From positions 1,440 through 65,439 of the forward strand of contig JBKPDO010000166.1 of the NCBI GenBank assembly GCA_046727955.1: a stretch of 64,000 nucleotides of DNA, in the 5' to 3' direction. Every line of letters starts with the position of its first letter. Within the stretch, counting starts at the first letter, position 1. Made by a program: the position numbers and the translations under genes. Positions 1 through 64,000 of this stretch are shown here, piece after piece. Origin of the DNA: a bacterium (lineage in GTDB: Bacteria; Actinomycetota; CALGFH01). The notes under the pieces were generated by a model that was not told the DNA's origin, did not search any database, and was given only the letters and a program-made list of their open reading frames with translations.

Positions 1-73
1 GCGGCGCTTGGAGCGGCTCACCGGGCTGGTCCTGTTTGGCCTCGGCGCCCGCCTCGCGGTCGAGCATCGCTAG
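1..73 (+). CDS. LysE/RhtB family translocator, C-terminal fragment (runs off window)
   Basis: Frame from nt 2 reads RRLERLTGLVLFGLGARLAVEHR*, a typical LysE C-terminal helix; not in ORF track. Confidence 0.7.
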   Translation, partial: RRLERLTGLVLFGLGARLAVEHR

Positions 74-81
74 GACGCCGA

Positions 82-630
82 TCAGGTGCCCGGCAGCGGC
101 GGGGTCTCGCCGACGTCGTAGGCAAGCAGGTCGCCGTCGCGGCGCACGCCCTCGGTCGGGCGATGCGGCTCCAGCTGGCCGCGGTGGTCGAGATGCTCGA
201 CGGTGGCGCCGCGGACCAGGGTGGCGGCGTCCGCGAGCAGGCGGCGGTGACAGCGCCACCACAGCGTTTCTGAGCACATCGCCGCGCTCGGCGCCTCCGC
301 CGCATCTGCCAGCAGGCGGTCGAGCGCGGCCCAGAACCGGGGCGTTCGCATGTAGTCGGCGTAGCCACGGAAGGCCGGATGACGCAGGACGTGGTTGACC
401 GAGGCGGGGTCGGGCTTTCGCCAGCCGCCGAGGTCGCGCTCCCAGCGGTAGGCGATGCCCGCCTCGGGCAGCCAGGCGGCCATCTCCTCGCGGCAGAATT
501 GCGGATTGCGCCGGCTGCCCGGCGCCGTGCGAACGTCCACCAGACGCTGCACCCCAACCTTGTGGAGCAGCGCCACCAGCTCCTCCGCAGGAGCGGTCCC
601 GTGCCCGACCGTCACAAGCCGCACAGCCAT
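82..630 (-). CDS. DUF488 family protein
   Basis: TVGHG, LVDVRTAPGSRR and CSETLWWRCHRRLLAD motifs. Confidence 0.9.
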   Translation of the reverse strand: MAVRLVTVGHGTAPAEELVALLHKVGVQRLVDVRTAPGSRRNPQFCREEMAAWLPEAGIAYRWERDLGGWRKPDPASVNHVLRHPAFRGYADYMRTPRFWAALDRLLADAAEAPSAAMCSETLWWRCHRRLLADAATLVRGATVEHLDHRGQLEPHRPTEGVRRDGDLLAYDVGETPPLPGT

Positions 631-709
631 CGCACCAGGTTAGCGTCCCTACCGTAGGGCACGAGGTACGCTCCGCGCGGCAACGTGCGTCCCGCGCGGC
701 AAGGTCGGG

Positions 710-1639
710 TCAGTTCAAGAGGCGTTGGGTGAGGACGACCGCGTAGTAGCACAGCGGGAAGGCCATCAGCAGTGAGTCGACCCGGTCGAGCACGCCGCCG
801 TAGCCGAGCACAAGACTGCCCGCGGAACTACTGGGAAAGGCGCGCTTTATCAAGCTGTCGGTGAGGTCGCCCCAGAGACTGCCGACCGCGACCACCACCA
901 CCAGCACGACCACCACCGCGATCGCCCAGGTCTTCGGCACGGCCACCCACAGCAGGACCACCGCCAGCGCCGCTCCGATCAAATTGCCGAGCGCCTCCGA
1001 CCAGGTCTTGCCAGGGGCGACCTCCCTGGCCAGCATCGGGCTCTTGATCGCGCGCCCCACCACCCACGAGGCGACGTCCGAGACGGCCACCGCCACCGTC
1101 ACGATCACAAGGAAATTCAGCCCCCACGACTCCGCCGACTTCACGAAGACGATGTACCCCATGGGCAGGCCCACGTAGATGTACGCGAACAGCGTGTCGG
1201 CGACCTGCCGGTGGGCATCGGTCAGCTCCCCCGACAATACCGGCACCAGCGTCAGCAGGATCAGGAACCCGAACGGCAGCAGCACGAAGTACTCCCGTGC
1301 GAACGCGGCGACCAGCAGGCCCACCTGACCCCAGAGCATCAGCAGCAGCGCGTAGCGGCGCTGGATGTCGGCGATGCGCACGATCTCCGACGAGCCCTGC
1401 AGCAACACATAGGTGGCCAGCAGGAACGCCACGAACCCACCGATGAACACCGCCACCACGAACAGCGGGCCGATCACGAACCAGACGCGGGCACGCATGA
1501 ACAGCGTCGAGCGGCGCAGCACTCTGAGCGACCAGCGACGCCGCGCCACCAGCACCGCCGCGAAGCCCGCCAGCAGCAGGAGCACCACTCGCAGCAGCAC
1601 CGGCAGGAACAGGTCGTTGGCGAACGGATTGTGCGGCAC
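710..1639 (-). CDS. cdsA: Phosphatidate cytidylyltransferase family protein
   Basis: Multi-TM; APGKTW, GDLTDSLIKR and GGVLDRVDSL match the CTP_transf_1 signature. Confidence 0.8.
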   Translation of the reverse strand: MPHNPFANDLFLPVLLRVVLLLLAGFAAVLVARRRWSLRVLRRSTLFMRARVWFVIGPLFVVAVFIGGFVAFLLATYVLLQGSSEIVRIADIQRRYALLLMLWGQVGLLVAAFAREYFVLLPFGFLILLTLVPVLSGELTDAHRQVADTLFAYIYVGLPMGYIVFVKSAESWGLNFLVIVTVAVAVSDVASWVVGRAIKSPMLAREVAPGKTWSEALGNLIGAALAVVLLWVAVPKTWAIAVVVVLVVVVAVGSLWGDLTDSLIKRAFPSSSAGSLVLGYGGVLDRVDSLLMAFPLCYYAVVLTQRLLN

Positions 1640-1647
1640 GGGCTCGC

Positions 1648-2367
1648 CTACGCCCCTTCCCAGCGCTTGACCACCGCCTGCGCCAGTGCCACCCCAGCCT
1701 CCGCCTTCTTGACCAGCTCGTCGTAGTCGTTTCCCGGTGGGATCGGCGGCCCGATCCCGACGACCACCCCTCCCGGCAAGGGGATGAAGCTGCCCTTCGG
1801 CATCACCTGCTCCAGTCCGGCCAGGTACATCGGCACCACCGGCACCTGCATGTCCACCGCGATGTAGGCGAAGCCCTTCTTGAAGCCGGTGGCGCCGGTG
1901 CCGCGGGTCCCGGACGGGAAGATCAGCACCGACCAGCCCTTGCCGACGAGGTCCTTGAGCATCGCCAGCGACCTGCGACTCGATGCTCCGGTGCGCACGA
2001 ACGGCACCGTGCCGAGCGCGAGCGACGCTGCCGCCCCCTTCAGCCTGGTCGAATAGAAGTAGTCGGCCGCGGCCGCGATCACCAGACGGCGGCGGACACG
2101 ACCCCCGAGCGCGGCCAGGGACACGGGCGCATCGAAATGGCTCTGGTGGTTGGCCACGAACACCGCCGGCCCCTTGAGCTGGGCGAGGTTGCGCCGGCCG
2201 ATGACCGTGTAGGGCGAGATGAAGTGCAGGATCGGCAGCAGGGCGACGCGCTGGATCAGCGAGCGCGCCATCCGGGCCGGCGGGGTCCTGGACCAGGCGA
2301 CCGCCGTGGCGGGCGTGTCAACCGCCCGGTGCGACGCAGCCTGGTCGCCATGCCCGCCGTTGCTCAC
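1648..2367 (-). CDS. plsC: 1-acyl-sn-glycerol-3-phosphate acyltransferase
   Basis: NHQSHFD (HxxxxD) and FPSGTR motifs; directly upstream of cdsA-like gene. Confidence 0.85.
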   Translation of the reverse strand: MSNGGHGDQAASHRAVDTPATAVAWSRTPPARMARSLIQRVALLPILHFISPYTVIGRRNLAQLKGPAVFVANHQSHFDAPVSLAALGGRVRRRLVIAAAADYFYSTRLKGAAASLALGTVPFVRTGASSRRSLAMLKDLVGKGWSVLIFPSGTRGTGATGFKKGFAYIAVDMQVPVVPMYLAGLEQVMPKGSFIPLPGGVVVGIGPPIPPGNDYDELVKKAEAGVALAQAVVKRWEGA

Positions 2368-2504
2368 GTCCCCTCCCGCGCCACGCTGTGGTGTGCATTG
2401 AACCAGACCTGGAAGCGAGCGGGTGGTTACGGCAGATACGAAGCCGCTCGAGGAGCTTGTAGCACCTCAAGCGGAATGAGCCGCAGCGATTCGCCCGTGC
2501 AGCA

Positions 2505-2541
2505 GTGGAGGCCCCACCTTACAAACGGGTAGGGCCTCCAC
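2505..2541 (-). terminator. Hairpin, probable terminator of the MFS remnant
   Basis: Perfect 10-bp stem gtggaggccc/gggcctccac just past the stop at 2560. Confidence 0.5.
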
Positions 2542-2559
2542 GCACAGGCCAACCGGGAT

Positions 2560-2800
2560 CTACCCGACTTTGACCGGCTCTCTCTCGGCGACCTCCGGCG
2601 ACTCCGGTTCGCCCTGCGGCGCCAGCCGGCTGCGGCCCGGGATCGCCAGCGAGGACAGTGCCGCCAGGCCGACCACGGCCGCGCCGACCCACGTCGCCGA
2701 GGTCAGCCCGTCGACGAACGAGCTCGGCGAGGCGTAGCTCCCCACCGCCGAGAACACCGTGGCCAGCACGGCAACGCCGAAGACCCCGCCGATCTCGCGC
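2560..2800 (-). pseudogene. C-terminal remnant of a DHA2-type MFS transporter
   Basis: REIGGVFGVAVLATVFS...SFVDGLTSATWVGAAVV resembles the last DHA2 helices; upstream part replaced by udg antisense sequence. Confidence 0.75.
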
Positions 2801-2847
2801 GGGTATCCTCCTGTCGGTATGAGTCGGCGCCGAGGGCGAGGAGACCC

Positions 2848-3558
2848 GTGACCAAGCCAAGCATCAAGCCCGGCGGTCGCGCTTTCCACGACCTCGAGGA
2901 GCTGAACCGAGAGCTGGTCGAGTGCCGTCGCTGCCCTCGCCTGGTCGCCTGGCGTGAGCAGGTCGCCCGCGAAAAGCGCGCCGCCTTCCGGGACTGGGAC
3001 TACTGGGGACGACCCGTCCCCGGCTTCGGCGACCCGGCCGCCCGCCTGCTCATCCTCGGCTTGGCGCCCGCCGCCCACGGCGGCAACCGCACCGGCCGCA
3101 TCTTCACTGGCGACCGCTCCGGCGACTGGCTGTTCGCCTCCCTGTGGCGCACCGGCTTCGCCAACCAGCCCACCTCGGTCTCCCGCGACGACGGCCTGGC
3201 CCTCACCGACTGCTATATCACCGCACCGGTGAAGTGCGCGCCACCAAAGAACAAGCCACTCCCCCAGGAGCGCGCCAACTGCGCCCCCTGGCTGGAGCAG
3301 GAGCTCGCCCTGCTACCAGCCATCCGCGTGGTGGTCGCCCTCGGCAGCTTCGCCTGGGACACCGCCCTGCGCCACCTCGGCCCCGTCCGCCCCAAGCCCC
3401 GCTTCGGCCACGGCGCCGAGGCGGCGCTGCCCCACCGCCGCGTATTGCTCGGCAGCTTCCATGTAAGTCAACAAAATACGCATACCGGTCGCTTAACTGA
3501 GGCCATGCTGGACGGGGTGTTCCTGCGGGCGCGGGGGCTCCTCGAGGGTTCCGGTTGA
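2848..3558 (+). CDS. udgB: Uracil-DNA glycosylase, family 5
   Basis: CRRCPRL Fe-S motif, GLAPAAHGGNRTGRIFTGD, HVSQQNT motif. Confidence 0.92.
   Translation: MTKPSIKPGGRAFHDLEELNRELVECRRCPRLVAWREQVAREKRAAFRDWDYWGRPVPGFGDPAARLLILGLAPAAHGGNRTGRIFTGDRSGDWLFASLWRTGFANQPTSVSRDDGLALTDCYITAPVKCAPPKNKPLPQERANCAPWLEQELALLPAIRVVVALGSFAWDTALRHLGPVRPKPRFGHGAEAALPHRRVLLGSFHVSQQNTHTGRLTEAMLDGVFLRARGLLEGSG
3469..3518 (+). repeat. Direct repeat copy 1 (udg 3' end; att-like core)
   Basis: 45/50 identical to 5808-5857; 20-bp exact core caacaaaatacgcataccgg. Confidence 0.85.
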
Positions 3559-3668
3559 CCTGACGAAGCGGCGATGGGGTGGCAAACCGGTAATCCTGAG
3601 GAGCTCCCGCCACGGCATGCCGTTCCGCGTAGTCCGCTGCCGTGTCATCGCCTCGGGAATATCGTGGG

Positions 3669-3848
3669 TCACGGCTCGACCGCGGTTCGGGGGTGGTGAG
3701 GGGCCGCGGCGCTGGCGCCGCGGCGGTCCCGGGCGGCGGCCACCGCCGTCCAGAACGGCTCGTCCTGGCCGCGGAGCTCCTCCAAGCTCACCAACGCTTC
3801 CCGGAGGGCGCCATCCAAGTCGCCCGCCAGATGGAGGATCGGCGCCAC
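3669..3848 (-). pseudogene. Internal fragment of an ATPase-TPR regulator
   Basis: Reads LAGDLDGALREALVSLEELRGQDEPFWTAVA, resembling TPR segments of actinobacterial NB-ARC/TPR proteins; no upstream domain. Confidence 0.5.
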
Positions 3849-3944
3849 GGTGGGTTCCAGACCCGCTGGCGCTCAGATGGTCTGGGTGGCGCGTGGCGAT
3901 GGAGCACTGCCGATACGCACAGGCGTCTCAGGGCGAAAGGCCGG

Positions 3945-3983
3945 TCAGTCCATGCCGTCAGTCCATGCCGTCAGTCCATGCCG
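3945..3983. repeat. Tandem repeat 13 bp x3 (tcagtccatgccg)
   Basis: Read directly; contains the stop codon of the hydrolase gene. Confidence 0.95.
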
Positions 3984-4956
3984 GCGGAATTCGTGGGTCG
4001 GTTCGCGCCTTACGCGCCTCCTCGACGACCTCGAGGACCACTGTGGCGACCAGGTCGGGCCGATCATGGTGGATGGCGTGGCCGGCGTCGGCGACGACGA
4101 TGTGCCTGCCACGGCCGGTGCGGGCCGTGGCGGCAACGCCCGCCTGAAGCAGGGTCCAGCGCTGCCGCAGCCGGGGCGGGAAGCCTCGGGCCGCGCTGAG
4201 CACGACCACCGGGACATCGGGCAACGAGGATGCGGCGCGGGCCTGCCGCAGCAGCGGCGCGCTCGCGGCGATCCCCCGCAGCTCCTCCCGGCTGGCCCGC
4301 ACCTGGGAGCGGTGCGCGTGGGCGCGGTACGCCTCGACCACCAGCGACCGGACGCGCGGATCGTCGCTGAACCGGCTGGCCGTGCGCCTGGCGGCCCGGC
4401 GCACGACGGGCTCCAGCACGCCGAGCGTGCACAGCAGGGAGGGAAGGTGCTCGGCGACCGACCAGTTGAGCCGGCGGACCGGTCGGGGCAGGCCGGCCAG
4501 CATGTCGGGGTGGGCGGGGTCGACCAGGACCAGCCCGCAGACCAGCTCCGGGTGGCGTGCCGCCAGCAGCTGTGCCAGCAGGCCACCCCAGCTGTGCCCG
4601 ACCACCACGCACGGCCCGGCGCCGGTCTGGCCGATCACCGCGGCAAGGTCGGCGACCTGGCGGTCCACGGTCGGCAGCCCCGGTGGGGGATCGGGATCGC
4701 TGGCGCCCAGCCCGGCGCGATCGTAGGCCACCACGCGGGTGGACGCGGCGAGCGCGGCCAGCAGCGGCGCCCAGGAGATCGCCGTGTCGTTTCTGCCGGC
4801 GGCGAGGATCACGGTGGGGCTGGGGTGGCCGCTGCCGGCCTCGACCCAGCCCACCATGCGGCCCCCGTCACCATCGCCGTGGCCGACCCGTGTCCCGCCG
4901 CGAGCCACACCGCCCGCTACCAGCGCGCTCAATGCCTCCACGACAGCGTCACCCAT
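3958..4956 (-). CDS. Alpha/beta fold hydrolase
   Basis: YDRAGLG, GHSWGG nucleophile elbow, AGHAIH catalytic His; start uncertain (4956 or 4962). Confidence 0.85.
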   Translation of the reverse strand: MGDAVVEALSALVAGGVARGGTRVGHGDGDGGRMVGWVEAGSGHPSPTVILAAGRNDTAISWAPLLAALAASTRVVAYDRAGLGASDPDPPPGLPTVDRQVADLAAVIGQTGAGPCVVVGHSWGGLLAQLLAARHPELVCGLVLVDPAHPDMLAGLPRPVRRLNWSVAEHLPSLLCTLGVLEPVVRRAARRTASRFSDDPRVRSLVVEAYRAHAHRSQVRASREELRGIAASAPLLRQARAASSLPDVPVVVLSAARGFPPRLRQRWTLLQAGVAATARTGRGRHIVVADAGHAIHHDRPDLVATVVLEVVEEARKARTDPRIPPAWTDGMD

Positions 4957-5110
4957 CGCCATCCGACCATCCGACCATCTCCACGTCAGACACACCTGAG
5001 CTTGCCACTCCCAGACGGCGGCCAGCCCGGCCAGAGGACGTGAGCCACGCGGTGACCGCTCACGTTCGGGCACGGGAACTGCTTGGGTGGTCTGGCAAGA
5101 TTGAGCTGAC

Positions 5111-5485
5111 TCAACGCTGGTTTGCCCAGCTCGCCAGGCGCTCCGTGAGCTTGGTCAGCTCTGTCTGCCCGGTGGCGACCGCGACCACTAGCTCGACGGC
5201 TTCGTCGACCGAGGATGGGTCCAGGTCGAAGCCATTCAGGTCGTAGAGCACCACGACCGCCGCCCAGGCAAGGCGCTTGTTGCCGTCCACGAGTGCGTGG
5301 TTGCGGACGACCGCCTCCAGCAGTGCTCCCGCCTTCTCATGGATAGTTGGATACGCGTCCTTGCCGAAGGCGCTTGCCTGCGGGCGGTGCGCCGCCGAGT
5401 CGAGCAGACCGATGTCTCTGACCGCCGGCTGGCCGATAGTCGCTTCCGCGATGAGCAGCAGGTCCTCGACTGTCAGGTGCTCCAT
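5111..5485 (-). CDS. doc: Doc/Fic family toxin
   Basis: NHALVDGNKR Fic motif, VRDIGLLDSA; directly follows a small RHH gene. Confidence 0.9.
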   Translation of the reverse strand: MEHLTVEDLLLIAEATIGQPAVRDIGLLDSAAHRPQASAFGKDAYPTIHEKAGALLEAVVRNHALVDGNKRLAWAAVVVLYDLNGFDLDPSSVDEAVELVVAVATGQTELTKLTERLASWANQR

Positions 5486-5493
5486 CAGGATCG

Positions 5494-5700
5494 TCAGGCG
5501 TCCTTGAGGCGGTCGAAGATCTCGTTGTGGCGCGTCACGACGCGACGGGCGGCTTCCTGTACCCGCTCGGTGTGGTCCTGGCGGGCGATGCGCTCCTGGA
5601 TCGCCAGCCTCACGACCTCGTGCATGGAGCGGCCCTCACGCTCGGCTTGGCGGCGCAGCAGAGCGGTCTCCTCGTCGGTGAGCCTGAGGGTCATGGCCAT
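5494..5700 (-). CDS. Ribbon-helix-helix antitoxin
   Basis: MAMTLRLTDEETALLRRQAEREGRSMHEVV, Arc/CopG-like; upstream of doc. Confidence 0.85.
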   Translation of the reverse strand: MAMTLRLTDEETALLRRQAEREGRSMHEVVRLAIQERIARQDHTERVQEAARRVVTRHNEIFDRLKDA

Positions 5701-5706
5701 GGCCGC

Positions 5707-5727
5707 ATGATACCGCAGTGATACCAC
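5707..5727 (-). promoter_or_regulatory. Probable TA promoter/operator (GGTATCA direct repeats, -10 TATCAT)
   Basis: Minus strand tggtatcactgcggtatcat lies 6 nt before the ATG, suggesting a near-leaderless mRNA. Confidence 0.55.
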
Positions 5728-5807
5728 GAGCGGGCCCAAACCCAATCGACAGTGCCTCGGAGCCGGCCAACTGCACCCCTCTCCGTCGTAGAAACGGTCA
5801 GTTGAGC

Positions 5808-5857
5808 CAACAAAATACGCATACCGGACGCTTGACCGGGGCGATGCTGGACGGGGT
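5808..5857 (+). repeat. Direct repeat copy 2 (duplicated udg 3' fragment)
   Basis: Encodes QQNTHTGRLTGAMLDGV versus QQNTHTGRLTEAMLDGV in udg; mismatches mostly synonymous. Confidence 0.85.
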
Positions 5858-5982
5858 CCCGCGGACGCGGACCCTACTTTAATGATGGCAGGCTGGTGGA
5901 GAGGCTATCGCGCTGGCGGGAGAAGGGGCGGGTAGGGCATGCTTCGAGAAGCCAGATCGCGCCGGCGTAGGAGATTGACGGG

Positions 5983-6204
5983 ATGGCGGAAGCTGCGTTC
6001 GAGCACGGTAGCGGGTCGAAGCGCGCTGCGGCGCGGCGGGCGCGCTATCTGGCTCGTGTGCGTGCTGAAGGGCGCCGCCTGCGCACCGGCTCGGAGATCC
6101 TCGCCGAGCGCCGGGACGACCCCGACCCGCCAAGCGATGAGGAGCTGGACGCCTTCCTCGAGGTGATTTACGAGGCGCGCGATCGGGATCGCGACCGTGC
6201 CTGA
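5983..6204 (+). CDS. Small acidic-tailed protein, probable VapB-like antitoxin
   Basis: 73 aa with acidic C-terminus; stop overlaps the start of a PIN-like fragment. Confidence 0.55.
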   Translation: MAEAAFEHGSGSKRAAARRARYLARVRAEGRRLRTGSEILAERRDDPDPPSDEELDAFLEVIYEARDRDRDRA

Positions 6205-6319
6205 GAGCCCTGCACTGGTCGACACCGATGTTGCATCCGCAGAAACGAACGGAGCGAGAGCCTGCGGCCTGCGTTCAGGGAGCCTTCTCCTCTCTCCCCC
6301 GCCGCCCTCCGCCGCGTGA
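6197..6319 (+). pseudogene. Truncated VapC/PIN toxin
   Basis: GTG start overlaps the upstream stop; VPESPALVDTDVAS matches the PIN beta1-DTxV motif, then similarity is lost. Confidence 0.55.
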
Positions 6320-6327
6320 GGCCTGAG

Positions 6328-7167
6328 TCACACCTCGAGCCGTGGAGGCCCGGCCTCGAGCCGCTCGCGCACCTGGCGCATCCGCTCGGCGGAGTGGTGC
6401 GGCATCTCCCAGCGCGCGTCGAGCCACCAAGTGCAGCCCGCGGCCGCCCACGGGGCGACGATCGCGCCCGCCTTGGTGGCGTCGGCGGGCGTCTCACCCT
6501 CTATCACCACGTCGAAGCCGGGACGTAGGCCGCTGTGCTCCCGCAGCCAGCGCAGCATCGCCGTGACGTCGGGCGGCGTCGTCTCCCGGAACCCGCGCTC
6601 GTCCATGCAAACCGGCAGCAGCCCGTCGCAGCGCAGCACGCGATGCATCGACTTCGGCCGCGGCCACGCCCCGACCACCCAGATCGGGATGCGCGGCCGC
6701 TGCACCGGCTCGGCCATCGACACCAGGTCGTCGCGGGCGCTGAGGTCCATGTCGTAGTGGCGCCCGGCGAAGCGCAGCCTGCCCTCCCACAGGCCGGCGA
6801 CGAGGTCGATGCCCTCGTCGAGCAGCTCGGCCCGCGTGCGCCGGTCGGTTTCCTCGCCGGTGTTGCCCAGCCCGGAATCGACCGCGCCGAGCCCGACCGC
6901 GAGGATGGCCCGCCCGCCCGACAGCTGATCCAGCGTGGCCGCCTGGCTCGCCAGCTTCCACGGACGCCGCCACGGCAGTGGCGTCAGCATCGTCCCCAGG
7001 CGGACCCGAGTGGTCCGCTGCGCCATGGCCGCTAGCAGCGTCCAGGCATCCACGCCGTAGGCCGCCTCCCACACGAACACGCCGTCCCAGCCGGATTGGT
7101 CGGCGAGGACGGCATGGTCGAGCTGCTCGGCCGCCGTCCCCCCCGGCAGCACGAATCCAAATCGCAT
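6328..7167 (-). CDS. LLM class flavin-dependent oxidoreductase
   Basis: DGVFVWE, RVRLGTMLTPLPWRRPWKLA, QLSGGRAILAVGLG. Confidence 0.9.
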   Translation of the reverse strand: MRFGFVLPGGTAAEQLDHAVLADQSGWDGVFVWEAAYGVDAWTLLAAMAQRTTRVRLGTMLTPLPWRRPWKLASQAATLDQLSGGRAILAVGLGAVDSGLGNTGEETDRRTRAELLDEGIDLVAGLWEGRLRFAGRHYDMDLSARDDLVSMAEPVQRPRIPIWVVGAWPRPKSMHRVLRCDGLLPVCMDERGFRETTPPDVTAMLRWLREHSGLRPGFDVVIEGETPADATKAGAIVAPWAAAGCTWWLDARWEMPHHSAERMRQVRERLEAGPPRLEV

Positions 7168-7205
7168 GGAACGTGTTCTACACCAGACCTCCGACAGCCC
7201 TGGCG

Positions 7206-7303
7206 GGACTCACCCGGCAGGACTCACCCGGCAGGACTCACCCGGCAGGACTCACCCGGCAGGACTCACCCGGCAGGACTCACCCGGCAGGACTCACCCG
7301 GCA
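7206..7303. repeat. Perfect tandem repeat 14 bp x7 (ggactcacccggca)
   Basis: Read directly; intergenic, upstream of the LLM gene. Confidence 0.97.
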
Positions 7304-7326
7304 GGGGGCCCGCGACTCGGGCGGGC

Positions 7327-7725
7327 TCAGCGAGAGGGATTGCAGGCGTCGCGCAGGGTGGCGATCAGGTCGACGGTGCAGACGCCCTTCGCGACCCCAG
7401 CCTGCGCACCTGAGCTGCGGACCGCGCTGGCGAGCTGCGCATCGTCGTGGCCCGTCCACAACACCACCGGGGTCTCCGGCTGCCGCCGCCGCAAGGTCTG
7501 GGTCGCCTGGATACCGTCCATCCCCGGCATGCGCAGGTCCATCAGGACCACGTCAGGGTGATGCGCGGCCGCCTCGGCCAGCGCCTGGGCTCCGTCGGCG
7601 GCCTCGCCGACCACCATCAGGCCCGCGTTCTCCAGCGCCACGCGAACCGTTCGGCGGAGCCACGGGCTGTCGTCGACGACCAAGACCCGCAGCGGTGCGG
7701 CGGTGTCGGTGTAGGCGTATGACAT
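7327..7725 (-). CDS. Single-domain response regulator (receiver only)
   Basis: VLVVDD, DVVLMDLRMPGMDG, terminal K motif; no output domain. Confidence 0.88.
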   Translation of the reverse strand: MSYAYTDTAAPLRVLVVDDSPWLRRTVRVALENAGLMVVGEAADGAQALAEAAAHHPDVVLMDLRMPGMDGIQATQTLRRRQPETPVVLWTGHDDAQLASAVRSSGAQAGVAKGVCTVDLIATLRDACNPSR

Positions 7726-7875
7726 CGCAACCCCCGCGAAGTATGCGTGGCGTGCTACTGGGGTTATCATTCCTCATGCCAAGTGCGGATGCAACTGCAG
7801 ATGCAACTGCACCCGCCAAGTGCAACTCCTGGAGGTGGGCGAGCTATTGGCCGGTCCAGGCTGTGGAGGGGGCAT

Positions 7876-8739
7876 GTGACTGAGGTTCAGCCGGGCGGTC
7901 CGACCGTCCGCCGCATGATGGTCGGCTCGCACCTGCGCCGGCTCCGCAACCACAAGGGCATCTCGCGCGAGCAGGCAGGCGAGGCGATCCGGGCGTCCGA
8001 GTGGAAGATCCACCGGCTCGAGAACGGGCAGGTGGGCTTCAAGGAGCGGGACGTCGTGGACCTGCTGGCCCTGTACGGGGTCACCGATCCGCACGAGATC
8101 GCGGCGCTGGTCGCGGTCGCGCGCGAGTCCAACGCGCCCAGCTGGTGGCTCCAGTACAGCGACGTCCTGCCCCAGTGGTTCCGGACCTATCTCGACCTGG
8201 AGTCAGCCGCCGCGCTCATCCGGACGTACGAGGGACAGTTCGTCCCCGGCCTGCTCCAGACCGAGGCCTACATCCGCGCGGTGGTCCGTGGCGCGCACCT
8301 GGACGATTCGCCCGAGGAGCTGGACCAACGGGTCACGCTGCGGACGACCCGGCAGACGGTGCTCACGCGGGCGGATCCTCCCCGGCTGTGGGCGGTGGTG
8401 GACGAGGCGGCGCTCCGGCGACCAGTCGGCGGTCGCAAGGTCGCGCGCGCGCAGCTAAAGCACCTCATCGAGGCAGCCGAGCTATCGAACGTGATCCTGC
8501 AGGTCCTGCCGCTCGCCGCCGGGGCGCACCCAGCCATGGTCGGTGCCTTCAGCATCCTGCGGTTTCCCGGCCAGGACCTGCCGGATCTCGTTTACCTCGA
8601 GCACCTGACCAGCGCGCAGTACCTGAGCAAGCGCGACGACGTAGATCAGTACCTTCACGTGATGGAGGGCATCTGCGTGCGCAGCGAGCCTCCGGACACG
8701 ACCGTGGAAATCCTCACCAAGATCTTGCGGGAGACGTGA
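7876..8739 (+). CDS. XRE HTH + DUF5753 regulator (WhiJ-like)
   Basis: LRRLRNHKGISRE HTH, VPGLLQTEAY, LVYLEHLTSAQY; RBS ggagggg before GTG. Confidence 0.9.
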   Translation: MTEVQPGGPTVRRMMVGSHLRRLRNHKGISREQAGEAIRASEWKIHRLENGQVGFKERDVVDLLALYGVTDPHEIAALVAVARESNAPSWWLQYSDVLPQWFRTYLDLESAAALIRTYEGQFVPGLLQTEAYIRAVVRGAHLDDSPEELDQRVTLRTTRQTVLTRADPPRLWAVVDEAALRRPVGGRKVARAQLKHLIEAAELSNVILQVLPLAAGAHPAMVGAFSILRFPGQDLPDLVYLEHLTSAQYLSKRDDVDQYLHVMEGICVRSEPPDTTVEILTKILRET

Positions 8740-8741
8740 CG

Positions 8742-8978
8742 ATGGAGCAGAACTACAACGGCATGCCCGCCAGCGGGCTGCAGGGAGTGCAGTGGCGCAA
8801 GGGCGGCCGCAGCAGCGCACAGGGGAATTGCGTCGAGGCGGCGCGGCTGCCCGACGGCGGCGCCGCTGTGCGCAACTCCAGGCACCCAGAGGGGCCCGCG
8901 CTCATCTTCAACGACGCCGAGATCCGCGCGTTCCTCGAGGGGGTGAAGGACGGCGACTTCGACCACCTGCTGCAGTAG
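8742..8978 (+). CDS. DUF397 family protein
   Basis: WRKGGRSSAQGNCVEAA...AVRNSRHPEGPALIF; usual partner of DUF5753. Confidence 0.9.
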   Translation: MEQNYNGMPASGLQGVQWRKGGRSSAQGNCVEAARLPDGGAAVRNSRHPEGPALIFNDAEIRAFLEGVKDGDFDHLLQ

Positions 8979-8982
8979 CGCG

Positions 8983-9090
8983 TCAGGCGGCCGTCGGCTC
9001 GGCGAGGTGTCGGAGCACCACCGCGGCGTAGGTGGCGACCCCGACCGTGAGGGCGTCCTCGTCGAGCGAGGGCCGACCCGGCTCACTCAC
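8983..9090 (-). pseudogene. C-terminal remnant resembling an M20 amidohydrolase
   Basis: LDEDALTVGVATYAAVVLRHL resembles the M20D terminal helix; abuts the AKR stop. Confidence 0.5.
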
Positions 9091-10108
9091 TGCTGGAGTC
9101 CGCCCAGATATTGATATTTCCTTCGGTCGCGTAGCGATCGATCTCGGCCAGCTCCTCGTCGTCGAAGGACAGGTTCCCCAGCGCGCCGACGTTGCCCTCG
9201 AGCTGGGCGACGCTGCTCGCGCCGACCAGCGCCGAGGTCACCCGCGGGTCGCGCAGCGTCCACGCCAGCGCCATCTGCGCCAGCGTCTGCTCGCGGAGGC
9301 GCGCGATCTGATTCAGCGACCGTACCCTGGCGAGGTTCTGCTCGCTCAGCATGTCGCGGCTGAGCGTGCCCGGCTGGCTCGCCCGCGAGCCCTCGGGAAT
9401 CCCGTCGAGGTAGCGGTCGGTGAGCAGCCCCTGCGCCAGCGGCGAGAACACGATGCAGCCCACGCCCTCGGCGCCGAGCACGTCGAGCAGGCCGTCCTCG
9501 ATCCAGCGGTTCAGCAGCGAGTACGAGGGCTGGTGGATCAGCAGTGGCGTGCCCAGCTCCCGCAGGATCCGCACGGCGTCGCGGGTCCGCTCCGGCGAGT
9601 ACGACGACACCCCGACGTACAGCGCCTTGCCCCGCCGCACGGCTGTGTCCAGTGCGCCGAGCGTCTCCTCCAGCGGGGTGTCGGGGTCGAAGCGGTGCGA
9701 ATAGAAGATGTCCACGTACTCCAGGCCCATGCGTCCGAGGCTCTGGTCTAGGCTCGCCAGCAGGTACTTGCGCGAGCCCCATTCGCCGTACGGGCCCGGC
9801 CACATGTCGTAGCCGGCCTTGGTGGAGACGACCAGCTCGTCGCGGTAGGCATGCAGGTCGGTGGCGAGGATGCGGCCGAAGTTCTCCTCGGCCAACCCGT
9901 AGGGCGGGCCGTAGTTGTTGGCCAGGTCGAAGTGGGTGACGCCCAGGTCGAAGGCGCGGCGGACGATGGCGCGCTGGTCGTCCAGCGGCCGGCCGTGACC
10001 GAAGTTCTGCCACAGACCGAGCGAGACCGCCGGCAGCAGAAGCCCGCTGCGCCCGACGCGGCGGTACCGCATGGCGTCGTAACGCTGAGGAGTGGCTAGA
10101 TAGGTCAT
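9083..10108 (-). CDS. gpr: Aldo/keto reductase, L-glyceraldehyde-3-phosphate reductase type
   Basis: SLGLWQNFG, HFDLANNYGPPYG, STKAGYDMWPGPYG. Confidence 0.88.
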   Translation of the reverse strand: MTYLATPQRYDAMRYRRVGRSGLLLPAVSLGLWQNFGHGRPLDDQRAIVRRAFDLGVTHFDLANNYGPPYGLAEENFGRILATDLHAYRDELVVSTKAGYDMWPGPYGEWGSRKYLLASLDQSLGRMGLEYVDIFYSHRFDPDTPLEETLGALDTAVRRGKALYVGVSSYSPERTRDAVRILRELGTPLLIHQPSYSLLNRWIEDGLLDVLGAEGVGCIVFSPLAQGLLTDRYLDGIPEGSRASQPGTLSRDMLSEQNLARVRSLNQIARLREQTLAQMALAWTLRDPRVTSALVGASSVAQLEGNVGALGNLSFDDEELAEIDRYATEGNINIWADSSSE

Positions 10109-10650
10109 CGCGCCACGATACAGAAGCCGAGCGGACCGAAGCTGACCCGGTCGCCGGGGCGGGCGGGGACCGCGCCGGCGATGCGCCAGCCGTTGAGACG
10201 GGTCCCGTTGGTCGAGCCCAGGTCGACCAACAGCCACTCTTCGCCCTGACGGCGCAGCTCCGCGTGGTGGCGCGACACCGAAGGGTCGGCGAGCACCAGG
10301 TCGCAGTCCCTGGCGCGGCCGATGGTGAGCCGCTCGTGGCCGGCGGAGGGCAGCGCCAGGCGCGGAAGGCGTGGCCCCCGCCAGGCGGCCTGCAGTTGCG
10401 TGGTGAGCGTCGACAGCGCGAAGACGGTGTCGGTAAGCCGGCGGGCGACCCGTCCCTGCGGCGGCAGGTCGTCGAGCAGTGCCGCGAGCTCGCCGCGGCT
10501 GCGGGCGCGGAAGGCGAGGTCCAGGCGGCGCACGAAGGTGTCGAACGAGATCCGGCCCTCGACCGAGCGGTCGCGCAGGGCCCTGATGGCGCGCTCACGG
10601 TCCGCATCCGACACGCGCGTCGGAGGTGGTGTGTGCGCCTGCTCCGCCAT
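10105..10650 (-). CDS. DUF1707 + FHA domain protein
   Basis: RVSDADRERA (DUF1707); IGR, SVSRHHA, DLGSTNGT (FHA); ATGA overlap with AKR. Confidence 0.88.
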   Translation of the reverse strand: MAEQAHTPPPTRVSDADRERAIRALRDRSVEGRISFDTFVRRLDLAFRARSRGELAALLDDLPPQGRVARRLTDTVFALSTLTTQLQAAWRGPRLPRLALPSAGHERLTIGRARDCDLVLADPSVSRHHAELRRQGEEWLLVDLGSTNGTRLNGWRIAGAVPARPGDRVSFGPLGFCIVAR

Positions 10651-10706
10651 ACCTGGACATTCTTCCCGCGCCACCACGCCGTGTCCAGGGAGGGTTGCGG
10701 CGCCGC

Positions 10707-10940
10707 TCAGCGCTGGGCTTCTAGCTTGACGACCAGGTCGTCGATGAAGGCTGTGCGGGCCTCCGGAGCGGCGCCGGCGACCGCCATGCCGACCAGGTAG
10801 GCGGTCACTGGCGCGGCGCGGCGCTCCGACGCATGCGCCGCCACCCGAGCCAGCTCGAGAACCGCCTCGACCTCGTCCGCCCCCACGCTCGGCGCGTTCG
10901 GGCCGAGCAGTACGCGCACCTTGTCGATGAACTCCTCCAT
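10707..10940 (-). CDS. DUF6457 family protein
   Basis: VLELARVAAHASERRAAPVTAYLVG. Confidence 0.75.
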   Translation of the reverse strand: MEEFIDKVRVLLGPNAPSVGADEVEAVLELARVAAHASERRAAPVTAYLVGMAVAGAAPEARTAFIDDLVVKLEAQR

Positions 10941-11037
10941 GACCCGTCCTCCGGTTGGGAGGCTCCCCACCGCCCGCAAGATTAGCCCCTTCGTACAATG
11001 GCGTGGTGCCTTCCTTCACGACCCCGGTCGAGCGTCC

Positions 11038-11721
11038 ATGAAGCGACTGCTCCTGCTGCGCCACGCCTCCACCGAGCAGACGGGCAGGCGGCTCAGCGGC
11101 TGGACCCCGGGGATCCACCTGAGCGAGCAGGGTGTCCGGGAGGCGCAGGCGCTGGCCGAGCGGCTCGCGCCGCTGGAGATCCAGGCCGTCTACTCGAGCC
11201 CGCTGGAGCGCTGCCTGGAGACGGCCGCGGCCGTGGCGGAGCCACGCGGCCTCGGGGTCGAGACCGTCGAGGACGTCGGCGAGGTCCACTATGGCGAGTG
11301 GACCGGCAGGGAGCTGTCGGAGCTGGCCAAGCAGGAGCTGTGGCGGCTGGTCCAGCTGCACCCCTCGGGCGCGCGCTTCCCGGGGGGCGAGTCGATCCTG
11401 GAGATGCAGACCAGGGCGGTGGTCGCCTGCGAGCGGCTGCGGAGCGACCATTCCGGCGAGACCGTCGCCGTGTGCAGTCACGCTGACGTGATCAAGGCGG
11501 TCACCGCCCACTACCTCGGCATGCATCTGGACCTCTTCCAGCGGCTGGTGGTGGGCCCGGCCAGTGTGACCGCGCTGGGCTTCGGTCCGCTGCCGCACCT
11601 GCTGCGCCTCAACTCGATCGGCGACGAGCGCGACCTGCGCCCGCCCAAGGAGCCCGAGGAGCAGCCCGGGGAGCCCGGGGAGGGCGAGGAGCCCGAGGAG
11701 GGCGGCGATGGCACGGCGTGA
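11038..11721 (+). CDS. Histidine phosphatase, MSMEG_4193 family
   Basis: LLLRHA, SSPLERCLETA, VCSHADVIKA; followed by DUF3090 and SCO1664. Confidence 0.88.
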   Translation: MKRLLLLRHASTEQTGRRLSGWTPGIHLSEQGVREAQALAERLAPLEIQAVYSSPLERCLETAAAVAEPRGLGVETVEDVGEVHYGEWTGRELSELAKQELWRLVQLHPSGARFPGGESILEMQTRAVVACERLRSDHSGETVAVCSHADVIKAVTAHYLGMHLDLFQRLVVGPASVTALGFGPLPHLLRLNSIGDERDLRPPKEPEEQPGEPGEGEEPEEGGDGTA

Positions 11722-12250
11722 GCTCGACCCCGTCACCCGCCTGACCACCGATGCGGTCGGCGTGCCGGGCCAGCGCACCTTCTTCATCCAGGCGGCCTCC
11801 GGCCCGGACCAGGTCACCCTGCTGGTCGAGAAGGAGCAGGTGCGCGTGCTGGCCGAGCGCGTCATCGCCTGGCTGCCCGAGCTGGCGGCGGACCGCCCCG
11901 AGGACCCCGACGAGGTGCGGGAGGCGGAGACCGGGGAGCTGGGCCTGAGCGAGCCGATCCAGCCGGACTTCCGGGTGGGCCAGCTCGCGCTCACCTACGA
12001 CCCAGAGCGCGACCGGGTGGTGGTGCTGGCGACCGAGCTCGTGCCCGAGGACGAGGTGGAGGAGGATCTCACGCAGGAGCCGCAGGAGGTGCAGCTGTGG
12101 GTCACCCGGCCGCAGCTCCGCGTGATGGCCCGCCACGGCGCCCAGGTGGTGGAGCAGGGCCGGCCGCCGTGCCCCCTCTGCGGCAACCCCCTCGACCCGT
12201 CCGGTCACGTCTGCCCAGCGCAGAACGGCCACCGCCCGACGCTGGCCTGA
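11708..12250 (+). CDS. DUF3090 family protein
   Basis: VGVPGQRTFFIQA and C-terminal GRPPCPLCGNPLDPSGHVCPAQNG. Confidence 0.9.
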   Translation: MARRELDPVTRLTTDAVGVPGQRTFFIQAASGPDQVTLLVEKEQVRVLAERVIAWLPELAADRPEDPDEVREAETGELGLSEPIQPDFRVGQLALTYDPERDRVVVLATELVPEDEVEEDLTQEPQEVQLWVTRPQLRVMARHGAQVVEQGRPPCPLCGNPLDPSGHVCPAQNGHRPTLA

Positions 12251-12253
12251 CCC

Positions 12254-13042
12254 TTGCCCACCGTGCCCAGTCGTCCCGACGCCGAGCTCCCAGACCCGGA
12301 CCAGGCCGGCCCCTGCCCGGCGGCGGAGGTGTCCGGCGCCCGCGCGCTCGCCTTCTTGGCCGAGGGCGAGCTGGAGGTGCTCGGGCGCATCCCGTGGGCA
12401 TCGAACGCCACCCTGATGGCCCGCGTCCGGCACCAGGACCTCGAGGGCCTGGCGATCTACAAGCCACGCCGGGGTGAGCGGCCGCTGTGGGACTTCCCGA
12501 ACGGGACCCTGTACCGCCGTGAGGTGGCGGCCTACCGGGTGAGCGAGGCGATCGGCTGGGGCCTGGTGCCACCCACGGTGGTGCGCGACGGTCCCTTCGG
12601 CGTCGGCTCGCTGCAGCTCTACGTGGAGGCCGACCCGGAGCTGACCGCCTTCGAGCTGGTTGAGGCCGACAACCCGGCGATGTTGCTGATCACCGCCTTC
12701 GACGTGGTGATCAATAATGCCGACCGCAAGGCCGGCCACTGCCTGACCAGGTCCGCGCGCGAGCGGGTGTGGGCCATCGACCACGGCGTCTGCTTCCACG
12801 TCGAGCCGAAGCTCCGCACGGTGCTGTGGGACTTCGCCGGGCAGCCGCTCGGGCGGGAGGTGGTCACCGCGATCGAATCTGTGGCGCTGGCCGCGCGCCA
12901 AGGGCAGCTCGCGAGGGAGCTCGCCCAGCTGCTGTCACCCGAGGAGGCTGCCGCGGTCGCGCGCCGGGCGGCCGCGCTCGCCCGCGCCGGCTGCCTGCCG
13001 CTGCCGACCGGCCGGCGCCCGTATCCCTGGCCGCTGATCTGA
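12254..13042 (+). CDS. SCO1664 family protein (PI3/4-kinase-like)
   Basis: YKPRRGERPLWDFP, REVAAY, NNADRKAGH, IDHG. Confidence 0.9.
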   Translation: MPTVPSRPDAELPDPDQAGPCPAAEVSGARALAFLAEGELEVLGRIPWASNATLMARVRHQDLEGLAIYKPRRGERPLWDFPNGTLYRREVAAYRVSEAIGWGLVPPTVVRDGPFGVGSLQLYVEADPELTAFELVEADNPAMLLITAFDVVINNADRKAGHCLTRSARERVWAIDHGVCFHVEPKLRTVLWDFAGQPLGREVVTAIESVALAARQGQLARELAQLLSPEEAAAVARRAAALARAGCLPLPTGRRPYPWPLI

Positions 13043-13252
13043 GTCTGAATGTCCGTGGAGGGGTTCTGTGGGGGGTTCTGTGAGGGCTTCGCCCGGCTTC
13101 GCTCGTTGCTCCTGGTCTGTACGATCGATGCACGGACCGGGGAGGCGCATTACGCTGGTGTGCAACGCCTGCGCCGGGCGATCGGCAGCGTGATGGGGCT
13201 CACGCGGCGATTGGGCCCGCGTCCGCCGGCGGCCAAGGTGGGAGCGGGAGCG

Positions 13253-14965
13253 ATGACACGACGGGCCTGTGCGGTGCTGGTGCTGGCGCTGCTGGCTGCA
13301 GCCTGCCAGGCGAAAGTCTCCAACCCGACCGGGGACGACAGCTCCAAGGGCATCCGGCACGGCACGCTGCGGGTCCTGGACCAGTCGGACGTCGAGGCGC
13401 TCGACCCGGGCATGGCCTACGGCGCGGCCGATCTCGCGCTGCTGCGCGGGATGGTTCGCGAGCTGTACTCCTTCGACGTGAGCCGGCGGGACGAGCAGGC
13501 GCTCGAGCCGGTGCCCGACCTCGCCGACGGCCCCTACCAGCTCTCCCCGGACGGCCGCACCTACACCTTCCGCATCCGCCCTGGGGTGCTCTACGCCCCC
13601 CCGGTCAGCCGTGAGGTGCGCGCCAGGGACTTTGTCTATGCCATCCGCCGCCAGTTCCAGCCGGGGCAGCGCGATCGCTCCCCCAACCCCTACGCCGGCC
13701 TGATCAAGGGCGTTGCCGAGTTCGCCGCGGGCAAGGCCAAGACGATCTCGGGCATGCAGGCGGTCGACGACTTCACTCTGAGGATCACCCTGAACCAGCC
13801 GGCCAGCGATTTTCCCAGCATCCTGACGCTGCCGTTCTTCTCGCCGGTGCCCGAGGAGTACGCCTCCCGGTATCAGCTCGGCCAGGGCTACGCCAGGCAC
13901 ATGGTCGGCTCGGGGCCCTACACGCTGGCGAACTACACGCCAGGCAAGCTGATCGAGCTGGTCCGCAACAGCAACTGGGAGCAGCAGTCCGACCCGCTGC
14001 GCAAGGCCTGGGTGGACGGGATCAGGGTGGAGATCGGTGGCACCGAGGCCGACATCCAGGACAAGATCGAGCGGGGCGACGCCGACCTGAACCTCGACCT
14101 CGTCTCACCACCGAACCAGGACCTGCGACGGCTGTCGAGCGACCCAGACCTGAAGAAGCAGTTCGCGGTGATGACCACCGGCTGCGTCCGCTACCTGAGC
14201 CTGCAGACCGACAGCGGGCCGACCTCCAACGCGCTGGTGCGCAAGGCGATCAACCTCGCCGTCGACAAGCGCGCGCTGCTGCTGGAGATCGGCGGCGTCT
14301 TCGCCGGCGACGTCGCCACCACGGTGCTGAGCCCGACTCTCAGCGGCTTCCAGAGCTACCCGGACCCCTACTCGACGCCCGACTACCGCGGTGACCCCGC
14401 GGCGGCGCGCCGGCTGCTGGCGCGGGCGGGCTACCCCAACGGGGTGACGATCAACTACGTCGGGCCGAGGACCGGCAAGGGCCCCGAGGTCCAGGCGAGC
14501 CTGCAGTCCGCGCTCGGGCGCGCCGGGATCAAGCTGAACTCAAAGACCTACGACGGCTACAAGGTCTACACCGAATCGCTGCAGCTCCAGAGCAAGCGGG
14601 ACGAGCACCAGATCGGCCTGGCGCGCTGGTGCCCGGACTTCCCCGGCAACGGCGCCCGCTCCTTCATCGGCGTGCTGCTCGACGGTCGCAAGATCACCCC
14701 GACCGCCAACAACAACTACGGGGACTACAACAACCCGCAGGTCAGCGCGATGATCGACGAGGCATACCGGACCGTGGACACGCGGCGCCGCAACGCCCTC
14801 TGGGGCCAGATCGACCGCAAGATCATGGAGGACGCGGCCTGGGTGCCGCTGGTCTACGAGCGCCAGCCCTACTTCTGGTCCTCCCGCGTCAAGCAGTGGA
14901 CCTTCTCGCCCTGGATCAGCAACCCCGACATCACCAACGTCTGGCTCGACCCCAATACGCCGTAG
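13253..14965 (+). CDS. Peptide/nickel ABC substrate-binding lipoprotein (family 5), orphan
   Basis: Lipobox LAAC, VPDLAD, DGRTYTFRIR, GSGPY; no adjacent permeases. Confidence 0.88.
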   Translation: MTRRACAVLVLALLAAACQAKVSNPTGDDSSKGIRHGTLRVLDQSDVEALDPGMAYGAADLALLRGMVRELYSFDVSRRDEQALEPVPDLADGPYQLSPDGRTYTFRIRPGVLYAPPVSREVRARDFVYAIRRQFQPGQRDRSPNPYAGLIKGVAEFAAGKAKTISGMQAVDDFTLRITLNQPASDFPSILTLPFFSPVPEEYASRYQLGQGYARHMVGSGPYTLANYTPGKLIELVRNSNWEQQSDPLRKAWVDGIRVEIGGTEADIQDKIERGDADLNLDLVSPPNQDLRRLSSDPDLKKQFAVMTTGCVRYLSLQTDSGPTSNALVRKAINLAVDKRALLLEIGGVFAGDVATTVLSPTLSGFQSYPDPYSTPDYRGDPAAARRLLARAGYPNGVTINYVGPRTGKGPEVQASLQSALGRAGIKLNSKTYDGYKVYTESLQLQSKRDEHQIGLARWCPDFPGNGARSFIGVLLDGRKITPTANNNYGDYNNPQVSAMIDEAYRTVDTRRRNALWGQIDRKIMEDAAWVPLVYERQPYFWSSRVKQWTFSPWISNPDITNVWLDPNTP

Positions 14966-15051
14966 AGCCGCAGGATCAGGCGGCGTCCACCCAGCGGCGG
15001 TTCGCGTAAATCCCTTTTTTCCTTTGAGTTCTCCTGCCAAGATGGGCCTCC

Positions 15052-15290
15052 ATGCCTGAGCAGCCCGTGGCCGGAAGGCTTCTTCGCCGTGGCGTCACCG
15101 TGATGTGGCGCCAGGTGCGGCTCCATCCCATCCCGTTCCTGATCGCCGTGAGTGGCGCGATGGTGTACGCGCTCGCGATCGTCGGCCAGTCCTGGGTGCT
15201 CGGCCAGGTGGTCGACCGCGTGGTGACCCCGCGGTTCGCCAGCGGCCACCTCGCCGTGGGGGCGACGATCGCCGCCGCGGCGGGCGAGCC
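15052..15290 (+). pseudogene. N-terminal remnant of an ABC exporter (TMD start)
   Basis: LLRRGVTVMWRQVRLHPIPFLIAV...WVLGQVVDRVVTP resembles first helices of ABC exporters; ends after about 80 codons. Confidence 0.6.
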
Positions 15291-15337
15291 CGGGGGCCCT
15301 TCCCATCCCCGCCGGACGTGATATAGGTTCGCCACAT

Positions 15338-17278
15338 ATGCGCGCCACTGATCTTGCCCTGCTCCGCATTCCTAGCATGCCCACGCTATCGCCGGACGGT
15401 CGCCTGGTCGCAGTTGCGCTCACGCGCATCGACCTGGACTCGGACGCCTACCACAGCGAGATCTGGGTTGTGCCCAGCGACGGCTCTGCCCCGCCGAGCC
15501 GCTTCACCAACGGGCCAAGGGACAGCTGGCCTCGCTTCTCGCCTGACGGCCGCTGGCTCGCGTTCCTCCGCGCTGGCGAGGACGACGGCGCCAGGCCGCA
15601 GGTCCACGTCATGCCCGTGGACGGCGGTGAGCCGCGCCAGCTCTGCGAGCACCCCCTCGGCGCCGAGTCGATCGCGTGGAGCCCCGACTCCACCCGCATC
15701 GCCTACCTCGCGCGGATACCAGAGTCCGGGCGCTACGGCACGGCGGACGACGTGCCACCCTCCAAGGAGCCGCCGCGGCGCATCACCACCCTGAAGTTCC
15801 GCCTGGACAACGTCGGTTTCATCCTCGACCGCCGGCCGCACGTCTTCGTGGTCGACGCCCTCGCTGAGCGGCCTGAGCCGGTCCAGCTAACCCGTGGCGA
15901 CTTCGACCACGGCGACCCCGCCTGGAGTCCCGACGGCCGCCTGGTCGCCTTCGTCTCCGCCCGGCACCAGGACCGCGACTACGACGAGCTGTCCGACGTC
16001 TTCGTGGTGCCGGCCGAGGGCGGCGATGCGGTGCAGGTCACCCGCACCACCGTGCCGGCCAGCCGCCCGGCCTTCTCCCCGGACGGCCGGACGGTGTGGT
16101 TCTGCGCCCCCGCGACCGACGAGGCCGCGCGCAACGCCGGGCTGTGGTCGGTGCCGGCCGACGGCTCCGAGGCGCCGCGCAGGCTCACCGACGCCGAGCG
16201 CTGGGACGTGGACAACTTCCTATCGGGCGGGGTCCTGGACCTGCTGGTCGAGGACGACGCCGTGACCACGATCGTGCTCGAGCGCGGCGCCGTCCACCTG
16301 TACCGCTTCCCCAGGGACGGCGGCGAGCCGGCCTGCCTGCTCGGTGGCCCGCGGCAGGTGCAGGACTACGCGCACGCGGCCGGCGTGATCGCCGCCGTGG
16401 TCAGCGACGGCTCCACCGTCGGCGAGGTCGTCGTGCTGGATCACGGTCGGGAGCTGGTCGTGTCCGACTTCGGCGCGCTGCTGGCGCGCTCCGCCTCGCT
16501 GCGGCCGATGGTCGAGGTCAGCGGCACGGCGCCCGACGGCTATCCGGTGCACGGCTGGGTGGTCAAGCCCGCCGGCAAGGGGCCGTTCCCGGTGCTCCTC
16601 GTGATCCACGGCGGGCCCTTCGCCCAGTACGGCTACCGGCTGTTCGACGAGGCGCAGGTCTATGCCGGCGCCGGCTACGCCGTGGTGATGGGCAACCCGC
16701 GCGGCTCGGCGGGCTACGGCGAGGCCCACGGCCGGGCGATCGTCTTCGACAAGGGCAACCTCGACTCGGCCGACCTGCTCGCGCTGCTCGACGCCGCGCT
16801 GGCCGACCCGGAGCTGGACGGCGACCGCGTCGGAGTGCTCGGCGGCTCCTACGGCGGCTTCATGACCTCCTGGCTGGTCGGCCACACCGACCGCTTCCGC
16901 GCCGCGATCAGCGAGCGCGCCGTCAACGCGTTCGACAGCTTCGAGGGGTCCAGCGACATCGGCGCCAAGTTCCTCGAGGTCTACGTGGGCACTGACCCCG
17001 AGCGGGTCAAGGCGCAGAGCCCGCTGACCTACGCGGACAAGATCGAGACCCCGATGCTGCTGATCCACTCGGAGGAGGACTGGCGCTGCCCGCTGGAGCA
17101 GGCGCAGCGCCTGTTCGTCACGCTCAAGCTCCGCAGGGCCGAGGTCGAGATGCTGGTCTTCCCGGGCGAGGGCCACGAGCTCTCCCGCTCTGGCCTGCCA
17201 AGCCACCGCGTCGCCCGCTTCGAGGCCATCCTCGACTGGTGGGCCCGCCACCTGAACGGCGGCGTCACGGCAGGGTGA
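15338..17278 (+). CDS. S9 family peptidase with PD40 propeller
   Basis: SPDG repeats, HGGP, GGSYGG, HSEEDWRC, EGHEL. Confidence 0.93.
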   Translation: MRATDLALLRIPSMPTLSPDGRLVAVALTRIDLDSDAYHSEIWVVPSDGSAPPSRFTNGPRDSWPRFSPDGRWLAFLRAGEDDGARPQVHVMPVDGGEPRQLCEHPLGAESIAWSPDSTRIAYLARIPESGRYGTADDVPPSKEPPRRITTLKFRLDNVGFILDRRPHVFVVDALAERPEPVQLTRGDFDHGDPAWSPDGRLVAFVSARHQDRDYDELSDVFVVPAEGGDAVQVTRTTVPASRPAFSPDGRTVWFCAPATDEAARNAGLWSVPADGSEAPRRLTDAERWDVDNFLSGGVLDLLVEDDAVTTIVLERGAVHLYRFPRDGGEPACLLGGPRQVQDYAHAAGVIAAVVSDGSTVGEVVVLDHGRELVVSDFGALLARSASLRPMVEVSGTAPDGYPVHGWVVKPAGKGPFPVLLVIHGGPFAQYGYRLFDEAQVYAGAGYAVVMGNPRGSAGYGEAHGRAIVFDKGNLDSADLLALLDAALADPELDGDRVGVLGGSYGGFMTSWLVGHTDRFRAAISERAVNAFDSFEGSSDIGAKFLEVYVGTDPERVKAQSPLTYADKIETPMLLIHSEEDWRCPLEQAQRLFVTLKLRRAEVEMLVFPGEGHELSRSGLPSHRVARFEAILDWWARHLNGGVTAG

Positions 17279-18029
17279 GGACCTGGGGGCCGTCGGCGGT
17301 GATGGCGACGGTGTGCTCGAAGTGGGCCGAACGGGAGCCGTCGCGAGTGACCAGGGCCCAGCCGTCGGGCTTGACCCCGTAGGTGCCGCCGCCCTCGTTG
17401 AACATCGGCTCGATCGCGAGCACCAGCCCCTCGCGGAGCCGCAGCCCCCTTCCCGGGCGGCCGTCGTTCTGCACGCTCGGGTCCTCGTGCATGACCCGGC
17501 CGATGCCGTGACCGCCGAAGTCCGGCACGATGCCGTAGCCGGCCGCGTGCGCCACCAGCCCGACCGCGTGGCTGATGTCAGACAGGCGGTTACCGCCCCG
17601 GGCCTGCTCGATCCCGGCCCACAGGCCGCGCTCGGTGGTCTCCAGCAAGCGCCTGGCCGCCTCGTCGACCTCCCCCACCGGCACGGTGAGGGCGGCGTCG
17701 CCGTGGTAGCCGTCCACGATGGCGCCGCAGTCGATCGAGAGAACGTCGCCCTCGCGCAGGCGGTAGCGGTCAGGGATGCCGTGGACGATCACGTTGTTCG
17801 GCGACAGGCACAGCGTGCCTGGGAAGGGCGTCGGAGCGAAGCGGGGATGGTAGCCGAGGAACGAGGGCGTCGCGCCGTCGGCGCGGATCGTCTCCTCTCC
17901 CAGCGCGTCGAGCTCACGCAGGGACACACCGGGACGCACAGCGTCCTTGACCGCGGCCAGTGTGCGGGCGACGACGCGCCCCGCCTCCCGCATGGTCTCG
18001 ATCTCGTCACGTGACTTGAGGATGACCAC
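17265..18029 (-). CDS. map: Methionine aminopeptidase type I
   Basis: IVHGIP, DCGA, HGDAA, GHGIG, AIEPM, SAHFEHTV. Confidence 0.95.
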   Translation of the reverse strand: MVILKSRDEIETMREAGRVVARTLAAVKDAVRPGVSLRELDALGEETIRADGATPSFLGYHPRFAPTPFPGTLCLSPNNVIVHGIPDRYRLREGDVLSIDCGAIVDGYHGDAALTVPVGEVDEAARRLLETTERGLWAGIEQARGGNRLSDISHAVGLVAHAAGYGIVPDFGGHGIGRVMHEDPSVQNDGRPGRGLRLREGLVLAIEPMFNEGGGTYGVKPDGWALVTRDGSRSAHFEHTVAITADGPQVLTLP

Positions 18030-18228
18030 GACACGCTCCTGAGGATGACTGCCCACCGGGGTCTCGGGGTCGAGCCTACCGTAGCAAGGCGGCGGCCGGG
18101 CGGACTGCTCCTCCATGAACGACCCGCGATGGCCCAAACGCCGTGAAGATGTCCGAACTTCCCTGCCAGGTACGTGCTCGTGCCCGGTTTTTCTAATGAA
18201 TTCTACTGACTAGACAGGCTGGCACGTC

Positions 18229-18257
18229 TTGTGCTGTGAGAGAACGATCTCTATCAT
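18229..18257 (+). promoter_or_regulatory. Promoter (TTGTGC-17-TATCAT) with operator-like motif
   Basis: 18/23 identity with the 25762-25784 motif. Confidence 0.6.
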
Positions 18258-18301
18258 ACCCCGCAGACGCCACCCCCCTACGAGACCAGGAGGCGGACTG
18301 C

Positions 18302-19084
18302 ATGGACAGGACAGCACTCCAAAGGGCGAGGCCGCGGCGGGTCTTCTCCGCGGTGCTGGCGCTCGGCCTCGCGGCCCTGCTCGTGCCCGTGTGGGCGGGC
18401 GCGGCGGCGGCGCGCGAGAGCAGGAAGGCCGGCAGCTACCGCCTCGCCGTCGGGTTCGGGGACGAGCCCGCGTACGCCGGCCAGAAGAACAGCGCGCAGG
18501 TGCTCATCAGCGACGCCGCCGGCAAGCCAGTGACCGACCTCGGCGACACGCTGAAGGTCATGGTGATGATGGGCAAGCAGACCGTGGATCTCTCCCTGGA
18601 GCCGTTGTTCGAGGTCGGCGAGTTCGGGACGCCCGGAGACTACCGGGCGTTCTTCATCCCGAGCGCGCCGGGCAGGTACACCTTCCATCTCCATGGCAAC
18701 ATCAAGGGCCAGACGGTCAACCAGGACTTCACCTCCTCGCCCACGACCTTCTCGGACGTCCAGGACCCGGCACGCGCCGCCTTCCCCAAGCTGGACCAGC
18801 CGACCACCGGCCAGGTCGCCCAGCGCCTCGACCGCGAGGCGGCCCGGCTCGGCACCGCCGTGCAGGGCGCGATGGCGGCCAGCGGCAGCGCCGACCGGCG
18901 GTCGCGTGACACCGCCGGCCAGATCAGGCTGCTGACCATCATGGGTGCCATCGGGTTCATCCTCGGGCTGATGAGCGCGATCCTCGGTGGGAGCGCGCGG
19001 CGCATCGCACGGCGCGCGGCCCGCCGTGCCGCCCAGCCGCCGAGCGCTGAAGCTGAAGAGGTCCGCGCCACTGTGGAGGTCTGA
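18302..19084 (+). CDS. Secreted/membrane-anchored Ig-like (FixH/YtkA-like) protein typical of copper loci
   Basis: Signal peptide, YRLAVGFGDEPAYAG, PGDYRAFFIPSAPGRYTFHL, C-terminal TM helix; precedes a CopD remnant. Confidence 0.6.
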   Translation: MDRTALQRARPRRVFSAVLALGLAALLVPVWAGAAAARESRKAGSYRLAVGFGDEPAYAGQKNSAQVLISDAAGKPVTDLGDTLKVMVMMGKQTVDLSLEPLFEVGEFGTPGDYRAFFIPSAPGRYTFHLHGNIKGQTVNQDFTSSPTTFSDVQDPARAAFPKLDQPTTGQVAQRLDREAARLGTAVQGAMAASGSADRRSRDTAGQIRLLTIMGAIGFILGLMSAILGGSARRIARRAARRAAQPPSAEAEEVRATVEV

Positions 19085-19089
19085 CGCCG

Positions 19090-19647
19090 ATGTGGCGCAG
19101 GACGGCGGTGGCTGGCGTCCTGCTCAGCCAAAGGGCCACTGGCCAGACCAGGGTGTCGGCCCCCCCGGGCCACACCGAGGGCGCGGCGCCGGCGCGGTCG
19201 GGCGGCGCCGGATGGCTGTTCGCCCTCGGTGTGGCCTCCGGCGGCGGCCTGCTGGTGCATGCGCTGGCCAGCCACGCCGCCGCGCCCTCGCCGGTGCGCT
19301 GGCTGCGGCGGACGGTCCGCGGGGAGCTGCGGCGGACGGTCCGCGGGGAGCTGTGGCTCGCGGGCGAGGTGCTGCTCGCCGCCGCCCTGCTGAGCAAGCT
19401 ACCACCAGGCACAGACGTGGAGTCCCACGCGGCCGGCGCCACCGCCGCGGGGACCGGGCCGGCGGCCGCCCTCGGCCTGCAGGCGAACGGCACCGACTAC
19501 ACCACCACGGTGCGCGTAACCCTGCAGGCGACACCGGGCGCCGCCGGCCCCAATCGCTTCCTGGCCAATGTCGAGGGGCCTCCGAAGAGGTGACGGTGCC
19601 GCTGCGGCTCCAGGTTGCGGCCCCCGCAGTCCGCTAGAGCGGCGCCC
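19090..19647 (+). pseudogene. Internally deleted CopD-type copper resistance gene
   Basis: HALASHAAA and RGELWLAGEVLLAAALLSKLPP are CopD-like; RRTVRGEL duplicated at the junction; frameshifted tail EVTVPLRLQ. Confidence 0.6.
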
Positions 19648-19858
19648 GGCCCCGGGGCTGACCCGGACCCCGGGGCCGGGGCCGACCCGGTCCCGGGGCT
19701 TGACCCCAGACCCCGGGACCGGGCGGACGGCGAATCATCTCGCGGCGTTTCCGCGAAGCGACCGGCGTTCCATGGGCCACGGCCGCGGATCTGCCTACAG
19801 ACCATCGGGTCTCGGACGCGGATCGCCTGGCTGAACCCGGCCGAACATTCACAGCCGC

Positions 19859-19878
19859 CACTAATCCTTTGCTAATCG
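19859..19878 (+). promoter_or_regulatory. CTAATC direct repeats at 11-bp spacing (SARP-type site)
   Basis: ctaatc at 19861 and 19872, upstream of the SARP gene. Confidence 0.4.
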
Positions 19879-20090
19879 GACGGCCAGGACGCCTTTACAG
19901 TCCCGCGCATATTGCGCATAGACTTCTTGCGTAGGAAGCAAGGCAGGGCTGATCATCACGACGACCGTCCGAACCGCCGCGCGGCTGCGCCACCGATCCT
20001 GAGCCGCGGGAGTGCCGTCGACATGGCCAAGGCCGAAGACGCCCACACCAACCGGTCCGCGTTCCGCCACGCCCTCGGCGAGGCCGGGAG

Positions 20091-23000
20091 ATGACCTCGC
20101 CGGTCGACTTCCTGCTCCTCGGGCCGCTCGAGGCGCGCCAGGCCGGCCGCCCCCTGCGGCTCGGCAGCATCAAGCACCGCATGCTGCTGGCCAAGCTGCT
20201 GGTGCACGCAAACCAGGTCGTCTCCACCGACGAGCTGATCGACACCGTCTGGGGCGACCAGCCCCCGCCGACCGTTCGGCAGTCGCTGCAGAACCACGTC
20301 GCCTCGCTCCGCAGGGCGATCGAGCCCGGCAGCGTCGCCAACCCACCCCGAACGCTGCGCACCCGCGACCCCGGCTACCTGCTGCAGGTCGATCCGGACC
20401 AGCTCGACCTGCACCGCTTCCGCCGGCTGCTCGACGAGGGCCGCGGCGCGCTCGATTCCGGCGAGCCGGCCACGGCGGTGCGGCTGCTGCACGAGGCCCT
20501 GTCGCTGTGGCGCGGCCCGGTCCTGGCCGACGTCGTGGCCGCCGGGGCGGCCTGGCCCGAGCTGGTCGGCATCGACGAGGAGCGGGTCGCGGCGCTCGAG
20601 GTGCGGCTCGAGGCCGACCTCACCCTCGGGCGTCACCCCGATCTGATCGGCGAGCTAGAGGGCCTGGTCCAGGTGCACCCGCTGCGCGAGCACCTGCACG
20701 GGCAGCTCATGCTCGCGCTGTACCGCTCTGGCAGACAGGCGGACGCGCTGGCCGCCTACCGGGCCGCCCGCCGCATCCTCGTCGACGAGCTCGGCATCGA
20801 GCCGAGCCTGCGCCTGCAGCGGCTGGAGCAGGCGATCCTCGCCCAGGACCCGGCGCTCGAGCTGCTCGGCCCGTCCGCGGCCGAGGCCGAGCCCGGGATC
20901 CTGGCGCTCGACCGGGCTGCGGCCGGCGAGCCCGCCAGGGCGGCCGCGCCCGGCGGGGCCGAGCGCAAGCTGGTCACCGTGCTGTTCGCCGAGGTCGACG
21001 AGCCGGCTGCCGAGCCAGGCGAGCGCGACCCCGAGGACGTCTCCAGCATGCTCGAGCGGCATCTCGAGCGGATGCACACCGAGATCTTCAGCTTCGGCGG
21101 GGTGGTAGAGCACGCCATCGGCGGCACCATGATGGCCGTCTTCGGCGTGCCACAGACCCGCGAGGACGACCCCGAGCGCGCCGTGCGCGCGGCGCTGGCC
21201 ATCCGCGACGCGCTGAGCGGCCGGGCGGAGCTGCGCATCGCGGTCGGCACCGGCGAGGCGCTCGTCACCCCTGGCGGCGGGCCCACGCGGGTCGCCGGCG
21301 ACCTGGTCACCGCCTGCGCCCGCCTGCAGCAGGCCGCCCCCGCCGGCGCGGTGCTGGTCGCGGAGGCGACCGAGCGCGCCACTTCGCGGACGATCAGCTA
21401 CGGGCCGGCGACCATGCTCGTGCTGCCCGGCCGCGCCAAGCCCGTGACCGTGTGGAGCGCGCTGGAACCGCGCAACCGCACCGGGCTCGAGACGCTCGCC
21501 GCCCGCCCGGTGCCGCTGATGGGACGGGCACGGGAGCTCGGCGCCCTGCTAGAGGCGTTCGAGCGGGTCCGGTCCACCGGCAGCCCGCGGCTGGTGACCC
21601 TGGTCGGACCGGCGGGCATCGGCAAGAGCCGCCTGCTGGCGGAGCTGTGGCAGTCGCTGGAGGCCGACCGCGACCTGGTCGCCTGGCGCCAGGGCCGCTC
21701 GCCGCCCTACGGCGAGGGGATCACCTTCTGGGCGCTCGGCGAGATCATCAAGGCAGAGGCCGGCATCCTCGAGAGCGACACCACCGACCGCATCGACCGC
21801 AAGCTCGCGCAGGCGGCCAGCTACGCCCTGGCAGGGATCCCGGACGCGGCCGCCTGGGTCACCGCGCACCTGCGCGTGCTGCTCGGCGGCAGCGACGAGC
21901 GCTCGCAGCCGCGGGCGGGCCGCCAAGAGGAGGCGTTCGCCGCCTGGCGGCGCTTCCTGCACGGCCTGGCCACCCGCCGTCCGCTGGTGCTGGTCGTCGA
22001 GGACCTGCACTGGGCCGACGACGCCCTGCTGGAGTTCCTCCAGAGCCTGCTCGACGGCGCCGGCAGCCCGCCCGGCTCACTGCCGCTGCTGCTGGCCACG
22101 ACCACGCGGCCGGAGCTGCTGGAGCGCCGGCCCGGCTGGGGCGGCAGCGGCCCGTCGACCACCATCAGCCTCGAGCCACTGCCGCGGGACGACACCGTCC
22201 GCCTACTCGGGGCACTGCTCACCCACCACCGGCTGCCCGGCGCGGTCGCGCCCCGCCTGGCCGCCGCGGCGGGCGGCAACCCGCTGTTCGCCGAGGAGTA
22301 CGTGCGCATGCTGCGCGACCGCGGGCTGCGCACCGAGGAGCTGAAAAACGCGGCGGCGGGCGAGCCGCCGGCGATGGGGGCGCCCGAGCTGCCGCTGCCG
22401 GAGACCGTGCACGCGATCGTCGCCGCCCGCCTGGACGCGCTCTCCGTGGCCCAGAAGGCGGTGCTGCACGACGCCGCCGTCCTCGGCCGGATCGCCTGGA
22501 CAGGTGGCCTGGCGGCCGTGGGTGACCACGACCGCGACAGTCTGCAGGCCTGCCTCGACCACCTCGAGGCCAAGGAGTTCCTCTACCGGGCACGCCGCTC
22601 CTCGGTGGCCGGAGAGCCGGAGTACGGCTTCCGGCACGTGCTCATCCGCGACGTGGCCTACGGCCAGATCCCGCGGGCGCAGCGGGCCGACAAGCACCGC
22701 CGGGCCGCGGCCTGGCTCGAGTCGCTGTCAGCCGACCGCGTCGAGGAGCGGTCCGAGCGGCGCGGGGCCGCCCGCGCGGAGCTGCTGGCCCACCACTACG
22801 GCAGGGCGCTCGCCTTCGCTCACGCCTCGGGTCAGCCCAGTGACGAGCTGGCCACGCACACCCGCCTGGCGCTGCGCGACGCCGCCGACAGGGTGACCGC
22901 GCTTGGCGTGCATGCCACCGCCGCCCGCTACTACGCCCGCGCCCTCGAGCTGTGGCCGGAGCGCGACCCCGGCCACGCCGAGCTCGAGTTCCGCACCGGC

Positions 23001-24242
23001 CGCGCCCTCTACCACAGCGAGGGCAGCGGGGAGAAGCTGCTCGCACGAGCGCGCGACGGGCTGCTTGCCGCCGGCGACTTCGAGCGCGCGGCCGAAGCCG
23101 ATATCCTGCTCGGCCAGCACGCCTGGGAGCACGGCCAGCACGGCGCGGGCGATCACGTCGAGCGGGCCGTGGCCCTGGTAAAGGACGCGCCGGCATCGCG
23201 CTCCAAGGCCGCGGTGCTGCGCGGCCGCATGATGCACTCGATGGTCGCCGAGCACCACACCGAGGCGATCGCGCTCGCCCGTCAGCTCCTGGAGATGGCG
23301 GTCCAGCTCGGCATGCTGGACATCGAGGCCGCCGCGCTGGAGGTGATCGGCGGCGCCAAGGTGCTCGGCAGCGGCGATCCCAGCGGGGTGGCCGACCTGG
23401 AGCGCAGCATTGCCATCTACGAGCAGCTCCCCTCCCTCAACCCGGCCGGCGCGTACATCAACCTGGCCGAGATGCTTGCGGCGCTCGGCGACCTGCCGCG
23501 CTGCTTCGCCACCTGGGCAGCCGCCTGGCGGTGCGTAGAGCGCTTCAGCGTCGAGCACCGGCTGCGCTGGATGGAGTTCGAGCGCGTGGCCGAGCACTAC
23601 TGGACCGGGCGCTGGGACGAGGCGCTGCGCAAGGTCGAGTCGCTGGTCGCCGAGTCGGCGGCCGCGCGCGGGCACGTCCTGGAGTGCCGCTGCCTCATCT
23701 GGCGCGGCCGTATCCGCCTGGCCCGCGGCGAGACATCGATGGCCGTGGCCGACTCGGTCGCCGCGCTCGAGCTGGCCCGGGCTTCCGGTGAGCCGCAGGA
23801 CCTGGACCCCGCGCTGGCTTTCGGCGCCCGCGCCCTGCTCGCCGCCGACCGGGCCGAGGACGCCGTCCCGCTGGTCGACGAGCTGGTGAAGGTCGTGGAC
23901 GGGCGGCTGCTCAAGGCGACAGTCGGCAGCGACCTGTCGCTTGCGCTGGTCGCCCTGAACTATCCGGTCGAGGCCCTGGACGGCGTGCTGCCGTCACGCT
24001 GGCTGGAGGCCGCTCGCGCTCTGCTGGCCGGCGACATGCGGCGGGCGGCTCAGCTCTATGCCGCCATCGGCTCGCGCCCGGACGCGGCCGCGGCCCACCT
24101 GGCCGCCGCGCGCCAGCTGACGGCCGCGCGCGAGGCCGGTGCCAGCAGGTCAGAGCTGGCCGCCGCCCTCGGCTTCTACCGCGAGGTCCGCGCGAGCGCC
24201 TATCTCCAAGAGGCCGAGGACCTGCTGTTCTCCCTGGTCTGA
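20091..24242 (+). CDS. SARP (wHTH-BTAD) + cyclase-like + AAA/STAND ATPase + TPR regulator
   Basis: LLGPLEA, LREHLHGQLMLALYRSGRQADAL, ERKLVTVLFAE, GPAGIGKSRL, VVEDLHWAD, TPR-like helical tail. Confidence 0.92.
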   Translation: MTSPVDFLLLGPLEARQAGRPLRLGSIKHRMLLAKLLVHANQVVSTDELIDTVWGDQPPPTVRQSLQNHVASLRRAIEPGSVANPPRTLRTRDPGYLLQVDPDQLDLHRFRRLLDEGRGALDSGEPATAVRLLHEALSLWRGPVLADVVAAGAAWPELVGIDEERVAALEVRLEADLTLGRHPDLIGELEGLVQVHPLREHLHGQLMLALYRSGRQADALAAYRAARRILVDELGIEPSLRLQRLEQAILAQDPALELLGPSAAEAEPGILALDRAAAGEPARAAAPGGAERKLVTVLFAEVDEPAAEPGERDPEDVSSMLERHLERMHTEIFSFGGVVEHAIGGTMMAVFGVPQTREDDPERAVRAALAIRDALSGRAELRIAVGTGEALVTPGGGPTRVAGDLVTACARLQQAAPAGAVLVAEATERATSRTISYGPATMLVLPGRAKPVTVWSALEPRNRTGLETLAARPVPLMGRARELGALLEAFERVRSTGSPRLVTLVGPAGIGKSRLLAELWQSLEADRDLVAWRQGRSPPYGEGITFWALGEIIKAEAGILESDTTDRIDRKLAQAASYALAGIPDAAAWVTAHLRVLLGGSDERSQPRAGRQEEAFAAWRRFLHGLATRRPLVLVVEDLHWADDALLEFLQSLLDGAGSPPGSLPLLLATTTRPELLERRPGWGGSGPSTTISLEPLPRDDTVRLLGALLTHHRLPGAVAPRLAAAAGGNPLFAEEYVRMLRDRGLRTEELKNAAAGEPPAMGAPELPLPETVHAIVAARLDALSVAQKAVLHDAAVLGRIAWTGGLAAVGDHDRDSLQACLDHLEAKEFLYRARRSSVAGEPEYGFRHVLIRDVAYGQIPRAQRADKHRRAAAWLESLSADRVEERSERRGAARAELLAHHYGRALAFAHASGQPSDELATHTRLALRDAADRVTALGVHATAARYYARALELWPERDPGHAELEFRTGRALYHSEGSGEKLLARARDGLLAAGDFERAAEADILLGQHAWEHGQHGAGDHVERAVALVKDAPASRSKAAVLRGRMMHSMVAEHHTEAIALARQLLEMAVQLGMLDIEAAALEVIGGAKVLGSGDPSGVADLERSIAIYEQLPSLNPAGAYINLAEMLAALGDLPRCFATWAAAWRCVERFSVEHRLRWMEFERVAEHYWTGRWDEALRKVESLVAESAAARGHVLECRCLIWRGRIRLARGETSMAVADSVAALELARASGEPQDLDPALAFGARALLAADRAEDAVPLVDELVKVVDGRLLKATVGSDLSLALVALNYPVEALDGVLPSRWLEAARALLAGDMRRAAQLYAAIGSRPDAAAAHLAAARQLTAAREAGASRSELAAALGFYREVRASAYLQEAEDLLFSLV

Positions 24243-24243
24243 G

Positions 24244-24385
24244 GGCTTGTTTGCATTCGGGGGGGAGCCCGAGACAGCTCCCCCCCGAACCCCCCACCGG
24301 GCACCTCGACGTGACCCCTGGGTCGGGGGTCAGCACCGCGATCGGGCAGGGTCGCCGTGCCGCGGATCACCATTGCAACCAGGCC
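24244..24385. mobile_element. MITE-like element, copy A (one internal unit)
   Basis: Ends ggcttgtttgca...tgcaaccaggcc; body closely similar to 42062-42367; inserted at the SARP stop codon. Confidence 0.75.
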
Positions 24386-24559
24386 CCGAGGCGTGCGCTG
24401 CCTCGCGCCGTCGCCAGAGCCAGTCCGCTTGAGGCCCAGATGGGGGACATTGCGTAGGTAGTTCTTGCGAGGTGCACTCAGGACCCATGGGGAGTACAAC
24501 TGGCTGAGAGAGATCGATACCACTCTCTTGTCGAACCGGTCAGAGGAAGGCTGGACCAT

Positions 24560-25126
24560 ATGCCTGAGACGCCTCGCGAACGGCTTCTCGAGACGGCCAC
24601 GAACCTCCTGTACAGGGAGGGCATCCAGACCGTCGGGATCAACCGTATCGTCGCCGAGGCGGAGGTGGCGCTCATGACCCTCTACCGCCAGTTCGGGGAC
24701 AAGGACAACCTGGTCGCCGCTGCGCTCGAGCACTGGAGCACGCAGTGGCTGCACTGGCTCGCCGACCACGTCGACCGCCGCGGCGACGATCCCGAGGCCC
24801 GCTTCGCTGGCCTGTGGGACGCGCTCGAGGAGTGGTTCACGAGCGAGGGCTTCCGCGGCTCCTTCATCGCCAGCGCCGCTGTCGAGCTGCGCGGCGAGCC
24901 GGAGCACCCCGCACACCGAGTGATCGAGGGACATCGGCTGGCAATGCGGCACCTGCTGGAGGATCTCGCCAAGGCCGCCGGGGCGCGCGACCCGGACGAG
25001 CTGGCGACCCATCTGCAGGTGATCGTCGACGGCGCCACCTCTGTCGCCATGGTCGACCGCACGCCCACCCCCGCTCGCAATGCGCGCGCGCTGGCCGGCG
25101 CGGCGCTGGCGGTGAGCGCCAGCTAG
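24560..25126 (+). CDS. TetR/AcrR family regulator (NemR/ComR-like)
   Basis: RERLLETATNLLYREGIQTVGINRIVAEAEVALMTLYRQFGDKDNL. Confidence 0.93.
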   Translation: MPETPRERLLETATNLLYREGIQTVGINRIVAEAEVALMTLYRQFGDKDNLVAAALEHWSTQWLHWLADHVDRRGDDPEARFAGLWDALEEWFTSEGFRGSFIASAAVELRGEPEHPAHRVIEGHRLAMRHLLEDLAKAAGARDPDELATHLQVIVDGATSVAMVDRTPTPARNARALAGAALAVSAS

Positions 25127-25563
25127 CGCCGGCCAGCGTGGCGGCCGCCCTCGCTGCTGGCCGACAGCGCCACCAGCGTCAGGTGCCGAGCGATGCGCGC
25201 CACCGCCGGCTGGCGGTCGATCAGCGCGCCGACCACGGCGCCCTCGTAGAGCACCTGGAGCTGGCTGGCCAGCGTGGCGGGATCGTGCACACCCGCCGAG
25301 CTGGCAAGGCCCTCGAGCAGGTGCCGCAGCGAGCGGCGCTGCTCGGCCACGGCCTGGTGGGCCGGATCGGCGGCGTCGCGCAGCTCTGGCGCGGCGCCCG
25401 CCAGGAACGACCCGTCGAAGTCGTCGCTGGCGAACCATTCCTCGAGCACGTCCCAAAGGGCGAGCAGGCGCTCCGTGGGCGTGTCACCGCGGCGGTCGAG
25501 CTCCTCGGCGAGCCACTCGGGCCAGTCCCCACGGGTGGGCTCCTCTACCTCGTCTCGTCTCAC
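25123..25563 (-). CDS. TetR C-terminal-domain-only protein (no HTH), paralog of the adjacent TetR
   Basis: RBS aaggggagagg + GTG; WLAEELDRRGD/LWDVLEEWF/LASQLQVL align with the TetR C-domain; stops overlap at CTAG. Confidence 0.8.
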   Translation of the reverse strand: MRRDEVEEPTRGDWPEWLAEELDRRGDTPTERLLALWDVLEEWFASDDFDGSFLAGAAPELRDAADPAHQAVAEQRRSLRHLLEGLASSAGVHDPATLASQLQVLYEGAVVGALIDRQPAVARIARHLTLVALSASSEGGRHAGRR

Positions 25564-25753
25564 CCTCTCCCCTTGGGCCGATGAGTCGGTAGGAGCCGGG
25601 CGGTCCCAGCAAATCTGTCAAGGCTCGCTTCATCGTCGTATTCCAGGAGCGTCGGCGCAAGACCGTACAGCCGAACAGATGACTCAGAGACCGGCACCGG
25701 CGCCCAAGTGGGGATAGTTTCCCGAAATTTTGCTTCCACGTCATGAAATACTC

Positions 25754-25784
25754 TTGACAGATGATAGAGAGAGATCGCTATCAT
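25754..25784 (+). promoter_or_regulatory. Promoter TTGACA-19-TATCAT with palindrome atgatag-N10-ctatcat
   Basis: Read directly, upstream of the small ORF at 25837. Confidence 0.7.
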
Positions 25785-25836
25785 TACCCATTCGCGCCGG
25801 CTGGGAGACCGGCGGTGGAGGAAAGGGAGGCCCCCC

Positions 25837-25959
25837 ATGCGCGACTCCAAGCACTGGCCCATCCGCTTCGTGCGGTACGCGTACCTGACGGTGATTTCCA
25901 TGGGCGCCGCCGCGCTCCTGGTCGCGGGCTTCAGCCAGCCCAACTGGATGTGGTGGTGA
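25837..25959 (+). CDS. Unannotated 40-aa single-TM peptide (MRDSKHWPIRFVRYAYLTVISMGAAALLVAGFSQPNWMWW)
   Basis: Strong RBS ggaggaaagggagg, own promoter, GC3-rich codons; below the ORF-track cutoff. Confidence 0.7.
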   Translation: MRDSKHWPIRFVRYAYLTVISMGAAALLVAGFSQPNWMWW

Positions 25960-26062
25960 CATCCGGCCATCTTGAAGTCCGAGGTGGCGGCCCCAACGGG
26001 CCGCCACTCGGCGTTCCGGCCCATCCGCCCACGCTCCCGGCCCATCCGCCCACGGTGACCCG

Positions 26063-26133
26063 CGAAGACCTCCCTTGAGCACGTCCCTCGAAGACCTCCC
26101 CCTCGAAGACCTCCCCCTCGAAGACCTCCCCCT
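26063..26133. repeat. Tandem repeat 15 bp x3 (cgaagacctccccct) plus one degenerate copy
   Basis: Read directly; upstream of the second STAND gene. Confidence 0.9.
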
Positions 26134-26214
26134 GGCTGGACCGACGACCTAGGCTTGTAGGCTGCAAGGGCTGCAAGCCACGTCCGCCGCAGAAGCTGTC
26201 ACCGAGGGACGCAA

Positions 26215-29200
26215 TTGGCCGATCCCCAACCGCCCGGCGAACAGCCGAGCCACGCCGAGCGCAAGCTCGTCACCGTGCTGCTCGCCGAGGTCGACGAGGC
26301 GGCCGGGAGCTGGGACGAGCCCGACCCCGAGGACGTCGACTGGGCGCTCACCGGGCACGCCGCTCGGGTCCATGACCAGGTCCGTCGCTTTGGCGGCGTG
26401 GTCGAGCACCGGCTCGGCGGCCGCACCCTGGCGGTGTTCGGGCTGCCGCGGACCCGCGAAGACGACCCCGCGCGGGCGGTGCTGGCCGCGCTTGCGATCC
26501 GCGACGCCCTCGGCGGCCCCGCCGGCGCCGCGCGGCCGCGCCTGGCGGTCTCGACCGGCATGGCGCTGGTACGGCTCGGCGGGCAGGTCCCCAGCGGCCA
26601 GCGCGTGCTCGGCGATCCCATCGCTATCTGCGCGCGCCTGCTCGAGGTGGCCCCGCCGGGCGCCGTGCTGGTGACCGAGCCGACCCTGCGCGCCAGTGAG
26701 CGCGCCATCCCCTACGGCCCGGCCAGCCTGGTGACCCTTCGCGGCGGGGAGCCACAGGCGGTGTGGAGCCCGCTCGCCATCTCGCCGCCCGGCCAACGCC
26801 GCTTCCCGCCGCTGGTGGCCCGGGACGCCGAGCTGGCCATTCTGGTCGAGCGGCTGGCGCAGGCGCGCTCGGCCCGCTCGCCGCGGCTGGTGACCCTGCT
26901 CGGGGCGGCGGGCATGGGCAAGAGCCGCCTGCTGGCCGAGCTGGCGGCGGCCGTCCAGGGCGGCCCCGAGCTGGTCGCCTGGCGCCAGGGTCGCTCTTCT
27001 CCGTACGGCGCGATGGCGCTCGGACCGCTCGCCGAGGTCGTCAAGGCCGAGGCCGGGATCCTCGAAAGCGACAGCGCCCAGGAGGTGGAGCGCAAGCTGC
27101 TCGCCACCGCCGAGCGGGTGCTGGACGGTCATAGCGCGGACGTAGGCCGCACCGCCACCCACCTGCTCACGCTAGTTGGGGCCAGCGCGGCGGGCAGCGA
27201 CACGGCCCAGGTTCAGCTGGACGACGGCGACCGCCGCGAGGAGATGCTCGCGGCCTGGCGCCGCTTTCTCTATGCCCTGGCGGTCAGGCGCCCCCTGGTG
27301 CTCGCGATCGAGGACGCCCACTGGGCCGGCGACGCGCTGCTCGACTTCCTCGAGAGCCTGGTCGACCCGGAGATCGCGGCGCAGGCGGGCCCGACGGCGC
27401 TGCTGGTGGTCGTCACCGCCCGACCGGAGCTGGCCGAGCGCCGGGCTGGCTGGGGGCTTGCCGAGAAAGGCGTCGGCAGCGTGGTCCGGCTCGAGCCGCT
27501 GCCCCCCTCCGCCATCGCCGGGCTGCTGGCGGCCCTGCTGGAGCACCATGGCCTGAGCGGGCGAGGGCGGACCGCCCCGGAACTGCTCGAGCGGGTCGGC
27601 GGCAATCCGCTGTTTGCCGAGGAGTACGTGCGCATGCTGCGCGACCGCGGGCTGCGCACCGAGGAGCTGAAAAACGCGGTCGCGGGCGAGCCGCCGGCGA
27701 TGGGGGCGCCCGAGCTGCCGCTGCCGGAGACCGTGCACGCGATCATCGCCGCCCGCCTGGACGCGCTGCCATCTGACGAGAAGGCGGTGCTGCAGGACGC
27801 GGCCGTCCTCGGCCAGGTCGGCTGGGTGGGCGCGCTGGCCGAGATCGGCGAGCGCGAGCGCGCCACCCTTCAGGCGCGGCTGCTGCGGCTGGAGAGCAGG
27901 GAGCTGCTGCAGGTGAGCGACCGCTCCCAGGTCGCCGGCGAGGTCGAGTACGCCTTCCGCAACGTGCTGGTGCGGGACGTGGCCTACGACCAGACCCTCC
28001 GCGCCGACCGGGCACGCAAGCATCTCAAGGTGGCGACCTGGCTGGAGCGGCTCGGCGGCGACCGCGCTGGCGAGCGTGCCGACCTGCTCGCCTATCACTA
28101 CCGCGCCGCACTGGACCTGGGCCGCGCGGCCGGGCTCCAGGTGCCTGGCCTCCAGCTGCGGGCCAGGGCCGCGCTGCGCGAGGCCGGCGACCGCGCCGCC
28201 GCCCTTGGTCTGCACGCAAGTGCCGCCCGCGCCTACACCGAGGCGGTGGGGCTGTGCGCGCCCGATCCCAGAGATCCCGAGCGGCCCGCCCTGCTGCTGC
28301 GGCTCGGCCGGGCTCGCTGCCGCGCCGAGGGCGCCGGCGAGGAGGAGCTGAGCGCCGCGCGGGACCTGTTCCTCGCCAGGGACGAGCCGGTGCCCGCTGC
28401 GGAGGCCGAGATGCTCCTCGGCGAGCTGGCGTTCCTCGGCGGGCGCGGCGACGAGCGCGCGGCGCGGCTGGATCGCGCGCTTGCGCTGATCGGCGGCGCG
28501 GCGCCATCGCCCACCAAGGCCGCGGTGCTGCGCGGCTGCATGTTCCACCTCGCCATGGCCAACCGGCACGCTGAGGCGCGGGCGGTGGCGGCCGAGGTCC
28601 TCGAGCTGGCGCGCCAGCTCGGCCTGCGGGACTTCGAGGCGGACGCGCTCGGGACCATCGGGCTGGCGCGGGTCGACGCCGGCGACCCAGGCGGTGTGGC
28701 CGACCTGTCGGCCGCTATCGCCGCCTTCGACGCGCTCGGCACGTCCGGATCGGTCGCCTGGCACCTGAATCTGGCCTATGCGCTGGCTGCGCTGGGCGAC
28801 CTCGCCGGCTGCCACGCCGAGCTGGCGGCGGCCGCGCGCGGCGCCGAGCGCTTCGGCCTGCTGCGCGCCGCCCGCGCGATCAGGCTCCAGCGGGTCGCGG
28901 AGTACTACTGGACCGGTCGCTGGGACGAGGCGGTCGCGGTGGTCGACGTGTTGGTGGCCGGCTCGCCCGGGGAGGAGCGCCACTACCTGGAATGGGAGTG
29001 CCGGCTGTGGCGGGGCCGCATCCGCCTGGCCCGCGGCGACCTGGACGGGGCGCTGGCCGATTCGGTGAGGGCTCTGGAGCTTGCGCGCCGCGCGGCCGAC
29101 CTGATGGCGCTCAACCCCGCCCTTGCCTTCCGGACGAGCGTCCTGCTTGCCGCGGGCCAGGTGCCGGAGGCTCGCGAGGCGGTCGCCGAGCTGCTGGCGA

Positions 29201-29499
29201 GCCTGGGCGGCAGCGTGCTGGCGCCGGAGATCGGCGCCGACCTGGGCAATGCCCTGGCAGCCCTGGGTCTGGGGACCGAGGTGCTCGATGAACGCGGCAT
29301 CCCGCCGTCGCCCTGGCTGGAGGCGACCAGGGCACTGGCCAGCGGCAGGCCGGACCGCGCCGCCGAGCTGTACGACCGCATCGGGGCTGTCCCCGAGGCA
29401 GCCACTGCGTGGAGAGGCGGGGGGACTCCGAACCGCGGAGGGACCCAGGCCCCCCCGCGAACCCCCCCAGGGGGGGCGGGCTCTGCCCGCGATTCCTAG
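26215..29499 (+). CDS. Cyclase-like + AAA/STAND ATPase + TPR protein, paralog lacking the SARP head
   Basis: ERKLVTVLLAE, GAAGMGKSRL, IEDAHWAG, GNPLFAEE; C-terminus runs into a G/C-rich repeat. Confidence 0.88.
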   Translation: MADPQPPGEQPSHAERKLVTVLLAEVDEAAGSWDEPDPEDVDWALTGHAARVHDQVRRFGGVVEHRLGGRTLAVFGLPRTREDDPARAVLAALAIRDALGGPAGAARPRLAVSTGMALVRLGGQVPSGQRVLGDPIAICARLLEVAPPGAVLVTEPTLRASERAIPYGPASLVTLRGGEPQAVWSPLAISPPGQRRFPPLVARDAELAILVERLAQARSARSPRLVTLLGAAGMGKSRLLAELAAAVQGGPELVAWRQGRSSPYGAMALGPLAEVVKAEAGILESDSAQEVERKLLATAERVLDGHSADVGRTATHLLTLVGASAAGSDTAQVQLDDGDRREEMLAAWRRFLYALAVRRPLVLAIEDAHWAGDALLDFLESLVDPEIAAQAGPTALLVVVTARPELAERRAGWGLAEKGVGSVVRLEPLPPSAIAGLLAALLEHHGLSGRGRTAPELLERVGGNPLFAEEYVRMLRDRGLRTEELKNAVAGEPPAMGAPELPLPETVHAIIAARLDALPSDEKAVLQDAAVLGQVGWVGALAEIGERERATLQARLLRLESRELLQVSDRSQVAGEVEYAFRNVLVRDVAYDQTLRADRARKHLKVATWLERLGGDRAGERADLLAYHYRAALDLGRAAGLQVPGLQLRARAALREAGDRAAALGLHASAARAYTEAVGLCAPDPRDPERPALLLRLGRARCRAEGAGEEELSAARDLFLARDEPVPAAEAEMLLGELAFLGGRGDERAARLDRALALIGGAAPSPTKAAVLRGCMFHLAMANRHAEARAVAAEVLELARQLGLRDFEADALGTIGLARVDAGDPGGVADLSAAIAAFDALGTSGSVAWHLNLAYALAALGDLAGCHAELAAAARGAERFGLLRAARAIRLQRVAEYYWTGRWDEAVAVVDVLVAGSPGEERHYLEWECRLWRGRIRLARGDLDGALADSVRALELARRAADLMALNPALAFRTSVLLAAGQVPEAREAVAELLASLGGSVLAPEIGADLGNALAALGLGTEVLDERGIPPSPWLEATRALASGRPDRAAELYDRIGAVPEAATAWRGGGTPNRGGTQAPPRTPPGGAGSARDS

Positions 29500-29582
29500 C
29501 ACTCATCAAATCAACGACACACGCGCCTTTTGGGCGCGTGTGTCGTTACCAACGCATTAGTCGTGGGTGCGAGAGTCGCAGC

Positions 29583-30080
29583 ATGCGCTACTCGAGTCCC
29601 AGGCACCTGCCGGATCCGCCGCCGCACGAGTGGGCGGCGCTGACCGGCCAGCCTCTGCTCATCGCCGTCACCATCGTCATCGGTGGACTCCTGGCGACGG
29701 CGCTCACCAGGCACGGCGACTCGGCCGAGACCGATACCGCCGCACCGCCCGAGACCACTGGCGCGCCCCCCAGCCTGCCGCCGCCCACGGCGAGCGCTCC
29801 CGCCGCGAAGCCGGCGCCGGGCGAGCCCACTCCCAGCTCGCCCGCGTCCGGTAGCTCCGCCGTGGGCGGCGGCAACCTGCTCGACAACCCCGGCTTCGAG
29901 GACGACCTCAACGAGATGGACAAGACCATGCCGATGTGCGACCTGCCCTTCACCGGGACACGCGGCGGCACGCCGCTGTTCCTCGGCGGTGGTGGGCTGG
30001 TCGTGCTCGGCACCCTGGCCCTGGTGCTCGCCACCCGCCGCGCCCGCAAGCAGGACAGCGCGGGGGAGCGAGCGGCCTGA
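29583..30080 (+). CDS. Proline-rich membrane protein with LPFTG sortase-like signal, probably internally deleted
   Basis: N-terminal TM, GNLLDNPGFE (CBM-like start), LPFTG + hydrophobic helix + RRARK. Confidence 0.5.
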   Translation: MRYSSPRHLPDPPPHEWAALTGQPLLIAVTIVIGGLLATALTRHGDSAETDTAAPPETTGAPPSLPPPTASAPAAKPAPGEPTPSSPASGSSAVGGGNLLDNPGFEDDLNEMDKTMPMCDLPFTGTRGGTPLFLGGGGLVVLGTLALVLATRRARKQDSAGERAA

Positions 30081-30111
30081 CCTGGGCCGCTGGAACGAAA
30101 GGGATGCGCCG

Positions 30112-31128
30112 ATGGCTGCCGCACTGCCGCCTTGGTCACCGCAGCCGGTCCCGGACAACATCCCCCTCGGCCCGGCACCCGAAGCGGGACCGAGCTACGC
30201 AGGTAGCCTGCGTCGGCAGGCGGCGGCCTTCAGCGCATCCCCAGATCGTCCCAGCGACCTCCCAGCCGGAAGCGTGGGCGGTGCCTTCCCCGCACCGCCC
30301 GAAGAGCCCCCGATGCCTGGGCCGGCGGGGCTTCCTCCGCCCCCGCAGCCCCGTCGGCCCAGCTTTCTCCCAGCCGCCGTGGACGACAGCCAGACCCACG
30401 ACGGCCGAGCCCGCGACGGCGAGCACCTCGCCGCCATCGCCCATGAGCTGCGCACCCCCCTGACGAGCATCATGGCCATGCTCCGAACTGTTGAGCAGCA
30501 CGGCCCCCAGCTCGGCCTCGTGCAGGTCATCGACTACGCCAGTACTGGGCTCAAGCAGGCAAAACGGCTCAACAACATGATCGACCAGCTCCTGGCCACC
30601 GCGGAGCCACGGCGGGCGAGGACCGGGCCCGACCGGGCCGAGCGCGAGCTGGTCGACGCCGCCGGCCTCGCCCGTCAGGCGGGGCACGTGGCCAGCCTGA
30701 CCTACCCGGGCAGGCCCGTGGCGGTCGAGGTCGGCGGCCCCCTGCAGGTGCACGTAGACCCGAACCAGGTCCTCGAGGTGCTCGACAACCTGCTCGGCAA
30801 CGCCGACAAGTACACGCCGCCCGGCACGCCGATCTGGGTGGAGGCGGACCGCTCCGGCGGCAGGGCGGTGGTGGCGGTCGAGGACGCCGGGCCCGGGGTG
30901 CCGCGGCGCGAGCGCGAGCACATCTTCGAGCAGTTCACCCGCTTGGACGACGGGCCGTGCCAGGACTCGCGCGGCCTCGGGCTGGGCCTGACGATCGCCC
31001 GCCAGCTCGCCCGTGCCCAGGGCGGCGAGCTGGTCGCCGTCGACCCCAGACGCCCGGCGGGCGGGGCCCGCTTCGAGCTCCGCCTACCCCTGGCCCCTGC
31101 CCGGCGCGAGCTCAGGCCAGTCGTCTAG
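30112..31128 (+). CDS. Histidine kinase (HisKA + HATPase_c) with no recognisable sensor domain
   Basis: AHELRTPLT, LDNLLGNADKY, EDAGPGV, GLGLGLTI; Pro-rich N-terminus; start uncertain. Confidence 0.85.
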   Translation: MAAALPPWSPQPVPDNIPLGPAPEAGPSYAGSLRRQAAAFSASPDRPSDLPAGSVGGAFPAPPEEPPMPGPAGLPPPPQPRRPSFLPAAVDDSQTHDGRARDGEHLAAIAHELRTPLTSIMAMLRTVEQHGPQLGLVQVIDYASTGLKQAKRLNNMIDQLLATAEPRRARTGPDRAERELVDAAGLARQAGHVASLTYPGRPVAVEVGGPLQVHVDPNQVLEVLDNLLGNADKYTPPGTPIWVEADRSGGRAVVAVEDAGPGVPRREREHIFEQFTRLDDGPCQDSRGLGLGLTIARQLARAQGGELVAVDPRRPAGGARFELRLPLAPARRELRPVV

Positions 31129-31144
31129 GTGCCGAGGGGCGCCT

Positions 31145-31405
31145 TTAGGCCGCCGCCTCCTCCTGCTCCCGCGGCTCGTGCTCGTGGGCCGCGGCGAGCA
31201 GGTCGCCGACCATGCCGGTGCGCGCGCCCGGCTGCCTGAGGTGGTCGCCCGCGTGGTCGTAGTAGCCCTTGACGCGCCAGTGCATGTCCACCGATGGGAT
31301 GCCGTGCTCGGTGACCATGTGCTCCTCAACCGACCCGGGTGGATAGAAGTAGACCGACTCTGTCCCGACGTGGGTCCAGAGCGCGTACTCAGGCGCTTCG
31401 ATCAT
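31145..31405 (-). CDS. Small His-rich hypothetical protein
   Basis: 86 aa, GC3-biased codons; EHMVTEH, MHW, DHAGDH and HEH motifs. Confidence 0.6.
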   Translation of the reverse strand: MIEAPEYALWTHVGTESVYFYPPGSVEEHMVTEHGIPSVDMHWRVKGYYDHAGDHLRQPGARTGMVGDLLAAAHEHEPREQEEAAA

Positions 31406-31661
31406 CGGTGCCGCTCGGGTCCCCGTCTGACGCACGACGCACGATGCTGACGCTCCTCTCTGTTCCACGTGTGTCCTACGAGGTTCACCCGTCGGCCCGC
31501 GCCCGACCGCGTGGCCAGCGCCCATCCCGCCCCCCGGCCGGCTGGAGTCTTGGCATGCCCGCTAGCTGCAACACCGGTCCCCATCAGGAGCTGGGCACAC
31601 GTAGTGGTCCACCACGCGCCGCGGACCAGACCCGCGGACCGCGGACCGACCATTGGCGTGT

Positions 31662-32465
31662 CTAGCCGAGCCTGGCGCGGCGGCGGAAGGCGAGCACGGT
31701 CAGGCCGAAGGTCAGGGCACAGAACAGGCCGACGGCGAGCAGGCCCTTGCCGATCACCTCGGCGTTGACGCCGAAGATGAAGCTGCGCGCGGCCTCGAGG
31801 ACGTAGGTGATGGGGTTGGCGGCGACCGCGGCCTTGAACCAGCCGGTCATCAGCTGCCGCGGCAGCGTGCCCGGGGTCAGGAACAGCAACGGAAAGAAGA
31901 TCACGAAGGCCGTCTGGGTCGCCCGCACCGAGCCGGTCGCCAGCGCGATCGCCACGCTGATGGCGGCGAAGCCGACGCCGAACAGGATCGTCAGCCCGAG
32001 CAGGCCGAGCTCGCCCAACCCCGCCGGCCCGTCGAAGCGCACGCCGATGGCCAAGCCGAAGGCGATCAGCAGCACGCTGTAGCCGATCACCGCGACCGCC
32101 TCGCCCATCAGCGTGCCGATCACCATCGCGGAACGGTGCACCGGCGTGAGGCTCAGCTTGTCCCAGTAGCCGTTGGCGATGTCGAGCACCAGGGCGTTCC
32201 CGCCGGCGGTGTTGGCGGCGGCGAACAGCACCGCGACCGGGAGCTGGAAGGCCGCGTAGTCGGGGATCCCAAAGGCCCGCTCCGCCACCTTGCCGAGGGC
32301 GCCGATCTGAACCACGAAGAAGAACAGCGGGATGGTCAGCGCCGGGATGAAGGACTCCGGCTCGCGCAGCAACCCGCGGACCGACCGTCCGGTCATGGCG
32401 ATCACGTCGGACAGGAACCCGGCCGGCGCGGCGAGCGTGCGCGGCTCGGCTGCGATTGTCGTCAT
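31662..32465 (-). CDS. ABC-2 type permease
   Basis: Six TM segments, NPITYVLEAAR; ATGA-coupled to the ATPase. Confidence 0.9.
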   Translation of the reverse strand: MTTIAAEPRTLAAPAGFLSDVIAMTGRSVRGLLREPESFIPALTIPLFFFVVQIGALGKVAERAFGIPDYAAFQLPVAVLFAAANTAGGNALVLDIANGYWDKLSLTPVHRSAMVIGTLMGEAVAVIGYSVLLIAFGLAIGVRFDGPAGLGELGLLGLTILFGVGFAAISVAIALATGSVRATQTAFVIFFPLLFLTPGTLPRQLMTGWFKAAVAANPITYVLEAARSFIFGVNAEVIGKGLLAVGLFCALTFGLTVLAFRRRARLG

Positions 32466-33454
32466 GCGCTGCTCCTCACACGCTCACCGTCCCGGCTGGC
32501 GGCGGACAGGCGCCCGCCGGTCGCCGCGAGGAAGACGTCGTCCAGGGTCGGGCGGGACACGCTGATCGGCCCGGTGGTGATGCCGGCGCGGTCGAGGCCG
32601 CGGACGATCGTGGCGATCATCCTCGGCCCGTCCGGGACGAACAGGGTGTAGCCCGCCGTGGTCCCGCGCAGCTCACCGTCGGGCAGCTCGCCGCTGGACT
32701 GCATCTCCAAGATGGCGACGCGGGCGGCGCCCGCCTCGCGGTCGTCGACAGCGATGTCGATCACGTCCGCGCCGACCTCGGCCTTGAGCGACTCTGGCGT
32801 GCCCTCGCGGACGATCAGGCCGACGTCGATGATCCCCACCCGGTCGGCGAGCTGGTCGGCCTCCTCCAGGTACTGCGTGGTCAGGAAGATGGTCGCGCCG
32901 AACTGCTGCCGCAGGTAGCGCATCCGGTCCCAGATCAGGCTCCGCGAGGTGGGGTCCAAGCCGGTGGTGGGCTCGTCCAGGAACAGCACCCGTGGCCGGT
33001 GCAGCAACGACGACGCGAGGTCCAGGCGGCGCTTCATGCCGCCGGAATAGCCCTGGATGCGCCGGTCGATGGCATCGGTCAGGCCGACCAGCTCGGTCAC
33101 CTCGTGGACCTGCTGCACGAGCAGCTTGCCCCGGAGGCCGTACAGGCGGGCCTGCAGCGTGAGCAGCTCACGGCCGGTCTGCTTGGGGTCGAGGCCAGCC
33201 TCCTGCAAGGCGACGCCGATCAGGCGCCTCACCGTCGTCTGATCGCGGACGACGTCGTGTCCGAGCACCGACCCGGAACCAGAGGTCGGCTCGAGGAGGG
33301 TGGTTAGAATGCGAACAGTGGTCGATTTCCCAGCGCCGTTCGGGCCGAGGAAGCCGTAGATCTCGCCCTCCTCGATCTGGAGGCTGACCCCACGGACAGC
33401 CTCGACCTCGCCGAAACGGCGCACCAGGTCAATGGCTTCGATAGCGATTGGCAT
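32462..33454 (-). CDS. ABC transporter ATP-binding protein (DrrA-like)
   Basis: [42 protein letters not shown]. Confidence 0.93.
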
Positions 33455-33518
33455 TCCACGAGTGTAGAGAACACCACCGACAACGCCCACCGAATACGGC
33501 GACTCCGCGATCCGGAAC

Positions 33519-35303
33519 CTATCGTCCCGCCGCGTAGCCTTGGCGGCCGCGCGGGTTGGCGGCGGCCATCAGGAAGCCGGTCCTGGGGTCGCGGCCGACC
33601 ACGCACATGCGCCCCAGGGACCACGGGCCCGACACCTCGACCAAGTGACCGCGCCTCCGCAGCTCGTCGATGACCTTGCTGCCGATGCGCTCCTCGACCA
33701 CCAGGACGCCGGACCTAGCCTGGCGGGGCCAGAACGAGCTGGGGAAGTGCTCGGTGTGAAAAGTCGGTGCGTCGATAGCTTCCTGCAGGTCGAGGTCGGT
33801 GTGGACCGCGTGCAGAAACGTTGAGTTGAGAGACCACTGGTCCTGCTGGTCGCCGCCTGGGGTGCCGAAGGCGAGCCAGGGCCTGCCGTCGCGCAGGGCC
33901 AGGCTCGGGGTCAGGGTCGTGCGCGGGCGTTTGCCGGGCTCCAGCGAGCTGGGCAGGCCCTCGGTGAGCCAGAGCATCTGCCCGCGGGTCCCCAGACAGA
34001 AGCCCAGCTCCGGGATGACCGGCGAGCTGTGCAGCCAGCCGCCGCTGGGCGTACAGGCGACCATGTTGCCGAAGCGGTCCGCCACGCCCACGTGACAGGT
34101 ATCGCGGTCGCCCAGCATCGTCGTCGGCTCGCCCGCCCCCGTGCCCAGCTCGGCCGCCTCGGGCCGGAAGGCCTCCAGCACCATCGGCGGCAGGCGCGGC
34201 TCGCGACCGCCGACCGCTCCGGGGCGCAGCTCAAGCGAGGCCTGCTCGCTGACGAGCGCGCGGCGGCTCGCGGCGTAGGCGGGGTCGAGCAGGCCGGCGA
34301 GCGGGACGTCGACCAGGGCCGGGTCGCCGTACCAGGCCTCGCGGTCGGCGAACGCGAGCTTGGCGCACTCGACCACGGTGTGGAGGTAGTCTGCGCTGCC
34401 GACGCCCATCTCCTCCAGGTCGAAGCCGGCGAGCAGGGCGAGCTGCTGCAGGAACACCGGCCCCTGCCCCCACGGGCCGGTCTTGCAGACGCGCACCCCG
34501 TGGTAGTCGAAGGTGGCCGGCTGCTCGAGGGTGGCCCGCCAGCGCGCGAGGTCGTCGCCGCCGAGCAGGCCGCGGTGACGGCGGCCGGTCACGTCCAGGA
34601 CCTCGCTGCTCTGCGAGAAGCGGTCGATCGCCTCGGCCACAAACCCTTCGTAGAACGCATGGACCGCTGCGTCGATCTGTGCGTCGCGGTTGCTGGAGGC
34701 GGCCTCGGCCTCGGCCAGGACGCGCCGCCAGGTCGCCGCCAGTGCCTGGTTGCGGAGCATGCCGCCGGCCTGGGGGACGCCGCCGGCCAGGTAGGTAGCG
34801 GCCGACGAGGTCCACTCCTCCCGGAAGAGCCGCTCCACGCTCGCGATGGTCGAGGCGATCTTCGGGAGCACTGGATAGCCGGTCTCGGCGTAGCCGATGG
34901 CGTATTCGAGGACCTCGCGGGGCCGCATGGTGCCGAGCGCGGCGAGCAGCAGGAGCCAGCCGCCGAAGGCCCCGGGGACGCAGGCGGGCAGCAGGCCGGA
35001 GCCCGGGACGAGGTCGAGGCCCAGGTTGCGGAAGTGGCCGATGGTGGCCGCGGCGGGGGCCGGGCCCTGCCCGTTCACGACCAGCACGCGGTCGTGCTCG
35101 GCGCTGTAGGCGAGAATCGGCACCTCGCCACCGGGCCCGTTCAGGTGCGGCTCGACCACCTGGAGCACGAAGCCAGCGGCCACGGCGGCGTCGAAGGCGT
35201 TGCCGCCCTTCTCCAGCACCGCCATGCCGGCGGCGGAGGCGAGCCAATGGGTGGACGACACCATCCCGAAGGTGCCGCGCAGCTCAGGTCGTGTCCCCGA
35301 CAC
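33519..35303 (-). CDS. ggt: Gamma-glutamyltransferase family protein
   Basis: TRPELRGTFGMVSSTHWLAS, GNAFDAAVA, DTCH, GTPGGDQQ. Confidence 0.9.
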   Translation of the reverse strand: MSGTRPELRGTFGMVSSTHWLASAAGMAVLEKGGNAFDAAVAAGFVLQVVEPHLNGPGGEVPILAYSAEHDRVLVVNGQGPAPAAATIGHFRNLGLDLVPGSGLLPACVPGAFGGWLLLLAALGTMRPREVLEYAIGYAETGYPVLPKIASTIASVERLFREEWTSSAATYLAGGVPQAGGMLRNQALAATWRRVLAEAEAASSNRDAQIDAAVHAFYEGFVAEAIDRFSQSSEVLDVTGRRHRGLLGGDDLARWRATLEQPATFDYHGVRVCKTGPWGQGPVFLQQLALLAGFDLEEMGVGSADYLHTVVECAKLAFADREAWYGDPALVDVPLAGLLDPAYAASRRALVSEQASLELRPGAVGGREPRLPPMVLEAFRPEAAELGTGAGEPTTMLGDRDTCHVGVADRFGNMVACTPSGGWLHSSPVIPELGFCLGTRGQMLWLTEGLPSSLEPGKRPRTTLTPSLALRDGRPWLAFGTPGGDQQDQWSLNSTFLHAVHTDLDLQEAIDAPTFHTEHFPSSFWPRQARSGVLVVEERIGSKVIDELRRRGHLVEVSGPWSLGRMCVVGRDPRTGFLMAAANPRGRQGYAAGR

Positions 35304-35476
35304 TCCGCTGGGTCTCCTTGGCTTCGGTTTGCGGAGACTACGTGCAGTTCGCCGCAACTGTATGCCGCGATCGCCGAGCGAAGGAGCCCAATTCGCTTGA
35401 CCGTTCCGGGGTCGAACGCGGACCATCGGCGGGCGGCGCCTGTAAGTAGCCGCCACGACTCCAGGAATGATCCGTC

Positions 35477-37120
<1,644 letters not shown>

Positions 37121-37318
37121 GATAGGTAAAGTCCTCGTACCTGGCGACACCAGTGCCGCGCGGCCGGCCGCGCGGCGGCACGGACAGCTCACTGAGGATC
37201 GGCTGCGAGCGTACCTCGGCGACGAGGCCGGCTCGAAAGGCTGACGATGCGCTACCCTCGCCTGGTCCCTCAGGATCTAGCAACAGCTTGCCGCCCTGCC
37301 GCCCCGGAGGTTTTCCAT

Positions 37319-38008
37319 ATGGCCGACGCCAACCTGGTGCCGATCGTCATCGAGCAGACCAGCCGTGGCGAGCGCTCCTTCGACATCTTCTCCCGGCTCC
37401 TCAAGGACCGGATCATCTTCCTCGGCACGCCCATCGACGACACCATCGCCAACCTGGTGATGGCCCAGCTCCTGCACCTGGAGGCCGAGGACCCCGAGAA
37501 GGACATCAACCTCTACATCAACTCGCCCGGCGGCTCGATCACCGACCTACTGGCGATCTACGACACGATGCAGTACGTCAAGCCCGACATCTCCACCATC
37601 TGCATGGGCATGGCCGCCTCGGCCGCCGCGGTGATCCTGGCCGCCGGCACCAAGGGCAAGCGCTTCGCCCTGCCGCACTCGACCATCCTCATCCACCAGC
37701 CGTCGGGCGGTGCCCGCGGCCAGTCGGCCGACATCGAGATCCAGGCGCGCGAGATCCTGCGCCTGCGCAGGCTGCTGGACGAGATCATGGCCGAGCACAC
37801 CGGCCAGACGGTGGAGAAGATCTCCAAGGACACCGACCGCGACTTCATCATGACGGCCGACCAGGCCAAGGAGTACGGGATGGTCGACGAGATCATCACC
37901 ACGCGGCAGGTCGTCCCGGTGATCGCCTCCAGCACCGCCCCCGCCGGCGTCTCGCGGCCCACCGGCGACGGCAGCCCCGAGCCGACCGCCGCGCCGCCGG
38001 CCTCCTGA
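37319..38008 (+). CDS. clpP: ATP-dependent Clp protease proteolytic subunit
   Basis: [37 protein letters not shown]. Confidence 0.96.
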
Positions 38009-38022
38009 CCCACCCGTCCCTC

Positions 38023-38682
38023 ATGCCGCTCGCCGCCCAGGTCGTCTTCGACCTGGACGGCGTCATCGTCGACTCCGAGCCGACCCACGAGCGGGCGACC
38101 GACGAGTACCTGGCCGGCTTGGGCGCGGCCGTCGACCAGCGCCTGCGCGACGACATGATGGGCCGGCGGGTGCGCGAGCTGACCGATGCGATCGCCGCCC
38201 TGCTGGGCCGGCGGCCCGACGAGGTCCTGGCCGAGCGCGAGGCCGTCTTCTGGCGCCTGCTCGAGGAGGGGGAGGGGCTCGAGCCCATGCCCGGGCTGCA
38301 CCGGGCGATTGCGCGGCTGACCGACGCCGGGCTGCCGCTGGCGGTGGCCACCTCGGCGACTCGCGCCTACGTCGAGCACGTGCTGGAGCGGCTGGGCGTG
38401 CGCGCCGCCTTCAAGGCGGTCGTCTCCGGCGAGGACGTGGTCCACGGCAAGCCGGACCCCGAGGTCTACTTGCGCGCGGCGGCTCTGCTCGGCGCGGACC
38501 CGACCGACTGCGCGGCCATCGAGGACACCTTCCACGGGGTCATGGCGGCGCGCGCCGCCGGCATGCGGGTCGTGGCCGTGCCGAATGCCCTCACCGCCAC
38601 CATGGACTTCAGCGCCGCCGACGCCGTCGTGCCGGATCTCGACGCCGCCGCCAGCGAGATCCTTGGGGGATGTCTGGACTGA
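38023..38682 (+). CDS. HAD family phosphatase (subfamily IA)
   Basis: FDLDGVIVDSE, VATS, GKPDPEVY, IEDT. Confidence 0.9.
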   Translation: MPLAAQVVFDLDGVIVDSEPTHERATDEYLAGLGAAVDQRLRDDMMGRRVRELTDAIAALLGRRPDEVLAEREAVFWRLLEEGEGLEPMPGLHRAIARLTDAGLPLAVATSATRAYVEHVLERLGVRAAFKAVVSGEDVVHGKPDPEVYLRAAALLGADPTDCAAIEDTFHGVMAARAAGMRVVAVPNALTATMDFSAADAVVPDLDAAASEILGGCLD

Positions 38683-38713
38683 TACAGGAGCCACGAGGTC
38701 TCGCGCGGTCCTC

Positions 38714-38815
38714 GTTCCATGTGGGGGAGCTCGCTCCCCCCACGGCGCGCGCTCCGCGCGCCGGGCAGATCGATCCATGTGGGGGGAGCTCGCTCCCCCC
38801 ACGGCCCCCCAAGAC
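38714..38815. repeat. REP-like palindrome pair gtggggg(g)agctcgctccccccac
   Basis: Copies at 38721 and 38779; same motif at 52138, 55520 and 55600. Confidence 0.9.
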
Positions 38816-38893
38816 CCGGCCCCCTTGCCACTCCTCCTGGGACGGCCGCTCCGTCATCCCTCCCGTCATCCCTGAGGGTCAAGGGGCTGAGGG

Positions 38894-39178
38894 TCAAGGG
38901 GGTCGGGGGGCGTCCCGGGGGTCCGGGGAACTGGTCTCGCGCTCCTCGATCCGCTCGACCGTGACGCCCTGCTCGCGGAGCCAGGCCTCGGCGCGGTCCA
39001 CTTCCGCCCGCGGGCCCCTGAGCTCCAGCAGGAACCAGGCCACCCCGGCCTCCACGTCCACGTTGGCGCGGTGGACATTGACTACGGCGCCGCTGGAGTG
39101 GGCCAGCCCGTGGAGCACGGGCCGCTGCACCAGCTCGGGCGGGAGCGAGCAGTGCACCAGGCGCCGGATCTCGCTCAT
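38894..39178 (-). CDS. NIL domain protein
   Basis: LVQRPVLHGL...VNVHRANV...WFLLELRG...AEAWLREQGVTVE; ATGA overlap with larE. Confidence 0.75.
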   Translation of the reverse strand: MSEIRRLVHCSLPPELVQRPVLHGLAHSSGAVVNVHRANVDVEAGVAWFLLELRGPRAEVDRAEAWLREQGVTVERIEERETSSPDPRDAPRPP

Positions 39179-39990
39179 CCACCGCCCAACGGTGCGTTCA
39201 TGCTGCCTGAGCGAAAGCCCTCCAGGTCTAGAGTCACGTAGCTGAAGCCGAGCCTCCGCAGGCCCTCGACCAGGCGCTCGCGCGTGCCCGGCCGCACCAA
39301 GGCGGGAATGGCCTCCGGCGGCACCTCGACCCGGGCGAGGTCGCCGTGGTCGCGCACCCGGAGCTGGCCGATGCCGGCGGAGGAGCGCAGCAGGGCCTCG
39401 GCCCGCTCCACCCGGGACAGCCGGGCCGGGGTCACCTGGATGCCGTAGGCGACGCGTGACGCCAGGCAGGCCGCCGCCGGCTTGTCGTGGGTGCGCAGGC
39501 TCATGCGGCGCGACGCCGCGCGCACGTCCGCCTTGGAGAAGCCAGCAGCGACCAGCGGGGTCAGCACGCCGCGCTCGGCCGCGGCGCGCTGCCCCGGACG
39601 CCAGTCGCCCAGGTCGTCGGTGTTGGTGCCCACCGCCAGGGCCAGACCCTCTCGGCGCGCCAGCGGCAGCAACACGTCGAACAGCTCGGATTTGCAGAAG
39701 TAGCAGCGGTCCGGCCCGTTTGCGAGATAGCCAGGGCGCTCCTGCTCGTGCGTCTCCACCGCGAGATGCCGCACGCCCAGCTCGGCAGCGACGGCGCGGG
39801 CGTCCTGCAGCTCCTGCTCGGCCAGGCTCGGCGACACTCCGGTCGCCGCCACCGCGCGCTCCCCCAGCACCTCGGCCGCCGCGGCGAGCAGGAAGGCCGA
39901 GTCCGCGCCGCCGGAGAACGCCACCATCAGGCCGCCTGTCGTCTCCAGCTCTCGGCGCAATGCCAGGCGCTTGCGCTCCAGCTCGTCCAT
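39175..39990 (-). CDS. larE: ATP-dependent sulfur transferase LarE family
   Basis: VAFSGGADS PP-loop, DRCYFCKSEL, GTNTDD, RPG, KPAAACLASRVAYG. Confidence 0.9.
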   Translation of the reverse strand: MDELERKRLALRRELETTGGLMVAFSGGADSAFLLAAAAEVLGERAVAATGVSPSLAEQELQDARAVAAELGVRHLAVETHEQERPGYLANGPDRCYFCKSELFDVLLPLARREGLALAVGTNTDDLGDWRPGQRAAAERGVLTPLVAAGFSKADVRAASRRMSLRTHDKPAAACLASRVAYGIQVTPARLSRVERAEALLRSSAGIGQLRVRDHGDLARVEVPPEAIPALVRPGTRERLVEGLRRLGFSYVTLDLEGFRSGSMNAPLGGG

Positions 39991-40141
39991 TCGGGTCAGC
40001 GCCGGCCCTGACGCCGCTGTCTGAAAGCGTCGGCAAAGTTGACGGCGGCGAGGTCCTCCTTCGACAGCTCCGGATTGCTCATGGCACTGTTCTACCCGCT
40101 CTGCCGCGACCCGGTCCAGTGTTTGAGTCCAGTGGCAAAGC

Positions 40142-40172
40142 GAGAGGACGGGCCGCTCGGACCCGTCCTCTC
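40142..40172 (-). terminator. groEL terminator hairpin
   Basis: Perfect 11-bp stem gagaggacggg/cccgtcctctc, 21 nt past the stop. Confidence 0.75.
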
Positions 40173-40193
40173 CGCGTTGCCTGCGATGGCCGA

Positions 40194-41819
<1,626 letters not shown>

Positions 41820-41888
41820 CTACCTCCCTTAAGGTGGGCCTGCCTGTTGGCATCAGTTCTAACTACACGGCCGCTGGCCGGCAGAATG

Positions 41889-41915
41889 TTAGCACTCATG
41901 ATAGTCGAGTGCTAA
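41889..41915. promoter_or_regulatory. CIRCE element (HrcA operator)
   Basis: Exact TTAGCACTC-N9-GAGTGCTAA upstream of groL. Confidence 0.97.
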
Positions 41916-42057
41916 GAGAGCGCCAACACTCCGCTCACCAGGGAACACGCGAGGTGAGGGAGGAGCATTCCGCCGAAACTATCATCACACCTCGGGCTGC
42001 TCGCTATGGTTGGCGAGCCATCGGTCGAGCGGGCCCAGCACGCGAGCGTCTTGGCGG

Positions 42058-42371
42058 CTAGGGCCTGGTTGCATTCGGGGGGGAGCCCCAGGCAGCTCCC
42101 CCCCGAACCCCCCCATCGGGTACCTCGACGTGATCCCTAGGTCGGGGGGCAGCACCGCGATCGGGCAGGGTCGCCGTGCCGAGACAGCTCCACCCCGAGC
42201 CCCCCACCGGGCACCTCGACGTGATCCCTGGGTCGGGAGGCAGCACCGCGATCGGGCAGGTTCGCCGTCCGACCCCCATCGGGCACCTCGACGTGATCCC
42301 TGGGTCGGGGGTCAGCACCGTGGTCGGGCAGGGTCGCCGTGCCGCGGATCACCATTGCAACCAGGCCCTAG
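42058..42371. mobile_element. MITE-like element, copy B (three internal units), flanked by CTAG
   Basis: ctag-ggcctggttgca...tgcaaccaggcc-ctag; 12-bp perfect TIR; no transposase. Confidence 0.85.
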
Positions 42372-42421
42372 CTCGCGGCGGGCGCCTCGCCTTCGTTACC
42401 CCCAAGCGCTAGGCTAACGAT

Positions 42422-42697
42422 ATGAGTGACGCCGCCCACGACGCCGCCTACGAGTTGCCCTCGGACGAAACCGCCCTCGCCGAGGCGGTACGTGAGGCCG
42501 AGGGCGGCGAGGTCGTGTACCTGACCCGGCACGGCGAGCGGGTTGCCGCCTTGGTGCCCCCGGAGGTCGCGAGGGTCGGCGCTGCCGTGATCGAGGCGCT
42601 GGAAGACGAGGAGGATATCCGGTGTGCCCGCGAGGCGCTGGAGGACCCGGCCCCGTCGATTCCATGGGAGCAGGTCAAGGCTGAGGCTGATCTGTGA
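42422..42697 (+). CDS. Phd/YefM family antitoxin
   Basis: GEVVYLTRHGERVAALVP...EDEEDI...IPWEQVKAE. Confidence 0.85.
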   Translation: MSDAAHDAAYELPSDETALAEAVREAEGGEVVYLTRHGERVAALVPPEVARVGAAVIEALEDEEDIRCAREALEDPAPSIPWEQVKAEADL

Positions 42698-42930
42698 CCA
42701 GCCGGTATACGGTCATCGTCCGGCCGCATGCCCGCAAGCAGTTCCTCGCGCTCGACCCGCCGGTTCGGCGACGGGTAGGGGCGGTCATCGATGCGCTGGC
42801 GCTCGATCCGCTGCCGCCCGGCGCCCGGAAGCTCGCGGATGCCGCTGACCTCTGGCGAATCAGGGCCGGCGACTACCGCGTGGTCTACACCATATGCTGA
42901 TGACGAGCTGGTCGTGACCGTATGGGAGGA
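42694..42930 (+). pseudogene. relE: RelE/ParE toxin, frameshifted and truncated
   Basis: WRIRAGDYRVVYTI then stop; the shifted frame continues ADDELVVTV but lacks the usual GHRREVY tail. Confidence 0.75.
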
Positions 42931-42989
42931 CCGTAGCATGCTCAGGGCATGCCGCCAGCATGCTTTTCGAAGTTGTGGACAGGCGGCGC

Positions 42990-44258
42990 TCAGCTGGTGG
43001 ACGCGAGCAGCTCGGGGGTGAGCGGCCCCAGCGCCTCCTCCAGGGCGTCGATATTCGGGCGCACCGTAACGGTTGCGCCCGCGCGGCCGTCGAGCACCTC
43101 CGTGGTCTTCAGGCCATGCCCTGTGACCAGCGCAACCACCCGCTCCCCCCGGCGGAACGCCCCAGCGGCGGCGAGCTTGGCCGTGGTGGCGATGGTCACC
43201 CCGGCGGCGGTCTCACCGAACACCCCGGTGGTGCGGGCGAGCAGCCGGATCGCCTCGATCACCTCGTCGTCGCTCACCGCCTCGACCCGACCGCCGGTCG
43301 AGCGCACCACCTCCAGCGCCTCCAAGCCATCGGCCGGATCGCCGATGGCCAGCGACTTTACGATGCCGCTCGGCTTCACCGGGGTCACCTGGCCGCGCCC
43401 GTCGGCGAAGGCGCTGGCAACCGGCGGGCAGCCGTCGGACTGGGCCCCGTGCACGCTGAACCGGGTCTCCTCCACCAGGCCGTGCTCAGCCAGCACGCGG
43501 AAGCCCTGGTGGACCTTGGTCAGCAGGGCACCAGAGGCGATCGGCACCACCACGTGGTCGGGCAGCGACCAGCCGAGCTGCTCCGCCACCTCCAGCCCCA
43601 CGGTCTTGGAGCCCTCGGCGTACCAGGGGCGCAGGTTGACGTTGACGAAGCCCCAGCCGAACGCCTCGGCGGCCTGGCTGGCCAGCCGGTTGGCCTGGTC
43701 GTAGTTGCCCTCGACGGCCACAACGGTGGCGCCGAAGGTGGCCGCGGAGGCGATCTTGGCCGGCTCCAGGTCGGCCGGGACCACCACCACGCAGTCAAGG
43801 CCCTGGGAGGCGGCCGCGGCGGCGGTCGCGCCGGCGAGGTTGCCGGTGGAGGCGCAGGCGAGAGTGGTCAGGCCGAAGGCGCGGGCGCGCGCCACCGCGA
43901 CCGCCACCACCCGGTCCTTGAACGAGTTGGTCGGGTTGCGAGTGTCGTCCTTCAGATACAGCTCGCCGGGGACGTCCAGCACTTCGGCCAGTCGCGGCGC
44001 GGGCACCAGCGGCGTGAAGCCGGGCGCCAGGTCGCCCGGTCCGGGACGGGAGGGCAGCAGATCGGCGTAGCGCCAGATCGAACGGGGTCCGGCCTCGATG
44101 CTGGCGCGGTCGAGCCGCGCCCGCAGCGTCGCCGCGTCGTATTCGGCGTCGAGCGGGCCGAGGCAGTTGGGACACGCGTATTGCAGCGCAGGGGGGTAGA
44201 CGGTGCCGCAGCCACGACAGCGGAGGCGGACGTGCTCGGGTGTCAGGTCGCCAGTCAG
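42990..44258 (-). CDS. thrC: Threonine synthase family PLP enzyme (probable CTG start)
   Basis: CRGC/CPNC ribbon, NPTNSFKDR, ASTGNLA, IASG, TGHGLKT; aaggagg lies 9 nt before CTG. Confidence 0.9.
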   Translation of the reverse strand: MTGDLTPEHVRLRCRGCGTVYPPALQYACPNCLGPLDAEYDAATLRARLDRASIEAGPRSIWRYADLLPSRPGPGDLAPGFTPLVPAPRLAEVLDVPGELYLKDDTRNPTNSFKDRVVAVAVARARAFGLTTLACASTGNLAGATAAAAASQGLDCVVVVPADLEPAKIASAATFGATVVAVEGNYDQANRLASQAAEAFGWGFVNVNLRPWYAEGSKTVGLEVAEQLGWSLPDHVVVPIASGALLTKVHQGFRVLAEHGLVEETRFSVHGAQSDGCPPVASAFADGRGQVTPVKPSGIVKSLAIGDPADGLEALEVVRSTGGRVEAVSDDEVIEAIRLLARTTGVFGETAAGVTIATTAKLAAAGAFRRGERVVALVTGHGLKTTEVLDGRAGATVTVRPNIDALEEALGPLTPELLASTS

Positions 44259-44320
44259 GGTCGGTGACCTCCTTCGAGGCTCGTCGGCGAGCGCCGCGCG
44301 CCCGGTCACCGACCGCAACG

Positions 44321-44458
44321 CGCATCTTCCCCCGTGCGCCGTGCACGGGGACGGACGTGGCACCTTCTCCGTTGCAGGCCGGCGTGGTCGCGCCGGCCTG
44401 AAGGCCGAAGAGGTTGCCGGGGCTTCGTCGGGCCGGTCCCTCCACCCCTCTTGATGCG
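44321..44458 (-). ncRNA. SAM-I (S-box) riboswitch
   Basis: Minus strand cgcATCAAGAG...GAGGGA.GGCCC..GA.GCCCCGGCAACC...GGTGCC...GGAAGATGcg; P1 cgcatc/gatgcg. Confidence 0.9.
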
Positions 44459-44581
44459 TCGCCAGTGTCTTGAGTTGTCACAACCAGATTGCCCTGGCAC
44501 GCTCCGAGTGGTCAACGTCGACGGTGGGACCCGCGTTGAGCGGGCCCGCGGAACCGGAAGGGAGAACGGATTCCGGACCGA

Positions 44582-45577
44582 ATGGAGAATCTCGACCTTT
44601 GGGAGTGGTTCGGCAAGCGGACCTTCCACTACAACCAGTTCGAGCCGATGAGCAGGCTGCGCGCGGCCCGGGAGCGGCTCGGCGTCACCGTGTCGGTGGC
44701 CATTCCGGCGCGGAACGAGGCGCCGACCATCGGCAGGATCGTTCGGGTGCTGCGCAAGGCCCTCGTCGACCGTTCGCGGCTGGTCGACGAGATCGTGGTG
44801 ATGGATGGCGGCTCGACCGACGACACTGCCGCCATCGCCCGGGCCGAGGGCGCCGCCGTCTACGCTGAGGAGGAGGTCCTGCCAGAGACCGGCCCCGCCG
44901 CCGGCAAGGGCGAGGGCCTGTGGAAGAGCCTGCACGTCTGCCACGGCGACATCATCTGCTGGGTGGACGCCGACATCCGCAACATCCACCCGCGCTTCGT
45001 CTATGGCCTGGTCGGCCCGCTGCTTACCGATCCGCAGGTCGGCTACGTGAAGGCGTTCTACGAGCGGCCCATCCGTGAGCGCAACGTCATGCAGCCGAGC
45101 GGGGGCGGCCGCGTGACAGAGTTGCTGGCGCGGCCGCTGATCAACCTGTTCTGGCCGAGCCTGGCCGGCATCGTCCAGCCGCTGTCCGGCGAGTACGCGG
45201 GCCGGCGCGAGGTGCTCGAGCAGGTGCCGTTCTCCTCGGGGTACGGCGTCGAGCTCGGCCTGCTCATCGATATCGCGACCCGCTTCGGGCTGGACTCGAT
45301 CGCGCAGACCGACCTCGAGTGCCGCATCCACCGCAACCAGGACACGCAGGCGCTGTCGCGGATGAGCTTCGGCATCCTGCAGGCCGCGCTCAGGCGCCTG
45401 GCCGAGGAGGGCCGGGTCACCCCTGAGTCCTACTCGACCACGCTGTACCAGTTCACCAATAGGCTGCGCGAATACCACATGCAGCCTCACCAGATCATCA
45501 CGCTGGAGCGCCCGCCGATCGCCACCGTCGACGGCTACCGGCGCCGCCGCGAGGCCGTGATGGCCGGCCGGACGTAG
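44582..45577 (+). CDS. gpgS: Glucosyl-3-phosphoglycerate synthase
   Basis: IPARNEA, GKGEGLWKS, VDADI, GGGRVTELLARP, QPLSGEYA, GYGVE. Confidence 0.88.
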   Translation: MENLDLWEWFGKRTFHYNQFEPMSRLRAARERLGVTVSVAIPARNEAPTIGRIVRVLRKALVDRSRLVDEIVVMDGGSTDDTAAIARAEGAAVYAEEEVLPETGPAAGKGEGLWKSLHVCHGDIICWVDADIRNIHPRFVYGLVGPLLTDPQVGYVKAFYERPIRERNVMQPSGGGRVTELLARPLINLFWPSLAGIVQPLSGEYAGRREVLEQVPFSSGYGVELGLLIDIATRFGLDSIAQTDLECRIHRNQDTQALSRMSFGILQAALRRLAEEGRVTPESYSTTLYQFTNRLREYHMQPHQIITLERPPIATVDGYRRRREAVMAGRT

Positions 45578-45581
45578 CGCC

Positions 45582-46448
45582 ATGGCGGCGGTCGAGCTCG
45601 ACCAGGCCGGCCAGGCGCTCGGCGCGCTCGAGGTCGCCGTGCTGTTCTCGGACGTCGACGGCACCCTGGTGGGCCGCGGTGGCGCGTTGCTCGCCGACCT
45701 CGACGGCGCGCCTACCCTGGCCGCGGCCGAGGCGCTGCTGGTCGCGCGGCGGGCGGGTCTCGAGGTCGTGCTGGTCTCGGGCCGCACCAGGGCACAGCTG
45801 TTCGAGACCGGGCGGCTGCTCGGCCTGCGCGACGCCATCGCCGAGATGGGCGCCGTGCTGGTCCGCGACGGCAAGGCAGAGCTGCAGTGGGGTCAGGCGC
45901 CCAGGGACCTGGGCGAGACGCCGGCCGAGGCGCTGGAGCGCTCGGGCGCGCTCCGCGCCGTGCTCGAGACCTTCGCCGGGCGCATCGAGCCGCACGCTCC
46001 CTGGCACGAGAGCCGCCAGGGCACGGCCCTGCTGCGCGGGCAGGTCGACGTGTCGAAGGTTAACGCCACCCTGTATGCGAGGGGGCTCGGCTGGGCGCAA
46101 CTGTCAGACAACGGCCGTCTGCGTGGTCCCTACCCGCATCTCGGCTCGGGCGAGACGCACGCCTATCATTTGCTACCCGCCGGGGTCAGCAAGGCCACGA
46201 CGGCGGCGGCATACCTCGCCGCCCGAGGCCTCGAGCCCAGGCAGGCAGCCGCGGTCGGCGACGGGCCGGCCGACCTCGAACTGGCCGGCGTGGTCGGGGC
46301 GATGTTCCTGGTGGCCAATGGCGCGTGGGCGGCGGCATCGGCCGGCGAGCGGCGGGTGATCGTCACCCCGTCGAGCGCCGGCCGCGGCTTCGCCGAGGTG
46401 GTCGAAGTCCTGTGTTCATCCCGCCGACGGCGGGAACCGATTGAGTAA
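45582..46448 (+). CDS. HAD-IIB phosphatase (MpgP/Cof-like)
   Basis: FSDVDGTL, VSGR, VSKA, VGDGPAD. Confidence 0.8.
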   Translation: MAAVELDQAGQALGALEVAVLFSDVDGTLVGRGGALLADLDGAPTLAAAEALLVARRAGLEVVLVSGRTRAQLFETGRLLGLRDAIAEMGAVLVRDGKAELQWGQAPRDLGETPAEALERSGALRAVLETFAGRIEPHAPWHESRQGTALLRGQVDVSKVNATLYARGLGWAQLSDNGRLRGPYPHLGSGETHAYHLLPAGVSKATTAAAYLAARGLEPRQAAAVGDGPADLELAGVVGAMFLVANGAWAAASAGERRVIVTPSSAGRGFAEVVEVLCSSRRRREPIE

Positions 46449-46491
46449 GGTGGTCTACACAGGTCAGACGACGGGAGGCAGGCGGTCTCGC

Positions 46492-47964
46492 ATGGCTCAG
46501 CTCGTGGTGGCGTCCAATCGCGGACCGGTCCAGTTCGAGATCGACGACGAGGGGAACTTGACGGCTGGGAGAGGGTCTGGCGGCATGGTGGCCGCCCTCG
46601 GCCCAGCACTGGCCGGACGGGCCGGCACGTGGGTGGCGGCGGCCATCAGCGAGGGCGACCGCATCGCGGCGCGCCAGGTGGCCCGCGCCGGCCGCCGCCG
46701 GCGGCTGGAGCTGCCGCAGGGGCCGGTACAGCTCCGCAGCCTGGTGATCGACCCGCGCGAGTACCAGAGCTTCTACAACCGGGTGTCCAACCGGACACTG
46801 TGGTTCCTGCAGCACTACCTGTTCGACGTCGCGCGTCACCCGCGCTTCGACGGCAGCTTCCGCGCGGCGTGGCGCAACTACCGTGACGTCAACCGCGCGT
46901 TCGCGATCGCGTGCGACGAGGAGGCCGAGCACCAAGCCGCCGTGTTCATCCAGGATTACCACTTGGCGCTCGCGCCTACGATACTGCGCGCGCGGCGCCC
47001 CGACCTCGGGATCGCCCACTTCACCCACTGCCCCTGGGCGGATCCCGCCTACTTCGCGATGCTGCCGCGCGCGATGCGCCAGGAGCTGCTCGAGGGCATG
47101 CTCGGCGCCGACCTGCTGGGCTTCCTGGTGCCGCGCTGGTCACGCAACTTCCTGCGCTGCTGCCAGGAGGCCGGCTACCAGGTCGACCGGGAGCAGGAGA
47201 CGGTCGGCGCGCCCGACGGGCGGCGGGTGCGCGTGCGCTCCTACCCGCTCGGCGTCGACGCCGACGACCTGCGCGCCCGGACCGCCGGGCGGGAGGTCCA
47301 GTCGCAGGTCCGCTCGGTGCGGGAGCTCGCCCGCGGCCGCGCCCTGATCGTGCGGGTCGACCGCATGGAGCTGTCCAAGAACATCCTGCGCGGACTCGAC
47401 GCCTACGCCGCCTTCCTGGAGAGCCACCCGCGCATGCGCGGCCGCGTGGTGCACCTGGCGCTGGCCTACGCCTCCCGCAGAGACCTGCCCGAGTACCAGT
47501 CCTACACCGCCGAGGTCAAGCACGTGGCCGAGGCGATCAACGAGCGCTTCCGCACCAAGACCTGGGAGCCGATTCGCCTGGAGCTGCGCGACAACTACCC
47601 GCGCGCGCTCGCCGCCATGGCGCAGGCCGACGTGCTGGTCGTCAACCCGGTGTGGGACGGCATGAACCTGGTCGCCAAGGAGGGGCCGTCGGTCAGCGAG
47701 CGCGACTGCGTCCTGATCTTGTCCCGCAACGCCGGGGCGGTCGACGACCTCGGGGAATGGGCGCTGGTGGTGAACCCCTTCGACACCGCCGAGCTGGCCG
47801 AGGCGATCGACACCGCGCTGGCCATGCCGCCAGAAGAGCGCGCCATGCGCGCCAAGGGCCTGCGCGAGCAGGCCTCGGCGCTGCGCCCACAGGACTGGTT
47901 CTCCGAGCAGCGCCGCGACCTCGAGGCGATCTCGCCGGCCGATCCTGGCCGGCGCAATCGCTAG
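46492..47964 (+). CDS. otsA: Trehalose-6-phosphate synthase
   Basis: VASNRGP, IQDYHL, RVDRMELSKN, DGMNLVAKE, VNPFD. Confidence 0.93.
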   Translation: MAQLVVASNRGPVQFEIDDEGNLTAGRGSGGMVAALGPALAGRAGTWVAAAISEGDRIAARQVARAGRRRRLELPQGPVQLRSLVIDPREYQSFYNRVSNRTLWFLQHYLFDVARHPRFDGSFRAAWRNYRDVNRAFAIACDEEAEHQAAVFIQDYHLALAPTILRARRPDLGIAHFTHCPWADPAYFAMLPRAMRQELLEGMLGADLLGFLVPRWSRNFLRCCQEAGYQVDREQETVGAPDGRRVRVRSYPLGVDADDLRARTAGREVQSQVRSVRELARGRALIVRVDRMELSKNILRGLDAYAAFLESHPRMRGRVVHLALAYASRRDLPEYQSYTAEVKHVAEAINERFRTKTWEPIRLELRDNYPRALAAMAQADVLVVNPVWDGMNLVAKEGPSVSERDCVLILSRNAGAVDDLGEWALVVNPFDTAELAEAIDTALAMPPEERAMRAKGLREQASALRPQDWFSEQRRDLEAISPADPGRRNR

Positions 47965-48049
47965 CCCGAGTTAGGGCCGTCCGCCGCAGGCGGACGCGCC
48001 GGCCGATCCTGGCCGGCGCAGTCGAAAGAGCCGTCCGCCGCAGGCGGAC
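47933..48049. repeat. Two ~64-bp tandem units, each with two hairpins (cgccggcc/ggccggcg; gtccgcc/ggcggac)
   Basis: Read directly; overlaps the otsA end, between convergent genes. Confidence 0.85.
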
Positions 48050-48084
48050 TCCACGCATTTTCTGGCGCCGCTTCGCGGCGCCGT

Positions 48085-48639
48085 CTACTGGTAGTTCTGG
48101 CCGATGACGGCGTGCAGGGCGACCTCGCGGGAGAGGCGCGCCTGCGCCTGGCTGGCGGGCAGGATCGTCTTGAAGGCGGGGAAGCGCGCCCGGAACGCCT
48201 CGGCGTCGGCCTTGTGGCCGTCGGTGTAGTAGATGCGCGAGACCAGGTAGTTGCCGAGCGCGGTGTTGACGGCGACCACGTCGTAGCCGGCGGCGCGGAC
48301 CCGCTCGGCCACCCGGTGCGCCAGGCCTGGCACGAATGCACCGTTCAGGACTTGGACGGTCACGCCCTTGGGGGAGCGCAGGGTGGTGCCCGTCGCCCCG
48401 GTCGGCTGGCTGGTGGTGGTCACGGTGGTCGCCGGCGCCGAGGTGGAGGGGGCGGTGGTCGGCGCGCGGGTGGTGGTCGGGGCGGTGGGCCTCGAGGTGG
48501 TCGCCGTCACGACGCCGCTCGAGCCGCTGGCGCTCACGGAACGGGGCGATCGCTGTCCGCTCAGCCTGTCCACTGCGACGAACAGGGCGAGGAACACCGC
48601 CAGCACCGCCGCCGCGCGAGCGGTCGGACCGGGTCGCAA
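48085..48639 (-). CDS. LytR C-terminal domain membrane protein
   Basis: TM helix, Thr/Pro linker, VTVQVLNG...GLAHRVA...GY...SRIYY...HAVIG. Confidence 0.85.
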   Translation of the reverse strand: MRPGPTARAAAVLAVFLALFVAVDRLSGQRSPRSVSASGSSGVVTATTSRPTAPTTTRAPTTAPSTSAPATTVTTTSQPTGATGTTLRSPKGVTVQVLNGAFVPGLAHRVAERVRAAGYDVVAVNTALGNYLVSRIYYTDGHKADAEAFRARFPAFKTILPASQAQARLSREVALHAVIGQNYQ

Positions 48640-48650
48640 CCTGACCTCCC

Positions 48651-48974
48651 TTAGTCTCCGCCTGGGGCGTGCATGCCGAGACTACGGGAATCGCTCGACG
48701 CCGCGCCCGCGCGCCGGCGATCTCTGGTGGCCCGCAGTCGCCGGAGCCGCTCGACCAGGACTGGCTCCGCCTGGAGGGCCAGCGGATCGTCGAGCAACCG
48801 GCTCAGGAACTGGTAGTAGGCGGTCGGGCTGAGCCCCAGCTCACGCCGGATCGCCTCCTCCTTGGCCCCGGCAAAGCGCCACCAGCGCCGCTCGAAGGCG
48901 AGGATGGCAAGGTCCCGTGCTGCTAGACCGGATGGGCGGGGGGCCGCCGGGGCCGCCCCTTCGTCGGCAATCAT
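48651..48974 (-). CDS. DUF3263 family protein
   Basis: ILAFERRWWRFAGAKEEAIRRELGLSPTAYYQFL. Confidence 0.9.
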   Translation of the reverse strand: MIADEGAAPAAPRPSGLAARDLAILAFERRWWRFAGAKEEAIRRELGLSPTAYYQFLSRLLDDPLALQAEPVLVERLRRLRATRDRRRAGAASSDSRSLGMHAPGGD

Positions 48975-49080
48975 CCGCGCCTCCGCTACGTATTCCTCGA
49001 GGTGGCCATCCACGCAGTTCTCCGTAGCCGCCAGCAGCCCAACCGGCTCGTCCGACCCCGGCCGGATGCCGGAATCGACG

Positions 49081-49121
49081 CAATATGTAGTGGTCAGCGG
49101 TACGTTAACCCCTACATATTG
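49081..49121. promoter_or_regulatory. Perfect 10-bp inverted repeat caatatgtag-N21-ctacatattg
   Basis: AT-rich, in the divergent region between DUF3263 and NlpC/P60. Confidence 0.6.
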
Positions 49122-49245
49122 GGAAGGCAAGGTGACTCGTGCGGCGCGGCCCTTTGTGGACAGAAGACTTGGCAGCCGCGGCTCGAGCGAGTAGATTCCG
49201 CGGCGTTTGATCACGGAATGGTCACCGACAGGTAACAAGCCGTGT

Positions 49246-49396
49246 CCCCGCGGCCCACGTCGGAAAGCTGGAACCCCCGCACCGGCAGGCGCCGGTGCCC
49301 AGACGGGCCCCTCCGGCCCCCAGCGGAGGGGAGGACGCTTCCCCAGAGCTCCTCGTCCGTCTACCCGGCTGGTCCGCGGGCACGAGGAAAGGAGGC
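49246..49396 (+). ncRNA. Putative structured 5' leader of the NlpC/P60 gene (family unassigned)
   Basis: Stems cccgcgg/ccgcggg, gcaccggc/gccggtgc, agacgg/ccgtct, cccctccg/cggagggg, ending next to the SD aaggagg. Confidence 0.45.
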
Positions 49397-49401
49397 TGGG
49401 C

Positions 49402-50487
49402 TTGCCGTCCTGCGGTCGACGGTCCCCCCACCGCCGAGCGCATCGTCGTGCGATGCCAACGCTGCTGATCGCGACGCTCGCGCTCCCCCTGGCGATGCTC
49501 TCGCTTGCGAGGCAGGACGGCGCCCAGGCCAGCCCCGCTCGTATCGCCCAGCTCGAGTCTCAGCTCGAGAAGCTCAACCAGCAGTCGGACCAGCTCGTCG
49601 AGCAGTATCTACAGGCGAAGCTGACATTACAGCAGACCGAGCGCACGCTGAGCGCGCTCAGGCACGACGCGGACCAGGCCCAGCAGGCGTTGCGCGACGC
49701 GCAGCAGCGGCTCGGTGCGCGCGCCGCGGCCGCTTACGTCGACGGCCCAGGTAACAACCTCGCGGTTCTGCTGGGGGCCTCGGATCCCGGCGAGACCATC
49801 GACCGCGTCCAGGTCCTCGACCTGCTCGCGCGGCAGGACGGCGACCTGATGGCGACGCTGGACATCGCTGGCAAGAACTACCAGGCGCGGAAGAGCGCGC
49901 TCGAGGCGAGCGAACGCCAGCAGGCGAAGGAGGTCGCCGGGCTCGCCTCCAAGAAGGCCGAGATCGAGCACACGGTTGACCGGACCAGGCAGCTGCTCGC
50001 CCAGGTCAAGGCAGCTGACCGTGCCCGGCTGCTGGCGGCCGCCAACCACGCGTCGTCGGCCTCCGGCTCGGGCTCCGGCTCGGGCTCCGGCTCCTCGGGC
50101 GGCCAGCAGCCGTCCTTCCCGAACGTCCCCGCAAGCGGCGCGGCCGCCGAGGCGGTCGCCTTCGCCAAGGCTCAGGTGGGCAAGCCCTACCAGTTCGGCG
50201 CGTCCGGGCCCGGCGCCTACGACTGCTCCGGCCTCACCATGGCGGCCTGGGCGCAAGCGGGCGTCTCACTGCCCCACTCGGCCGCGATGCAGTACGACGT
50301 CACCCGTCACATCTCCTCGAGTGAGCTGCAGCCGGGGGACCTGATCTTCCGCTACAGCCCGATCTCGCACGTTGCCATGTATATCGGCGGTGGGCAGCAG
50401 ATCGCCGCCACCCACACCGGCGATTTCGTTCGGGTCCAGTCGGCCAGCCTGTCGGGTATCGTCGGTTACGGCCGCCCTGCCGGATAG
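49402..50487 (+). CDS. Secreted coiled-coil NlpC/P60 peptidoglycan endopeptidase (RipA-like)
   Basis: Signal peptide, coiled coil, GKPYQFG...DCSGLT, SHVAMYIG; TTG start after aggagg. Confidence 0.92.
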   Translation: MPSCGRRSPHRRAHRRAMPTLLIATLALPLAMLSLARQDGAQASPARIAQLESQLEKLNQQSDQLVEQYLQAKLTLQQTERTLSALRHDADQAQQALRDAQQRLGARAAAAYVDGPGNNLAVLLGASDPGETIDRVQVLDLLARQDGDLMATLDIAGKNYQARKSALEASERQQAKEVAGLASKKAEIEHTVDRTRQLLAQVKAADRARLLAAANHASSASGSGSGSGSGSSGGQQPSFPNVPASGAAAEAVAFAKAQVGKPYQFGASGPGAYDCSGLTMAAWAQAGVSLPHSAAMQYDVTRHISSSELQPGDLIFRYSPISHVAMYIGGGQQIAATHTGDFVRVQSASLSGIVGYGRPAG

Positions 50488-50576
50488 AGGATAGAGCCAG
50501 CAGACCTCCGTCGACACCCTCAGAGAAGCAGAGAAGCAGAGAGAAGCCCGCAGCGCCCCCCGGTATCCCCCACGCT

Positions 50577-50600
50577 GAAGGCCCGCGAGTGCGGGCCTTC
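50577..50600. terminator. Hairpin between convergent genes
   Basis: gaaggcccgc-gagt-gcgggccttc, perfect 10-bp stem. Confidence 0.7.
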
Positions 50601-50761
50601 GGTGTTCCGGGGCTGTTTGATCCTCGGTGCCGGTCAATTTGGGGGCTCTGGGCGCTCGCCTGGTCCAGTTTCTGGCACTTTGGGCGGCCGCAAAAGGGCC
50701 CACCTGCGCGGCAAAGTGCCGCGCACGCGGCAAGGTCGGGCGTGTGGACCCGCCACCTGGA

Positions 50762-52039
50762 TCAGGGGAACAGGCCGCGCATGCGGTGGGCGTCCGCGAC
50801 GCGGCCGACCCCGATGACCTGGGCGCTCTCGCGCATGCTCAAGCCCCGCTCCTGGGCGAAGGCCGACACCTCCGCGTAGGCGCGTTCCATGACCGAGCGC
50901 ATGCGCCCGTTCACGTCGTCCTCTGACCAGAAATAGGCCTGCAGGTCCTGTACCCACTCGAAATACGAGACCGTGACCCCGCCGGCGTTGGCCAGCACGT
51001 CGGGCACCACCAGGCAGCCCCGGTCGTTCAGGACCTTGTCCGCCGCCGGCGTGGTCGGCCCGTTCGCCCCCTCCACGATGATCTCCGCCTTGACCGTGTC
51101 GACGTTGTCGGAGCGGATCACGCCCCCCAGCGCCGCCGGGATCAGCACGTCCAAGTCCAGCGCCAGCAGCTCGTCGTTGGAGATGCGGTCAGCGCCGGGA
51201 AAAGTGGCGACGGTGGACGATCCCGCCATGCGCCGGTGCCGAAGGATCGCCTGAGGGTTGAGACCACGCTCGTTGAACACGCCACCCTGCACGTCGGAGA
51301 GCGCCACCACGTTGCAGCCGGCGTCGTGCAGCACCATGGCGACGCCTGAGCCGACCTTGCCGAACCCCTGGATCGCCACCCGCACGCGCGAAGGCTCGAG
51401 GCCGCGCTCGCGCAAGGCCATGAACAGGCAGTACATCACCCCGAGCGAGGTCGCGCCGGCACGGCCCTGGGAGCCGCCGATCGCCACCGGCTTGCCGGTC
51501 ACCACGCTCGGCACCGAGTAGCCCTTGTTGACCGAGTAGGTGTCCATGAACCAGGCCATGACCTGATCGTCGGTGTTGACGTCCGGTGCGGGGATGTCCT
51601 TCTCGGGTCCGATGATCGGCAACAGCTCCGCCGCGTAGCGGCGCGTGAGCCGCTCCAGCTCGCCCCGCGACAGGCTGGCCGGGTCGACCACCACGCCACC
51701 CTTGGCGCCGCCGAAGGGGATGCCGACCACCGCGCACTTCCAGGTCATCCACATCGCCAGCGCGCGGATCTCGTCGGGCGACACCGTCGGGTGGTAGCGC
51801 ATGCCGCCCTTGGCGGGCCCGCGGGTGACGTTGTGGTGGACCCGGTAGCCGGTGAACACCTCGAGCCGGCCGTCGTCGCGGCGCACCGGGACCGCCACGG
51901 TCAGCTCCCGCTTTGGGGTGGCCAGCAGGTCGCGCATGCCCTGGTCGAGTCCGAGGAAATCGGCCGCCGCCTCCAGCTGTGACAGCGCGGACTCCCAGGC
52001 GGTGGTGGTCTCGCGGAGTGATCCGGGCGCGCTGCTCAC
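50762..52039 (-). CDS. gdhA: Glu/Leu/Phe/Val dehydrogenase (glutamate dehydrogenase)
   Basis: GPAKGGMRYH, GGAKGG, PAPDVNT, QGFGKVG, EGANGP, NAGGVTVSYFEW. Confidence 0.93.
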   Translation of the reverse strand: MSSAPGSLRETTTAWESALSQLEAAADFLGLDQGMRDLLATPKRELTVAVPVRRDDGRLEVFTGYRVHHNVTRGPAKGGMRYHPTVSPDEIRALAMWMTWKCAVVGIPFGGAKGGVVVDPASLSRGELERLTRRYAAELLPIIGPEKDIPAPDVNTDDQVMAWFMDTYSVNKGYSVPSVVTGKPVAIGGSQGRAGATSLGVMYCLFMALRERGLEPSRVRVAIQGFGKVGSGVAMVLHDAGCNVVALSDVQGGVFNERGLNPQAILRHRRMAGSSTVATFPGADRISNDELLALDLDVLIPAALGGVIRSDNVDTVKAEIIVEGANGPTTPAADKVLNDRGCLVVPDVLANAGGVTVSYFEWVQDLQAYFWSEDDVNGRMRSVMERAYAEVSAFAQERGLSMRESAQVIGVGRVADAHRMRGLFP

Positions 52040-52130
52040 CTTGCCGACACCTCCTGGCCAGCCTCATTGCCGGCCGTGCGCACCGAGCCACCCTCGTTGG
52101 CGGCCGTAACGTACCGTACCCTCAGTTCTC

Positions 52131-52235
52131 GATCCGTGTGGGGGAGCTCGCTCCCCCCACACCCCCAAGAGCGCCTGTGCCGTACTCAATCGGGAGCCGA
52201 CACTGACGCCGTACTCAATCGGGAGCCGACAGTGA
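52131..52235. repeat. REP-like palindrome plus two tandem gccgtactcaatcgggagccgaca units
   Basis: Read directly; divergent gdhA/M48 intergenic region. Confidence 0.85.
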
Positions 52236-52298
52236 CCGGGCAACTGTATGCTCGGCGGAAGGGGCCATCACGCCAGGCGAATCGTATCCTTGTGCGCC

Positions 52299-53327
52299 AT
52301 GAGCAGCTATGAGGGCTCCGGTGGCAGGCCGCTCGCGCCGGCAGGGCGCGGGCTCAGCGGCACGCTGCTGGGCATGCTGGCGATCGTGGTGGTCACCTGG
52401 CTGCTCTCCCTGGTGGTCGTGGGACCGCTGGCGTACGGGCTGGGGGTTGCCCTGACCGGCGCGGGCCGCACCGCCCTGCTGCTCGGCGCCGCCTGCTGGA
52501 CGCTCAGCGCCGGGCTGCTGCTGCTGCGCCCGGTCGAGGCCCGCTTCGCGCGCATGCTGTTCAAGGTGCGCCGTCCCAGCGAGGCGGAGCTCCAGCGCAT
52601 CGACCCGGTGTGGCGGCGGGCATGCCGCCGCGGCGGGGTCAGCCAGCGCGATTACATCCTGCGGGTCGAGGACAGCCAGCTCATCAACGCTTTCGCGCTC
52701 GGCGCCCACTTCGTGGCCGTAACCCGGCGCGCCCTCGAGCTGCCCGACGAGCTGCTCGAGGCCGTGCTGGCGCACGAGCTCGGCCACCACCAGGACCTCC
52801 ACCCGCTCGCGACCACCCTGGGATGGTGGTACCTGATGCCCTTCTCGCTGCTCTCCTGGCTGCTGTGGCGGGTGCGCGCGGTCACCAGGGCGCTGCACCG
52901 AGCCTTCTCCGGCCTCAGGGGCCGCATTGGGCGCATCTCCGGCGGACGCCCGCTGGAGGGCGCGCTCGGCCTGGTAGGCGTGCTGGTGATCCTCGGTGCC
53001 CTGCTGGTCGTCGGGCTGCTGCTGCTGGTGCTGCTGTGCGCGGTGTGGCTGCCGTTGTGGCTGCTGACCGGCCTGTCGCAGCTGCTGTCGGCGGCGCTGT
53101 CGCGGGCGGCGGAGTACGCCGCCGACCGGCGGGCCACCGAGCTGGGCTACGGCGCCGGCTTGATCCAGGTGCTCGCGCTGTTCGCGGTGGACGAGCAGCG
53201 CAGACCGCGCCGCGGCAGCCTCGCCGGGAGGCTGGCCTCGCACCCGACCTGCCAGGCCCGCATCGAGTCGGTGCGGCGCGCCCAGGCCCGAGGCGCTGGC
53301 ACCGGCGCCGGTCCGGCCGCACCCTGA
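52299..53327 (+). CDS. M48 (HtpX-like) membrane zinc metalloprotease
   Basis: INAFA, LAHELGH, EYAADR, SHP motifs; several TM segments. Confidence 0.88.
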   Translation: MSSYEGSGGRPLAPAGRGLSGTLLGMLAIVVVTWLLSLVVVGPLAYGLGVALTGAGRTALLLGAACWTLSAGLLLLRPVEARFARMLFKVRRPSEAELQRIDPVWRRACRRGGVSQRDYILRVEDSQLINAFALGAHFVAVTRRALELPDELLEAVLAHELGHHQDLHPLATTLGWWYLMPFSLLSWLLWRVRAVTRALHRAFSGLRGRIGRISGGRPLEGALGLVGVLVILGALLVVGLLLLVLLCAVWLPLWLLTGLSQLLSAALSRAAEYAADRRATELGYGAGLIQVLALFAVDEQRRPRRGSLAGRLASHPTCQARIESVRRAQARGAGTGAGPAAP

Positions 53328-53374
53328 ACCCGGCGTCGCTATTCCGCGCAAACGAGGGGGAGAGAGGGGGAGAG

Positions 53375-53530
53375 ATGTTACGGCTGATCCCGTTCCTGCG
53401 GTCGCTGTACAGCTACAGTTGGGTAGTTGGGCTGCTGACCGCAATCCTCGCCCACTACGGCCTCGGCGTGCTGCTCCCGGCGCGCGGGCGCCTCGGCGAG
53501 CCCGCGGTCTCCGGCGGCGCGACGACCTGA
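53375..53530 (+). pseudogene. C-terminal remnant of an NCS1 nucleobase permease (51-codon ORF)
   Basis: LIPFLRSLYSYSWVVGLLTAILAH resembles the last NCS1 helix; sits at the head of the pyrimidine cluster. Confidence 0.6.
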
Positions 53531-53585
53531 CTGGACGACCTGACCGGACGACCTGACCGGACGACCTGACCGGACGACCTGACCT
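53521..53585. repeat. Tandem repeat 13 bp x5 (gacgacctgaccg)
   Basis: Read directly; ends 14 nt before the LLM gene. Confidence 0.95.
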
Positions 53586-53599
53586 GAGAGGGCATCGAG

Positions 53600-54610
53600 G
53601 TGCTGGAATTCGGTATTTGCTTTTCGAGCGATCCACCGCCGTCGCGGATGGTCGAGCTGGCCAAGGCAGCGGAGGAGGCCGGGTTCGAGTACGCGTGGGC
53701 GTGGGACTCGCACGTGCTGTGGCAGGACATCTACCCGATCTTCGCGCTGATGGCGCAGGCGACCTCCCGGATCCGCATGGGGCCGTGCGTGACCAACCCG
53801 GCCACGCGCGACCCCACCGTCACCGCCAGCACGCTGGCGACCCTCAACGACATCTCCGGCAACCGCATGGAGATGGGCATCGGTCGCGGCGACAGCGCCC
53901 GCCGGGTGATCGGGCAGGCGCCGGTGACGGTCGCGCGCATGGAGTGGGCCGCCAAGCTCATCAAGGACCTGGCCGAGGGCCGGCCGGTGCTCTACGACGG
54001 CGCTGAGATCCAGCTCAAATGGGCCAAGGGCACGCTGCCGGTGTGGATCGCCGCCTACGGGCCCAAGGCGCTGCGCCTCGCCGGCCGCATCGGCGACGGG
54101 GTCATCCTGCAGCTGGCCGACCCGCACGTGATCCAGTGGCTGCTGCGCTGGGTGCGCGAGGGCGCCGAGGAGGCTGGCCGCCGTTTCGAGGACATCAGGG
54201 TGATGGCGGCCGCGCCCGCCTACGTCTCCAGCGACCGGGAGCACGCTCGCGAGCAGGTGCGCTGGTTCCCGGCGCTGGTCTCCAACCACGTCGTCGACCT
54301 GGTGAGCCGGTACCCGCGCGAGGAGCTGCCCGAGGAGCTGACCGCCTACATCGCCACGCGCGACCACTACGACTACGCCGACCACGGCCGCGTCGGTGCG
54401 GAGCACGCTTCATTCGTGAGCGACGAGGTGGTAGACCGGTTCTGTGTGATCGGCACACTGGAGGACTGCGAGCGGCGCCTGCACGAGCTGGAGGCGGTCG
54501 GGGTGCACCAGTTCAACATCTACTCCATGGTGGACGACCCTGACGGCGTGATCCGGGCCTTCGACAAGGAACTGATCCCGTCCCTGACCGGCTCCCGGCC
54601 GGCTCCCTGA
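53600..54610 (+). CDS. F420-dependent LLM oxidoreductase (TIGR03842-like)
   Basis: DPPPS, WDSHVLWQ, VTNPATRD, GIGRGDSA, VWIAAYGPKAL; in the pyrimidine cluster. Confidence 0.85.
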   Translation: MLEFGICFSSDPPPSRMVELAKAAEEAGFEYAWAWDSHVLWQDIYPIFALMAQATSRIRMGPCVTNPATRDPTVTASTLATLNDISGNRMEMGIGRGDSARRVIGQAPVTVARMEWAAKLIKDLAEGRPVLYDGAEIQLKWAKGTLPVWIAAYGPKALRLAGRIGDGVILQLADPHVIQWLLRWVREGAEEAGRRFEDIRVMAAAPAYVSSDREHAREQVRWFPALVSNHVVDLVSRYPREELPEELTAYIATRDHYDYADHGRVGAEHASFVSDEVVDRFCVIGTLEDCERRLHELEAVGVHQFNIYSMVDDPDGVIRAFDKELIPSLTGSRPAP

Positions 54611-54668
54611 CGACACAAGACGGACCGCGGGGGCAAGACCCTCGCAAACCCCCAGGAGGAAGCTGCTC

Positions 54669-55514
54669 ATGGCCACGATTCGGGCGGCCATCATCCAGGC
54701 CCACGCCAACATGCCGAAGGAGCAGGCGACCGAGAAGCACGTCGGGCTGATCGCCAAGGCGGCCGCGGAGGGCGCCCAGGTCACCTGCCTGCAGGAGATC
54801 TTCAACGGCCCTTACTTCCCGGCTGAGCAGGACCCCAAGTGGTACGCGACCGCCGAGCCGGAGGACGGCCCCACCGTGACGCGCATGCGGCAGGTCGCCC
54901 GCGACCACAACATGGTGCTGGTCGTGCCCTTCTACGAGGAGGCGCAGGTCGGCGTCTACTACAACACGGCGGTGGTGATCGAGCGCGACGGCACTGTGCT
55001 CGGCAAGTACCGCAAGTCCCACATCCCACAAGTGGGGCCGTGCTTCTGGGAGAAGTACTACTTCAAGCCCGGCAACCTCGGGTACCCGGCATTCGACACC
55101 TCGATCGGCCGTATCGGGCTGATCATCTGCTACGACCGCCATTTCCCCGAGATCGCCAGGCAGCTCGGCCTGAAGGGCGTCGAGCTGGTGTTCAACCCGT
55201 CGGCCACGGTCGAGTCGCTGTCGCGCTACCTGTGGGAGCTGGAGCAGCCGGCGCACGCGGTCGCCAACGGGTTCTGGATCGCGGCCGTCAACCGGGTGGG
55301 CACGGAGGAGCCGCTGAACCCCAACAGGTTCTACGGCTCGAGCTATTTCTGTGACCCGCGCGGGCAGATCGTGGCCAGGGCTTCGGAGGACGAGGACGAG
55401 GTGCTGGTCTGCGACGTCGACCTGGACAAGGTCCGCGAGGTGCGGAACACCTGGCAGTTCCTGCGCGACCGGCGCCCCGAGACCTACGGCGAGCTGACGC
55501 AGTTGCTGCCGTGA
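54669..55514 (+). CDS. Nitrilase family carbon-nitrogen hydrolase (beta-ureidopropionase-like)
   Basis: CLQE, GKYRKSHIP, ICYDRHFPE, RDRRPETY. Confidence 0.9.
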   Translation: MATIRAAIIQAHANMPKEQATEKHVGLIAKAAAEGAQVTCLQEIFNGPYFPAEQDPKWYATAEPEDGPTVTRMRQVARDHNMVLVVPFYEEAQVGVYYNTAVVIERDGTVLGKYRKSHIPQVGPCFWEKYYFKPGNLGYPAFDTSIGRIGLIICYDRHFPEIARQLGLKGVELVFNPSATVESLSRYLWELEQPAHAVANGFWIAAVNRVGTEEPLNPNRFYGSSYFCDPRGQIVARASEDEDEVLVCDVDLDKVREVRNTWQFLRDRRPETYGELTQLLP

Positions 55515-55669
55515 TCCACGTGGGGGGAGCCCGCTCCCCCCACACCCCCCAGAGTCAAGATCGTTCCGGGGTACCGTTCCGGGGGTCACCGTGATCCACG
55601 TGGGGGGAGCCCGCTCCCCCCACACCCCCCAGAGTCAAGATCGTTCCGGGGTACCGTTTCGGGGTCACC
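55511..55669. repeat. Two 80-bp tandem units, each with the REP-like palindrome
   Basis: Units start at 55511 and 55591. Confidence 0.93.
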
Positions 55670-55688
55670 GTTGTCGATTGGAGGGCAC

Positions 55689-57068
55689 ATGCGCACGCTC
55701 ATCAGGGACGGCACGGTGGTCACCGCCACCGAGACCATGGCCGCCGACGTGCTCGTCGATGGCGAGCGGGTGGTGGCGGTCGGCAGTAGCCTCAGCGTCC
55801 CGGCCGACCGCATCATCGATGCGGCCGAGCGGCTGGTCACGCCGGGCGCGATCGACGTCCACACCCACCTGGAGATGCCGTTCGGCGGGACCTTCTCCCG
55901 CGACGACTTCGCCACCGGGACGGCGGCCGCGGCGTGGGGCGGGACCACCACCATCGTGGACTTCGCCGTGCCAGAGCAGGGCGAGTCGCTGCAGAGCGCG
56001 GCGGAGCGCTGGCACCAGAAGGCCGGGCCGAAGGCGCACGTGGACTACGGCTTCCACATGATCGTCCGCGAGGTCAACGACCGCACCCTGGCCGGCATGG
56101 ATGCCCTGGTCGACCAGGGCATCACCTCGTTCAAGCTGTTCATGGCGTACCCGGGCGTGTTCATGGTGGACGACGCCTCGCTGTTCCGTGCCATGAGCCG
56201 CTCGAGCGACAATGGCGCCCTGATCATGCTGCACGCGGAGAACGGCGGCCCGATCGACGTGCTGATCCAGCGCTATCTGGCGGAGGGCCGGACCGATCCC
56301 GTCAACCACGGCCTGACCCGGCCCGCCTCCATGGAGGGCGAGGCGACCCACCGCGCGATCGCCCTCGCGGAGCTCGCCGGGGTCGCCGTCTACATCGTCC
56401 ACCTCTCCTCGGCGGACGCGCTCAACGCGGTGCGCGAGGCACGCGACGCCGGCACCGCGGCGCTGGCGGAGACCTGCCCGCAGTACCTGTTCCTGTCGGC
56501 GGACGACCTGGCGCGCCCGGGCTTCGAGGGCGCCAAGTACGTCTGCTCCCCACCGCTGCGGCCAAAGCACCACCAGGCCGACCTGTGGAACGGCCTGCGC
56601 TCGGACGACCTGCAGCTGGTCGCCACTGACCACTGCCCGTTCGACTTCAAAGACCAGAAGCAGATGGGGCTGGGCAATTTCGCCAAGATCCCCAACGGGC
56701 TGCCCGGTATCGAGGACCGCTACACGCTGCTCTACGACGGCGGCGTGCGCTCGGGGCAGATCACCCTGAACCGCTTCGTCGAGCTGGTCGCGACCGCCCC
56801 GGCCAAGCTGTTCGGGCTGTACCCGCGCAAGGGCACGATCGCGCCCGGCTCGGACGCGGACATCGTGGTGTTCGACCCGGACACCGAGCGGGTGCTGTCC
56901 GCCTCGACGCACCACATGAACGTCGATTACTCCTGTTACGAGGGTCGCGACGTGCACGGCGTCCCCGAGGTGGTGCTGCAGCGCGGCCAGGTGCTGGTCG
57001 ACCACGGCAAGCTCCTGGCCCAGCCGGGCCAGGGCCGGTTCCTGGCCCGGAGCCGCTCCGGCCTGTAG
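55689..57068 (+). CDS. hydA: Dihydropyrimidinase
   Basis: PGAIDVHTH, SFKLFMAY, LHAENG, IVHLS, AETCPQY, ATDHCPF. Confidence 0.95.
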   Translation: MRTLIRDGTVVTATETMAADVLVDGERVVAVGSSLSVPADRIIDAAERLVTPGAIDVHTHLEMPFGGTFSRDDFATGTAAAAWGGTTTIVDFAVPEQGESLQSAAERWHQKAGPKAHVDYGFHMIVREVNDRTLAGMDALVDQGITSFKLFMAYPGVFMVDDASLFRAMSRSSDNGALIMLHAENGGPIDVLIQRYLAEGRTDPVNHGLTRPASMEGEATHRAIALAELAGVAVYIVHLSSADALNAVREARDAGTAALAETCPQYLFLSADDLARPGFEGAKYVCSPPLRPKHHQADLWNGLRSDDLQLVATDHCPFDFKDQKQMGLGNFAKIPNGLPGIEDRYTLLYDGGVRSGQITLNRFVELVATAPAKLFGLYPRKGTIAPGSDADIVVFDPDTERVLSASTHHMNVDYSCYEGRDVHGVPEVVLQRGQVLVDHGKLLAQPGQGRFLARSRSGL

Positions 57069-57087
57069 GCCGGCGCGGGAGCCGGCA

Positions 57088-57540
57088 ATGGTCGCGGACC
57101 ACGGGACGAGCACGGTCGTCCGTGCCGCCGGGGGGATCATCTGGCGCCGTGGCGCGCCAGAAGGGCCGGGAGGTCCTCTCGAGCTGGCGCTCGTACACCG
57201 CTCGGTTTACGACGACTGGACGTTCCCGAAGGGAAAGCTCAACGAAGGGGAGACCGAGATCCAGGCGGCCCTGCGCGAGGCCTGGGAGGAGACCGGACTG
57301 CGCTGCAAGGCCGGTGACTACCTGGGCCGGGTGCGCTACCGGGACCGGCGTGGGCGCCTGAAGACGGTCGCGTACTGGGAGATGCGAGCCTGGGGAGGTC
57401 GCTTCCTCTCCAACGCCGAGGTCGACGAGCTGCGCTGGCTCAAACCCGACGCGGCCCTCCAGCTGCTGAGCTACCGCCAGGACCGGCGCCTGCTCCGCGC
57501 TCTCCTCAAGGGCGACCGCCCCCGTCACTGGAGCCTGTGA
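57088..57540 (+). CDS. NUDIX hydrolase (MutT1-like)
   Basis: DDWTFPKGKL...AALREAWEETG Nudix box. Confidence 0.9.
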   Translation: MVADHGTSTVVRAAGGIIWRRGAPEGPGGPLELALVHRSVYDDWTFPKGKLNEGETEIQAALREAWEETGLRCKAGDYLGRVRYRDRRGRLKTVAYWEMRAWGGRFLSNAEVDELRWLKPDAALQLLSYRQDRRLLRALLKGDRPRHWSL

Positions 57541-57592
57541 GGGCCACCGCCTTCGAAGCATCCTCGTGCGCCGAGGCCGAGGTGGCTGGTGG

Positions 57593-59131
57593 TCAGGCCT
57601 CAGGGGCGGCGCCGCCCGCGCCGCCGGGGGCGGCCTGGACCTGGGGAATCCGGCGCATCAGCGGGGCGTCCATGGGGCAGTGGGTGCAGGGCTCGGGCTG
57701 GGGGCTGGTGTCGTCGGCGGGGTGAAGGCGGCGGATGGTGGCGAAGGCCAGCAGCCCGCCGGCGGCGACCAGCGCGGCGCAGATCCACATGGCCCTGCGG
57801 AACCCGGCGGCGAAAACGACCGTGGACAATGCCGAGGCCCCGGCGATCCCCGCGACCACCGGCAGGGTGGCGACCGCGAGCAGGCCGGCGGCCCGGGCCA
57901 CCGCGTTGTTGACCGCTGAGGCCACGCCGGCGTGCTCGGGGCTGGCCGCCGCCAGCACGGTCGCGGTGAGCGGCGCCACCGTCAGTGACAGGCCGAGCGA
58001 GAACACCAGCACGGCGGGGAATGTGCTCTGCCAATAGCCACTGCCCGGCACGATCCGCACCATCAGCGCCAGACCAGCCGCGGCGATCAGCGGTCCGAGC
58101 GTCATCGGCAGGCGCGGGCCGATCCGCTGCGCCAGCCGTCCCGCCTGCGCCGACAGCAGCAGCATGACCACCGTGACCGGCATCAGGGCGAGGCCAGAGC
58201 GCAGCGGCGACAGACCCAGCACGCGCTGGAGCTGGATCGGCAGCAGGAAGAAGGCGCCGCCGAGCGCTCCGTAGATCAGGAAGGTGACCGCGTTCGCCCC
58301 GCTGAACTGGGCCGACTGGAAGAGGTCGAGCGGCAGCATGGGGTAGCGGGTGGTGCGCTCGACCGCGATGAAGGCGAATAGTGCCAGCACGCCGCCGACC
58401 GAGGCCACGAGCACCACCGGTGAGGCCCAGCCGACCGTGGGACCGTCGGTGAGCCCGTAGGTGATGCCGGCAAGGCCGAGCGCCGCCAGCGCCGCGCCGG
58501 TCAGGTCGAGCTGGGGCGCGGCCGCCGGGTCGCGACTCTCGGGCACGTGGCGGATGGCGGCCCATAGCGCCACCGCGGTAAATGGCAGGTTGATCAGGAA
58601 GACGAGCCGCCACGACACGGCCGCGGTCAGGTAGCCGCCGAGCAGCGGGGCGAGCGCGGTGGCCACACCGCCAAGGCCGGACCAGGCGCCGATGGCCGTC
58701 GCCCGGTCGGAGGGGCGGTAGGTGGCCTCGATGATGGCCAGACTTCCCGGGGTGAGCAGCGCGCCGCCGACTCCCTGGAGCGCCCGTGAGGCCACCAGCG
58801 CTGGCGCGTTCGGGGCCAGCCCGCAGAGCAGGGAGGCGAGCGCGAACCAGATGATTCCGATGACGAAGATCCGCCGCCTGCCGTAGTGGTCGCCGAGGGA
58901 CCCGCCGAGCAGCAGCAGGCCGGCGAGCGTCAAGGTGTAGGCGTTGACGGTCCACTGCAGGGCCGTCAGCCCGGTGTGGAGGTCCCGGGCGATCGTTGGC
59001 AGCGCCACGTTGACCACGCTGGCGTCCAGGAACACCAGACCCGAGCCGAAGACGGTGGCGACCAGCACCCAGCGCCCCTGCGCCGAGCAGAAGCGAAGCT
59101 CGCCAGGGACCACTTCACGCTCTACCGTCAT
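57593..59131 (-). CDS. MFS transporter, DHA2 family
   Basis: FLDASVVNVALP, GSLGDHYGRRR, RALQGVGGAL, about 14 TM segments. Confidence 0.92.
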   Translation of the reverse strand: MTVEREVVPGELRFCSAQGRWVLVATVFGSGLVFLDASVVNVALPTIARDLHTGLTALQWTVNAYTLTLAGLLLLGGSLGDHYGRRRIFVIGIIWFALASLLCGLAPNAPALVASRALQGVGGALLTPGSLAIIEATYRPSDRATAIGAWSGLGGVATALAPLLGGYLTAAVSWRLVFLINLPFTAVALWAAIRHVPESRDPAAAPQLDLTGAALAALGLAGITYGLTDGPTVGWASPVVLVASVGGVLALFAFIAVERTTRYPMLPLDLFQSAQFSGANAVTFLIYGALGGAFFLLPIQLQRVLGLSPLRSGLALMPVTVVMLLLSAQAGRLAQRIGPRLPMTLGPLIAAAGLALMVRIVPGSGYWQSTFPAVLVFSLGLSLTVAPLTATVLAAASPEHAGVASAVNNAVARAAGLLAVATLPVVAGIAGASALSTVVFAAGFRRAMWICAALVAAGGLLAFATIRRLHPADDTSPQPEPCTHCPMDAPLMRRIPQVQAAPGGAGGAAPEA

Positions 59132-59356
59132 CGCGCTCCCCCGTTGTCGCCACCGGGTCGCCGGCTTCTGTTGCTCGAGGATAGGCCCGCCCGCAACGGC
59201 GTCTTGAGGTAGTTTCTGGCAAGCCGAGCGAGGAGGTTGGCCATGGTGCACGACCTCGACACCTGGGCCGCGACCGGCGAGCAGTGACGCCATGGACCCG
59301 GAGCGCCCGCACGATCCGCGCGGCGGCGCATAGCGGACGTTCGTTAGACTGCGGGG

Positions 59357-60406
59357 ATGGCGCAAGCTGGGGCTGACTCCGCGGTGACTGTGGAGGGGAC
59401 CTGGGCCAGGCGGCACCGCGGCGCGATCATTCGTGTGGCGGTCGAGGTCCTGGTCGTGGGGCTCGCCATCCTGTTGCTGACCCGCCAGCGGGCCAGCCTG
59501 GCCGGGCTGGGCGACCAGCTCGGCCACCTCCGCTGGGCCTGGGTGGCGGTCGCGATCGGCGGGGAGCTCGCCTCGGTGGTCGCCTTGGCGGCGCTGCAGA
59601 ACTGGCTCCTCGGGATCGGCGGGGTCCGTCCCACGCTGTGGAGCATGGTGCGCATCACCCTGGCAAGCAACGCCATCGCGCTGTCGCTGCCAGCGGGGGT
59701 GGCGGTATCCGAGGGGTTCGCCTTCCAGCAGTATCGCCGCAAGGGTGCCGACGGCTCGCTGGCCGCATGGGCCGAGCTGTCGGCCGGGGCCTGGTCGGTC
59801 GCCTCGCTCGCGGGCCTGGTCGTGGCCGGCCTGCTGATCGCCGGCTCGCAGGGGCCGACCTGGGCCCTGCGGGTGCTGGCTGTGGTGGTCTTCGCGGGCG
59901 CGAGCGCGGCGGCGCTGCTGTTCGGCGTGCCGCGCGAGCTGTCTCGCTGGCTCACCTGGCTGCTGGTGCGTGGCCGCAGGGTCGTGCCGGAGAAGGTACG
60001 ACCGGCGCTGGCGCGGGCGGAGCGCTCGGTCGAGGCGATGCGGTCGCTGCACCCGTCGGCGCTGACCTGGACCAGTGCCGGCGGCTTCGCCACCCTCAAC
60101 TGGCTGGGCGACTGCGGCTGCCTGATCGCGGCCTTCCTGGCCGTCGGCGGCTCGGTGCCGTGGCGCGGGATGCTGCTGGCCTACGCGGGCGCGCGGCTGC
60201 TGGCGGAGCTGCCGATCACGCCGGGAGGCGTCGGGATCGTGGAGGGGGGGCTGGTCCTGACCCTGGTCGCCTACGGCGGCAACCCGGTGACGACGACCGC
60301 CGCCGTGCTCATCTACCGGGCGATCAGCTTCTGGCTCCTCATCCCGGTCGGCTGGCTCGCCTGGGCGCTCCGCGACCGCCGCTCGTCTCAACCGTCCCAA
60401 CCATAG
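59357..60406 (+). CDS. Lysylphosphatidylglycerol synthase TM / YbhN family protein
   Basis: LPITPGGVGIVEG, VLIYRAISFW. Confidence 0.85.
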   Translation: MAQAGADSAVTVEGTWARRHRGAIIRVAVEVLVVGLAILLLTRQRASLAGLGDQLGHLRWAWVAVAIGGELASVVALAALQNWLLGIGGVRPTLWSMVRITLASNAIALSLPAGVAVSEGFAFQQYRRKGADGSLAAWAELSAGAWSVASLAGLVVAGLLIAGSQGPTWALRVLAVVVFAGASAAALLFGVPRELSRWLTWLLVRGRRVVPEKVRPALARAERSVEAMRSLHPSALTWTSAGGFATLNWLGDCGCLIAAFLAVGGSVPWRGMLLAYAGARLLAELPITPGGVGIVEGGLVLTLVAYGGNPVTTTAAVLIYRAISFWLLIPVGWLAWALRDRRSSQPSQP

Positions 60407-60525
60407 CACCCATATCGGACACCAGAGCAACCACGCGCGGCAGGGGCCAACCACGCGGCAAAGGTCGGGCCCTTCGGGCTGGGGTCCGAGCCTGCGGCCA
60501 TCGGCGCCCACGACGTCCGGCTGGC

Positions 60526-61875
60526 TCAGGGCCTGGTGAGCTTGTCGATCAGAGCCTGGTACCCCTGGTCGAAGGAGGCGCCGATCTGGTCGGTGCCGGA
60601 GGCCAGCCTGGTGTACTCCTCTACCGAGGGGGCGGCGACCAGCTCGCGCATGGCCCCGGCGAAACGGTGGCCGAGCCGCACCACCTCCGCCGCCTCGGCC
60701 TGGGCCGATTCAGGGAAGTCGAGCCCGTCCACCCGGACGGCGAACGCCTCGAACGCATCGGCCAGGTCGCGGTCGGCCGCCTGGACGCAGCTCAGCCTGT
60801 CCCCGGTCGTGGTGCAGGCGTTGACCTTCTGCTGGAACTGCTGAGTCCGGTCGACCAGCGTATTGTGCGCCGCCGTCACTTTCGCGAGAGCCTGGACCCG
60901 GCTCACCGTGCCGCCGTTGACGGCCTGGACGGCACCGGCCGTCGCGTTCGACGCCAGGCCCAGCACGATGAAGACGGCCAGCAGCGCCTTCGCTCCCCCT
61001 GAGAGGACCAGCAGCCCGCGAGGCGCTCTAGGCGCGGGCGGTTCCGGGCCGGCGCCGGCGCCGGACGGCGTGGCCGTAGCGGACGGCGTGGCCGTAGCGG
61101 ACGGCTCCTCCGCGGGCGCTGTCTCCGCCGGCGTCGCGAACGCCTCCATAGGCGCCGTGAACGCCTCCGTAGCCGCCGCGTATTGATCGCCAGGCGCGGC
61201 GAGCGCCTCACCGGGCGCGGCTGCCATGGTGGGGTAGCCGGCCGGTGCCGGGAGGAAGGCGGCGGGAGGAGGCTGGTCGCCGAAGAGGCCCCATGGATAG
61301 GCCGCGGTGATCAGGAAGCTGTACGCGCCGAGCCGCAGGTAATAGCGGAGGACCGCGGTGATGGCGTCGAACAGTGCGCCCGGGACCCGACCGATCACCA
61401 GGACGATCAGCCAGATGAAAAAGGCCAGCGCCTGCAAGCCGGCGAGCACGAAGTTGGCGAGGATCGACGCCGGGATGGCGAGGATCAGCCGGAACAGCAC
61501 GGCAAAGCGGTTGAGCCGGCCAGGCCACAGATCCAGCTGCACGGGGTAGTCCGGAGCCGTGAGCCGGAAGGGCGGATAGCGGTCGGTGAGGAGCCCGATG
61601 TAGGCGTAGACCCTCGCGGCGTACCGGGTGAAGTGGCACGGATAGCGTGCGAACGGCTCAGGCAGGCGTCCGAGGATCAGCGCGGCGAACCAGCCTATGA
61701 AGACGACGACAGCGGCCGCCAGGCCAAGGACGTTGAGGACGATGACCTGGGGCAGGGCGAGCAGCAGCCGGAAGGCGACGCTCAGCCGCCCGCGGCGCAG
61801 GATGCGCTCGACGACGAGCGCCGGCGGGACGGGCGCGTCGGCCACGACGGTGGCCGGTGTGGGGAATGCCGTCAT
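60526..61875 (-). CDS. DUF4389 domain membrane protein with C-terminal helical domain
   Basis: Two repeats (FRLLLALPQ...TDRYPPF; FRLILAIP...AAYPWG), Ala/Pro linker, TM segment. Confidence 0.85.
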   Translation of the reverse strand: MTAFPTPATVVADAPVPPALVVERILRRGRLSVAFRLLLALPQVIVLNVLGLAAAVVVFIGWFAALILGRLPEPFARYPCHFTRYAARVYAYIGLLTDRYPPFRLTAPDYPVQLDLWPGRLNRFAVLFRLILAIPASILANFVLAGLQALAFFIWLIVLVIGRVPGALFDAITAVLRYYLRLGAYSFLITAAYPWGLFGDQPPPAAFLPAPAGYPTMAAAPGEALAAPGDQYAAATEAFTAPMEAFATPAETAPAEEPSATATPSATATPSGAGAGPEPPAPRAPRGLLVLSGGAKALLAVFIVLGLASNATAGAVQAVNGGTVSRVQALAKVTAAHNTLVDRTQQFQQKVNACTTTGDRLSCVQAADRDLADAFEAFAVRVDGLDFPESAQAEAAEVVRLGHRFAGAMRELVAAPSVEEYTRLASGTDQIGASFDQGYQALIDKLTRP

Positions 61876-62085
61876 GATTCCTCTCTAGGGCGAGGGCGGC
61901 GCGGAACCTACCGTGCCACCGCGATGGTCGCCAATGCGCTGGTGGTAGATGTGTTCTAGTTTGTACCCGATGACGTGTCCGACTAAAAGTGCCCGGGAGG
62001 CCGGGCTCTGGCGAGCCCATGGCCGGCCAGGTCGGGTCAGCCGGTACGCTGTTGCTAGTGGATCGACAGAGCCTTATCGAGCCTC

Positions 62086-62856
62086 ATGGAGTCAGCGATG
62101 GAGTACTGGACGCCTGGCAGCGCGCTGGTGATCGCGGCGCACCCGGACGACATCGAGTTCGGCTGCGCTGGCACGGTGGCGCGATGGGTGGAGGAGGGCG
62201 CCCGCGTCAGCTACGCGCTGCTCACCAATGGTGCGGCCGGGTCCAGCGACCCGGAGATGACCCGCGGGCGGCTCGCCGGGCTGCGCGAGGCCGAGCAGCG
62301 CGCCGCCGCCAAGGTCCTCGGCGTCGACCGGGTCGAGTTCCTCGGCTACGAGGACGGGCTGCTGGAGCCAACGCTGGAGGTCCGCGAAGAAGTCGTGCGC
62401 CTGATCCGCCGGGTGCGGCCCGAGGTGGTCGTCACCACCGACCCGACCACCCGCTACTTCGGCGACAGCTACATCAACCACCCCGACCACCGCGCGGCCG
62501 GCGAGGCGGCGCTGGCCGCGGTGATCCCCGGGTCCGACACGCGGCTGGCCTACCCGGAGCTGCTCGACGAGGGGCTGGAGCCGGTCAAGCTGACGGGCGT
62601 GTGGCTGATGATGGGCGCCGAGCCGAACGTGGTCGTCGACATCACCGACTTCATCGACCGGAAGCTCAAGAGCCTGCGCTGCCACGTCACGCAGATCGGC
62701 GACCACGCGTCAGCTGATGACGTTGGATTCGTGTACGGCCTGGCCGAGTGGGTCGCGGAGAAGGAGCCGTTCCGCTATGGCGAGGCGTTCAGGGTCTTCC
62801 GCTTCGACCAGCCCTGGCGCCCTCCCGGAACGCAGGGCGAGCCCGCCGAGGCCTGA
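62086..62856 (+). CDS. PIG-L family deacetylase
   Basis: AHPDDIE, LTNGAAG, NHPDH. Confidence 0.9.
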   Translation: MESAMEYWTPGSALVIAAHPDDIEFGCAGTVARWVEEGARVSYALLTNGAAGSSDPEMTRGRLAGLREAEQRAAAKVLGVDRVEFLGYEDGLLEPTLEVREEVVRLIRRVRPEVVVTTDPTTRYFGDSYINHPDHRAAGEAALAAVIPGSDTRLAYPELLDEGLEPVKLTGVWLMMGAEPNVVVDITDFIDRKLKSLRCHVTQIGDHASADDVGFVYGLAEWVAEKEPFRYGEAFRVFRFDQPWRPPGTQGEPAEA

Positions 62857-62881
62857 CCGGCGCAGCTGGCGATGCCTCCCG

Positions 62882-63745
62882 TCAGCGGCGGCCCAGCTCC
62901 ATGCGTGCCCGCTGGATGTCGCGCTCGTGCTTGAGCAGCAGGTGCAAAGTGTCGTCGACGGTCTCGCGGTCCAGCGCGCCCACGCCCAGGTGCAGCAGGG
63001 TGCGTGCCCAGTCGATCGTCTCCGAGATGGACGGCGCCTTCTTCAGGTCGAGCTGGCGGATCGTCCGCACCATCTGCGCGATCTGCTCGGCCAGTGTGAC
63101 GTCGATCTCGGGGACGCGGACGCGCACGATCTCGCGCTCGCGCTCCACCGACGGGTAATCGACGTGGAGGTACAAGCAGCGACGCCGCAGCGCCTCGGAC
63201 AGCTCTCGGGTCGCGTTGGAAGTGAGCACGATCAGCGGCCGCTGCGTGCCGACCACCGTGCCCAGCTCAGGGATGGACACCTGGAAATCCGACAGCACCT
63301 CGAGCAGCAGGGCCTCGGTCTCGACCTCGACCCGGTCGACCTCGTCGATCAGCAGCACCACCGGCTCGGTCGCGCGGATCGCCTCGAGCAGCGGCCGCGT
63401 CAGCAGGAACGGCTCCGAAAAGATGTCCGCCTCGACGTCGGCCCAGGTCGCGTCGTGGTCCCGGTCCACCTGGATGCGCAGGAGCTGCTTCTTGTAGTTC
63501 CACTCGTAGAGCGCCTTGGACTCGTCGAGCCCCTCGTAGCACTGCAGGCGGATGAGCCGCGCGCCGGTGGCGGCGGCGAGCGCCTTGGCCAGCTCGGTCT
63601 TGCCGACCCCGGCGGGCCCCTCCGCCAGGATCGGCTTCTCCAGCCGGTCGGCCAGGAACGCCACGCTGGCGATCATCCGGTCCGTCAGGTATCCGACCGA
63701 GGAGAGCCGCTCAGCCGCTTCGTCGACGCTGGCGAACCTGCGCAC
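62882..63745 (-). CDS. MoxR/CoxD family AAA+ ATPase
   Basis: EGPAGVGKTELA, RLQCYEG, LLIDEVDR, TSNATRELSEALRRRC. Confidence 0.9.
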   Translation of the reverse strand: MRRFASVDEAAERLSSVGYLTDRMIASVAFLADRLEKPILAEGPAGVGKTELAKALAAATGARLIRLQCYEGLDESKALYEWNYKKQLLRIQVDRDHDATWADVEADIFSEPFLLTRPLLEAIRATEPVVLLIDEVDRVEVETEALLLEVLSDFQVSIPELGTVVGTQRPLIVLTSNATRELSEALRRRCLYLHVDYPSVEREREIVRVRVPEIDVTLAEQIAQMVRTIRQLDLKKAPSISETIDWARTLLHLGVGALDRETVDDTLHLLLKHERDIQRARMELGRR

Positions 63746-63753
63746 GGACGCCG

Positions 63754-64000
63754 TCAGCCCTCCCCCGCGCCGGCCTCGGGAACCCGCCGGTACCAGGGCG
63801 GCAGGTCCGCGTCCACGTTCACCCACACCGCCTTGGGCTCGGTGTAGCCGTGCATGGCCTCGAACCCCATCTCGCTGCCGTAGCCGGAGTCGCCGACGCC
63901 CCCGAACGGGGACGCGGGGCTGACCCGCTTGTAGCTGTTGACCCAGACCATGCCGCTGCGGATCGCGTGGGCGACGCGGTGTGCCCTCGACAGGTCGCGC
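63754..64000 (-). CDS. Aldehyde dehydrogenase, C-terminal fragment (runs off window)
   Basis: GMVWVN, SPFGGVGDSGYGSE, YTEPKAV. Confidence 0.92.
   Translation of the reverse strand, partial: RDLSRAHRVAHAIRSGMVWVNSYKRVSPASPFGGVGDSGYGSEMGFEAMHGYTEPKAVWVNVDADLPPWYRRVPEAGAGEG

Follow-up and report, generated by a model that had tools for sequence, protein, structure and literature searches.

Regulators of the TetR family usually bind palindromes in the promoters of adjacent genes, which they repress (PMC3511530, PMC4482099), and mycobacterial TetR regulons with conserved palindromic motifs have been described in a motif survey (PMC4482099). The locus analyzed here resembles those of the mycobacterial proteins KstR, KstR2 and BkaR, in that a few promoters close to a predicted actinobacterial TetR repressor share a conserved palindrome, and in that the motif is recoverable by comparative genomics. 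It differs from these proteins in subfamily and in motif sequence; the NCBIfam model of KstR gives a score of 24 bits, against a cutoff of 280. A further parallel is QacR, two dimers of which occupy the long, promoter-overlapping palindrome IR1. The palindrome described below is also of the longer kind, and two dimers could be accommodated on its outer and inner symmetric elements, but it is shorter than IR1 (22 bp versus 28 bp) and the two systems are unrelated in sequence.

The Tn10 TetR/tetO system is similar in that (i) a TetR-family dimer is proposed to act on a palindromic operator overlapping a promoter, and (ii) copies of the operator are found at the promoters of both the regulator and its targets, which is clearest in loci L040, L086, L050 and L108 (see below). 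A literature search with the motif strings yielded mostly Tet-system or other engineered constructs; a natural actinobacterial operator was not among them. The 9-bp arm TGATAGAGA has the sequence of the tetO half-site, in agreement with the literature matches for TGATAGAGATC, which include several clear cases of Tet-responsive constructs; the identity may be a coincidence. Compared with tetO, the arms are everted (TGATAGAGA-N4-TCTCTATCA versus TCTCTATCA-N-TGATAGAGA for tetO), the site is longer (22 bp versus 15-19 bp), and, instead of an efflux pump, the predicted target genes encode an envelope protein and a small peptide. The TetR of this locus is not a close relative of TetR(B/D), no chain of which was present among its PDB matches at E < 1e-5; the nearest solved structures, 3g7r and 3jsj, are of uncharacterised, unnamed regulators.

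As in the case of ComR of Escherichia coli (a copper-responsive TetR) and of YcnK/CsoR acting on ycnJ (CopC-CopD) of Bacillus subtilis, the putative repressor adjoins copper-type envelope genes. In contrast to these systems, the TetR of this locus (188 aa) contains no cysteine, and the copCD gene of this genome has decayed. The RGC of distant relatives corresponds to RGS in the lineage of this TetR. The likeness to ComR/NemR suggested in an earlier note on this DNA is not supported, since neither model was among the NCBIfam matches of the protein at E <= 0.01, which comprised DicD/YjdC, BetI, CurR and others, each scoring well short of its cutoff. Given the absence of cysteine and of a ComR-like match, the decayed copCD and the non-copper neighbours found elsewhere, the link with copper is unproven.

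The window (the whole 64-kb stretch of DNA analyzed, from a soil actinomycete) contains three related sites, S1, S2 and S3. It is probable, judging from sequence comparisons, that they are operator copies of the local TetR repressor, which represents an uncharacterised subfamily spread through the Actinobacteria; a small local regulon, of an ordinary kind, is well supported by the comparative evidence. The positions and identities given in the earlier note were reproduced from the sequence and with a script: S1 and S2 are identical at 18 of 23 positions (5 mismatches), and S3 and S2 at 15 of 21 (6 mismatches over the extended 23-mer), S3 being better aligned in a shifted register. The sites precede the envelope gene, the 40-aa peptide gene and tetR, as that note had it, at distances of 45 nt (S1), 53 nt (S2) and about 34 nt (S3) from the respective ATG codons. 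Its proposal of a small regulon spanning the island is right for the window. The coordinates of all features are presented in Table 1.

Table 1. Sites, promoter elements and genes of the predicted TetR regulon (positions within the window).
Feature	Coordinates	Strand	Sequence or description
S1, original register	18235-18257		TGTGAGAGAACGATCTCTATCAT
S2, original register	25762-25784		TGATAGAGAGAGATCGCTATCAT
S3, original register	24503-24523		GCTGAGAGAGATCGATACCAC
Candidate operator S1	18235..18256	.	TGTGAGAGAACGATCTCTATCA; 3 mismatches to palindrome, 39.0 bits
Candidate operator S2	25762..25783	.	TGATAGAGAGAGATCGCTATCA; 3 mismatches to palindrome, 38.0 bits
Site S3, upstream of tetR	24505..24526	.	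TGAGAGAGATCGATACCACTCT; 6 mismatches to palindrome
Putative -35-like TTGTGC, ytkA-like gene promoter	18229..18234	+	17 nt before TATCAT; unchanged in 6 orthologous loci
Putative -35 TTGACA, peptide-gene promoter	25754..25759	+	read from the sequence; 19-nt spacer to TATCAT
Block GGAGTACAACT, just upstream of S3	24491..24501	+	may represent the -10 region of the tetR promoter
Predicted target gene 1, YtkA-like exported envelope protein (260 aa)	18302..19084	+	weak Pfam YtkA match, E 0.0036, below cutoff
Decayed CopC-CopD remnant (167 aa)	19090..19593	+	similar by tblastn to the CopCD regions of relatives
Predicted target gene 2, membrane peptide of 40 aa (MRDSKHWP...QPNWMWW)	25837..25959	+	called ORFs of 40-84 aa in relatives; tblastn matches
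tetR, proposed binder	24560..25126	+	only TetR_N (HTH) protein of the island; Pfam TetR_N E 2.5e-10
HTH-less paralog of the TetR C-terminal domain	25123..25563	-	TetR_C_13 E 2.9e-7, no TetR_N

The three sites are set apart from the remainder of the window. Compared with the idealised palindrome TGATAGAGATCGATCTCTATCA, from which S1, S2 and S3 differ at the numbers of positions given in Table 1, the next best of approximately 128,000 positions in the 64 kb has 7 mismatches. A 20-mer derived from S1 and S2, with up to 3 mismatches allowed, occurs twice, compared with 0.02 times expected from 100 shuffles. When an external weight matrix was used, trained on 23 sites all originating from loci outside the window, S1, S2 and S3 ranked first to third, the best unrelated position scoring 10.0 bits; S3, the third best locus, scored 18.8 bits on the minus strand and 14.1 bits on the plus strand. 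It might be argued that the resemblance is a chance product of AT-rich, GA-rich promoter DNA, because the intergenic DNA is richer in AT than the average (71.5% GC), GA/TC runs permit several alignment registers, and the fit of S3 is only moderate. The shuffles and the external matrix make this hardly credible, and it is already contradicted for S1 and S2; moreover, the 19-mer pattern is expected, from base composition, only about 6e-5 times per 8-Mb high-GC genome, yet the matches adjoin TetR homologs.

All three sites fit one 22-bp palindrome, TGATAGAGATC-GATCTCTATCA, with the consensus TG(A/n)(G/T)AGAGA(G/T)C-GATCTCTATCA and the inner core AGAG-N6-CTCT; the consensus of the 23 outside sites is pseudo-palindromic. 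Symmetry extends to 8 of 11 pairs in both S1 and S2, the length of 22 bp is within the range of roughly 15-30 bp expected of TetR operators, and the outer arms of S2 are perfect (TGATAG/CTATCA). The TAGA-N8-TCTA palindrome of the earlier note is a loose but correct view of this longer element. The core places its arms one helical turn apart, which suits one dimer. The outer arms GATAG/CTATC are 15 bp apart (centre to centre), and one dimer cannot contact both as it does the inner core; the stoichiometry of the predicted binding is therefore uncertain. S3 is palindromic in its left half only: the left half-site is good, the right one is degenerate, and its arms AGAGAG/CTCTCT are separated by 10 nt instead of 6.

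The hexamer TATCAT (18252-18257 and 25779-25784), which is invariant among orthologs, overlaps the palindrome in both S1 and S2. At the promoters of the two predicted targets (the ytkA-like/copCD operon and the peptide gene), the operator would fill the spacer between a TTGnnn -35 and the -10, with its right arm CTATCAT itself constituting the -10 hexamer, so that a bound repressor would exclude RNA polymerase, until a ligand released it. A sigma-70 consensus scanner called no promoter at S1, S2 or S3, for which there is an explanation in the case of S1 and S2: TTGTGC agrees with the consensus at only 3 of 6 positions, and the scanner does not allow for a spacer of 19 nt. The promoter assignment (TTGnnn-17/19-TATCAT) was consequently made by eye, and should be considered putative. 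In relatives, the peptide gene has TTGATT, TTGGCA, TAGACA or TTGTAG as its -35, at a spacing of 16-18 nt. Soil runs labelled RNA-Seq were considered as a source of transcript evidence and set aside, as they consist of 2-4 kb contigs of a related strain that span the intergenic DNA and are uninformative on transcription starts. Rfam matched nothing anywhere in 18000-26300 at E <= 1.

Downstream of the ytkA-like gene, relatives carry a full CopC-CopD gene (562-629 aa in L006-L013, with Pfam CopC/CopD matches on record), and the remnant present in the window has no Pfam match. The KHWP motif of the peptide gene is conserved in those relatives where it was read.

In orthologous metagenome loci (TetR 65-95% identical) the motif is kept upstream of both the ytkA-like and the peptide genes. 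An alignment of the ytkA intergenic region from 6 loci revealed that 25 of the 30 columns from -35 to -10 are invariant, compared with 6 of 100 upstream columns, and the DNA preceding the -35/operator/-10 block is not alignable. S1 was found in 16 high-GC metagenome matches adjoining homologs of an M24 peptidase gene and of the ytkA-like gene. Identical or near-identical S2 sites lie upstream of peptide-gene homologs in L008, L136, L137, L141, L154 and L163, and every relative in which this gene was found has a motif-like site (3-7 mismatches to the palindrome) upstream of it. The gene itself is located on the minus strand before tetR (L001, L003 and L008), between two tetR copies (L014/L015), or after the HTH-less paralog (in the others). 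L006 contains the S2 22-mer as its exact reverse complement, between similarly oriented flanks, as expected if a symmetric dimer reads the site. Overall, 22 of 24 high-GC matches of the metagenome scan lie in this island at these promoters; one relative's contig (L153) contains a motif-bearing promoter outside the island. The 21 low-GC matches had no TetR homolog by tblastn, and the five that were checked by ORF are unrelated to TetR and mostly inside long ORFs; such matches were treated as noise, i.e. as an internal negative control.

The differing places and orientations of the peptide gene and its promoter, together with the similar flanks of S1 and S2 (CTTG upstream, TACCC downstream), would also suit copies of one duplicated promoter cassette moving with this gene, the likeness of the two sites being due to common descent. 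We consider this very unlikely, since the block is kept down to 65% TetR identity whereas the intergenic DNA next to it cannot be aligned, the palindrome is preserved through the internal inversion in L006, and in other genera the element stands before unrelated genes, always with a TetR homolog.

A search of 185,579 species genomes with the pattern AGAGANNGATCKCTATCAT gave 108 matches, which is roughly the chance number and includes neither the genome of the window nor its close relatives. TetR-like sequences were detected in only 5 of the 108 matched loci (769 kb in all), assigned to Mycolicibacterium, Mycobacterium, Nocardioides, an Actinomycetota MAG and a MAG labelled Magnetospirillum. 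The encoded proteins are 32-37% identical to the TetR of the window, with a conserved HTH. In all five loci the nearest TetR copy is 17-231 nt from the motif, and in four of them TTGnnn occurs at the same spacing. In four (L040, L086, L050 and L108) the tetR promoter bears its own copy of the motif, whose TATCAT, TATCCT or TATACT is located 6 nt before the start codon; such a leaderless arrangement speaks for the operator arm being the -10. In a reverse test, with homologs picked by protein alone, the best matrix match was at their own tetR in both cases (Hoyosella subflava L170, 30.0 bits; metagenome locus L171, 23.9 bits), at the tetR operon promoter or in the tetR intergenic region. The genes preceded by the motif in other genera encode, e.g., an enoyl-CoA hydratase or a protein of the metallo-beta-lactamase fold, and the same operator and TetR subfamily are found there beside fatty-acid genes or a metallo-beta-lactamase-fold gene. 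A Nocardia contig encoding the TetR protein P0187 has two motif matches.

A different explanation is that the conserved block is a promoter for a particular sigma factor, or the site of another regulator of the island, TetR being a mere neighbour. A candidate for the latter is the SARP-STAND protein (20091-24242), whose SARP-type DNA-binding domain is encoded near the sites. The most invariant part of the block, GATCTCTATCAT, contains the -10, its right half is better conserved than the left, and there are further conserved blocks upstream of both promoters (TTCTAATGAATTCTACTGAC at 18191-18210 and GAAATTTTGCTTCCACGTCATGAAAT near 25720-25748). However, the spacer is conserved and palindromic and the -35 varies (TTGTGC, TTGACA, TTGATT, TTGGCA, TAGACA), contrary to what the signature of a sigma factor would look like. 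The sites of SARPs are direct repeats rather than palindromes. In addition, the motif recurs beside TetR homologs in Mycobacterium, Nocardioides and Hoyosella, with no SARP/STAND homolog detected by tblastn in the motif-scan loci L017-L124 and none in the gene tables of L170 and L171. An origin of the block in a sigma factor or SARP site is therefore quite improbable.

The idea of one TetR-type operator common to three promoters, advanced in the earlier note, is thus supported by conservation in orthologs, by the motif beside TetRs of other genera and by the protein-first test, with the part concerning autoregulation through S3 being less certain. The block GGAGTACAACT is identical upstream of tetR in all relatives bearing it (TetR 69-95% identical), and its spacing to S3 varies by 0-6 nt. 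The S3 21-mer TGAGAGAGATCGATACCACTC recurs without change in 4 different flank contexts, but other GAGAG-rich sequences take its place in L003 and L006. The half symmetry of S3 and its replacement in some close relatives make autoregulation less certain than control of the other two promoters; S3 could be a lower-affinity, half-symmetric version of the operator, placed just downstream of GGAGTACAACT, that would confer weak autoregulation. An RNA-level reading of S3, as a hairpin (AGAGAG...CTCTCT), was rejected, because the hairpin is not kept in L008, L136 and L141.

The TetR_N domain of the proposed binder scores 40.4 bits (cutoff 24), and conservation between this protein and the distant motif-adjacent TetRs is much higher in the HTH than in the ligand domain. 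Those homologs that have a source name are all designated merely "TetR/AcrR family transcriptional regulator" or similar. No divergently oriented target gene lies within 200 bp of tetR in the window. The HTH-less paralog is 51% identical to residues 63-187 of TetR and is present in all relatives examined; no HTH remnant was recognisable in any frame between it and S2. This paralog belongs to the module and may modulate the repressor. It is conceivable, though unlikely, that the operator serves as the wiring of a conserved signalling module, comprised of (i) SARP-STAND, (ii) TetR, (iii) the HTH-less ligand/dimerisation-domain copy, (iv) the 40-aa membrane peptide and (v) a second STAND ATPase, rather than of a simple ligand-released repressor. 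The paralog and TetR would then form one-headed heterodimers, unable to hold full palindromes, and the targets would be derepressed; such heterodimers might still occupy the conserved half-site at tetR, and the everted, tetO-like orientation of the arms would be a sign that this TetR binds with an unusual geometry.

These results leave the current understanding of TetR regulators unchanged. They assign a specific candidate operator to a TetR subfamily that is widespread in soil Actinobacteria and in Mycobacterium, Nocardia, Nocardioides and Hoyosella, and connect, in this uncultured lineage, a copper-type envelope operon and a small, conserved membrane peptide with one predicted repressor, which offers a handle on the signal. 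An operator arm that doubles as the -10 would make a compact repressible promoter, a possible part for high-GC hosts. Within the subfamily (TetR 32-37% identical overall), the DNA-binding head and the candidate operator stay constant, while the ligand domain and the target genes change.

The three motif strings lie at the positions reported in the earlier note, as read directly from the sequence, and a script reproduced both of its identities (18/23 between S1 and S2, and 15/21 between S3 and S2). These operator-like sites, located 5′ of the ytkA-like gene (S1), the 40-aa peptide gene (S2) and tetR (S3), are better described by a single 22-bp palindrome, TGATAGAGATC-GATCTCTATCA, than by the original strings (Table). 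The pattern TAGA-N8-TCTA, proposed previously, is correct but offers only a partial view of this palindrome. Nearly all of the mismatches of S3, which is placed here in a shifted register, fall within the right half. Apart from the three sites, the closest position in the window (64 kb, 71.5% GC) has 7 mismatches. A 20-mer derived from S1/S2 has two matches in the window (≤3 mismatches), compared with 0.02 expected from shuffled sequences. A weight matrix built from 23 sites, none of them from the window, placed S1 (39.0 bits), S2 (38.0 bits) and S3 (18.8 bits) as the top three window loci, while the top unrelated position reached 10.0 bits. We therefore confirmed that the three sites share one motif.

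Table. Sites and genes of the island in the window and in orthologous metagenome loci
Feature	Locus	Position	Strand	Remarks
M24 methionine-aminopeptidase-type gene	window	17265-18137	-	
S1	window	18235-18256		TGTGAGAGAACGATCTCTATCA; 3 mismatches to palindrome
Exported YtkA-like protein gene	window	18302-19084	+	weak Pfam match
CopC-CopD gene remnant	window	19090-19593		
SARP-BTAD/cyclase-like/STAND regulator	window	20091-24242		
S3, shifted register	window	24505-24526		TGAGAGAGATCGATACCACTCT; 6 mismatches to palindrome
tetR	window	24560-25126		
HTH-less copy of TetR C-terminal domain	window	25123-25563	-	51% identical to that domain
S2	window	25762-25783		TGATAGAGAGAGATCGCTATCA; 3 mismatches to palindrome
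40-aa peptide gene	window	25837-25959		
Second STAND protein (STAND-2)	window	26215-29499		
~40-aa KHWP peptide gene	L001	9577-9702	-	
~40-aa KHWP peptide gene	L003	9495-9620	-	
~40-aa KHWP peptide gene	L008	9463-9585	-	
~40-aa KHWP peptide gene	L014	~9720-9830	+	
Prim-Pol gene	L014	3942-4718		
Prim-Pol gene	L015	5057-5773		
Prim-Pol gene	L016	3922-4959		

S1 and S2 are each flanked by a TTGnnn hexamer and TATCAT, with spacers of 17 nt and 19 nt, respectively; as noted earlier, they overlap TATCAT, in which the right arm ends. Neither promoter is called by a simple sigma-70 scanner, and both are therefore regarded as putative. Their predicted transcription starts lie near 18264 (S1) and 25791 (S2); soil runs labelled RNA-Seq revealed no transcript ends. 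Directly 5′ of the -35 of S1 is a 10-bp direct repeat (TTCTAATGAA/TTCTACTGAC; 18191-18210), whose second unit is kept in relatives. It is similar to a CTAATC-N5-CTAATC repeat 5′ of the SARP-STAND gene (19868-19890), and may be an activator (SARP) site, providing a second input to the ytkA promoter. A block located 5′ of the -35 of S2 (GAAATTTTGCTTCCACGTCATGAAAT; 25720-25748) is kept in L003, L006, L008, L009 and L013.

The CopC-CopD region of the window (19090-20090) consists of a 167-aa ORF followed by approximately 500 bp of GC-rich repetitive non-coding DNA; the protein is full length (562-629 aa) in the closer relatives (L006-L013). The SARP-STAND stop codon and the tetR promoter are separated by a 153-bp insert (24245-24397). 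This is missing in a closely related strain seen in soil runs, in the contigs of which CGTGTGGA links 24244 to 24398, and the word depth of the insert in one soil sequencing run (X1) is about 15-fold higher than that of the neighbouring sequence, which fits a MITE. A conserved coding-like segment (...LLEYDDEAxLDxFAxTxRF...; window 25590-25690, minus strand) is present 5′ of the HTH-less TetR_C gene, in frame with it in L013 (10576-11250, 224-aa ORF) and in a different frame in the window, L006 and L009. No HTH is recognisable in this segment, which may be either an N-terminus put out of frame by a frameshift or an independent small ORF. Between the peptide gene and STAND-2, a GC-rich hairpin (~25983-26011), immediately 3′ of the peptide stop codon, precedes a perfect tandem repeat of three 15-bp units (CCCTCGAAGACCTCC; 26085-26133).

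A genome scan with AGAGANNGATCKCTATCAT yielded 108 matches (the window's lineage is not among them), which is approximately the number expected by chance, scattered across all phyla. When all 108 loci (769 kb) were searched with the island proteins by tblastn, only five proved to contain TetR-like sequence, namely those of Mycolicibacterium rhodesiae (L040), a Mycobacterium MAG (L086), an Actinomycetota MAG (L050), Nocardioides sp. (L108) and a MAG labelled Magnetospirillum (L094). In all five, the closest TetR relative is located 17-231 nt from the motif. These proteins share 32-37% identity with the window TetR, and conservation of the HTH region (EGI..VG[IV]NR....EA....M[ST]LYR.FGSK) is far above that of the ligand domain. 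At four of the five target promoters, the motif occupies the spacer of a TTGnnn-17-TATCAT arrangement. The downstream genes are unrelated to the targets in the window; among those identified are genes for enoyl-CoA hydratase together with thiolase or CoA-transferase. The four actinobacterial loci carry their own copy of the motif at the tetR promoter, with TATCAT, TATCCT or TATACT located 6 nt 5′ of the tetR start codon, and this leaderless layout independently marks the motif arm as a -10.

A reverse test was also performed, in which two more homologs were picked on the protein alone and their loci were then scanned with the matrix. In Hoyosella subflava, the top match in 6.6 kb (30.0 bits; TTGACG-N17-TATCAT) is located 28 nt 5′ of an ECH-thiolase-tetR operon, counted to its first gene. 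In the second locus, from a metagenome, whose homolog is 49% identical to the mycobacterial protein, the top match (23.9 bits; ATAGAGA-GTAG-TCTCTAT) sits in the tetR/metallo-beta-lactamase intergenic region. The logic has general support from two sources: a TetR regulator with a divergent gene <200 bp away acts as the repressor of that gene and binds palindromes there (PMC3511530), and conserved, divergently oriented mycobacterial TetR genes have palindromic motifs upstream (PMC4482099).

Soil metagenomes contain numerous homologs of the window TetR (61-95% identical), and we compared 16 loci around nine of them (L001-L016). All 16 share the module SARP-STAND / TetR / HTH-less TetR_C / small peptide / STAND-2, and in the closer relatives it is joined by the ytkA-like-copCD operon. 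In more distant relatives, a Prim-Pol gene directly 5′ of SARP-STAND replaces this operon. Matches to the palindrome (≤5 mismatches) occur exclusively in intergenic promoter regions: 5′ of the ytkA-like gene in all loci carrying it, 5′ of the peptide gene, whatever its location, and, in several loci from which that gene has moved away, 5′ of STAND-2. The peptide gene is found in minus orientation, flanked by the SARP-STAND gene and tetR (L001, L003, L008), between two tetR copies (L014/L015), or 3′ of the HTH-less paralog (window, L006, L009, L011, L013, L016), with a motif-like site upstream in every arrangement. After departure of the peptide gene, STAND-2 keeps a motif-bearing promoter remnant (L003 11185, L008 11244, L014 11142). 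An alignment of the ytkA intergenic region from six lineages revealed 25 of 30 invariant columns from the -35 to the -10, compared with 6 in the 100 columns further upstream. L006 contains the exact reverse complement of the S2 22-mer within similarly oriented flanks, as would be expected of an element recognised by a symmetric dimer, and not of one that matters only as a promoter.

All relatives with the same layout (TetR 69-95% identical) have an invariant GGAGTACAACT upstream of tetR, followed 0-6 nt 3′ by a GAGAG-rich element. This element is a clean AGAG-N6-CTCT palindrome, with the geometry of the inner core of the 22-mer, in L009, L013, L014 and L016. In the window, L001, L008 and three contigs from the metagenome motif scan (L136, L141, L154) it is the 21-mer TGAGAGAGATCGATACCACTC, whose left half is perfect and right half poor, and which stays the same across four distinct flank contexts; the element of L003 and L006 differs from both forms. 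This pattern marks S3 as conserved and functional, probably as a weaker operator, although of the three site claims this one is the least secure.

The system shares the TetR/tetO paradigm, but its operator sequence and protein subfamily are new. The operator arm TGATAGAGA / TCTCTATCA (18248-18256 in S1, 25762-25770 in S2) is identical to the half-site of Tn10 tetO. However, the arms of the window sites are everted about the dyad relative to tetO and the window TetR is not close to the Tn10 protein, so that this identity is probably a coincidence. In keeping with the identity, several of the literature matches to TGATAGAGATC are clearly constructs responsive to Tet; none is a natural operator from an actinobacterium.

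The proposal of a shared TetR operator is thus supported, its weak parts being S3 and the analogy with copper-responsive ComR. Copper or redox sensing found no support among the features examined, since the window TetR has no cysteine and scores above the cutoff for no named family, the structures closest to it (3g7r and 3jsj) belong to uncharacterised proteins, and fatty-acid genes adjoin the operator and TetR subfamily in other loci.

The mechanism is most likely classical: at two strong promoters, TetR dimers would cover the spacer together with the -10 and block RNA polymerase, until a ligand releases them. The inner AGAG/CTCT arms have a centre-to-centre distance of 10 bp, compatible with one dimer. 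Between the outer GATAG/CTATC arms this distance is 15 bp, and they may therefore represent mainly -10 and symmetry-related context or, alternatively, the site of a second dimer.

Across the metagenomes, TGNNAGAGANNGATCNCTATCAT had 45 matches (24 high-GC and 21 low-GC). No TetR homolog was found by tblastn at the 21 low-GC matches, and the five of them examined by ORF are unrelated to TetR. The ytkA-like and peptide promoters of this island account for 22 of the 24 high-GC matches, and two lie beyond it. In L153, a 72-kb contig of the same study series, TTGACC-N17-TATCAT with TGAGAGAGAGCGATCACTATCA (300-420) is located outside the island. A 57-aa ORF containing Cys and Trp follows it, and in the divergent direction lies the gene of a likely solute-binding lipoprotein, a function assigned solely on the N-terminal sequence. 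This site looks like a genuine promoter, and the regulon may therefore include additional members in some relatives.

Follow-up and report, generated by a model that had tools for sequence, protein, structure and literature searches.

A conserved gene encoding a TetR C-terminal domain without a DNA-binding head, convergent with a full-length TetR-family regulator in uncultured soil Actinomycetes

Gene organization of the locus

The DNA analysed, referred to as the window, is a single stretch of 64,000 nt. The two genes under study, designated A and B, occupy the following positions together with the elements at their shared end and at the start of B:

24560..25126, + strand: A, full-length TetR/AcrR-family regulator with HTH and C-terminal domain, 188 aa, ATG start (ORF)
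25123..25563, - strand: B, HTH-less paralog of A, 146 aa, GTG start (ORF)
25123..25126, no strand: CTAG common to both convergent stop codons (sequence)
25564..25574, - strand: SD-like AAGGGGAGAGG, abutting the GTG of B (sequence)

Public annotation lists A as 'AcrR family transcriptional regulator' and B as 'hypothetical protein'. An earlier sequence-only reading had described a 146-aa minus-strand ORF with an intact frame, placed tail-to-tail with the TetR gene and sharing one CTAG with it at the overlapping TAG stops, and this layout was confirmed: the TAG of A is at 25124-25126 and that of B is the complement of 25123-25125. No terminator-like site was found between A and B in the window. 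The coding periodicity of B (GC1/2/3 = 0.83/0.51/0.90) resembles that of A and of neighbouring genes. The ribosome-binding site ascribed to B is present, and GGAGAGGGTG upstream of B is retained in the close relatives L030 and L035, but its description as strong was generous, the GGAG core lying only 3 nt before the start codon.

Three further genes flank the pair:

20091..24242, + strand: bigA, 1383-aa SARP-type STAND regulator upstream of A (Pfam, synteny)
25837..25959, + strand: gene for a 40-aa peptide with a single TM segment (MRDSKHWPIRF...NWMWW) (ORF, RBS GGAGGAAAGGGAGG)
26215..29499, + strand: bigB, 1094-aa paralog of bigA (ORF, alignment)

By Pfam, bigA is composed of Trans_reg_C, BTAD, a cyclase-like domain, AAA_16 and a TPR-like tail, and the gene is syntenic in all long loci. 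Its paralog bigB lacks the first 286 residues, which hold the DNA-binding Trans_reg_C and the BTAD domain, and a Pfam search of bigB gave no match to either; the remaining parts (bigA 287-1335, bigB 11-1065) are 52% identical over 1077 aa. The same difference in size and domains is repeated in loci L004, L007, L010, L012 and L013. An unexpected second pair of proteins, one with and one without a DNA-binding domain (DBD), is thereby found in the same locus as A and B. The 40-aa peptide gene (GC3 0.975) is the first gene after the operator-bearing promoter described below, and its family (SKHW...TM...W.W[GH]) was found at 35 loci, always near A/B. B always has bigA on one side and bigB on the other, with the SKHW peptide gene close by. 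As a separate observation, L012 encodes a 254-aa secreted protein beside CopC/CopD; it was considered as a YcnI-like protein, but it has no Pfam match and we do not assign it.

B is a TetR C-terminal domain without the HTH head

Residues 63-187 of A align with residues 14-137 of B at 51% identity over 125 aa (BLASTP, E=8e-40), and the homology spans the whole C-terminal ligand and dimerisation domain, as the sequence-only reading had stated. In Pfam searches TetR_N (PF00440) scored 40.4 bits in A and was absent from B, in which TetR_C_13 matched at 31.3 bits (gathering cut-off 27). Across the B family, 41 of 41 members match TetR_C models (TetR_C_31 in 41 of 41) and 0 of 41 match TetR_N. The lack of a DNA-binding head, also noted earlier, was upheld: no HTH remnant was found upstream of the window B in the three frames checked, and an A-derived HTH profile, which scores every A at 34 bits or more, found nothing in any of the six frames of the 450 nt preceding each of 70 distinct B genes (best E=1.3). 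Nor was an HTH-only ORF found in the flanks analysed for each locus, where the HTH query matches A units only. A peptide, 'MRENVITSQEELVT', encoded upstream of some B genes was considered as an HTH relic or N-terminal extension and rejected, being operator/promoter DNA (ATAATGAGAGAGAACGTTCTCACTAGTCAAG) read in frame.

In TetR terms B extends from the second half of alpha4 to alpha9. An AF2 model of B has six helices (pLDDT 82.5, pTM 0.76), and the best Foldseek matches of this model are all full-length TetRs, with TMq 0.65-0.73 to 3g7r, 3jsj, 4yze and 1sgm; SlmA-type TetR folds are also among the structural matches. By the criteria used for TetR-family regulators, B has the C-terminal ligand/dimerisation domain and lacks the N-terminal three-helix HTH; it is a TetR C-domain without the HTH head.

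B is an old, maintained gene paired with A

Orthologs of A were found at about 60 loci (61-89% identical), and 62 non-redundant convergent A/B pairs were identified in uncultured soil Actinomycetes, so the absence of orthologous pairs, one outcome that could have overturned the earlier reading, is excluded. The 4-nt overlap of stop codons seen in the window occurs in 14 of the 62 (the window and 13 others); the remaining pairs are 0-461 nt apart, apart from L060 and L074, where the distance is 2.4 kb. Intact B frames were recovered as about 70 distinct sequences covering an identity range of 40-99%, with 0 in-frame stops in the 73 distinct B regions used for alignment.

Selection on B was estimated from 29 independent close pairs, the restriction to close pairs being made because NG86 dS saturates with GC3 near 0.9; at large divergence dN/dS climbs to 0.5-0.8 for A and B alike. 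The median dN/dS of B was 0.31 and the maximum 0.84, all values being below 1, and comparisons of the window B with L030, L004, L031 and L035 gave 0.26-0.35 with upper bounds of the bootstrap 95% CI at or below 0.62. Over the same columns the C-domain of A gave 0.18-0.30, about like B. Neutral evolution is thus excluded; neither frame disruption nor a dN/dS of about 1, as expected of a pseudogene, is seen, and the 62 pairs together with a dN/dS of about 0.3 establish B as a real, maintained protein-coding gene.

A and B are 48% identical when taken from the same locus and 47% across loci, and therefore no recent duplication or conversion has occurred. All A sequences group in one clade with no B among them (bootstrap 187/200). 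The duplication is therefore old, and B is an ancient paralog of A from which the entire HTH head has been lost. A single loss of the HTH is favoured by parsimony and by the lack of any HTH-bearing B, with poor support (43/200) for monophyly of B against proteobacterial and verrucomicrobial outgroups. Pairing has exceptions. In L007-L009, B is retained without an adjacent A; the operator persists there, and a gene for an A-type protein may therefore lie at another position. L086 shows the opposite, an intact A with a B that has shrunk to a 38-aa remnant. In L103, a singleton A-type TetR faces a convergent 124-aa ORF, which was considered as a further B and rejected as not B-like.

Conservation of individual helices in A and B

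Helices alpha4, alpha5 and alpha8 are as conserved in B as in A. The alpha4/alpha5 motifs W..WL..E..RR and LWDVLEEWFAS.DF are highly conserved in B, and alpha8 has a conservation of 0.80 in both proteins, with 10 of 22 columns identical between A and B as well as conserved in each. For alpha9 conservation is higher in B (0.66) than in A (0.35), and the helix carries a conserved sequence of its own in B, ARxARELTxIAL. The reverse applies to alpha6 and the alpha6-alpha7 loop, which form the near-invariant stretch RGSF...ELRxEPxHPxH of A (0.83) and are the most relaxed region of B (0.66), where they differ between subclades and are modelled at pLDDT 56-68.

The reading of (R/D)GSF where relatives have RGC was borne out by the nearest solved relatives, which have QGC (3jsj) and RGC (3g7r) at this position. 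A reads RGSF, invariant among A orthologs (G100, S101, F102), and the window B reads DGSF, with other B subclades variable there. The conserved Cys of the (Q/R)GC motif in the alpha5-alpha6 turn is missing from A and B, and with Ser in its place thiol sensing is not expected.

Candidate operators and promoters

Non-coding elements of the pair are located as follows:

24506..24527, + strand: GAGAGAGATCGATACCACTCTC, operator-like element 33-54 nt ahead of the ATG of A (sequence, conservation)
25754..25784, + strand: promoter-like TTGACA (25754-25759) and TATCAT (25779-25784), pointing away from B (sequence)
25596..25664, - strand: conserved non-coding sequence ahead of B, which may hold its promoter or a regulator site (7-lineage alignment)

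The 17-mer GAGAGAGATCGNTANCA occurs in the window only in the element upstream of A and at 25767-25783 (0.04 expected in 64 kb). A GAGA-N5-12-TCTC palindrome at -50 to -70 of A is present in 52 of 58 loci, against 0.035 expected per locus for the palindrome regex. The second copy of the 17-mer lies in the promoter-like region at 25754-25784, in which TTGACA and TATCAT enclose the palindrome GATAGAGA-GAGA-TCGCTATC (25763-25782), and this layout of -35, palindrome and TATCAT recurs in relatives, for example as TTGACT-TAGAGATAACGATCTC-TATCAT in L001. A sigma-70 consensus scan of 24200-26300 found no promoter; it missed TTGACA/TATCAT because their spacer is 19 nt in the window (16 nt in relatives). 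The regions upstream of A and B were also compared through their best generic 16-mer, an underpowered approach in which 8 of 57 loci exceeded shuffles.

The block upstream of B has invariant AATACGAGGATGAGG-like and TTTGCTG cores across 7 lineages and is considered non-coding because loci differ in its reading frame. The results do not support a riboswitch or structured leader at this position, the RNAalifold consensus being weak (-12.6 kcal/mol), and an Rfam search of 24000-26500 gave no match at E <= 1.

Proposed mechanism and alternatives

We tentatively propose, at somewhat short of even confidence, that B serves as a headless subunit, forming heterodimers with A and thereby poisoning or tuning it. 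A would most likely act as a repressor dimer on the GAGA...TCTC palindrome at two sites, one in front of its own gene and one flanked by the -35 and -10 elements of the promoter leading to the 40-aa membrane-peptide gene and bigB. B, made from its own upstream region, would most likely use alpha8/alpha9 to form A:B dimers with a single head, which could not hold a two-fold symmetric operator. How firmly the target promoters are shut would then depend on the ratio of B to A, B acting by titration or as a dominant-negative subunit. Because alpha6 and the alpha6-alpha7 loop are relaxed in B, it probably does not sense the signal of A and would hence be no sink for it. We infer binding of A to the palindromes from their position and conservation, and we infer A-B heterodimerisation and the direction of its effect. 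The kept alpha8 and alpha9 fit the dominant-negative heterodimer of the sequence-only reading; the conservation that alpha9 has in B might just as well reflect homodimerisation of B or binding to some other partner. Precedents for the proposal are the heterodimers of full-length TetR paralogs (PMC5744401) and, in other families, DBD-less paralogs acting against their full-length partners (PMC11655674). Against heterodimerisation, the C-domains of A and B share only about 48% identity, and Tet repressor classes about 60% identical can already be dimerisation-incompatible. The loci with B and no adjacent A, and the one with A and only a remnant of B, also count against it; the earlier view of B as a dedicated partner is made uncertain by L007-L009.

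An unlikely alternative is that B acts alone, as a homodimeric small-molecule-binding buffer, carrier or sink that shifts the free inducer of A or another metabolite and leaves A untouched. Conservation of alpha4, alpha5, alpha8 and alpha9 is compatible with a hydrophobic core or pocket that remains intact and with an interface for self-association, and B does persist where no A is adjacent, but the region nearly invariant in A is the most relaxed and least confidently modelled part of B. A sink for the same ligand as A is therefore unlikely, this half of the original proposal being the less favoured one, and a solitary B leaves its tight pairing with A in 62 lineages unexplained. Somewhat less probable again is a role for B as adaptor for a partner other than A (bigA, bigB or the SKHW membrane peptide), with the TetR C-domain serving as a protein-binding module, as in SlmA, which binds FtsZ through its C-domain. 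The constant position of B among these genes, its alpha9 conservation that A does not share, the second DBD-plus/DBD-less pair in the locus and the SlmA-type folds among its structural matches all speak for such a role; yet the helices common to A and B are those that make TetR dimers, and it is simpler that a conserved alpha8 face meets another alpha8 face.

We give very little weight to the idea that the pair acts mainly in cis, by antisense or collision control from convergent overlapping transcription, with the B protein secondary. Genes are convergent in 62 of 62 pairs, the 4-nt overlap is shared by the window and 13 other pairs and no terminator-like site separates the genes, but the variable gaps show that the overlap is not conserved, which leaves the antisense control suggested earlier a weak proposition, and purifying selection on the amino-acid sequence of B would be unexpected if transcription alone mattered. 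Least credible is a reading of B as what is left of a truncated TetR undergoing decay, or as one part of a split gene with its HTH encoded separately nearby. It lacks the family-defining domain, is annotated as hypothetical and, as L086 shows, can be lost; this reading is nevertheless already contradicted by the selection data (dN/dS about 0.3), and also faces the GC3 of 0.90, the intact frames in about 70 sequences of 40-99% identity, the conserved start region and upstream block of B and the lack of an HTH-only ORF in the flanks analysed.

The heterodimer proposal can be extended, as a speculation that we regard as improbable, to a two-tier 'shadow regulator', in which one old duplication copied both the TetR and the SARP-STAND gene and one copy of each lost its DBD. 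B would titrate A, A would gate bigB through the promoter at 25754-25784, and bigB would co-assemble with and modulate bigA. The divergence of the two pairs is about equal (A/B 51%, bigA/bigB 52% identity). If true, this would be a decoy-subunit cascade over two unrelated regulator families.

TetR-family proteins are among the most numerous bacterial one-component regulators and a workhorse of synthetic biology, and are treated as self-contained homodimers. No description of a DBD-less TetR C-domain partner gene was found for TetRs in the literature searched, and a TetR partner of this kind seems undescribed. A conserved C-domain-only gene beside a full-length TetR would add protein-level control by subunit poisoning or titration, so far documented for LuxR, SinR and FleQ systems, and TetR-type switches would gain, in B, a dominant-negative part of natural origin. 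The presence of a second pair with a DBD-less member suggests that decoy subunits arising by DBD loss may recur in the wiring of regulators in these Actinomycetes. About 60 soil-metagenome 'hypothetical proteins' gain a family assignment.

Comparison with known systems

Features of the TrlR, SinI and CerN type of partner are found in B, which is homologous to the oligomerisation domain of full-length A and has no DBD; the linkage and co-inheritance with the partner that mark this type are represented by the 62 pairs, with L007-L009 and L086 as exceptions. SinI of Bacillus subtilis, a 57-aa two-helix fragment, blocks DNA binding by SinR through a heterodimer, and in both cases a small adjacent gene encodes only the oligomerisation part of the neighbouring repressor. 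SinR is an Xre-type tetramer and SinI has two helices, whereas B is a complete six-helix TetR C-domain and could therefore still bind ligand. The best sequence and fold matches to the C-domain are NemR/YjdC(DicD)/LmrA-YxaF-like TetRs (TetR_C_13), whose nearest solved structures are 3jsj (SAV143) and 3g7r (SCO4454); all are full-length and have Cys in (Q/R)GC, which in NemR is a redox/electrophile sensor, where A and B have Ser.

In the LuxR family, TrlR of Agrobacterium tumefaciens forms inactive heterodimers with full-length TraR, as summarised in PMC11655674. Like B, TrlR is a paralog that keeps the ligand/dimerisation domain and is missing the DBD; unlike A/B, the fold is that of LuxR, in which an N-terminal autoinducer domain precedes a C-terminal DBD. 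The truncation that produced TrlR is recent (88% identity to TraR), whereas A and B are 51% identical, the loss is ancient and the A:B interaction is one that we propose. CerN/CerM of Cereibacter sphaeroides, where a similar DBD-less paralog antagonises the full-length partner (PMC11655674), resembles A/B in being an old diverged pair (31% identity). FleT of Cereibacter (Rhodobacter) sphaeroides, a DBD-less homolog of FleQ, joins hetero-oligomers with FleQ and alters the DNA affinity of FleQ (PMC11655674); this pair is the better analogue for bigA/bigB, and differs in belonging to the AAA+ enhancer-binding proteins and in having a cooperative, not purely inhibitory, effect.

Within the TetR family, Mce3R of Mycobacterium tuberculosis has a double TetR motif in one chain and binds a non-palindromic site (PMC11667970). 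It is, like the proposed A:B dimer, an asymmetric pseudo-heterodimer of two diverged TetR units, and unlike it the units are fused and both keep the DBD. The full-length TetR paralogs ScbR/ScbR2 and AvaR1/AvaR2 of Streptomyces, from the same family and phylum as A and B, form heterodimers alongside homodimers (PMC5744401); there both partners have an HTH and the heterodimer binds DNA, whereas the putative A:B dimer would have one head.

Convergent TetR gene A and its HTH-less paralog B

The two genes were located in the window as follows, with exactly the coordinates and strands that the sequence-only reading had assigned to them:

24560..25126, + strand: A, full-length TetR (HTH and C-terminal domain), 188 aa, ATG start
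25123..25563, - strand: B, HTH-less paralog of the C-terminal domain of A, 146 aa, GTG start

The overlap of the two TAG stops in one CTAG, also described in that reading, was borne out at 25123-25126. By BLASTP, residues 63-187 of A align with residues 14-137 of B at 51% identity (E=8e-40). In Pfam searches TetR_N matched A only and TetR_C_13 matched B at 31.3 bits (cut-off 27); the nearest NCBIfam models for both proteins were of the DicD/YjdC type and fell far under their cut-offs. No HTH-like sequence was found 5' of B in the three frames checked. The SD-like sequence AAGGGGAGAGG immediately adjoins the GTG of B, and GC by codon position in B (0.83/0.51/0.90; window GC 71.5%) gives a coding signature matching that of A and the neighbouring genes.

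Distribution, age and selection of the B family

Searching with B returned ~60 homologous proteins (131-157 aa, 52-81% identity), nearly all annotated "hypothetical protein"; a few full-length TetRs were also among the matches. Members from GTDB genome representatives were all from uncultured Actinomycetes or Actinomycetota MAGs. In an exhaustive profile search the family was small, with 23 representatives (50%-identity clustering) at E<=1e-30, and the more distant entries among the best 150 matches were for the most part full-length TetRs, alongside some short, possibly incomplete proteins.

From public assemblies, 108 loci (L numbers) were retrieved and their TetR-like units sorted by presence or absence of the HTH. 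Non-redundant convergent A/B pairs numbered 62; the stop codons lie <=461 nt apart in 60 of these, and 14 have the 4-nt stop overlap seen in the window. In all six translated frames of the 450 nt 5' of 70 distinct B genes, a profile of the HTH from A proteins detected no HTH (best E=1.3, 3.6 bits); on every A protein it scored at least 34 bits. TetR_N was matched by none of 41 aligned B proteins and TetR_C models by all 41.

A neighbour-joining tree of the shared C-domain split all A from all B (bootstrap 187/200), and A is 48% identical to B of the same locus vs 47% to B of other loci. A being no closer to its own-locus B, the A/B duplication is old, and neither a fresh duplication nor gene conversion has followed in recent times. 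Against distant outgroups, support for B as a monophyletic group is weak (43/200), so that loss of the HTH in one event is argued from parsimony.

Between the window and its four nearest relatives, dN/dS was 0.26-0.35 for B (bootstrap 95% CI upper bounds <=0.62) and 0.18-0.30 for the same columns of the A C-domain; in 29 phylogenetically independent close pairs the median for B was 0.31 and all values were <1. Values climb with distance for A and B alike because dS saturates at a GC3 near 0.9. The outcome named as refuting by the sequence-only reading, no orthologous pairs and neutral evolution, is rejected by the 62 convergent pairs and the low dN/dS. B represents a conserved family of genes rather than debris, and a pseudogene or split gene is barely credible.

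An insertion of ~2.4 kb lies between A and B in both L060 and L074; that of L061 spans ~1.9 kb, and there the contig end truncates B. In L072, L077/L080 and L103, A-clade TetRs (~64% identity to A) are found with neither B nor the large regulators bigA and bigB and stand divergent to a regulator of the Xre type (HTH_31 + DUF5753); this neighbourhood is a second conserved context of A-type proteins.

Predicted fold of B and conservation relative to A

An AlphaFold2 model of B, built from the 41-sequence alignment, is a six-helix bundle (mean pLDDT 82.5, pTM 0.76; helices at residues 11-25, 29-45, 48-61, 67-89, 95-116 and 121-143) with lower confidence over residues 51-70. Foldseek PDB matches were full-length TetR regulators only (TMq 0.6-0.73; 3jsj, 3g7r, NemR (4yze), PA2196 and YxaF (1sgm)), and sequence-level PDB matches were only the two Streptomyces structures 3jsj and 3g7r. 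B thus corresponds to alpha4 (second half) through alpha9 of a TetR.

Conservation of A and B by region (mean frequency of the commonest residue per column)
alpha4: A 0.76, B 0.72
alpha5: A 0.75, B 0.77
alpha5-alpha6 turn, alpha6 and alpha6-alpha7 loop: A 0.83, B 0.66
alpha8: A 0.80, B 0.80
alpha9: A 0.35, B 0.66

In alpha8, 10/22 columns are conserved in both families with the same residue in A and B, and alpha9 of B carries the conserved motif ARxARELTxIAL. Alpha6 and its loop are nearly invariant in A (FRGSF...ELRxEPxHPxH) and vary from subclade to subclade in B. In the TetR family, alpha8 and alpha9 form the four-helix bundle of the dimer, and alpha6, which covers the DNA-binding domain, also lines the pocket. 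By these helix roles, B has retained what a subunit requires for dimerisation and relaxed the part by which A appears to sense or to communicate with its head. The (Q/R)GC Cys of 3jsj and 3g7r, where A and B have Ser, bears out the statement of the sequence-only reading that RGC is usual in this subfamily, and this replacement argues against NemR-type thiol sensing in A and B.

Operator-like sites and upstream elements

24506-24522: first copy of the 17-mer GAGAGAGATCGNTANCA, 38-54 nt 5' of the ATG of A
25596-25664, - strand: conserved non-coding block 5' of B, aligned in 7 lineages
25754-59 and 25779-84, strand running away from B: promoter-like TTGACA and TATCAT, flanking the palindrome
25767-25783: second copy of the 17-mer, within the palindrome GATAGAGA-GAGA-TCGCTATC
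25837-25959, + strand: 40-aa single-TM peptide gene, strong RBS, GC3 0.975

The 17-mer has exactly two copies in the 64-kb window (0.04 expected), and a GAGA-N5-12-TCTC palindrome lies at -50 to -70 of A in 52/58 non-redundant loci (expected 0.035 per locus). The -35/palindrome/-10 layout also occurs in relatives, e.g. TTGACT-TAGAGATAACGATCTC-TATCAT in L001, and the operator-bearing promoter is followed by a strong RBS, the 40-aa peptide gene and then bigB. On the simplest reading, A is a putative autoregulated repressor that would bind this promoter.

Directly 5' of the operator-like site of A, the blocks ATGGGGGACATTGCGTA..GTAGTTCT.GCGAGGTGC and GGAGTACAAC (24439-24500), kept in L004, L030, L031 and L035 and partly in L013, L016, L018 and L037, may be promoter elements of A. 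A short hairpin or palindrome at 25690-25745 adjoins the other operator, its arms varying by lineage with complementarity kept (GTTTC..GAAAC in L004 and L035, ATTTCAT..ATGAAAT in L031, TCTCA..TGAGA in L037), and a terminator scan detected a nearby stem-loop at 25709-25724 (TGGGGATAGTTTCCCG and a T-run); either may belong to a long leader of B or be another site for a protein.

The block at 25596-25664 has invariant cores (AATACGAGGATGAGG-like and TTTGC(T/A)G) across the 7 lineages and is non-coding, since the reading frame differs among loci. Its RNA consensus structure was weak and unconvincing, and no Rfam match was found. It could be a promoter or the site of another regulator and, as B has this conserved block of its own, the level of B is probably set independently. 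CGAG motifs ~11 nt apart in the block resemble SARP direct-repeat boxes by eye only.

The 40-aa peptide (MRDSKHWPIRFVRYAYLTVISMGAAALLVAGFSQPNWMWW; MRDSKHWPIRF...NWMWW) belongs to a family marked by SKHW at the N-terminal end and W.W[GH] at the C-terminal end, with no counterpart in Pfam; in 35 related loci its genes are always close to the A/B pair, behind the operator-bearing promoter. In L010-L012, L058 and L083, genes for a secreted protein of 253-254 aa, which has no Pfam match and whose mature form starts with HAEKK..., and for a CopC-CopD fusion (~550 aa) are inserted between this promoter and the SKHW gene (e.g. L012 1391-3827), a hint of a possible link between the module and copper handling in these lineages. 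Perfect tandem repeats occupy part of the spacer that separates the peptide gene from bigB: at 26085-26133 a 15-nt unit, CCCTCGAAGACCTCC, is present in 3.3 copies and at 26160-26177 GGCTGCAAG in 2 copies, and GGCCCATCCGCCCACG is present twice at ~26019-26055.

The large regulators bigA and bigB

20091-24242: bigA, SARP-type STAND regulator upstream of A, 1383 aa
26215-29499: bigB, its paralog beyond B, 1094 aa

bigB is 52% identical to bigA over 1077 residues, and since the alignment begins at bigA residue 287, exactly the Trans_reg_C + BTAD (SARP) DNA-binding part (the first 286 residues) is missing from bigB. Every long locus (L004, L007, L010, L012 and L013) repeats this difference in size and domains. 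[quoted passage not shown] This likeness motivates a "shadow module" reading, itself doubtful, in which headless B would titrate A, A would gate bigB and bigB would modulate bigA.

Nucleotide identity of bigA (22272-22571) and bigB (27598-27897) reaches 84% over 300 nt, a stretch encoding nearly identical 57 aa (GGNPLFAEEYVRMLRDRGLRTEELKNA...AARLDAL); other repeat segments of the two genes are 71-76% identical, except for a 50-nt stretch at 94%. Gene conversion confined to the 84% stretch could explain it, as could a surface common to both proteins and under strong constraint.

Possible modes of action of B

The best-supported mechanism, a tentative one, is that B heterodimerises with A via alpha8/alpha9 in a hypothetical A:B complex. 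Such a dimer would be one-headed and could not hold a two-fold symmetric operator, so B would lower repression by A or tune it through the B:A ratio. Against this pairing, alpha9 of B is B-specific; in L007-L009, B and both large regulators are present and adjacent A is absent, with the SKHW peptide gene and an operator/promoter (GAGAGATAGCGATCTCTATCAT) in its place (L007 4448-4811); and L086 has A, with B only as a 38-aa relic.

B as a stand-alone ligand-binding homodimer is unlikely, a reading weakened by its relaxed sensor region, and a role as adaptor for another partner, e.g. bigA/bigB, is rather less probable still. The cis antisense control that the sequence-only reading had raised as a possible effect of the convergent overlap is most improbable, because only 14/62 pairs overlap and the B protein sequence itself is under selection.

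Comparison with known systems

Full-length TetR paralogs heterodimerise in actinomycetes (AvaR1/AvaR2, ScbR/ScbR2; PMC5744401), and antagonist paralogs without a DBD occur in other families (TrlR/TraR, CerN/CerM, FleT/FleQ; PMC11655674). No description of a natural HTH-less TetR partner was found in the full-text literature searched, the coverage of which is incomplete, so this absence is not proof. B is clearly a TetR C-domain homolog and falls outside the TetR-family regulators because it lacks their defining feature, the HTH. With heteromer and inhibition both hypothetical, B is a candidate DBD-less antagonist of the TrlR/SinI/CerN type by two sequence features, its homology to the oligomerisation domain of A and its linkage to A as full-length partner.

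Follow-up and report, generated by a model that had tools for sequence, protein, structure and literature searches.

Small membrane proteins are often overlooked in annotation, and it is rare that their genetic context can guide their study. Regulators of this kind include MgrB and SafA, which are paired with PhoQ, AcrZ, which is paired with AcrB, and KdpF. The 64,000-nucleotide stretch of DNA analysed here (the window) contains a gene for a predicted 40 amino acid membrane protein. This protein and its relatives are like the above regulators in their length of 40–75 amino acids, in having one or two helices and conserved short soluble segments, in their apparently tight transcriptional control and in being encoded within or beside a circuit. 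They differ in having no sequence relationship to them, and in that the regulators beside the gene are cytoplasmic STAND NTPases, not membrane kinases.

The AfsR-type large SARP regulators are composed of SARP, NOD and TPR domains (PMC10936776). One protein encoded near the small gene, of 1383 amino acids, is similarly an AfsR/EmbR-like SARP (E 1e-42) with a STAND ATPase and helical repeats, and direct repeats 21–22 bp apart are found at the promoter of the small gene. Unlike the AfsR type, the ATPase here is an AAA_16 domain preceded by an inserted class III cyclase-like domain, the direct repeats are located upstream of the −35 hexamer at 28 bp from the −10 hexamer instead of 8 bp, and the SARP protein is accompanied by a paralogue without a DNA-binding domain.

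In local repression of the TetR/TetA type, a TetR-family repressor acts at a palindromic operator over the promoter of a neighbouring membrane-protein gene and also controls itself. The locus is similar in that a full-length TetR gene is found beside the small gene, the candidate target, a dyad overlaps the −10 hexamer and a related site lies upstream of TetR itself. It differs in that the candidate target encodes a protein of 40–75 amino acids and no transporter, the divergent neighbour in the window is a TetR paralogue lacking the helix-turn-helix (HTH), and one related locus (L031) is without a full TetR gene.

The RRNPP systems are recognised by a propeptide of 10–100 amino acids which is secreted, and by a receptor of 250–500 amino acids which contains TPRs and is encoded by a direct neighbour of the propeptide gene (PMC10075063). 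The small protein, at 40 amino acids, is of propeptide size. In the window, as in the RRNPP, SHP and XIP systems of Firmicutes, the gene of a TPR-like repeat protein has as its neighbour a small ORF whose product is basic at the N-terminus, hydrophobic in its core and aromatic at the C-terminus. Unlike in those systems the candidate receptors have 1094 and 1383 amino acids, the phylum is a different one, the tail is conserved, the apparently ancestral form has two helices and the adjacency of the genes is not conserved.

The 40-codon gene and its neighbours

The small gene is located at positions 25837–25959 of the forward strand (translation MRDSKHWPIRFVRYAYLTVISMGAAALLVAGFSQPNWMWW). The N-terminal segment (MRDSKHWPIRFVR) comprises the residues MRDSKHWP and Arg residues, and is followed by one hydrophobic helix of about 19 residues and the tail QPNWMWW. 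The G+C fraction at third codon positions (GC3) is 0.95, compared with 0.51 for both GC1 and GC2, in a window with a G+C content of 71.5%. This codon composition occurs in nine of the 161 ORFs of 30–60 amino acids in the window; eight of these lie antisense within long genes, leaving the small ORF as the only intergenic one. About 20 contigs encode the exact peptide or a one-residue variant of it, and on these the neighbouring genes are the same. Diverged short variants were collected using HMMER over 1.84 billion representatives, together with a metagenome scan. Nine distinct variants of 40–43 amino acids were found, in which start, ribosome binding site (RBS) and length are all kept and whose tails include SPNSFIWH, QPAGWWWH, SPNPMIWH, QPAWYWH, QPMTWFWH, SPNSMIWH and TPNSWTWH. 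Pairwise dN/dS among the nine ranges from 0.14 to 0.92, being below 1 in every pair with a fairly high average of roughly 0.5. Because of the GC3 contrast, its standing as the sole such intergenic ORF and the nine variants with dN/dS below 1, the 40-codon ORF is a genuine gene. It diverges faster than the genes around it, identity being 63–72% for the small peptide and 71–89% for the proteins encoded on either side of it in the same set of loci.

A first-pass annotation, made from the letters of the window, had described the 40 amino acid ORF, its Trp tail, its promoter and its RBS, all of which are present as it placed them. Its word "unannotated" does not hold, as public gene callers list the ORF as a "hypothetical protein". 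The conserved homologues on which it had staked its proposal exist, and they occur in similar contexts. A scan of the GTDB species representatives with the pattern MRDSKHWP, which describes the short form only, gave a single chance match in what by eye is a ychF-type GTPase-like gene of a low-GC MAG. Rfam searches of positions 24000–27000 at E ≤ 10 returned matches at chance level only. The runs labelled as RNA-Seq which hold the locus are of metagenomic source, and their flat 4-kb contigs covering both strands are DNA-like; a search for transcriptomic runs returned none.

The gene lies among four regulatory genes. The first (20091–24242, forward strand) encodes the 1383 amino acid SARP protein, which consists of a SARP region (wHTH and BTAD) matching AfsR and EmbR, a class III cyclase-like domain, an AAA_16 STAND ATPase and helical repeats. 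The second (24560–25126, forward strand) encodes a full-length TetR of 188 amino acids (PF00440, E 2.5e-10), the candidate repressor, whose orthologues in the related loci L020–L027 are 82–89% identical. The third (25123–25563, reverse strand) is divergent from the small gene and encodes a TetR paralogue of 146 amino acids that has TetR_C domains only and is 51% identical to residues 63–187 of the full TetR. A search with this HTH-less protein gave 70 homologues, most of them 104–178 amino acids long and without TetR_N, and about 12 of them full-length TetR proteins with PF00440. We considered a decayed HTH upstream of the truncated gene and rejected it: the resemblance reaches only E = 3.4, it is out of frame in the window and GC3 is low in L035 and L036. 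The fourth gene (26215–29499, forward strand) lies on the other side of the small gene and encodes a protein of 1094 amino acids with a cyclase-like domain, an AAA_16 STAND ATPase and TPR-like repeats. It has no DNA-binding domain and is 52% identical to the SARP protein. The order in the window is thus SARP-STAND, TetR, HTH-less TetR (reverse strand), small gene and cyclase-STAND. This is an unusual design, in that the SARP-STAND protein and the TetR are each paired with a paralogue lacking a DNA-binding domain.

The assignment of TPRs to the STAND proteins in the first-pass annotation fared only in part. Pfam TPR_19 and TPR_16 match the STAND C-terminus at E 0.03–0.1, which is under the cut-offs, and a PDB profile search found a designed TPR at E 0.3. 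A single-sequence AF2 model of this region is composed entirely of helical repeats at low confidence (pLDDT 54.5), and its best Foldseek matches are TPR proteins with TM of 0.2–0.44. Taken together, these results weakly suggest that the STAND C-terminus is TPR-like.

The module was found in 12 different contexts, in which gene order and orientation vary. CopCD and a YtkA-like gene are often found beside or inside it. In the window CopCD is a decayed remnant and the small gene is intact; a dependence of the small gene on CopCD was rejected because only this remnant of CopCD is present. In L020–L025 a cassette of promoter, ORF and terminator has the full TetR gene on one side and the 3′ end of the SARP gene, on which it converges, on the other, and a degenerate dyad and one hairpin arm are left at the old site. 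In L031, where there is no full TetR gene, the cassette comes after the HTH-less TetR gene and again converges on the SARP gene. The small gene is a direct neighbour of the STAND gene in the window, L027, L029, L032 and L034–L037, and is not in L020–L025 and L031. As the cassette relocates among relatives, the small gene seems to be tied to the module and not to the downstream STAND gene. The position between the TetR pair and the second STAND gene, which had been read as meaningful, is therefore real in the window, and a specific tie to the STAND gene is contradicted by L020–L025 and L031. The proposal of an undescribed circuit is borne out in that the small gene sits in a conserved regulatory module with the TetR pair and the two STAND proteins. 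By comparison of sequences, the gene is a constant member of this module in the loci examined, and it appears to be the sole target of the module that is locally evident.

The promoter and its candidate regulators

The −35 hexamer TTGACA is located at 25754–25759 and the −10 hexamer TATCAT at 25779–25784, both on the forward strand. In relatives the former is TTGACT, TTGTCA, TTGATT or TAGACA, and the latter is identical in 13 of 14 loci, with TATCTT in L036. A consensus promoter scan reported no promoter here solely because it allows spacers of 16–18 bp. A spacer of 19 bp is confined to the window and to relatives nearly identical to it; L017 and L027 have 16 bp, L018, L020 and L022 have 17 bp, and L010 has 18 bp. 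The earlier likening of the 19-bp spacer to MerR-type promoters fails on these lengths, and we rejected a promoter of this type given the variation from 16 to 19 bp; no MerR domain is found among the module proteins in any context scanned.

The palindrome which had been noticed inside the promoter is present and is larger than first described. It is a 24-bp dyad (25761–25784, forward strand; ATGATAGAGA-GAGA-TCGCTATCAT) that fills the spacer and includes the −10 hexamer. Its arms, ATGATAGAGA (25761–25770) and TCGCTATCAT (25775–25784), are complementary at nine of ten positions around a 4-nt centre. The pattern GATAG-N(0–14)-CTATC occurs once in the 64 kb, with at least one match in 15 of 100 shuffles. 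All 14 loci compared retain the right half of the dyad, TC(T/G)CTATCAT, and in L018 and L026 the dyad occurs a second time downstream. A related site, GCTGAGAGAGATCGATACCA, at 24503–24522 (forward strand), precedes the full TetR gene by about 40 bp. It has the 11-mer GAGAGAGATCG in common with the dyad, and these are the only two places in the 64 kb where this 11-mer is found. The core of the dyad agrees with that of the site upstream of TetR genome by genome, being GAGAGAGATCG in the window, L020 and L027, GAGATCTCTCTC in L025 and GAGAGTGATC in L036. For L029 a shared core GAGAGA[A/T]AAC was seen by eye only, and the scan for words of at least 8 nt gave none in common.

This co-variation points to one autoregulated repressor, most simply the adjacent TetR, and we therefore propose TetR repression of the small gene. 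The features of a TetR operator are found together here: a TetR with an HTH is encoded nearby (missing only in L031), an inverted repeat lies over the promoter and a related site lies at the promoter of the regulator. The classical arrangement, in which the full TetR gene and the small gene diverge, is seen in L020–L025. A full TetR gene is missing within 16 kb in L031, which has nevertheless kept the dyad, and a different protein might bind there. The full-length TetR would bind both the dyad over the spacer and −10 hexamer and the related site at its own promoter, and would hold the small gene off until released by a ligand. The HTH-less paralogue may act as an antagonist by heterodimerising with the full TetR.

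Upstream of the promoter are the direct repeats GAAATT and GAAATA (25724–25750, forward strand), a candidate activator site in which the repeats are 21 bp apart from start to start and the second ends 3 nt ahead of the −35 hexamer. The pattern GAAATN{14,18}GAAAT has a single match in the window and no match in 100 shuffles. A degenerate form of it is found once per locus and always at the promoter of the small protein, including the relocated cassette of L020, with a repeat distance of 21 bp in the window and 21–22 bp in relatives. SARP-activated promoters have direct repeats at 11- or 22-bp periodicity, with the 3′ repeat 8 bp from the −10 hexamer (PMC10936776). The periodicity of the GAAAT repeats agrees with this description. 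The 8-bp distance is not seen, as 28 bp separate the end of the 3′ repeat (25750) from the start of the −10 hexamer (25779). The two repeats beside the −35 hexamer may be the site of action of a winged-helix activator, for which the SARP protein is a possible candidate. We infer each of these three steps, control by TetR, by the activator and by the HTH-less paralogue, from the arrangement of sites and genes.

The 5′ UTR includes a small hairpin (25795–25814, forward strand; CGCCGG and CCGGCG with the loop CTGGGAGA), and hairpins of differing sequence were read by eye, with no statistics applied, at the same place in relatives. The RBS, AAGGGAGG (25823–25830, forward strand), is 6 nt ahead of the ATG and is a strong one. 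The sequence (A)AGGGAGGCCCC(T/C)C-ATG is common to most relatives, including the long form in L035. A GC-rich hairpin of terminator type (25979–26011, forward strand; core GTGGCGGCCC-CAAC-GGGCCGCCAC) starts 20 nt past the stop codon. Strong hairpins that differ in sequence follow the stop codon in 14 of 15 loci, the fold in L034 being weaker and imperfect. With its own promoter region and a hairpin after the stop, the small gene is probably monocistronic. It would form a transcription unit of its own, in which a promoter of σ70 type and a short 5′ UTR with a strong RBS are followed by the 40 codons and a terminator hairpin.

If this wiring holds, the locus would be a compact and testable case of decoy paralogues and a small membrane protein shaping a STAND/SARP circuit, would offer an operator–repressor pair for synthetic biology in high-GC hosts and would give a lead on what the large SARP-type STAND proteins sense.

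A family of small membrane proteins

Homologues of the HTH-less TetR paralogue were used to reach more distant copies of the locus. At the position equivalent to the small gene these have ORFs of 42–74 amino acids that contain SKHW. An alignment of all forms, short and long, was made into a profile (A6) for searching. This search gave 123 clusters, all of them unnamed or "hypothetical", and KHW is present in about 116. Almost every one is 66–75 amino acids long and comes from metagenomes (soil) or from MAGs labelled "Actinomycetes bacterium". The usual form has a first helix, a basic loop (…SPRRLAE.TILRSKHWPSDGIARQ, or …RRLAE.TILRSKHWPSDG…), a second helix and a C-terminal motif P-x-x-Φ-Φ-W, more exactly P-[DNST]-[KRGA]-[YWMLF]-[IMVL]-W with an optional S, G or H after it. 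Invariant in the A6 alignment are SKHW, the Pro ahead of the tail and a Trp in the last or penultimate position.

We define the family by SKHW with basic residues, a helix 25–36 residues before the C-terminus, a Pro and an aromatic end W or W-x. In the A6 alignment and profile search the window protein has the pattern SKHW … P-x-x-Φ-Φ-W of this family. Tails in the family include PDKYIW, PNKLIWS, PNAWMWG and PDAWMWG, the last two of which are close to the QPNWMWW of the window; judged from the alignment, this tail is a variant of a conserved family motif and not a variable pheromone. In the long forms an RBS precedes helix 1 and there is no start codon close to SKHW, so these forms are not artefacts of gene calling. 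Placed among them by alignment, the 40 amino acid protein of the window is a derived branch which has lost helix 1 and now starts M-R-D-SKHW. Scans of both short and long forms against Pfam, NCBIfam and PADLOC gave no family match. On this evidence the SKHW … P-x-x-Φ-Φ-W proteins are an undescribed family of predicted small membrane proteins from uncultured soil actinomycetes, with about 116 sequence clusters.

Possible roles of the small protein

The first 13 residues of the window protein have a net charge of +3 and the tail is uncharged, which suggests an N-in/C-out topology. The N-terminus would stay in the cytoplasm, the single helix would span the membrane and the Trp-rich tail would lie at the outer membrane interface. 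This topology, and the lack of cleavage, we infer by hand rules. A Tat signal was considered and rejected, as twin arginines are found in some variants only (L017, L031 and L032). On balance we favour a small integral membrane protein that is the repressor-controlled output of the module and is not a precursor. The two-helix form, the conserved tail, SKHW on the basic side and, in the largest subfamily, a Pro at +1 of any cleavage site all argue for such a resident protein over a precursor. The invariant SKHW lies on the side predicted to be cytoplasmic, which suggests a partner among the cytoplasmic proteins of the module. We therefore tentatively hypothesise that the small protein is a membrane-anchored partner or ligand of one of these, for example of a TPR-like STAND sensor; this is possible, at less than even weight.

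The main alternative to a partner role is a membrane effector acting by itself, either as an oligomer of holin, viroporin or type I toxin kind or as an accessory subunit, for example of CopCD. It would be switched off by TetR and on by the STAND proteins and would not signal back. An operator over the −10 hexamer suggests tight repression, one face of the helix is rich in Ala, Ser and Gly and suits helix packing, the 66–75 amino acids of the two-helix proteins fall within the size range of class II holins, and CopCD with a YtkA-like gene recurs beside or inside the module. We nevertheless consider an effector doubtful, as no PADLOC, Pfam or NCBIfam model matches, CopCD is decayed in the window where the small gene is intact, and the invariant cytoplasmic SKHW would be left unexplained.

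The first-pass annotation had likened the layout to a signal-peptide-like precursor of a short aromatic peptide. In such a scheme the propeptide would be exported by Sec, signal peptidase would free (Q)PNWMWW, and the peptide would be re-imported and sensed by the TPR-like domain of a STAND protein, in analogy to RRNPP, SHP and XIP. Several features of the short form are of this kind. It has a basic N-region and a hydrophobic core, with small residues at −3 and −1 in several variants (G-F-S|Q, G-F-A|S, A-L-A|S), and in the branch of the window the site G-F-S|Q-P is plausible. The aromatic tail is at the extreme C-terminus, where the signals of SHP, XIP and PrgQ are also found. The helical-repeat C-terminus of the STAND proteins has TPR proteins as its best fold matches, and in the window the genes are adjacent.

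The wider family speaks against this scheme and does not support the likeness to a precursor. Most members are 66–75 amino acids long, and their two helices are joined by the basic SKHW loop. The tail is a motif conserved over about 116 clusters, unlike the variable region of a pherotype. In the largest subfamily (…LWLVG-PDKYIW) a Pro comes directly after the helix; it would occupy +1 of any potential cleavage site, where signal peptidase I does not favour it. The cytoplasmic N-terminus is the most conserved part, which a plain export signal would not need, and the hydrophobic stretch of about 19 residues has the length of a membrane anchor. Adjacency to the STAND gene is lost in L020–L025 and L031, and the candidate receptors, at 1094 and 1383 amino acids, are beyond the RRNPP definition (PMC10075063). 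We consider a secreted signal unlikely for these reasons, and the locus gives no evidence for peptide pheromones in actinomycetes. A narrower version, in which only the branch that lost helix 1 has a cleavable remaining helix and its tail (pyroGlu-PNWMWW, or the …WH of relatives) is a diffusible signal for the two STAND TPR-like sensors, is improbable too. If a cleaved tail were read by the STAND proteins, Actinomycetes would have a genetically encoded form of peptide quorum sensing.

The conserved N-terminal part, the aromatic residues at the very C-terminus, the Pro ahead of the tail and an S9 prolyl-oligopeptidase-family gene 8.5 kb upstream might suggest a RiPP precursor, released after cross-linking or modification of its aromatic C-terminus as in biarylitides, atropitides and cittilins, but this is hardly credible. 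RiPPs of these types have an adjacent P450 or radical SAM tailoring enzyme, and neither in the module nor among the neighbours scanned is there any tailoring enzyme, be it a P450 or of radical-SAM, cyclodehydratase, lanthionine or other type. RiPP leaders, moreover, do not resemble membrane helices, and the S9 and M24 genes are missing in several contexts (L029, L031, L032).

We give equally little credence to a cis-acting leader peptide, in which, as in trp-type attenuation, stalling at three Trp codons would steer the hairpin at 25979–26011 and so the read-through into the STAND gene. Three of the last four sense codons do encode Trp, a strong hairpin begins 20 nt past the stop and the next gene is on the same strand. 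Against this, the tails of relatives contain only one or two Trp (…FIWH, …MIWH, …KYIW), of which a single one is conserved, the cassette in L020–L025 and L031 points at the 3′ end of the SARP gene, leaving no downstream gene for it to control, the amino acid sequence is conserved over its full length with dN/dS below 1, and no alternative antiterminator pairing is evident in the fold. A conserved −10-like element, TAGGCT, is also present between the hairpin and the start codon of the STAND gene, and could be part of a promoter for this downstream gene.

The truncated TetR paralogue and the two STAND genes

The TetR paralogue without an HTH domain (25123-25563, − strand) encodes a protein of 146 aa and has its own RBS and a GTG start. 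It shares 51% sequence identity with the C-terminal domain of the full-length TetR encoded next to it. A homologue search with this paralogue returned 70 proteins, the majority of which also lack the HTH domain and are 104-178 aa long. Judged by these sequences, the truncated form of TetR is therefore widespread and not a one-off pseudogene. It is possible that the HTH-less paralogue acts as an antagonist by heterodimerising.

The module also contains two STAND paralogues, one with a SARP DNA-binding domain (20091-24242) and one without (26215-29499). The overall identity between the two is 52%. A tract of about 150 nt common to both genes (22280-22425 and about 27604-27754) is 93-100% identical at the DNA level and looks like the result of recent gene conversion.

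DNA around the small gene and relocation of its cassette in relatives

A strongly conserved non-coding block is found at 25595-25680, in the interval that separates the HTH-less TetR gene from the promoter of the small gene, which encodes the 40-aa membrane protein. The block is out of frame with the TetR_C gene in the window; in the related loci L035 and L036 its counterpart is in frame with this gene, where it forms an N-terminal extension of low GC3. A perfect 10-nt inverted repeat, ATCTGTCAAG / CTTGACAGAT, is present at 25613-25622 and 25753-25762, with its arms 130 nt apart. Because of this repeat the − strand carries a second TTGACA, oriented towards the TetR_C gene. The repeat is not conserved in the related locus L010.

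The cassette of promoter, ORF and terminator has moved and been flipped inside the module in two further relatives, L020 (L020:4280-4345 and L020:5900-6125) and, likewise, L025. The former cassette site in both loci retains a degenerate dyad and one arm of the hairpin. The operator dyad of L010 reads as the reverse complement of the window dyad, with one mismatch. Two copies of the operator are found in L018 (345-400) and L026 (232-290); one lies over the promoter and the second, a perfect palindrome with arms of 8-9 bp, is located approximately 25 bp downstream.

The terminator hairpin is followed in the window by tandem repeats (26016-26133), made up of an 18-nt unit present twice at a spacing of 21 nt and a 15-nt unit, CCCTCGAAGACCTCC, present three to four times. 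Near-identical relatives differ in the copy number of these repeats.

Family motifs, sequencing runs and module flanks

The C-terminal motif of the small-protein family is duplicated in some members (P0101, P0115, P0097 and P0113), for example …SPAKMVWATLSPLGMHWS. The sole match to MRDSKHWP in GTDB (L019:2185-2241) was rejected as a chance, out-of-frame occurrence inside a GTPase-like gene, ychF-type by eye, on a low-GC MAG contig.

Sequencing runs that carry an 'RNA-Seq' label and a METAGENOMIC source (X2-X10) gave contigs of up to 4.7 kb over 24400-27400, with lengths of 4,106 nt in X4 and 4,719 nt in X7. These contigs extend evenly across convergent genes and spacers. The runs resemble DNA libraries in this behaviour and are unsuitable as evidence of expression.

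The methyltransferase gene of the related loci L036 and L037 has no match in the window. Other genes found at the borders of the module in relatives survive in the window as decayed remains, at 19066-19572 and 29583-29957. CopCD is represented by fragments only (aa 214-306 and 422-497 of 578), a 254-aa flanking gene by just its first 110 residues and a 163-aa flanking gene by a scrap.
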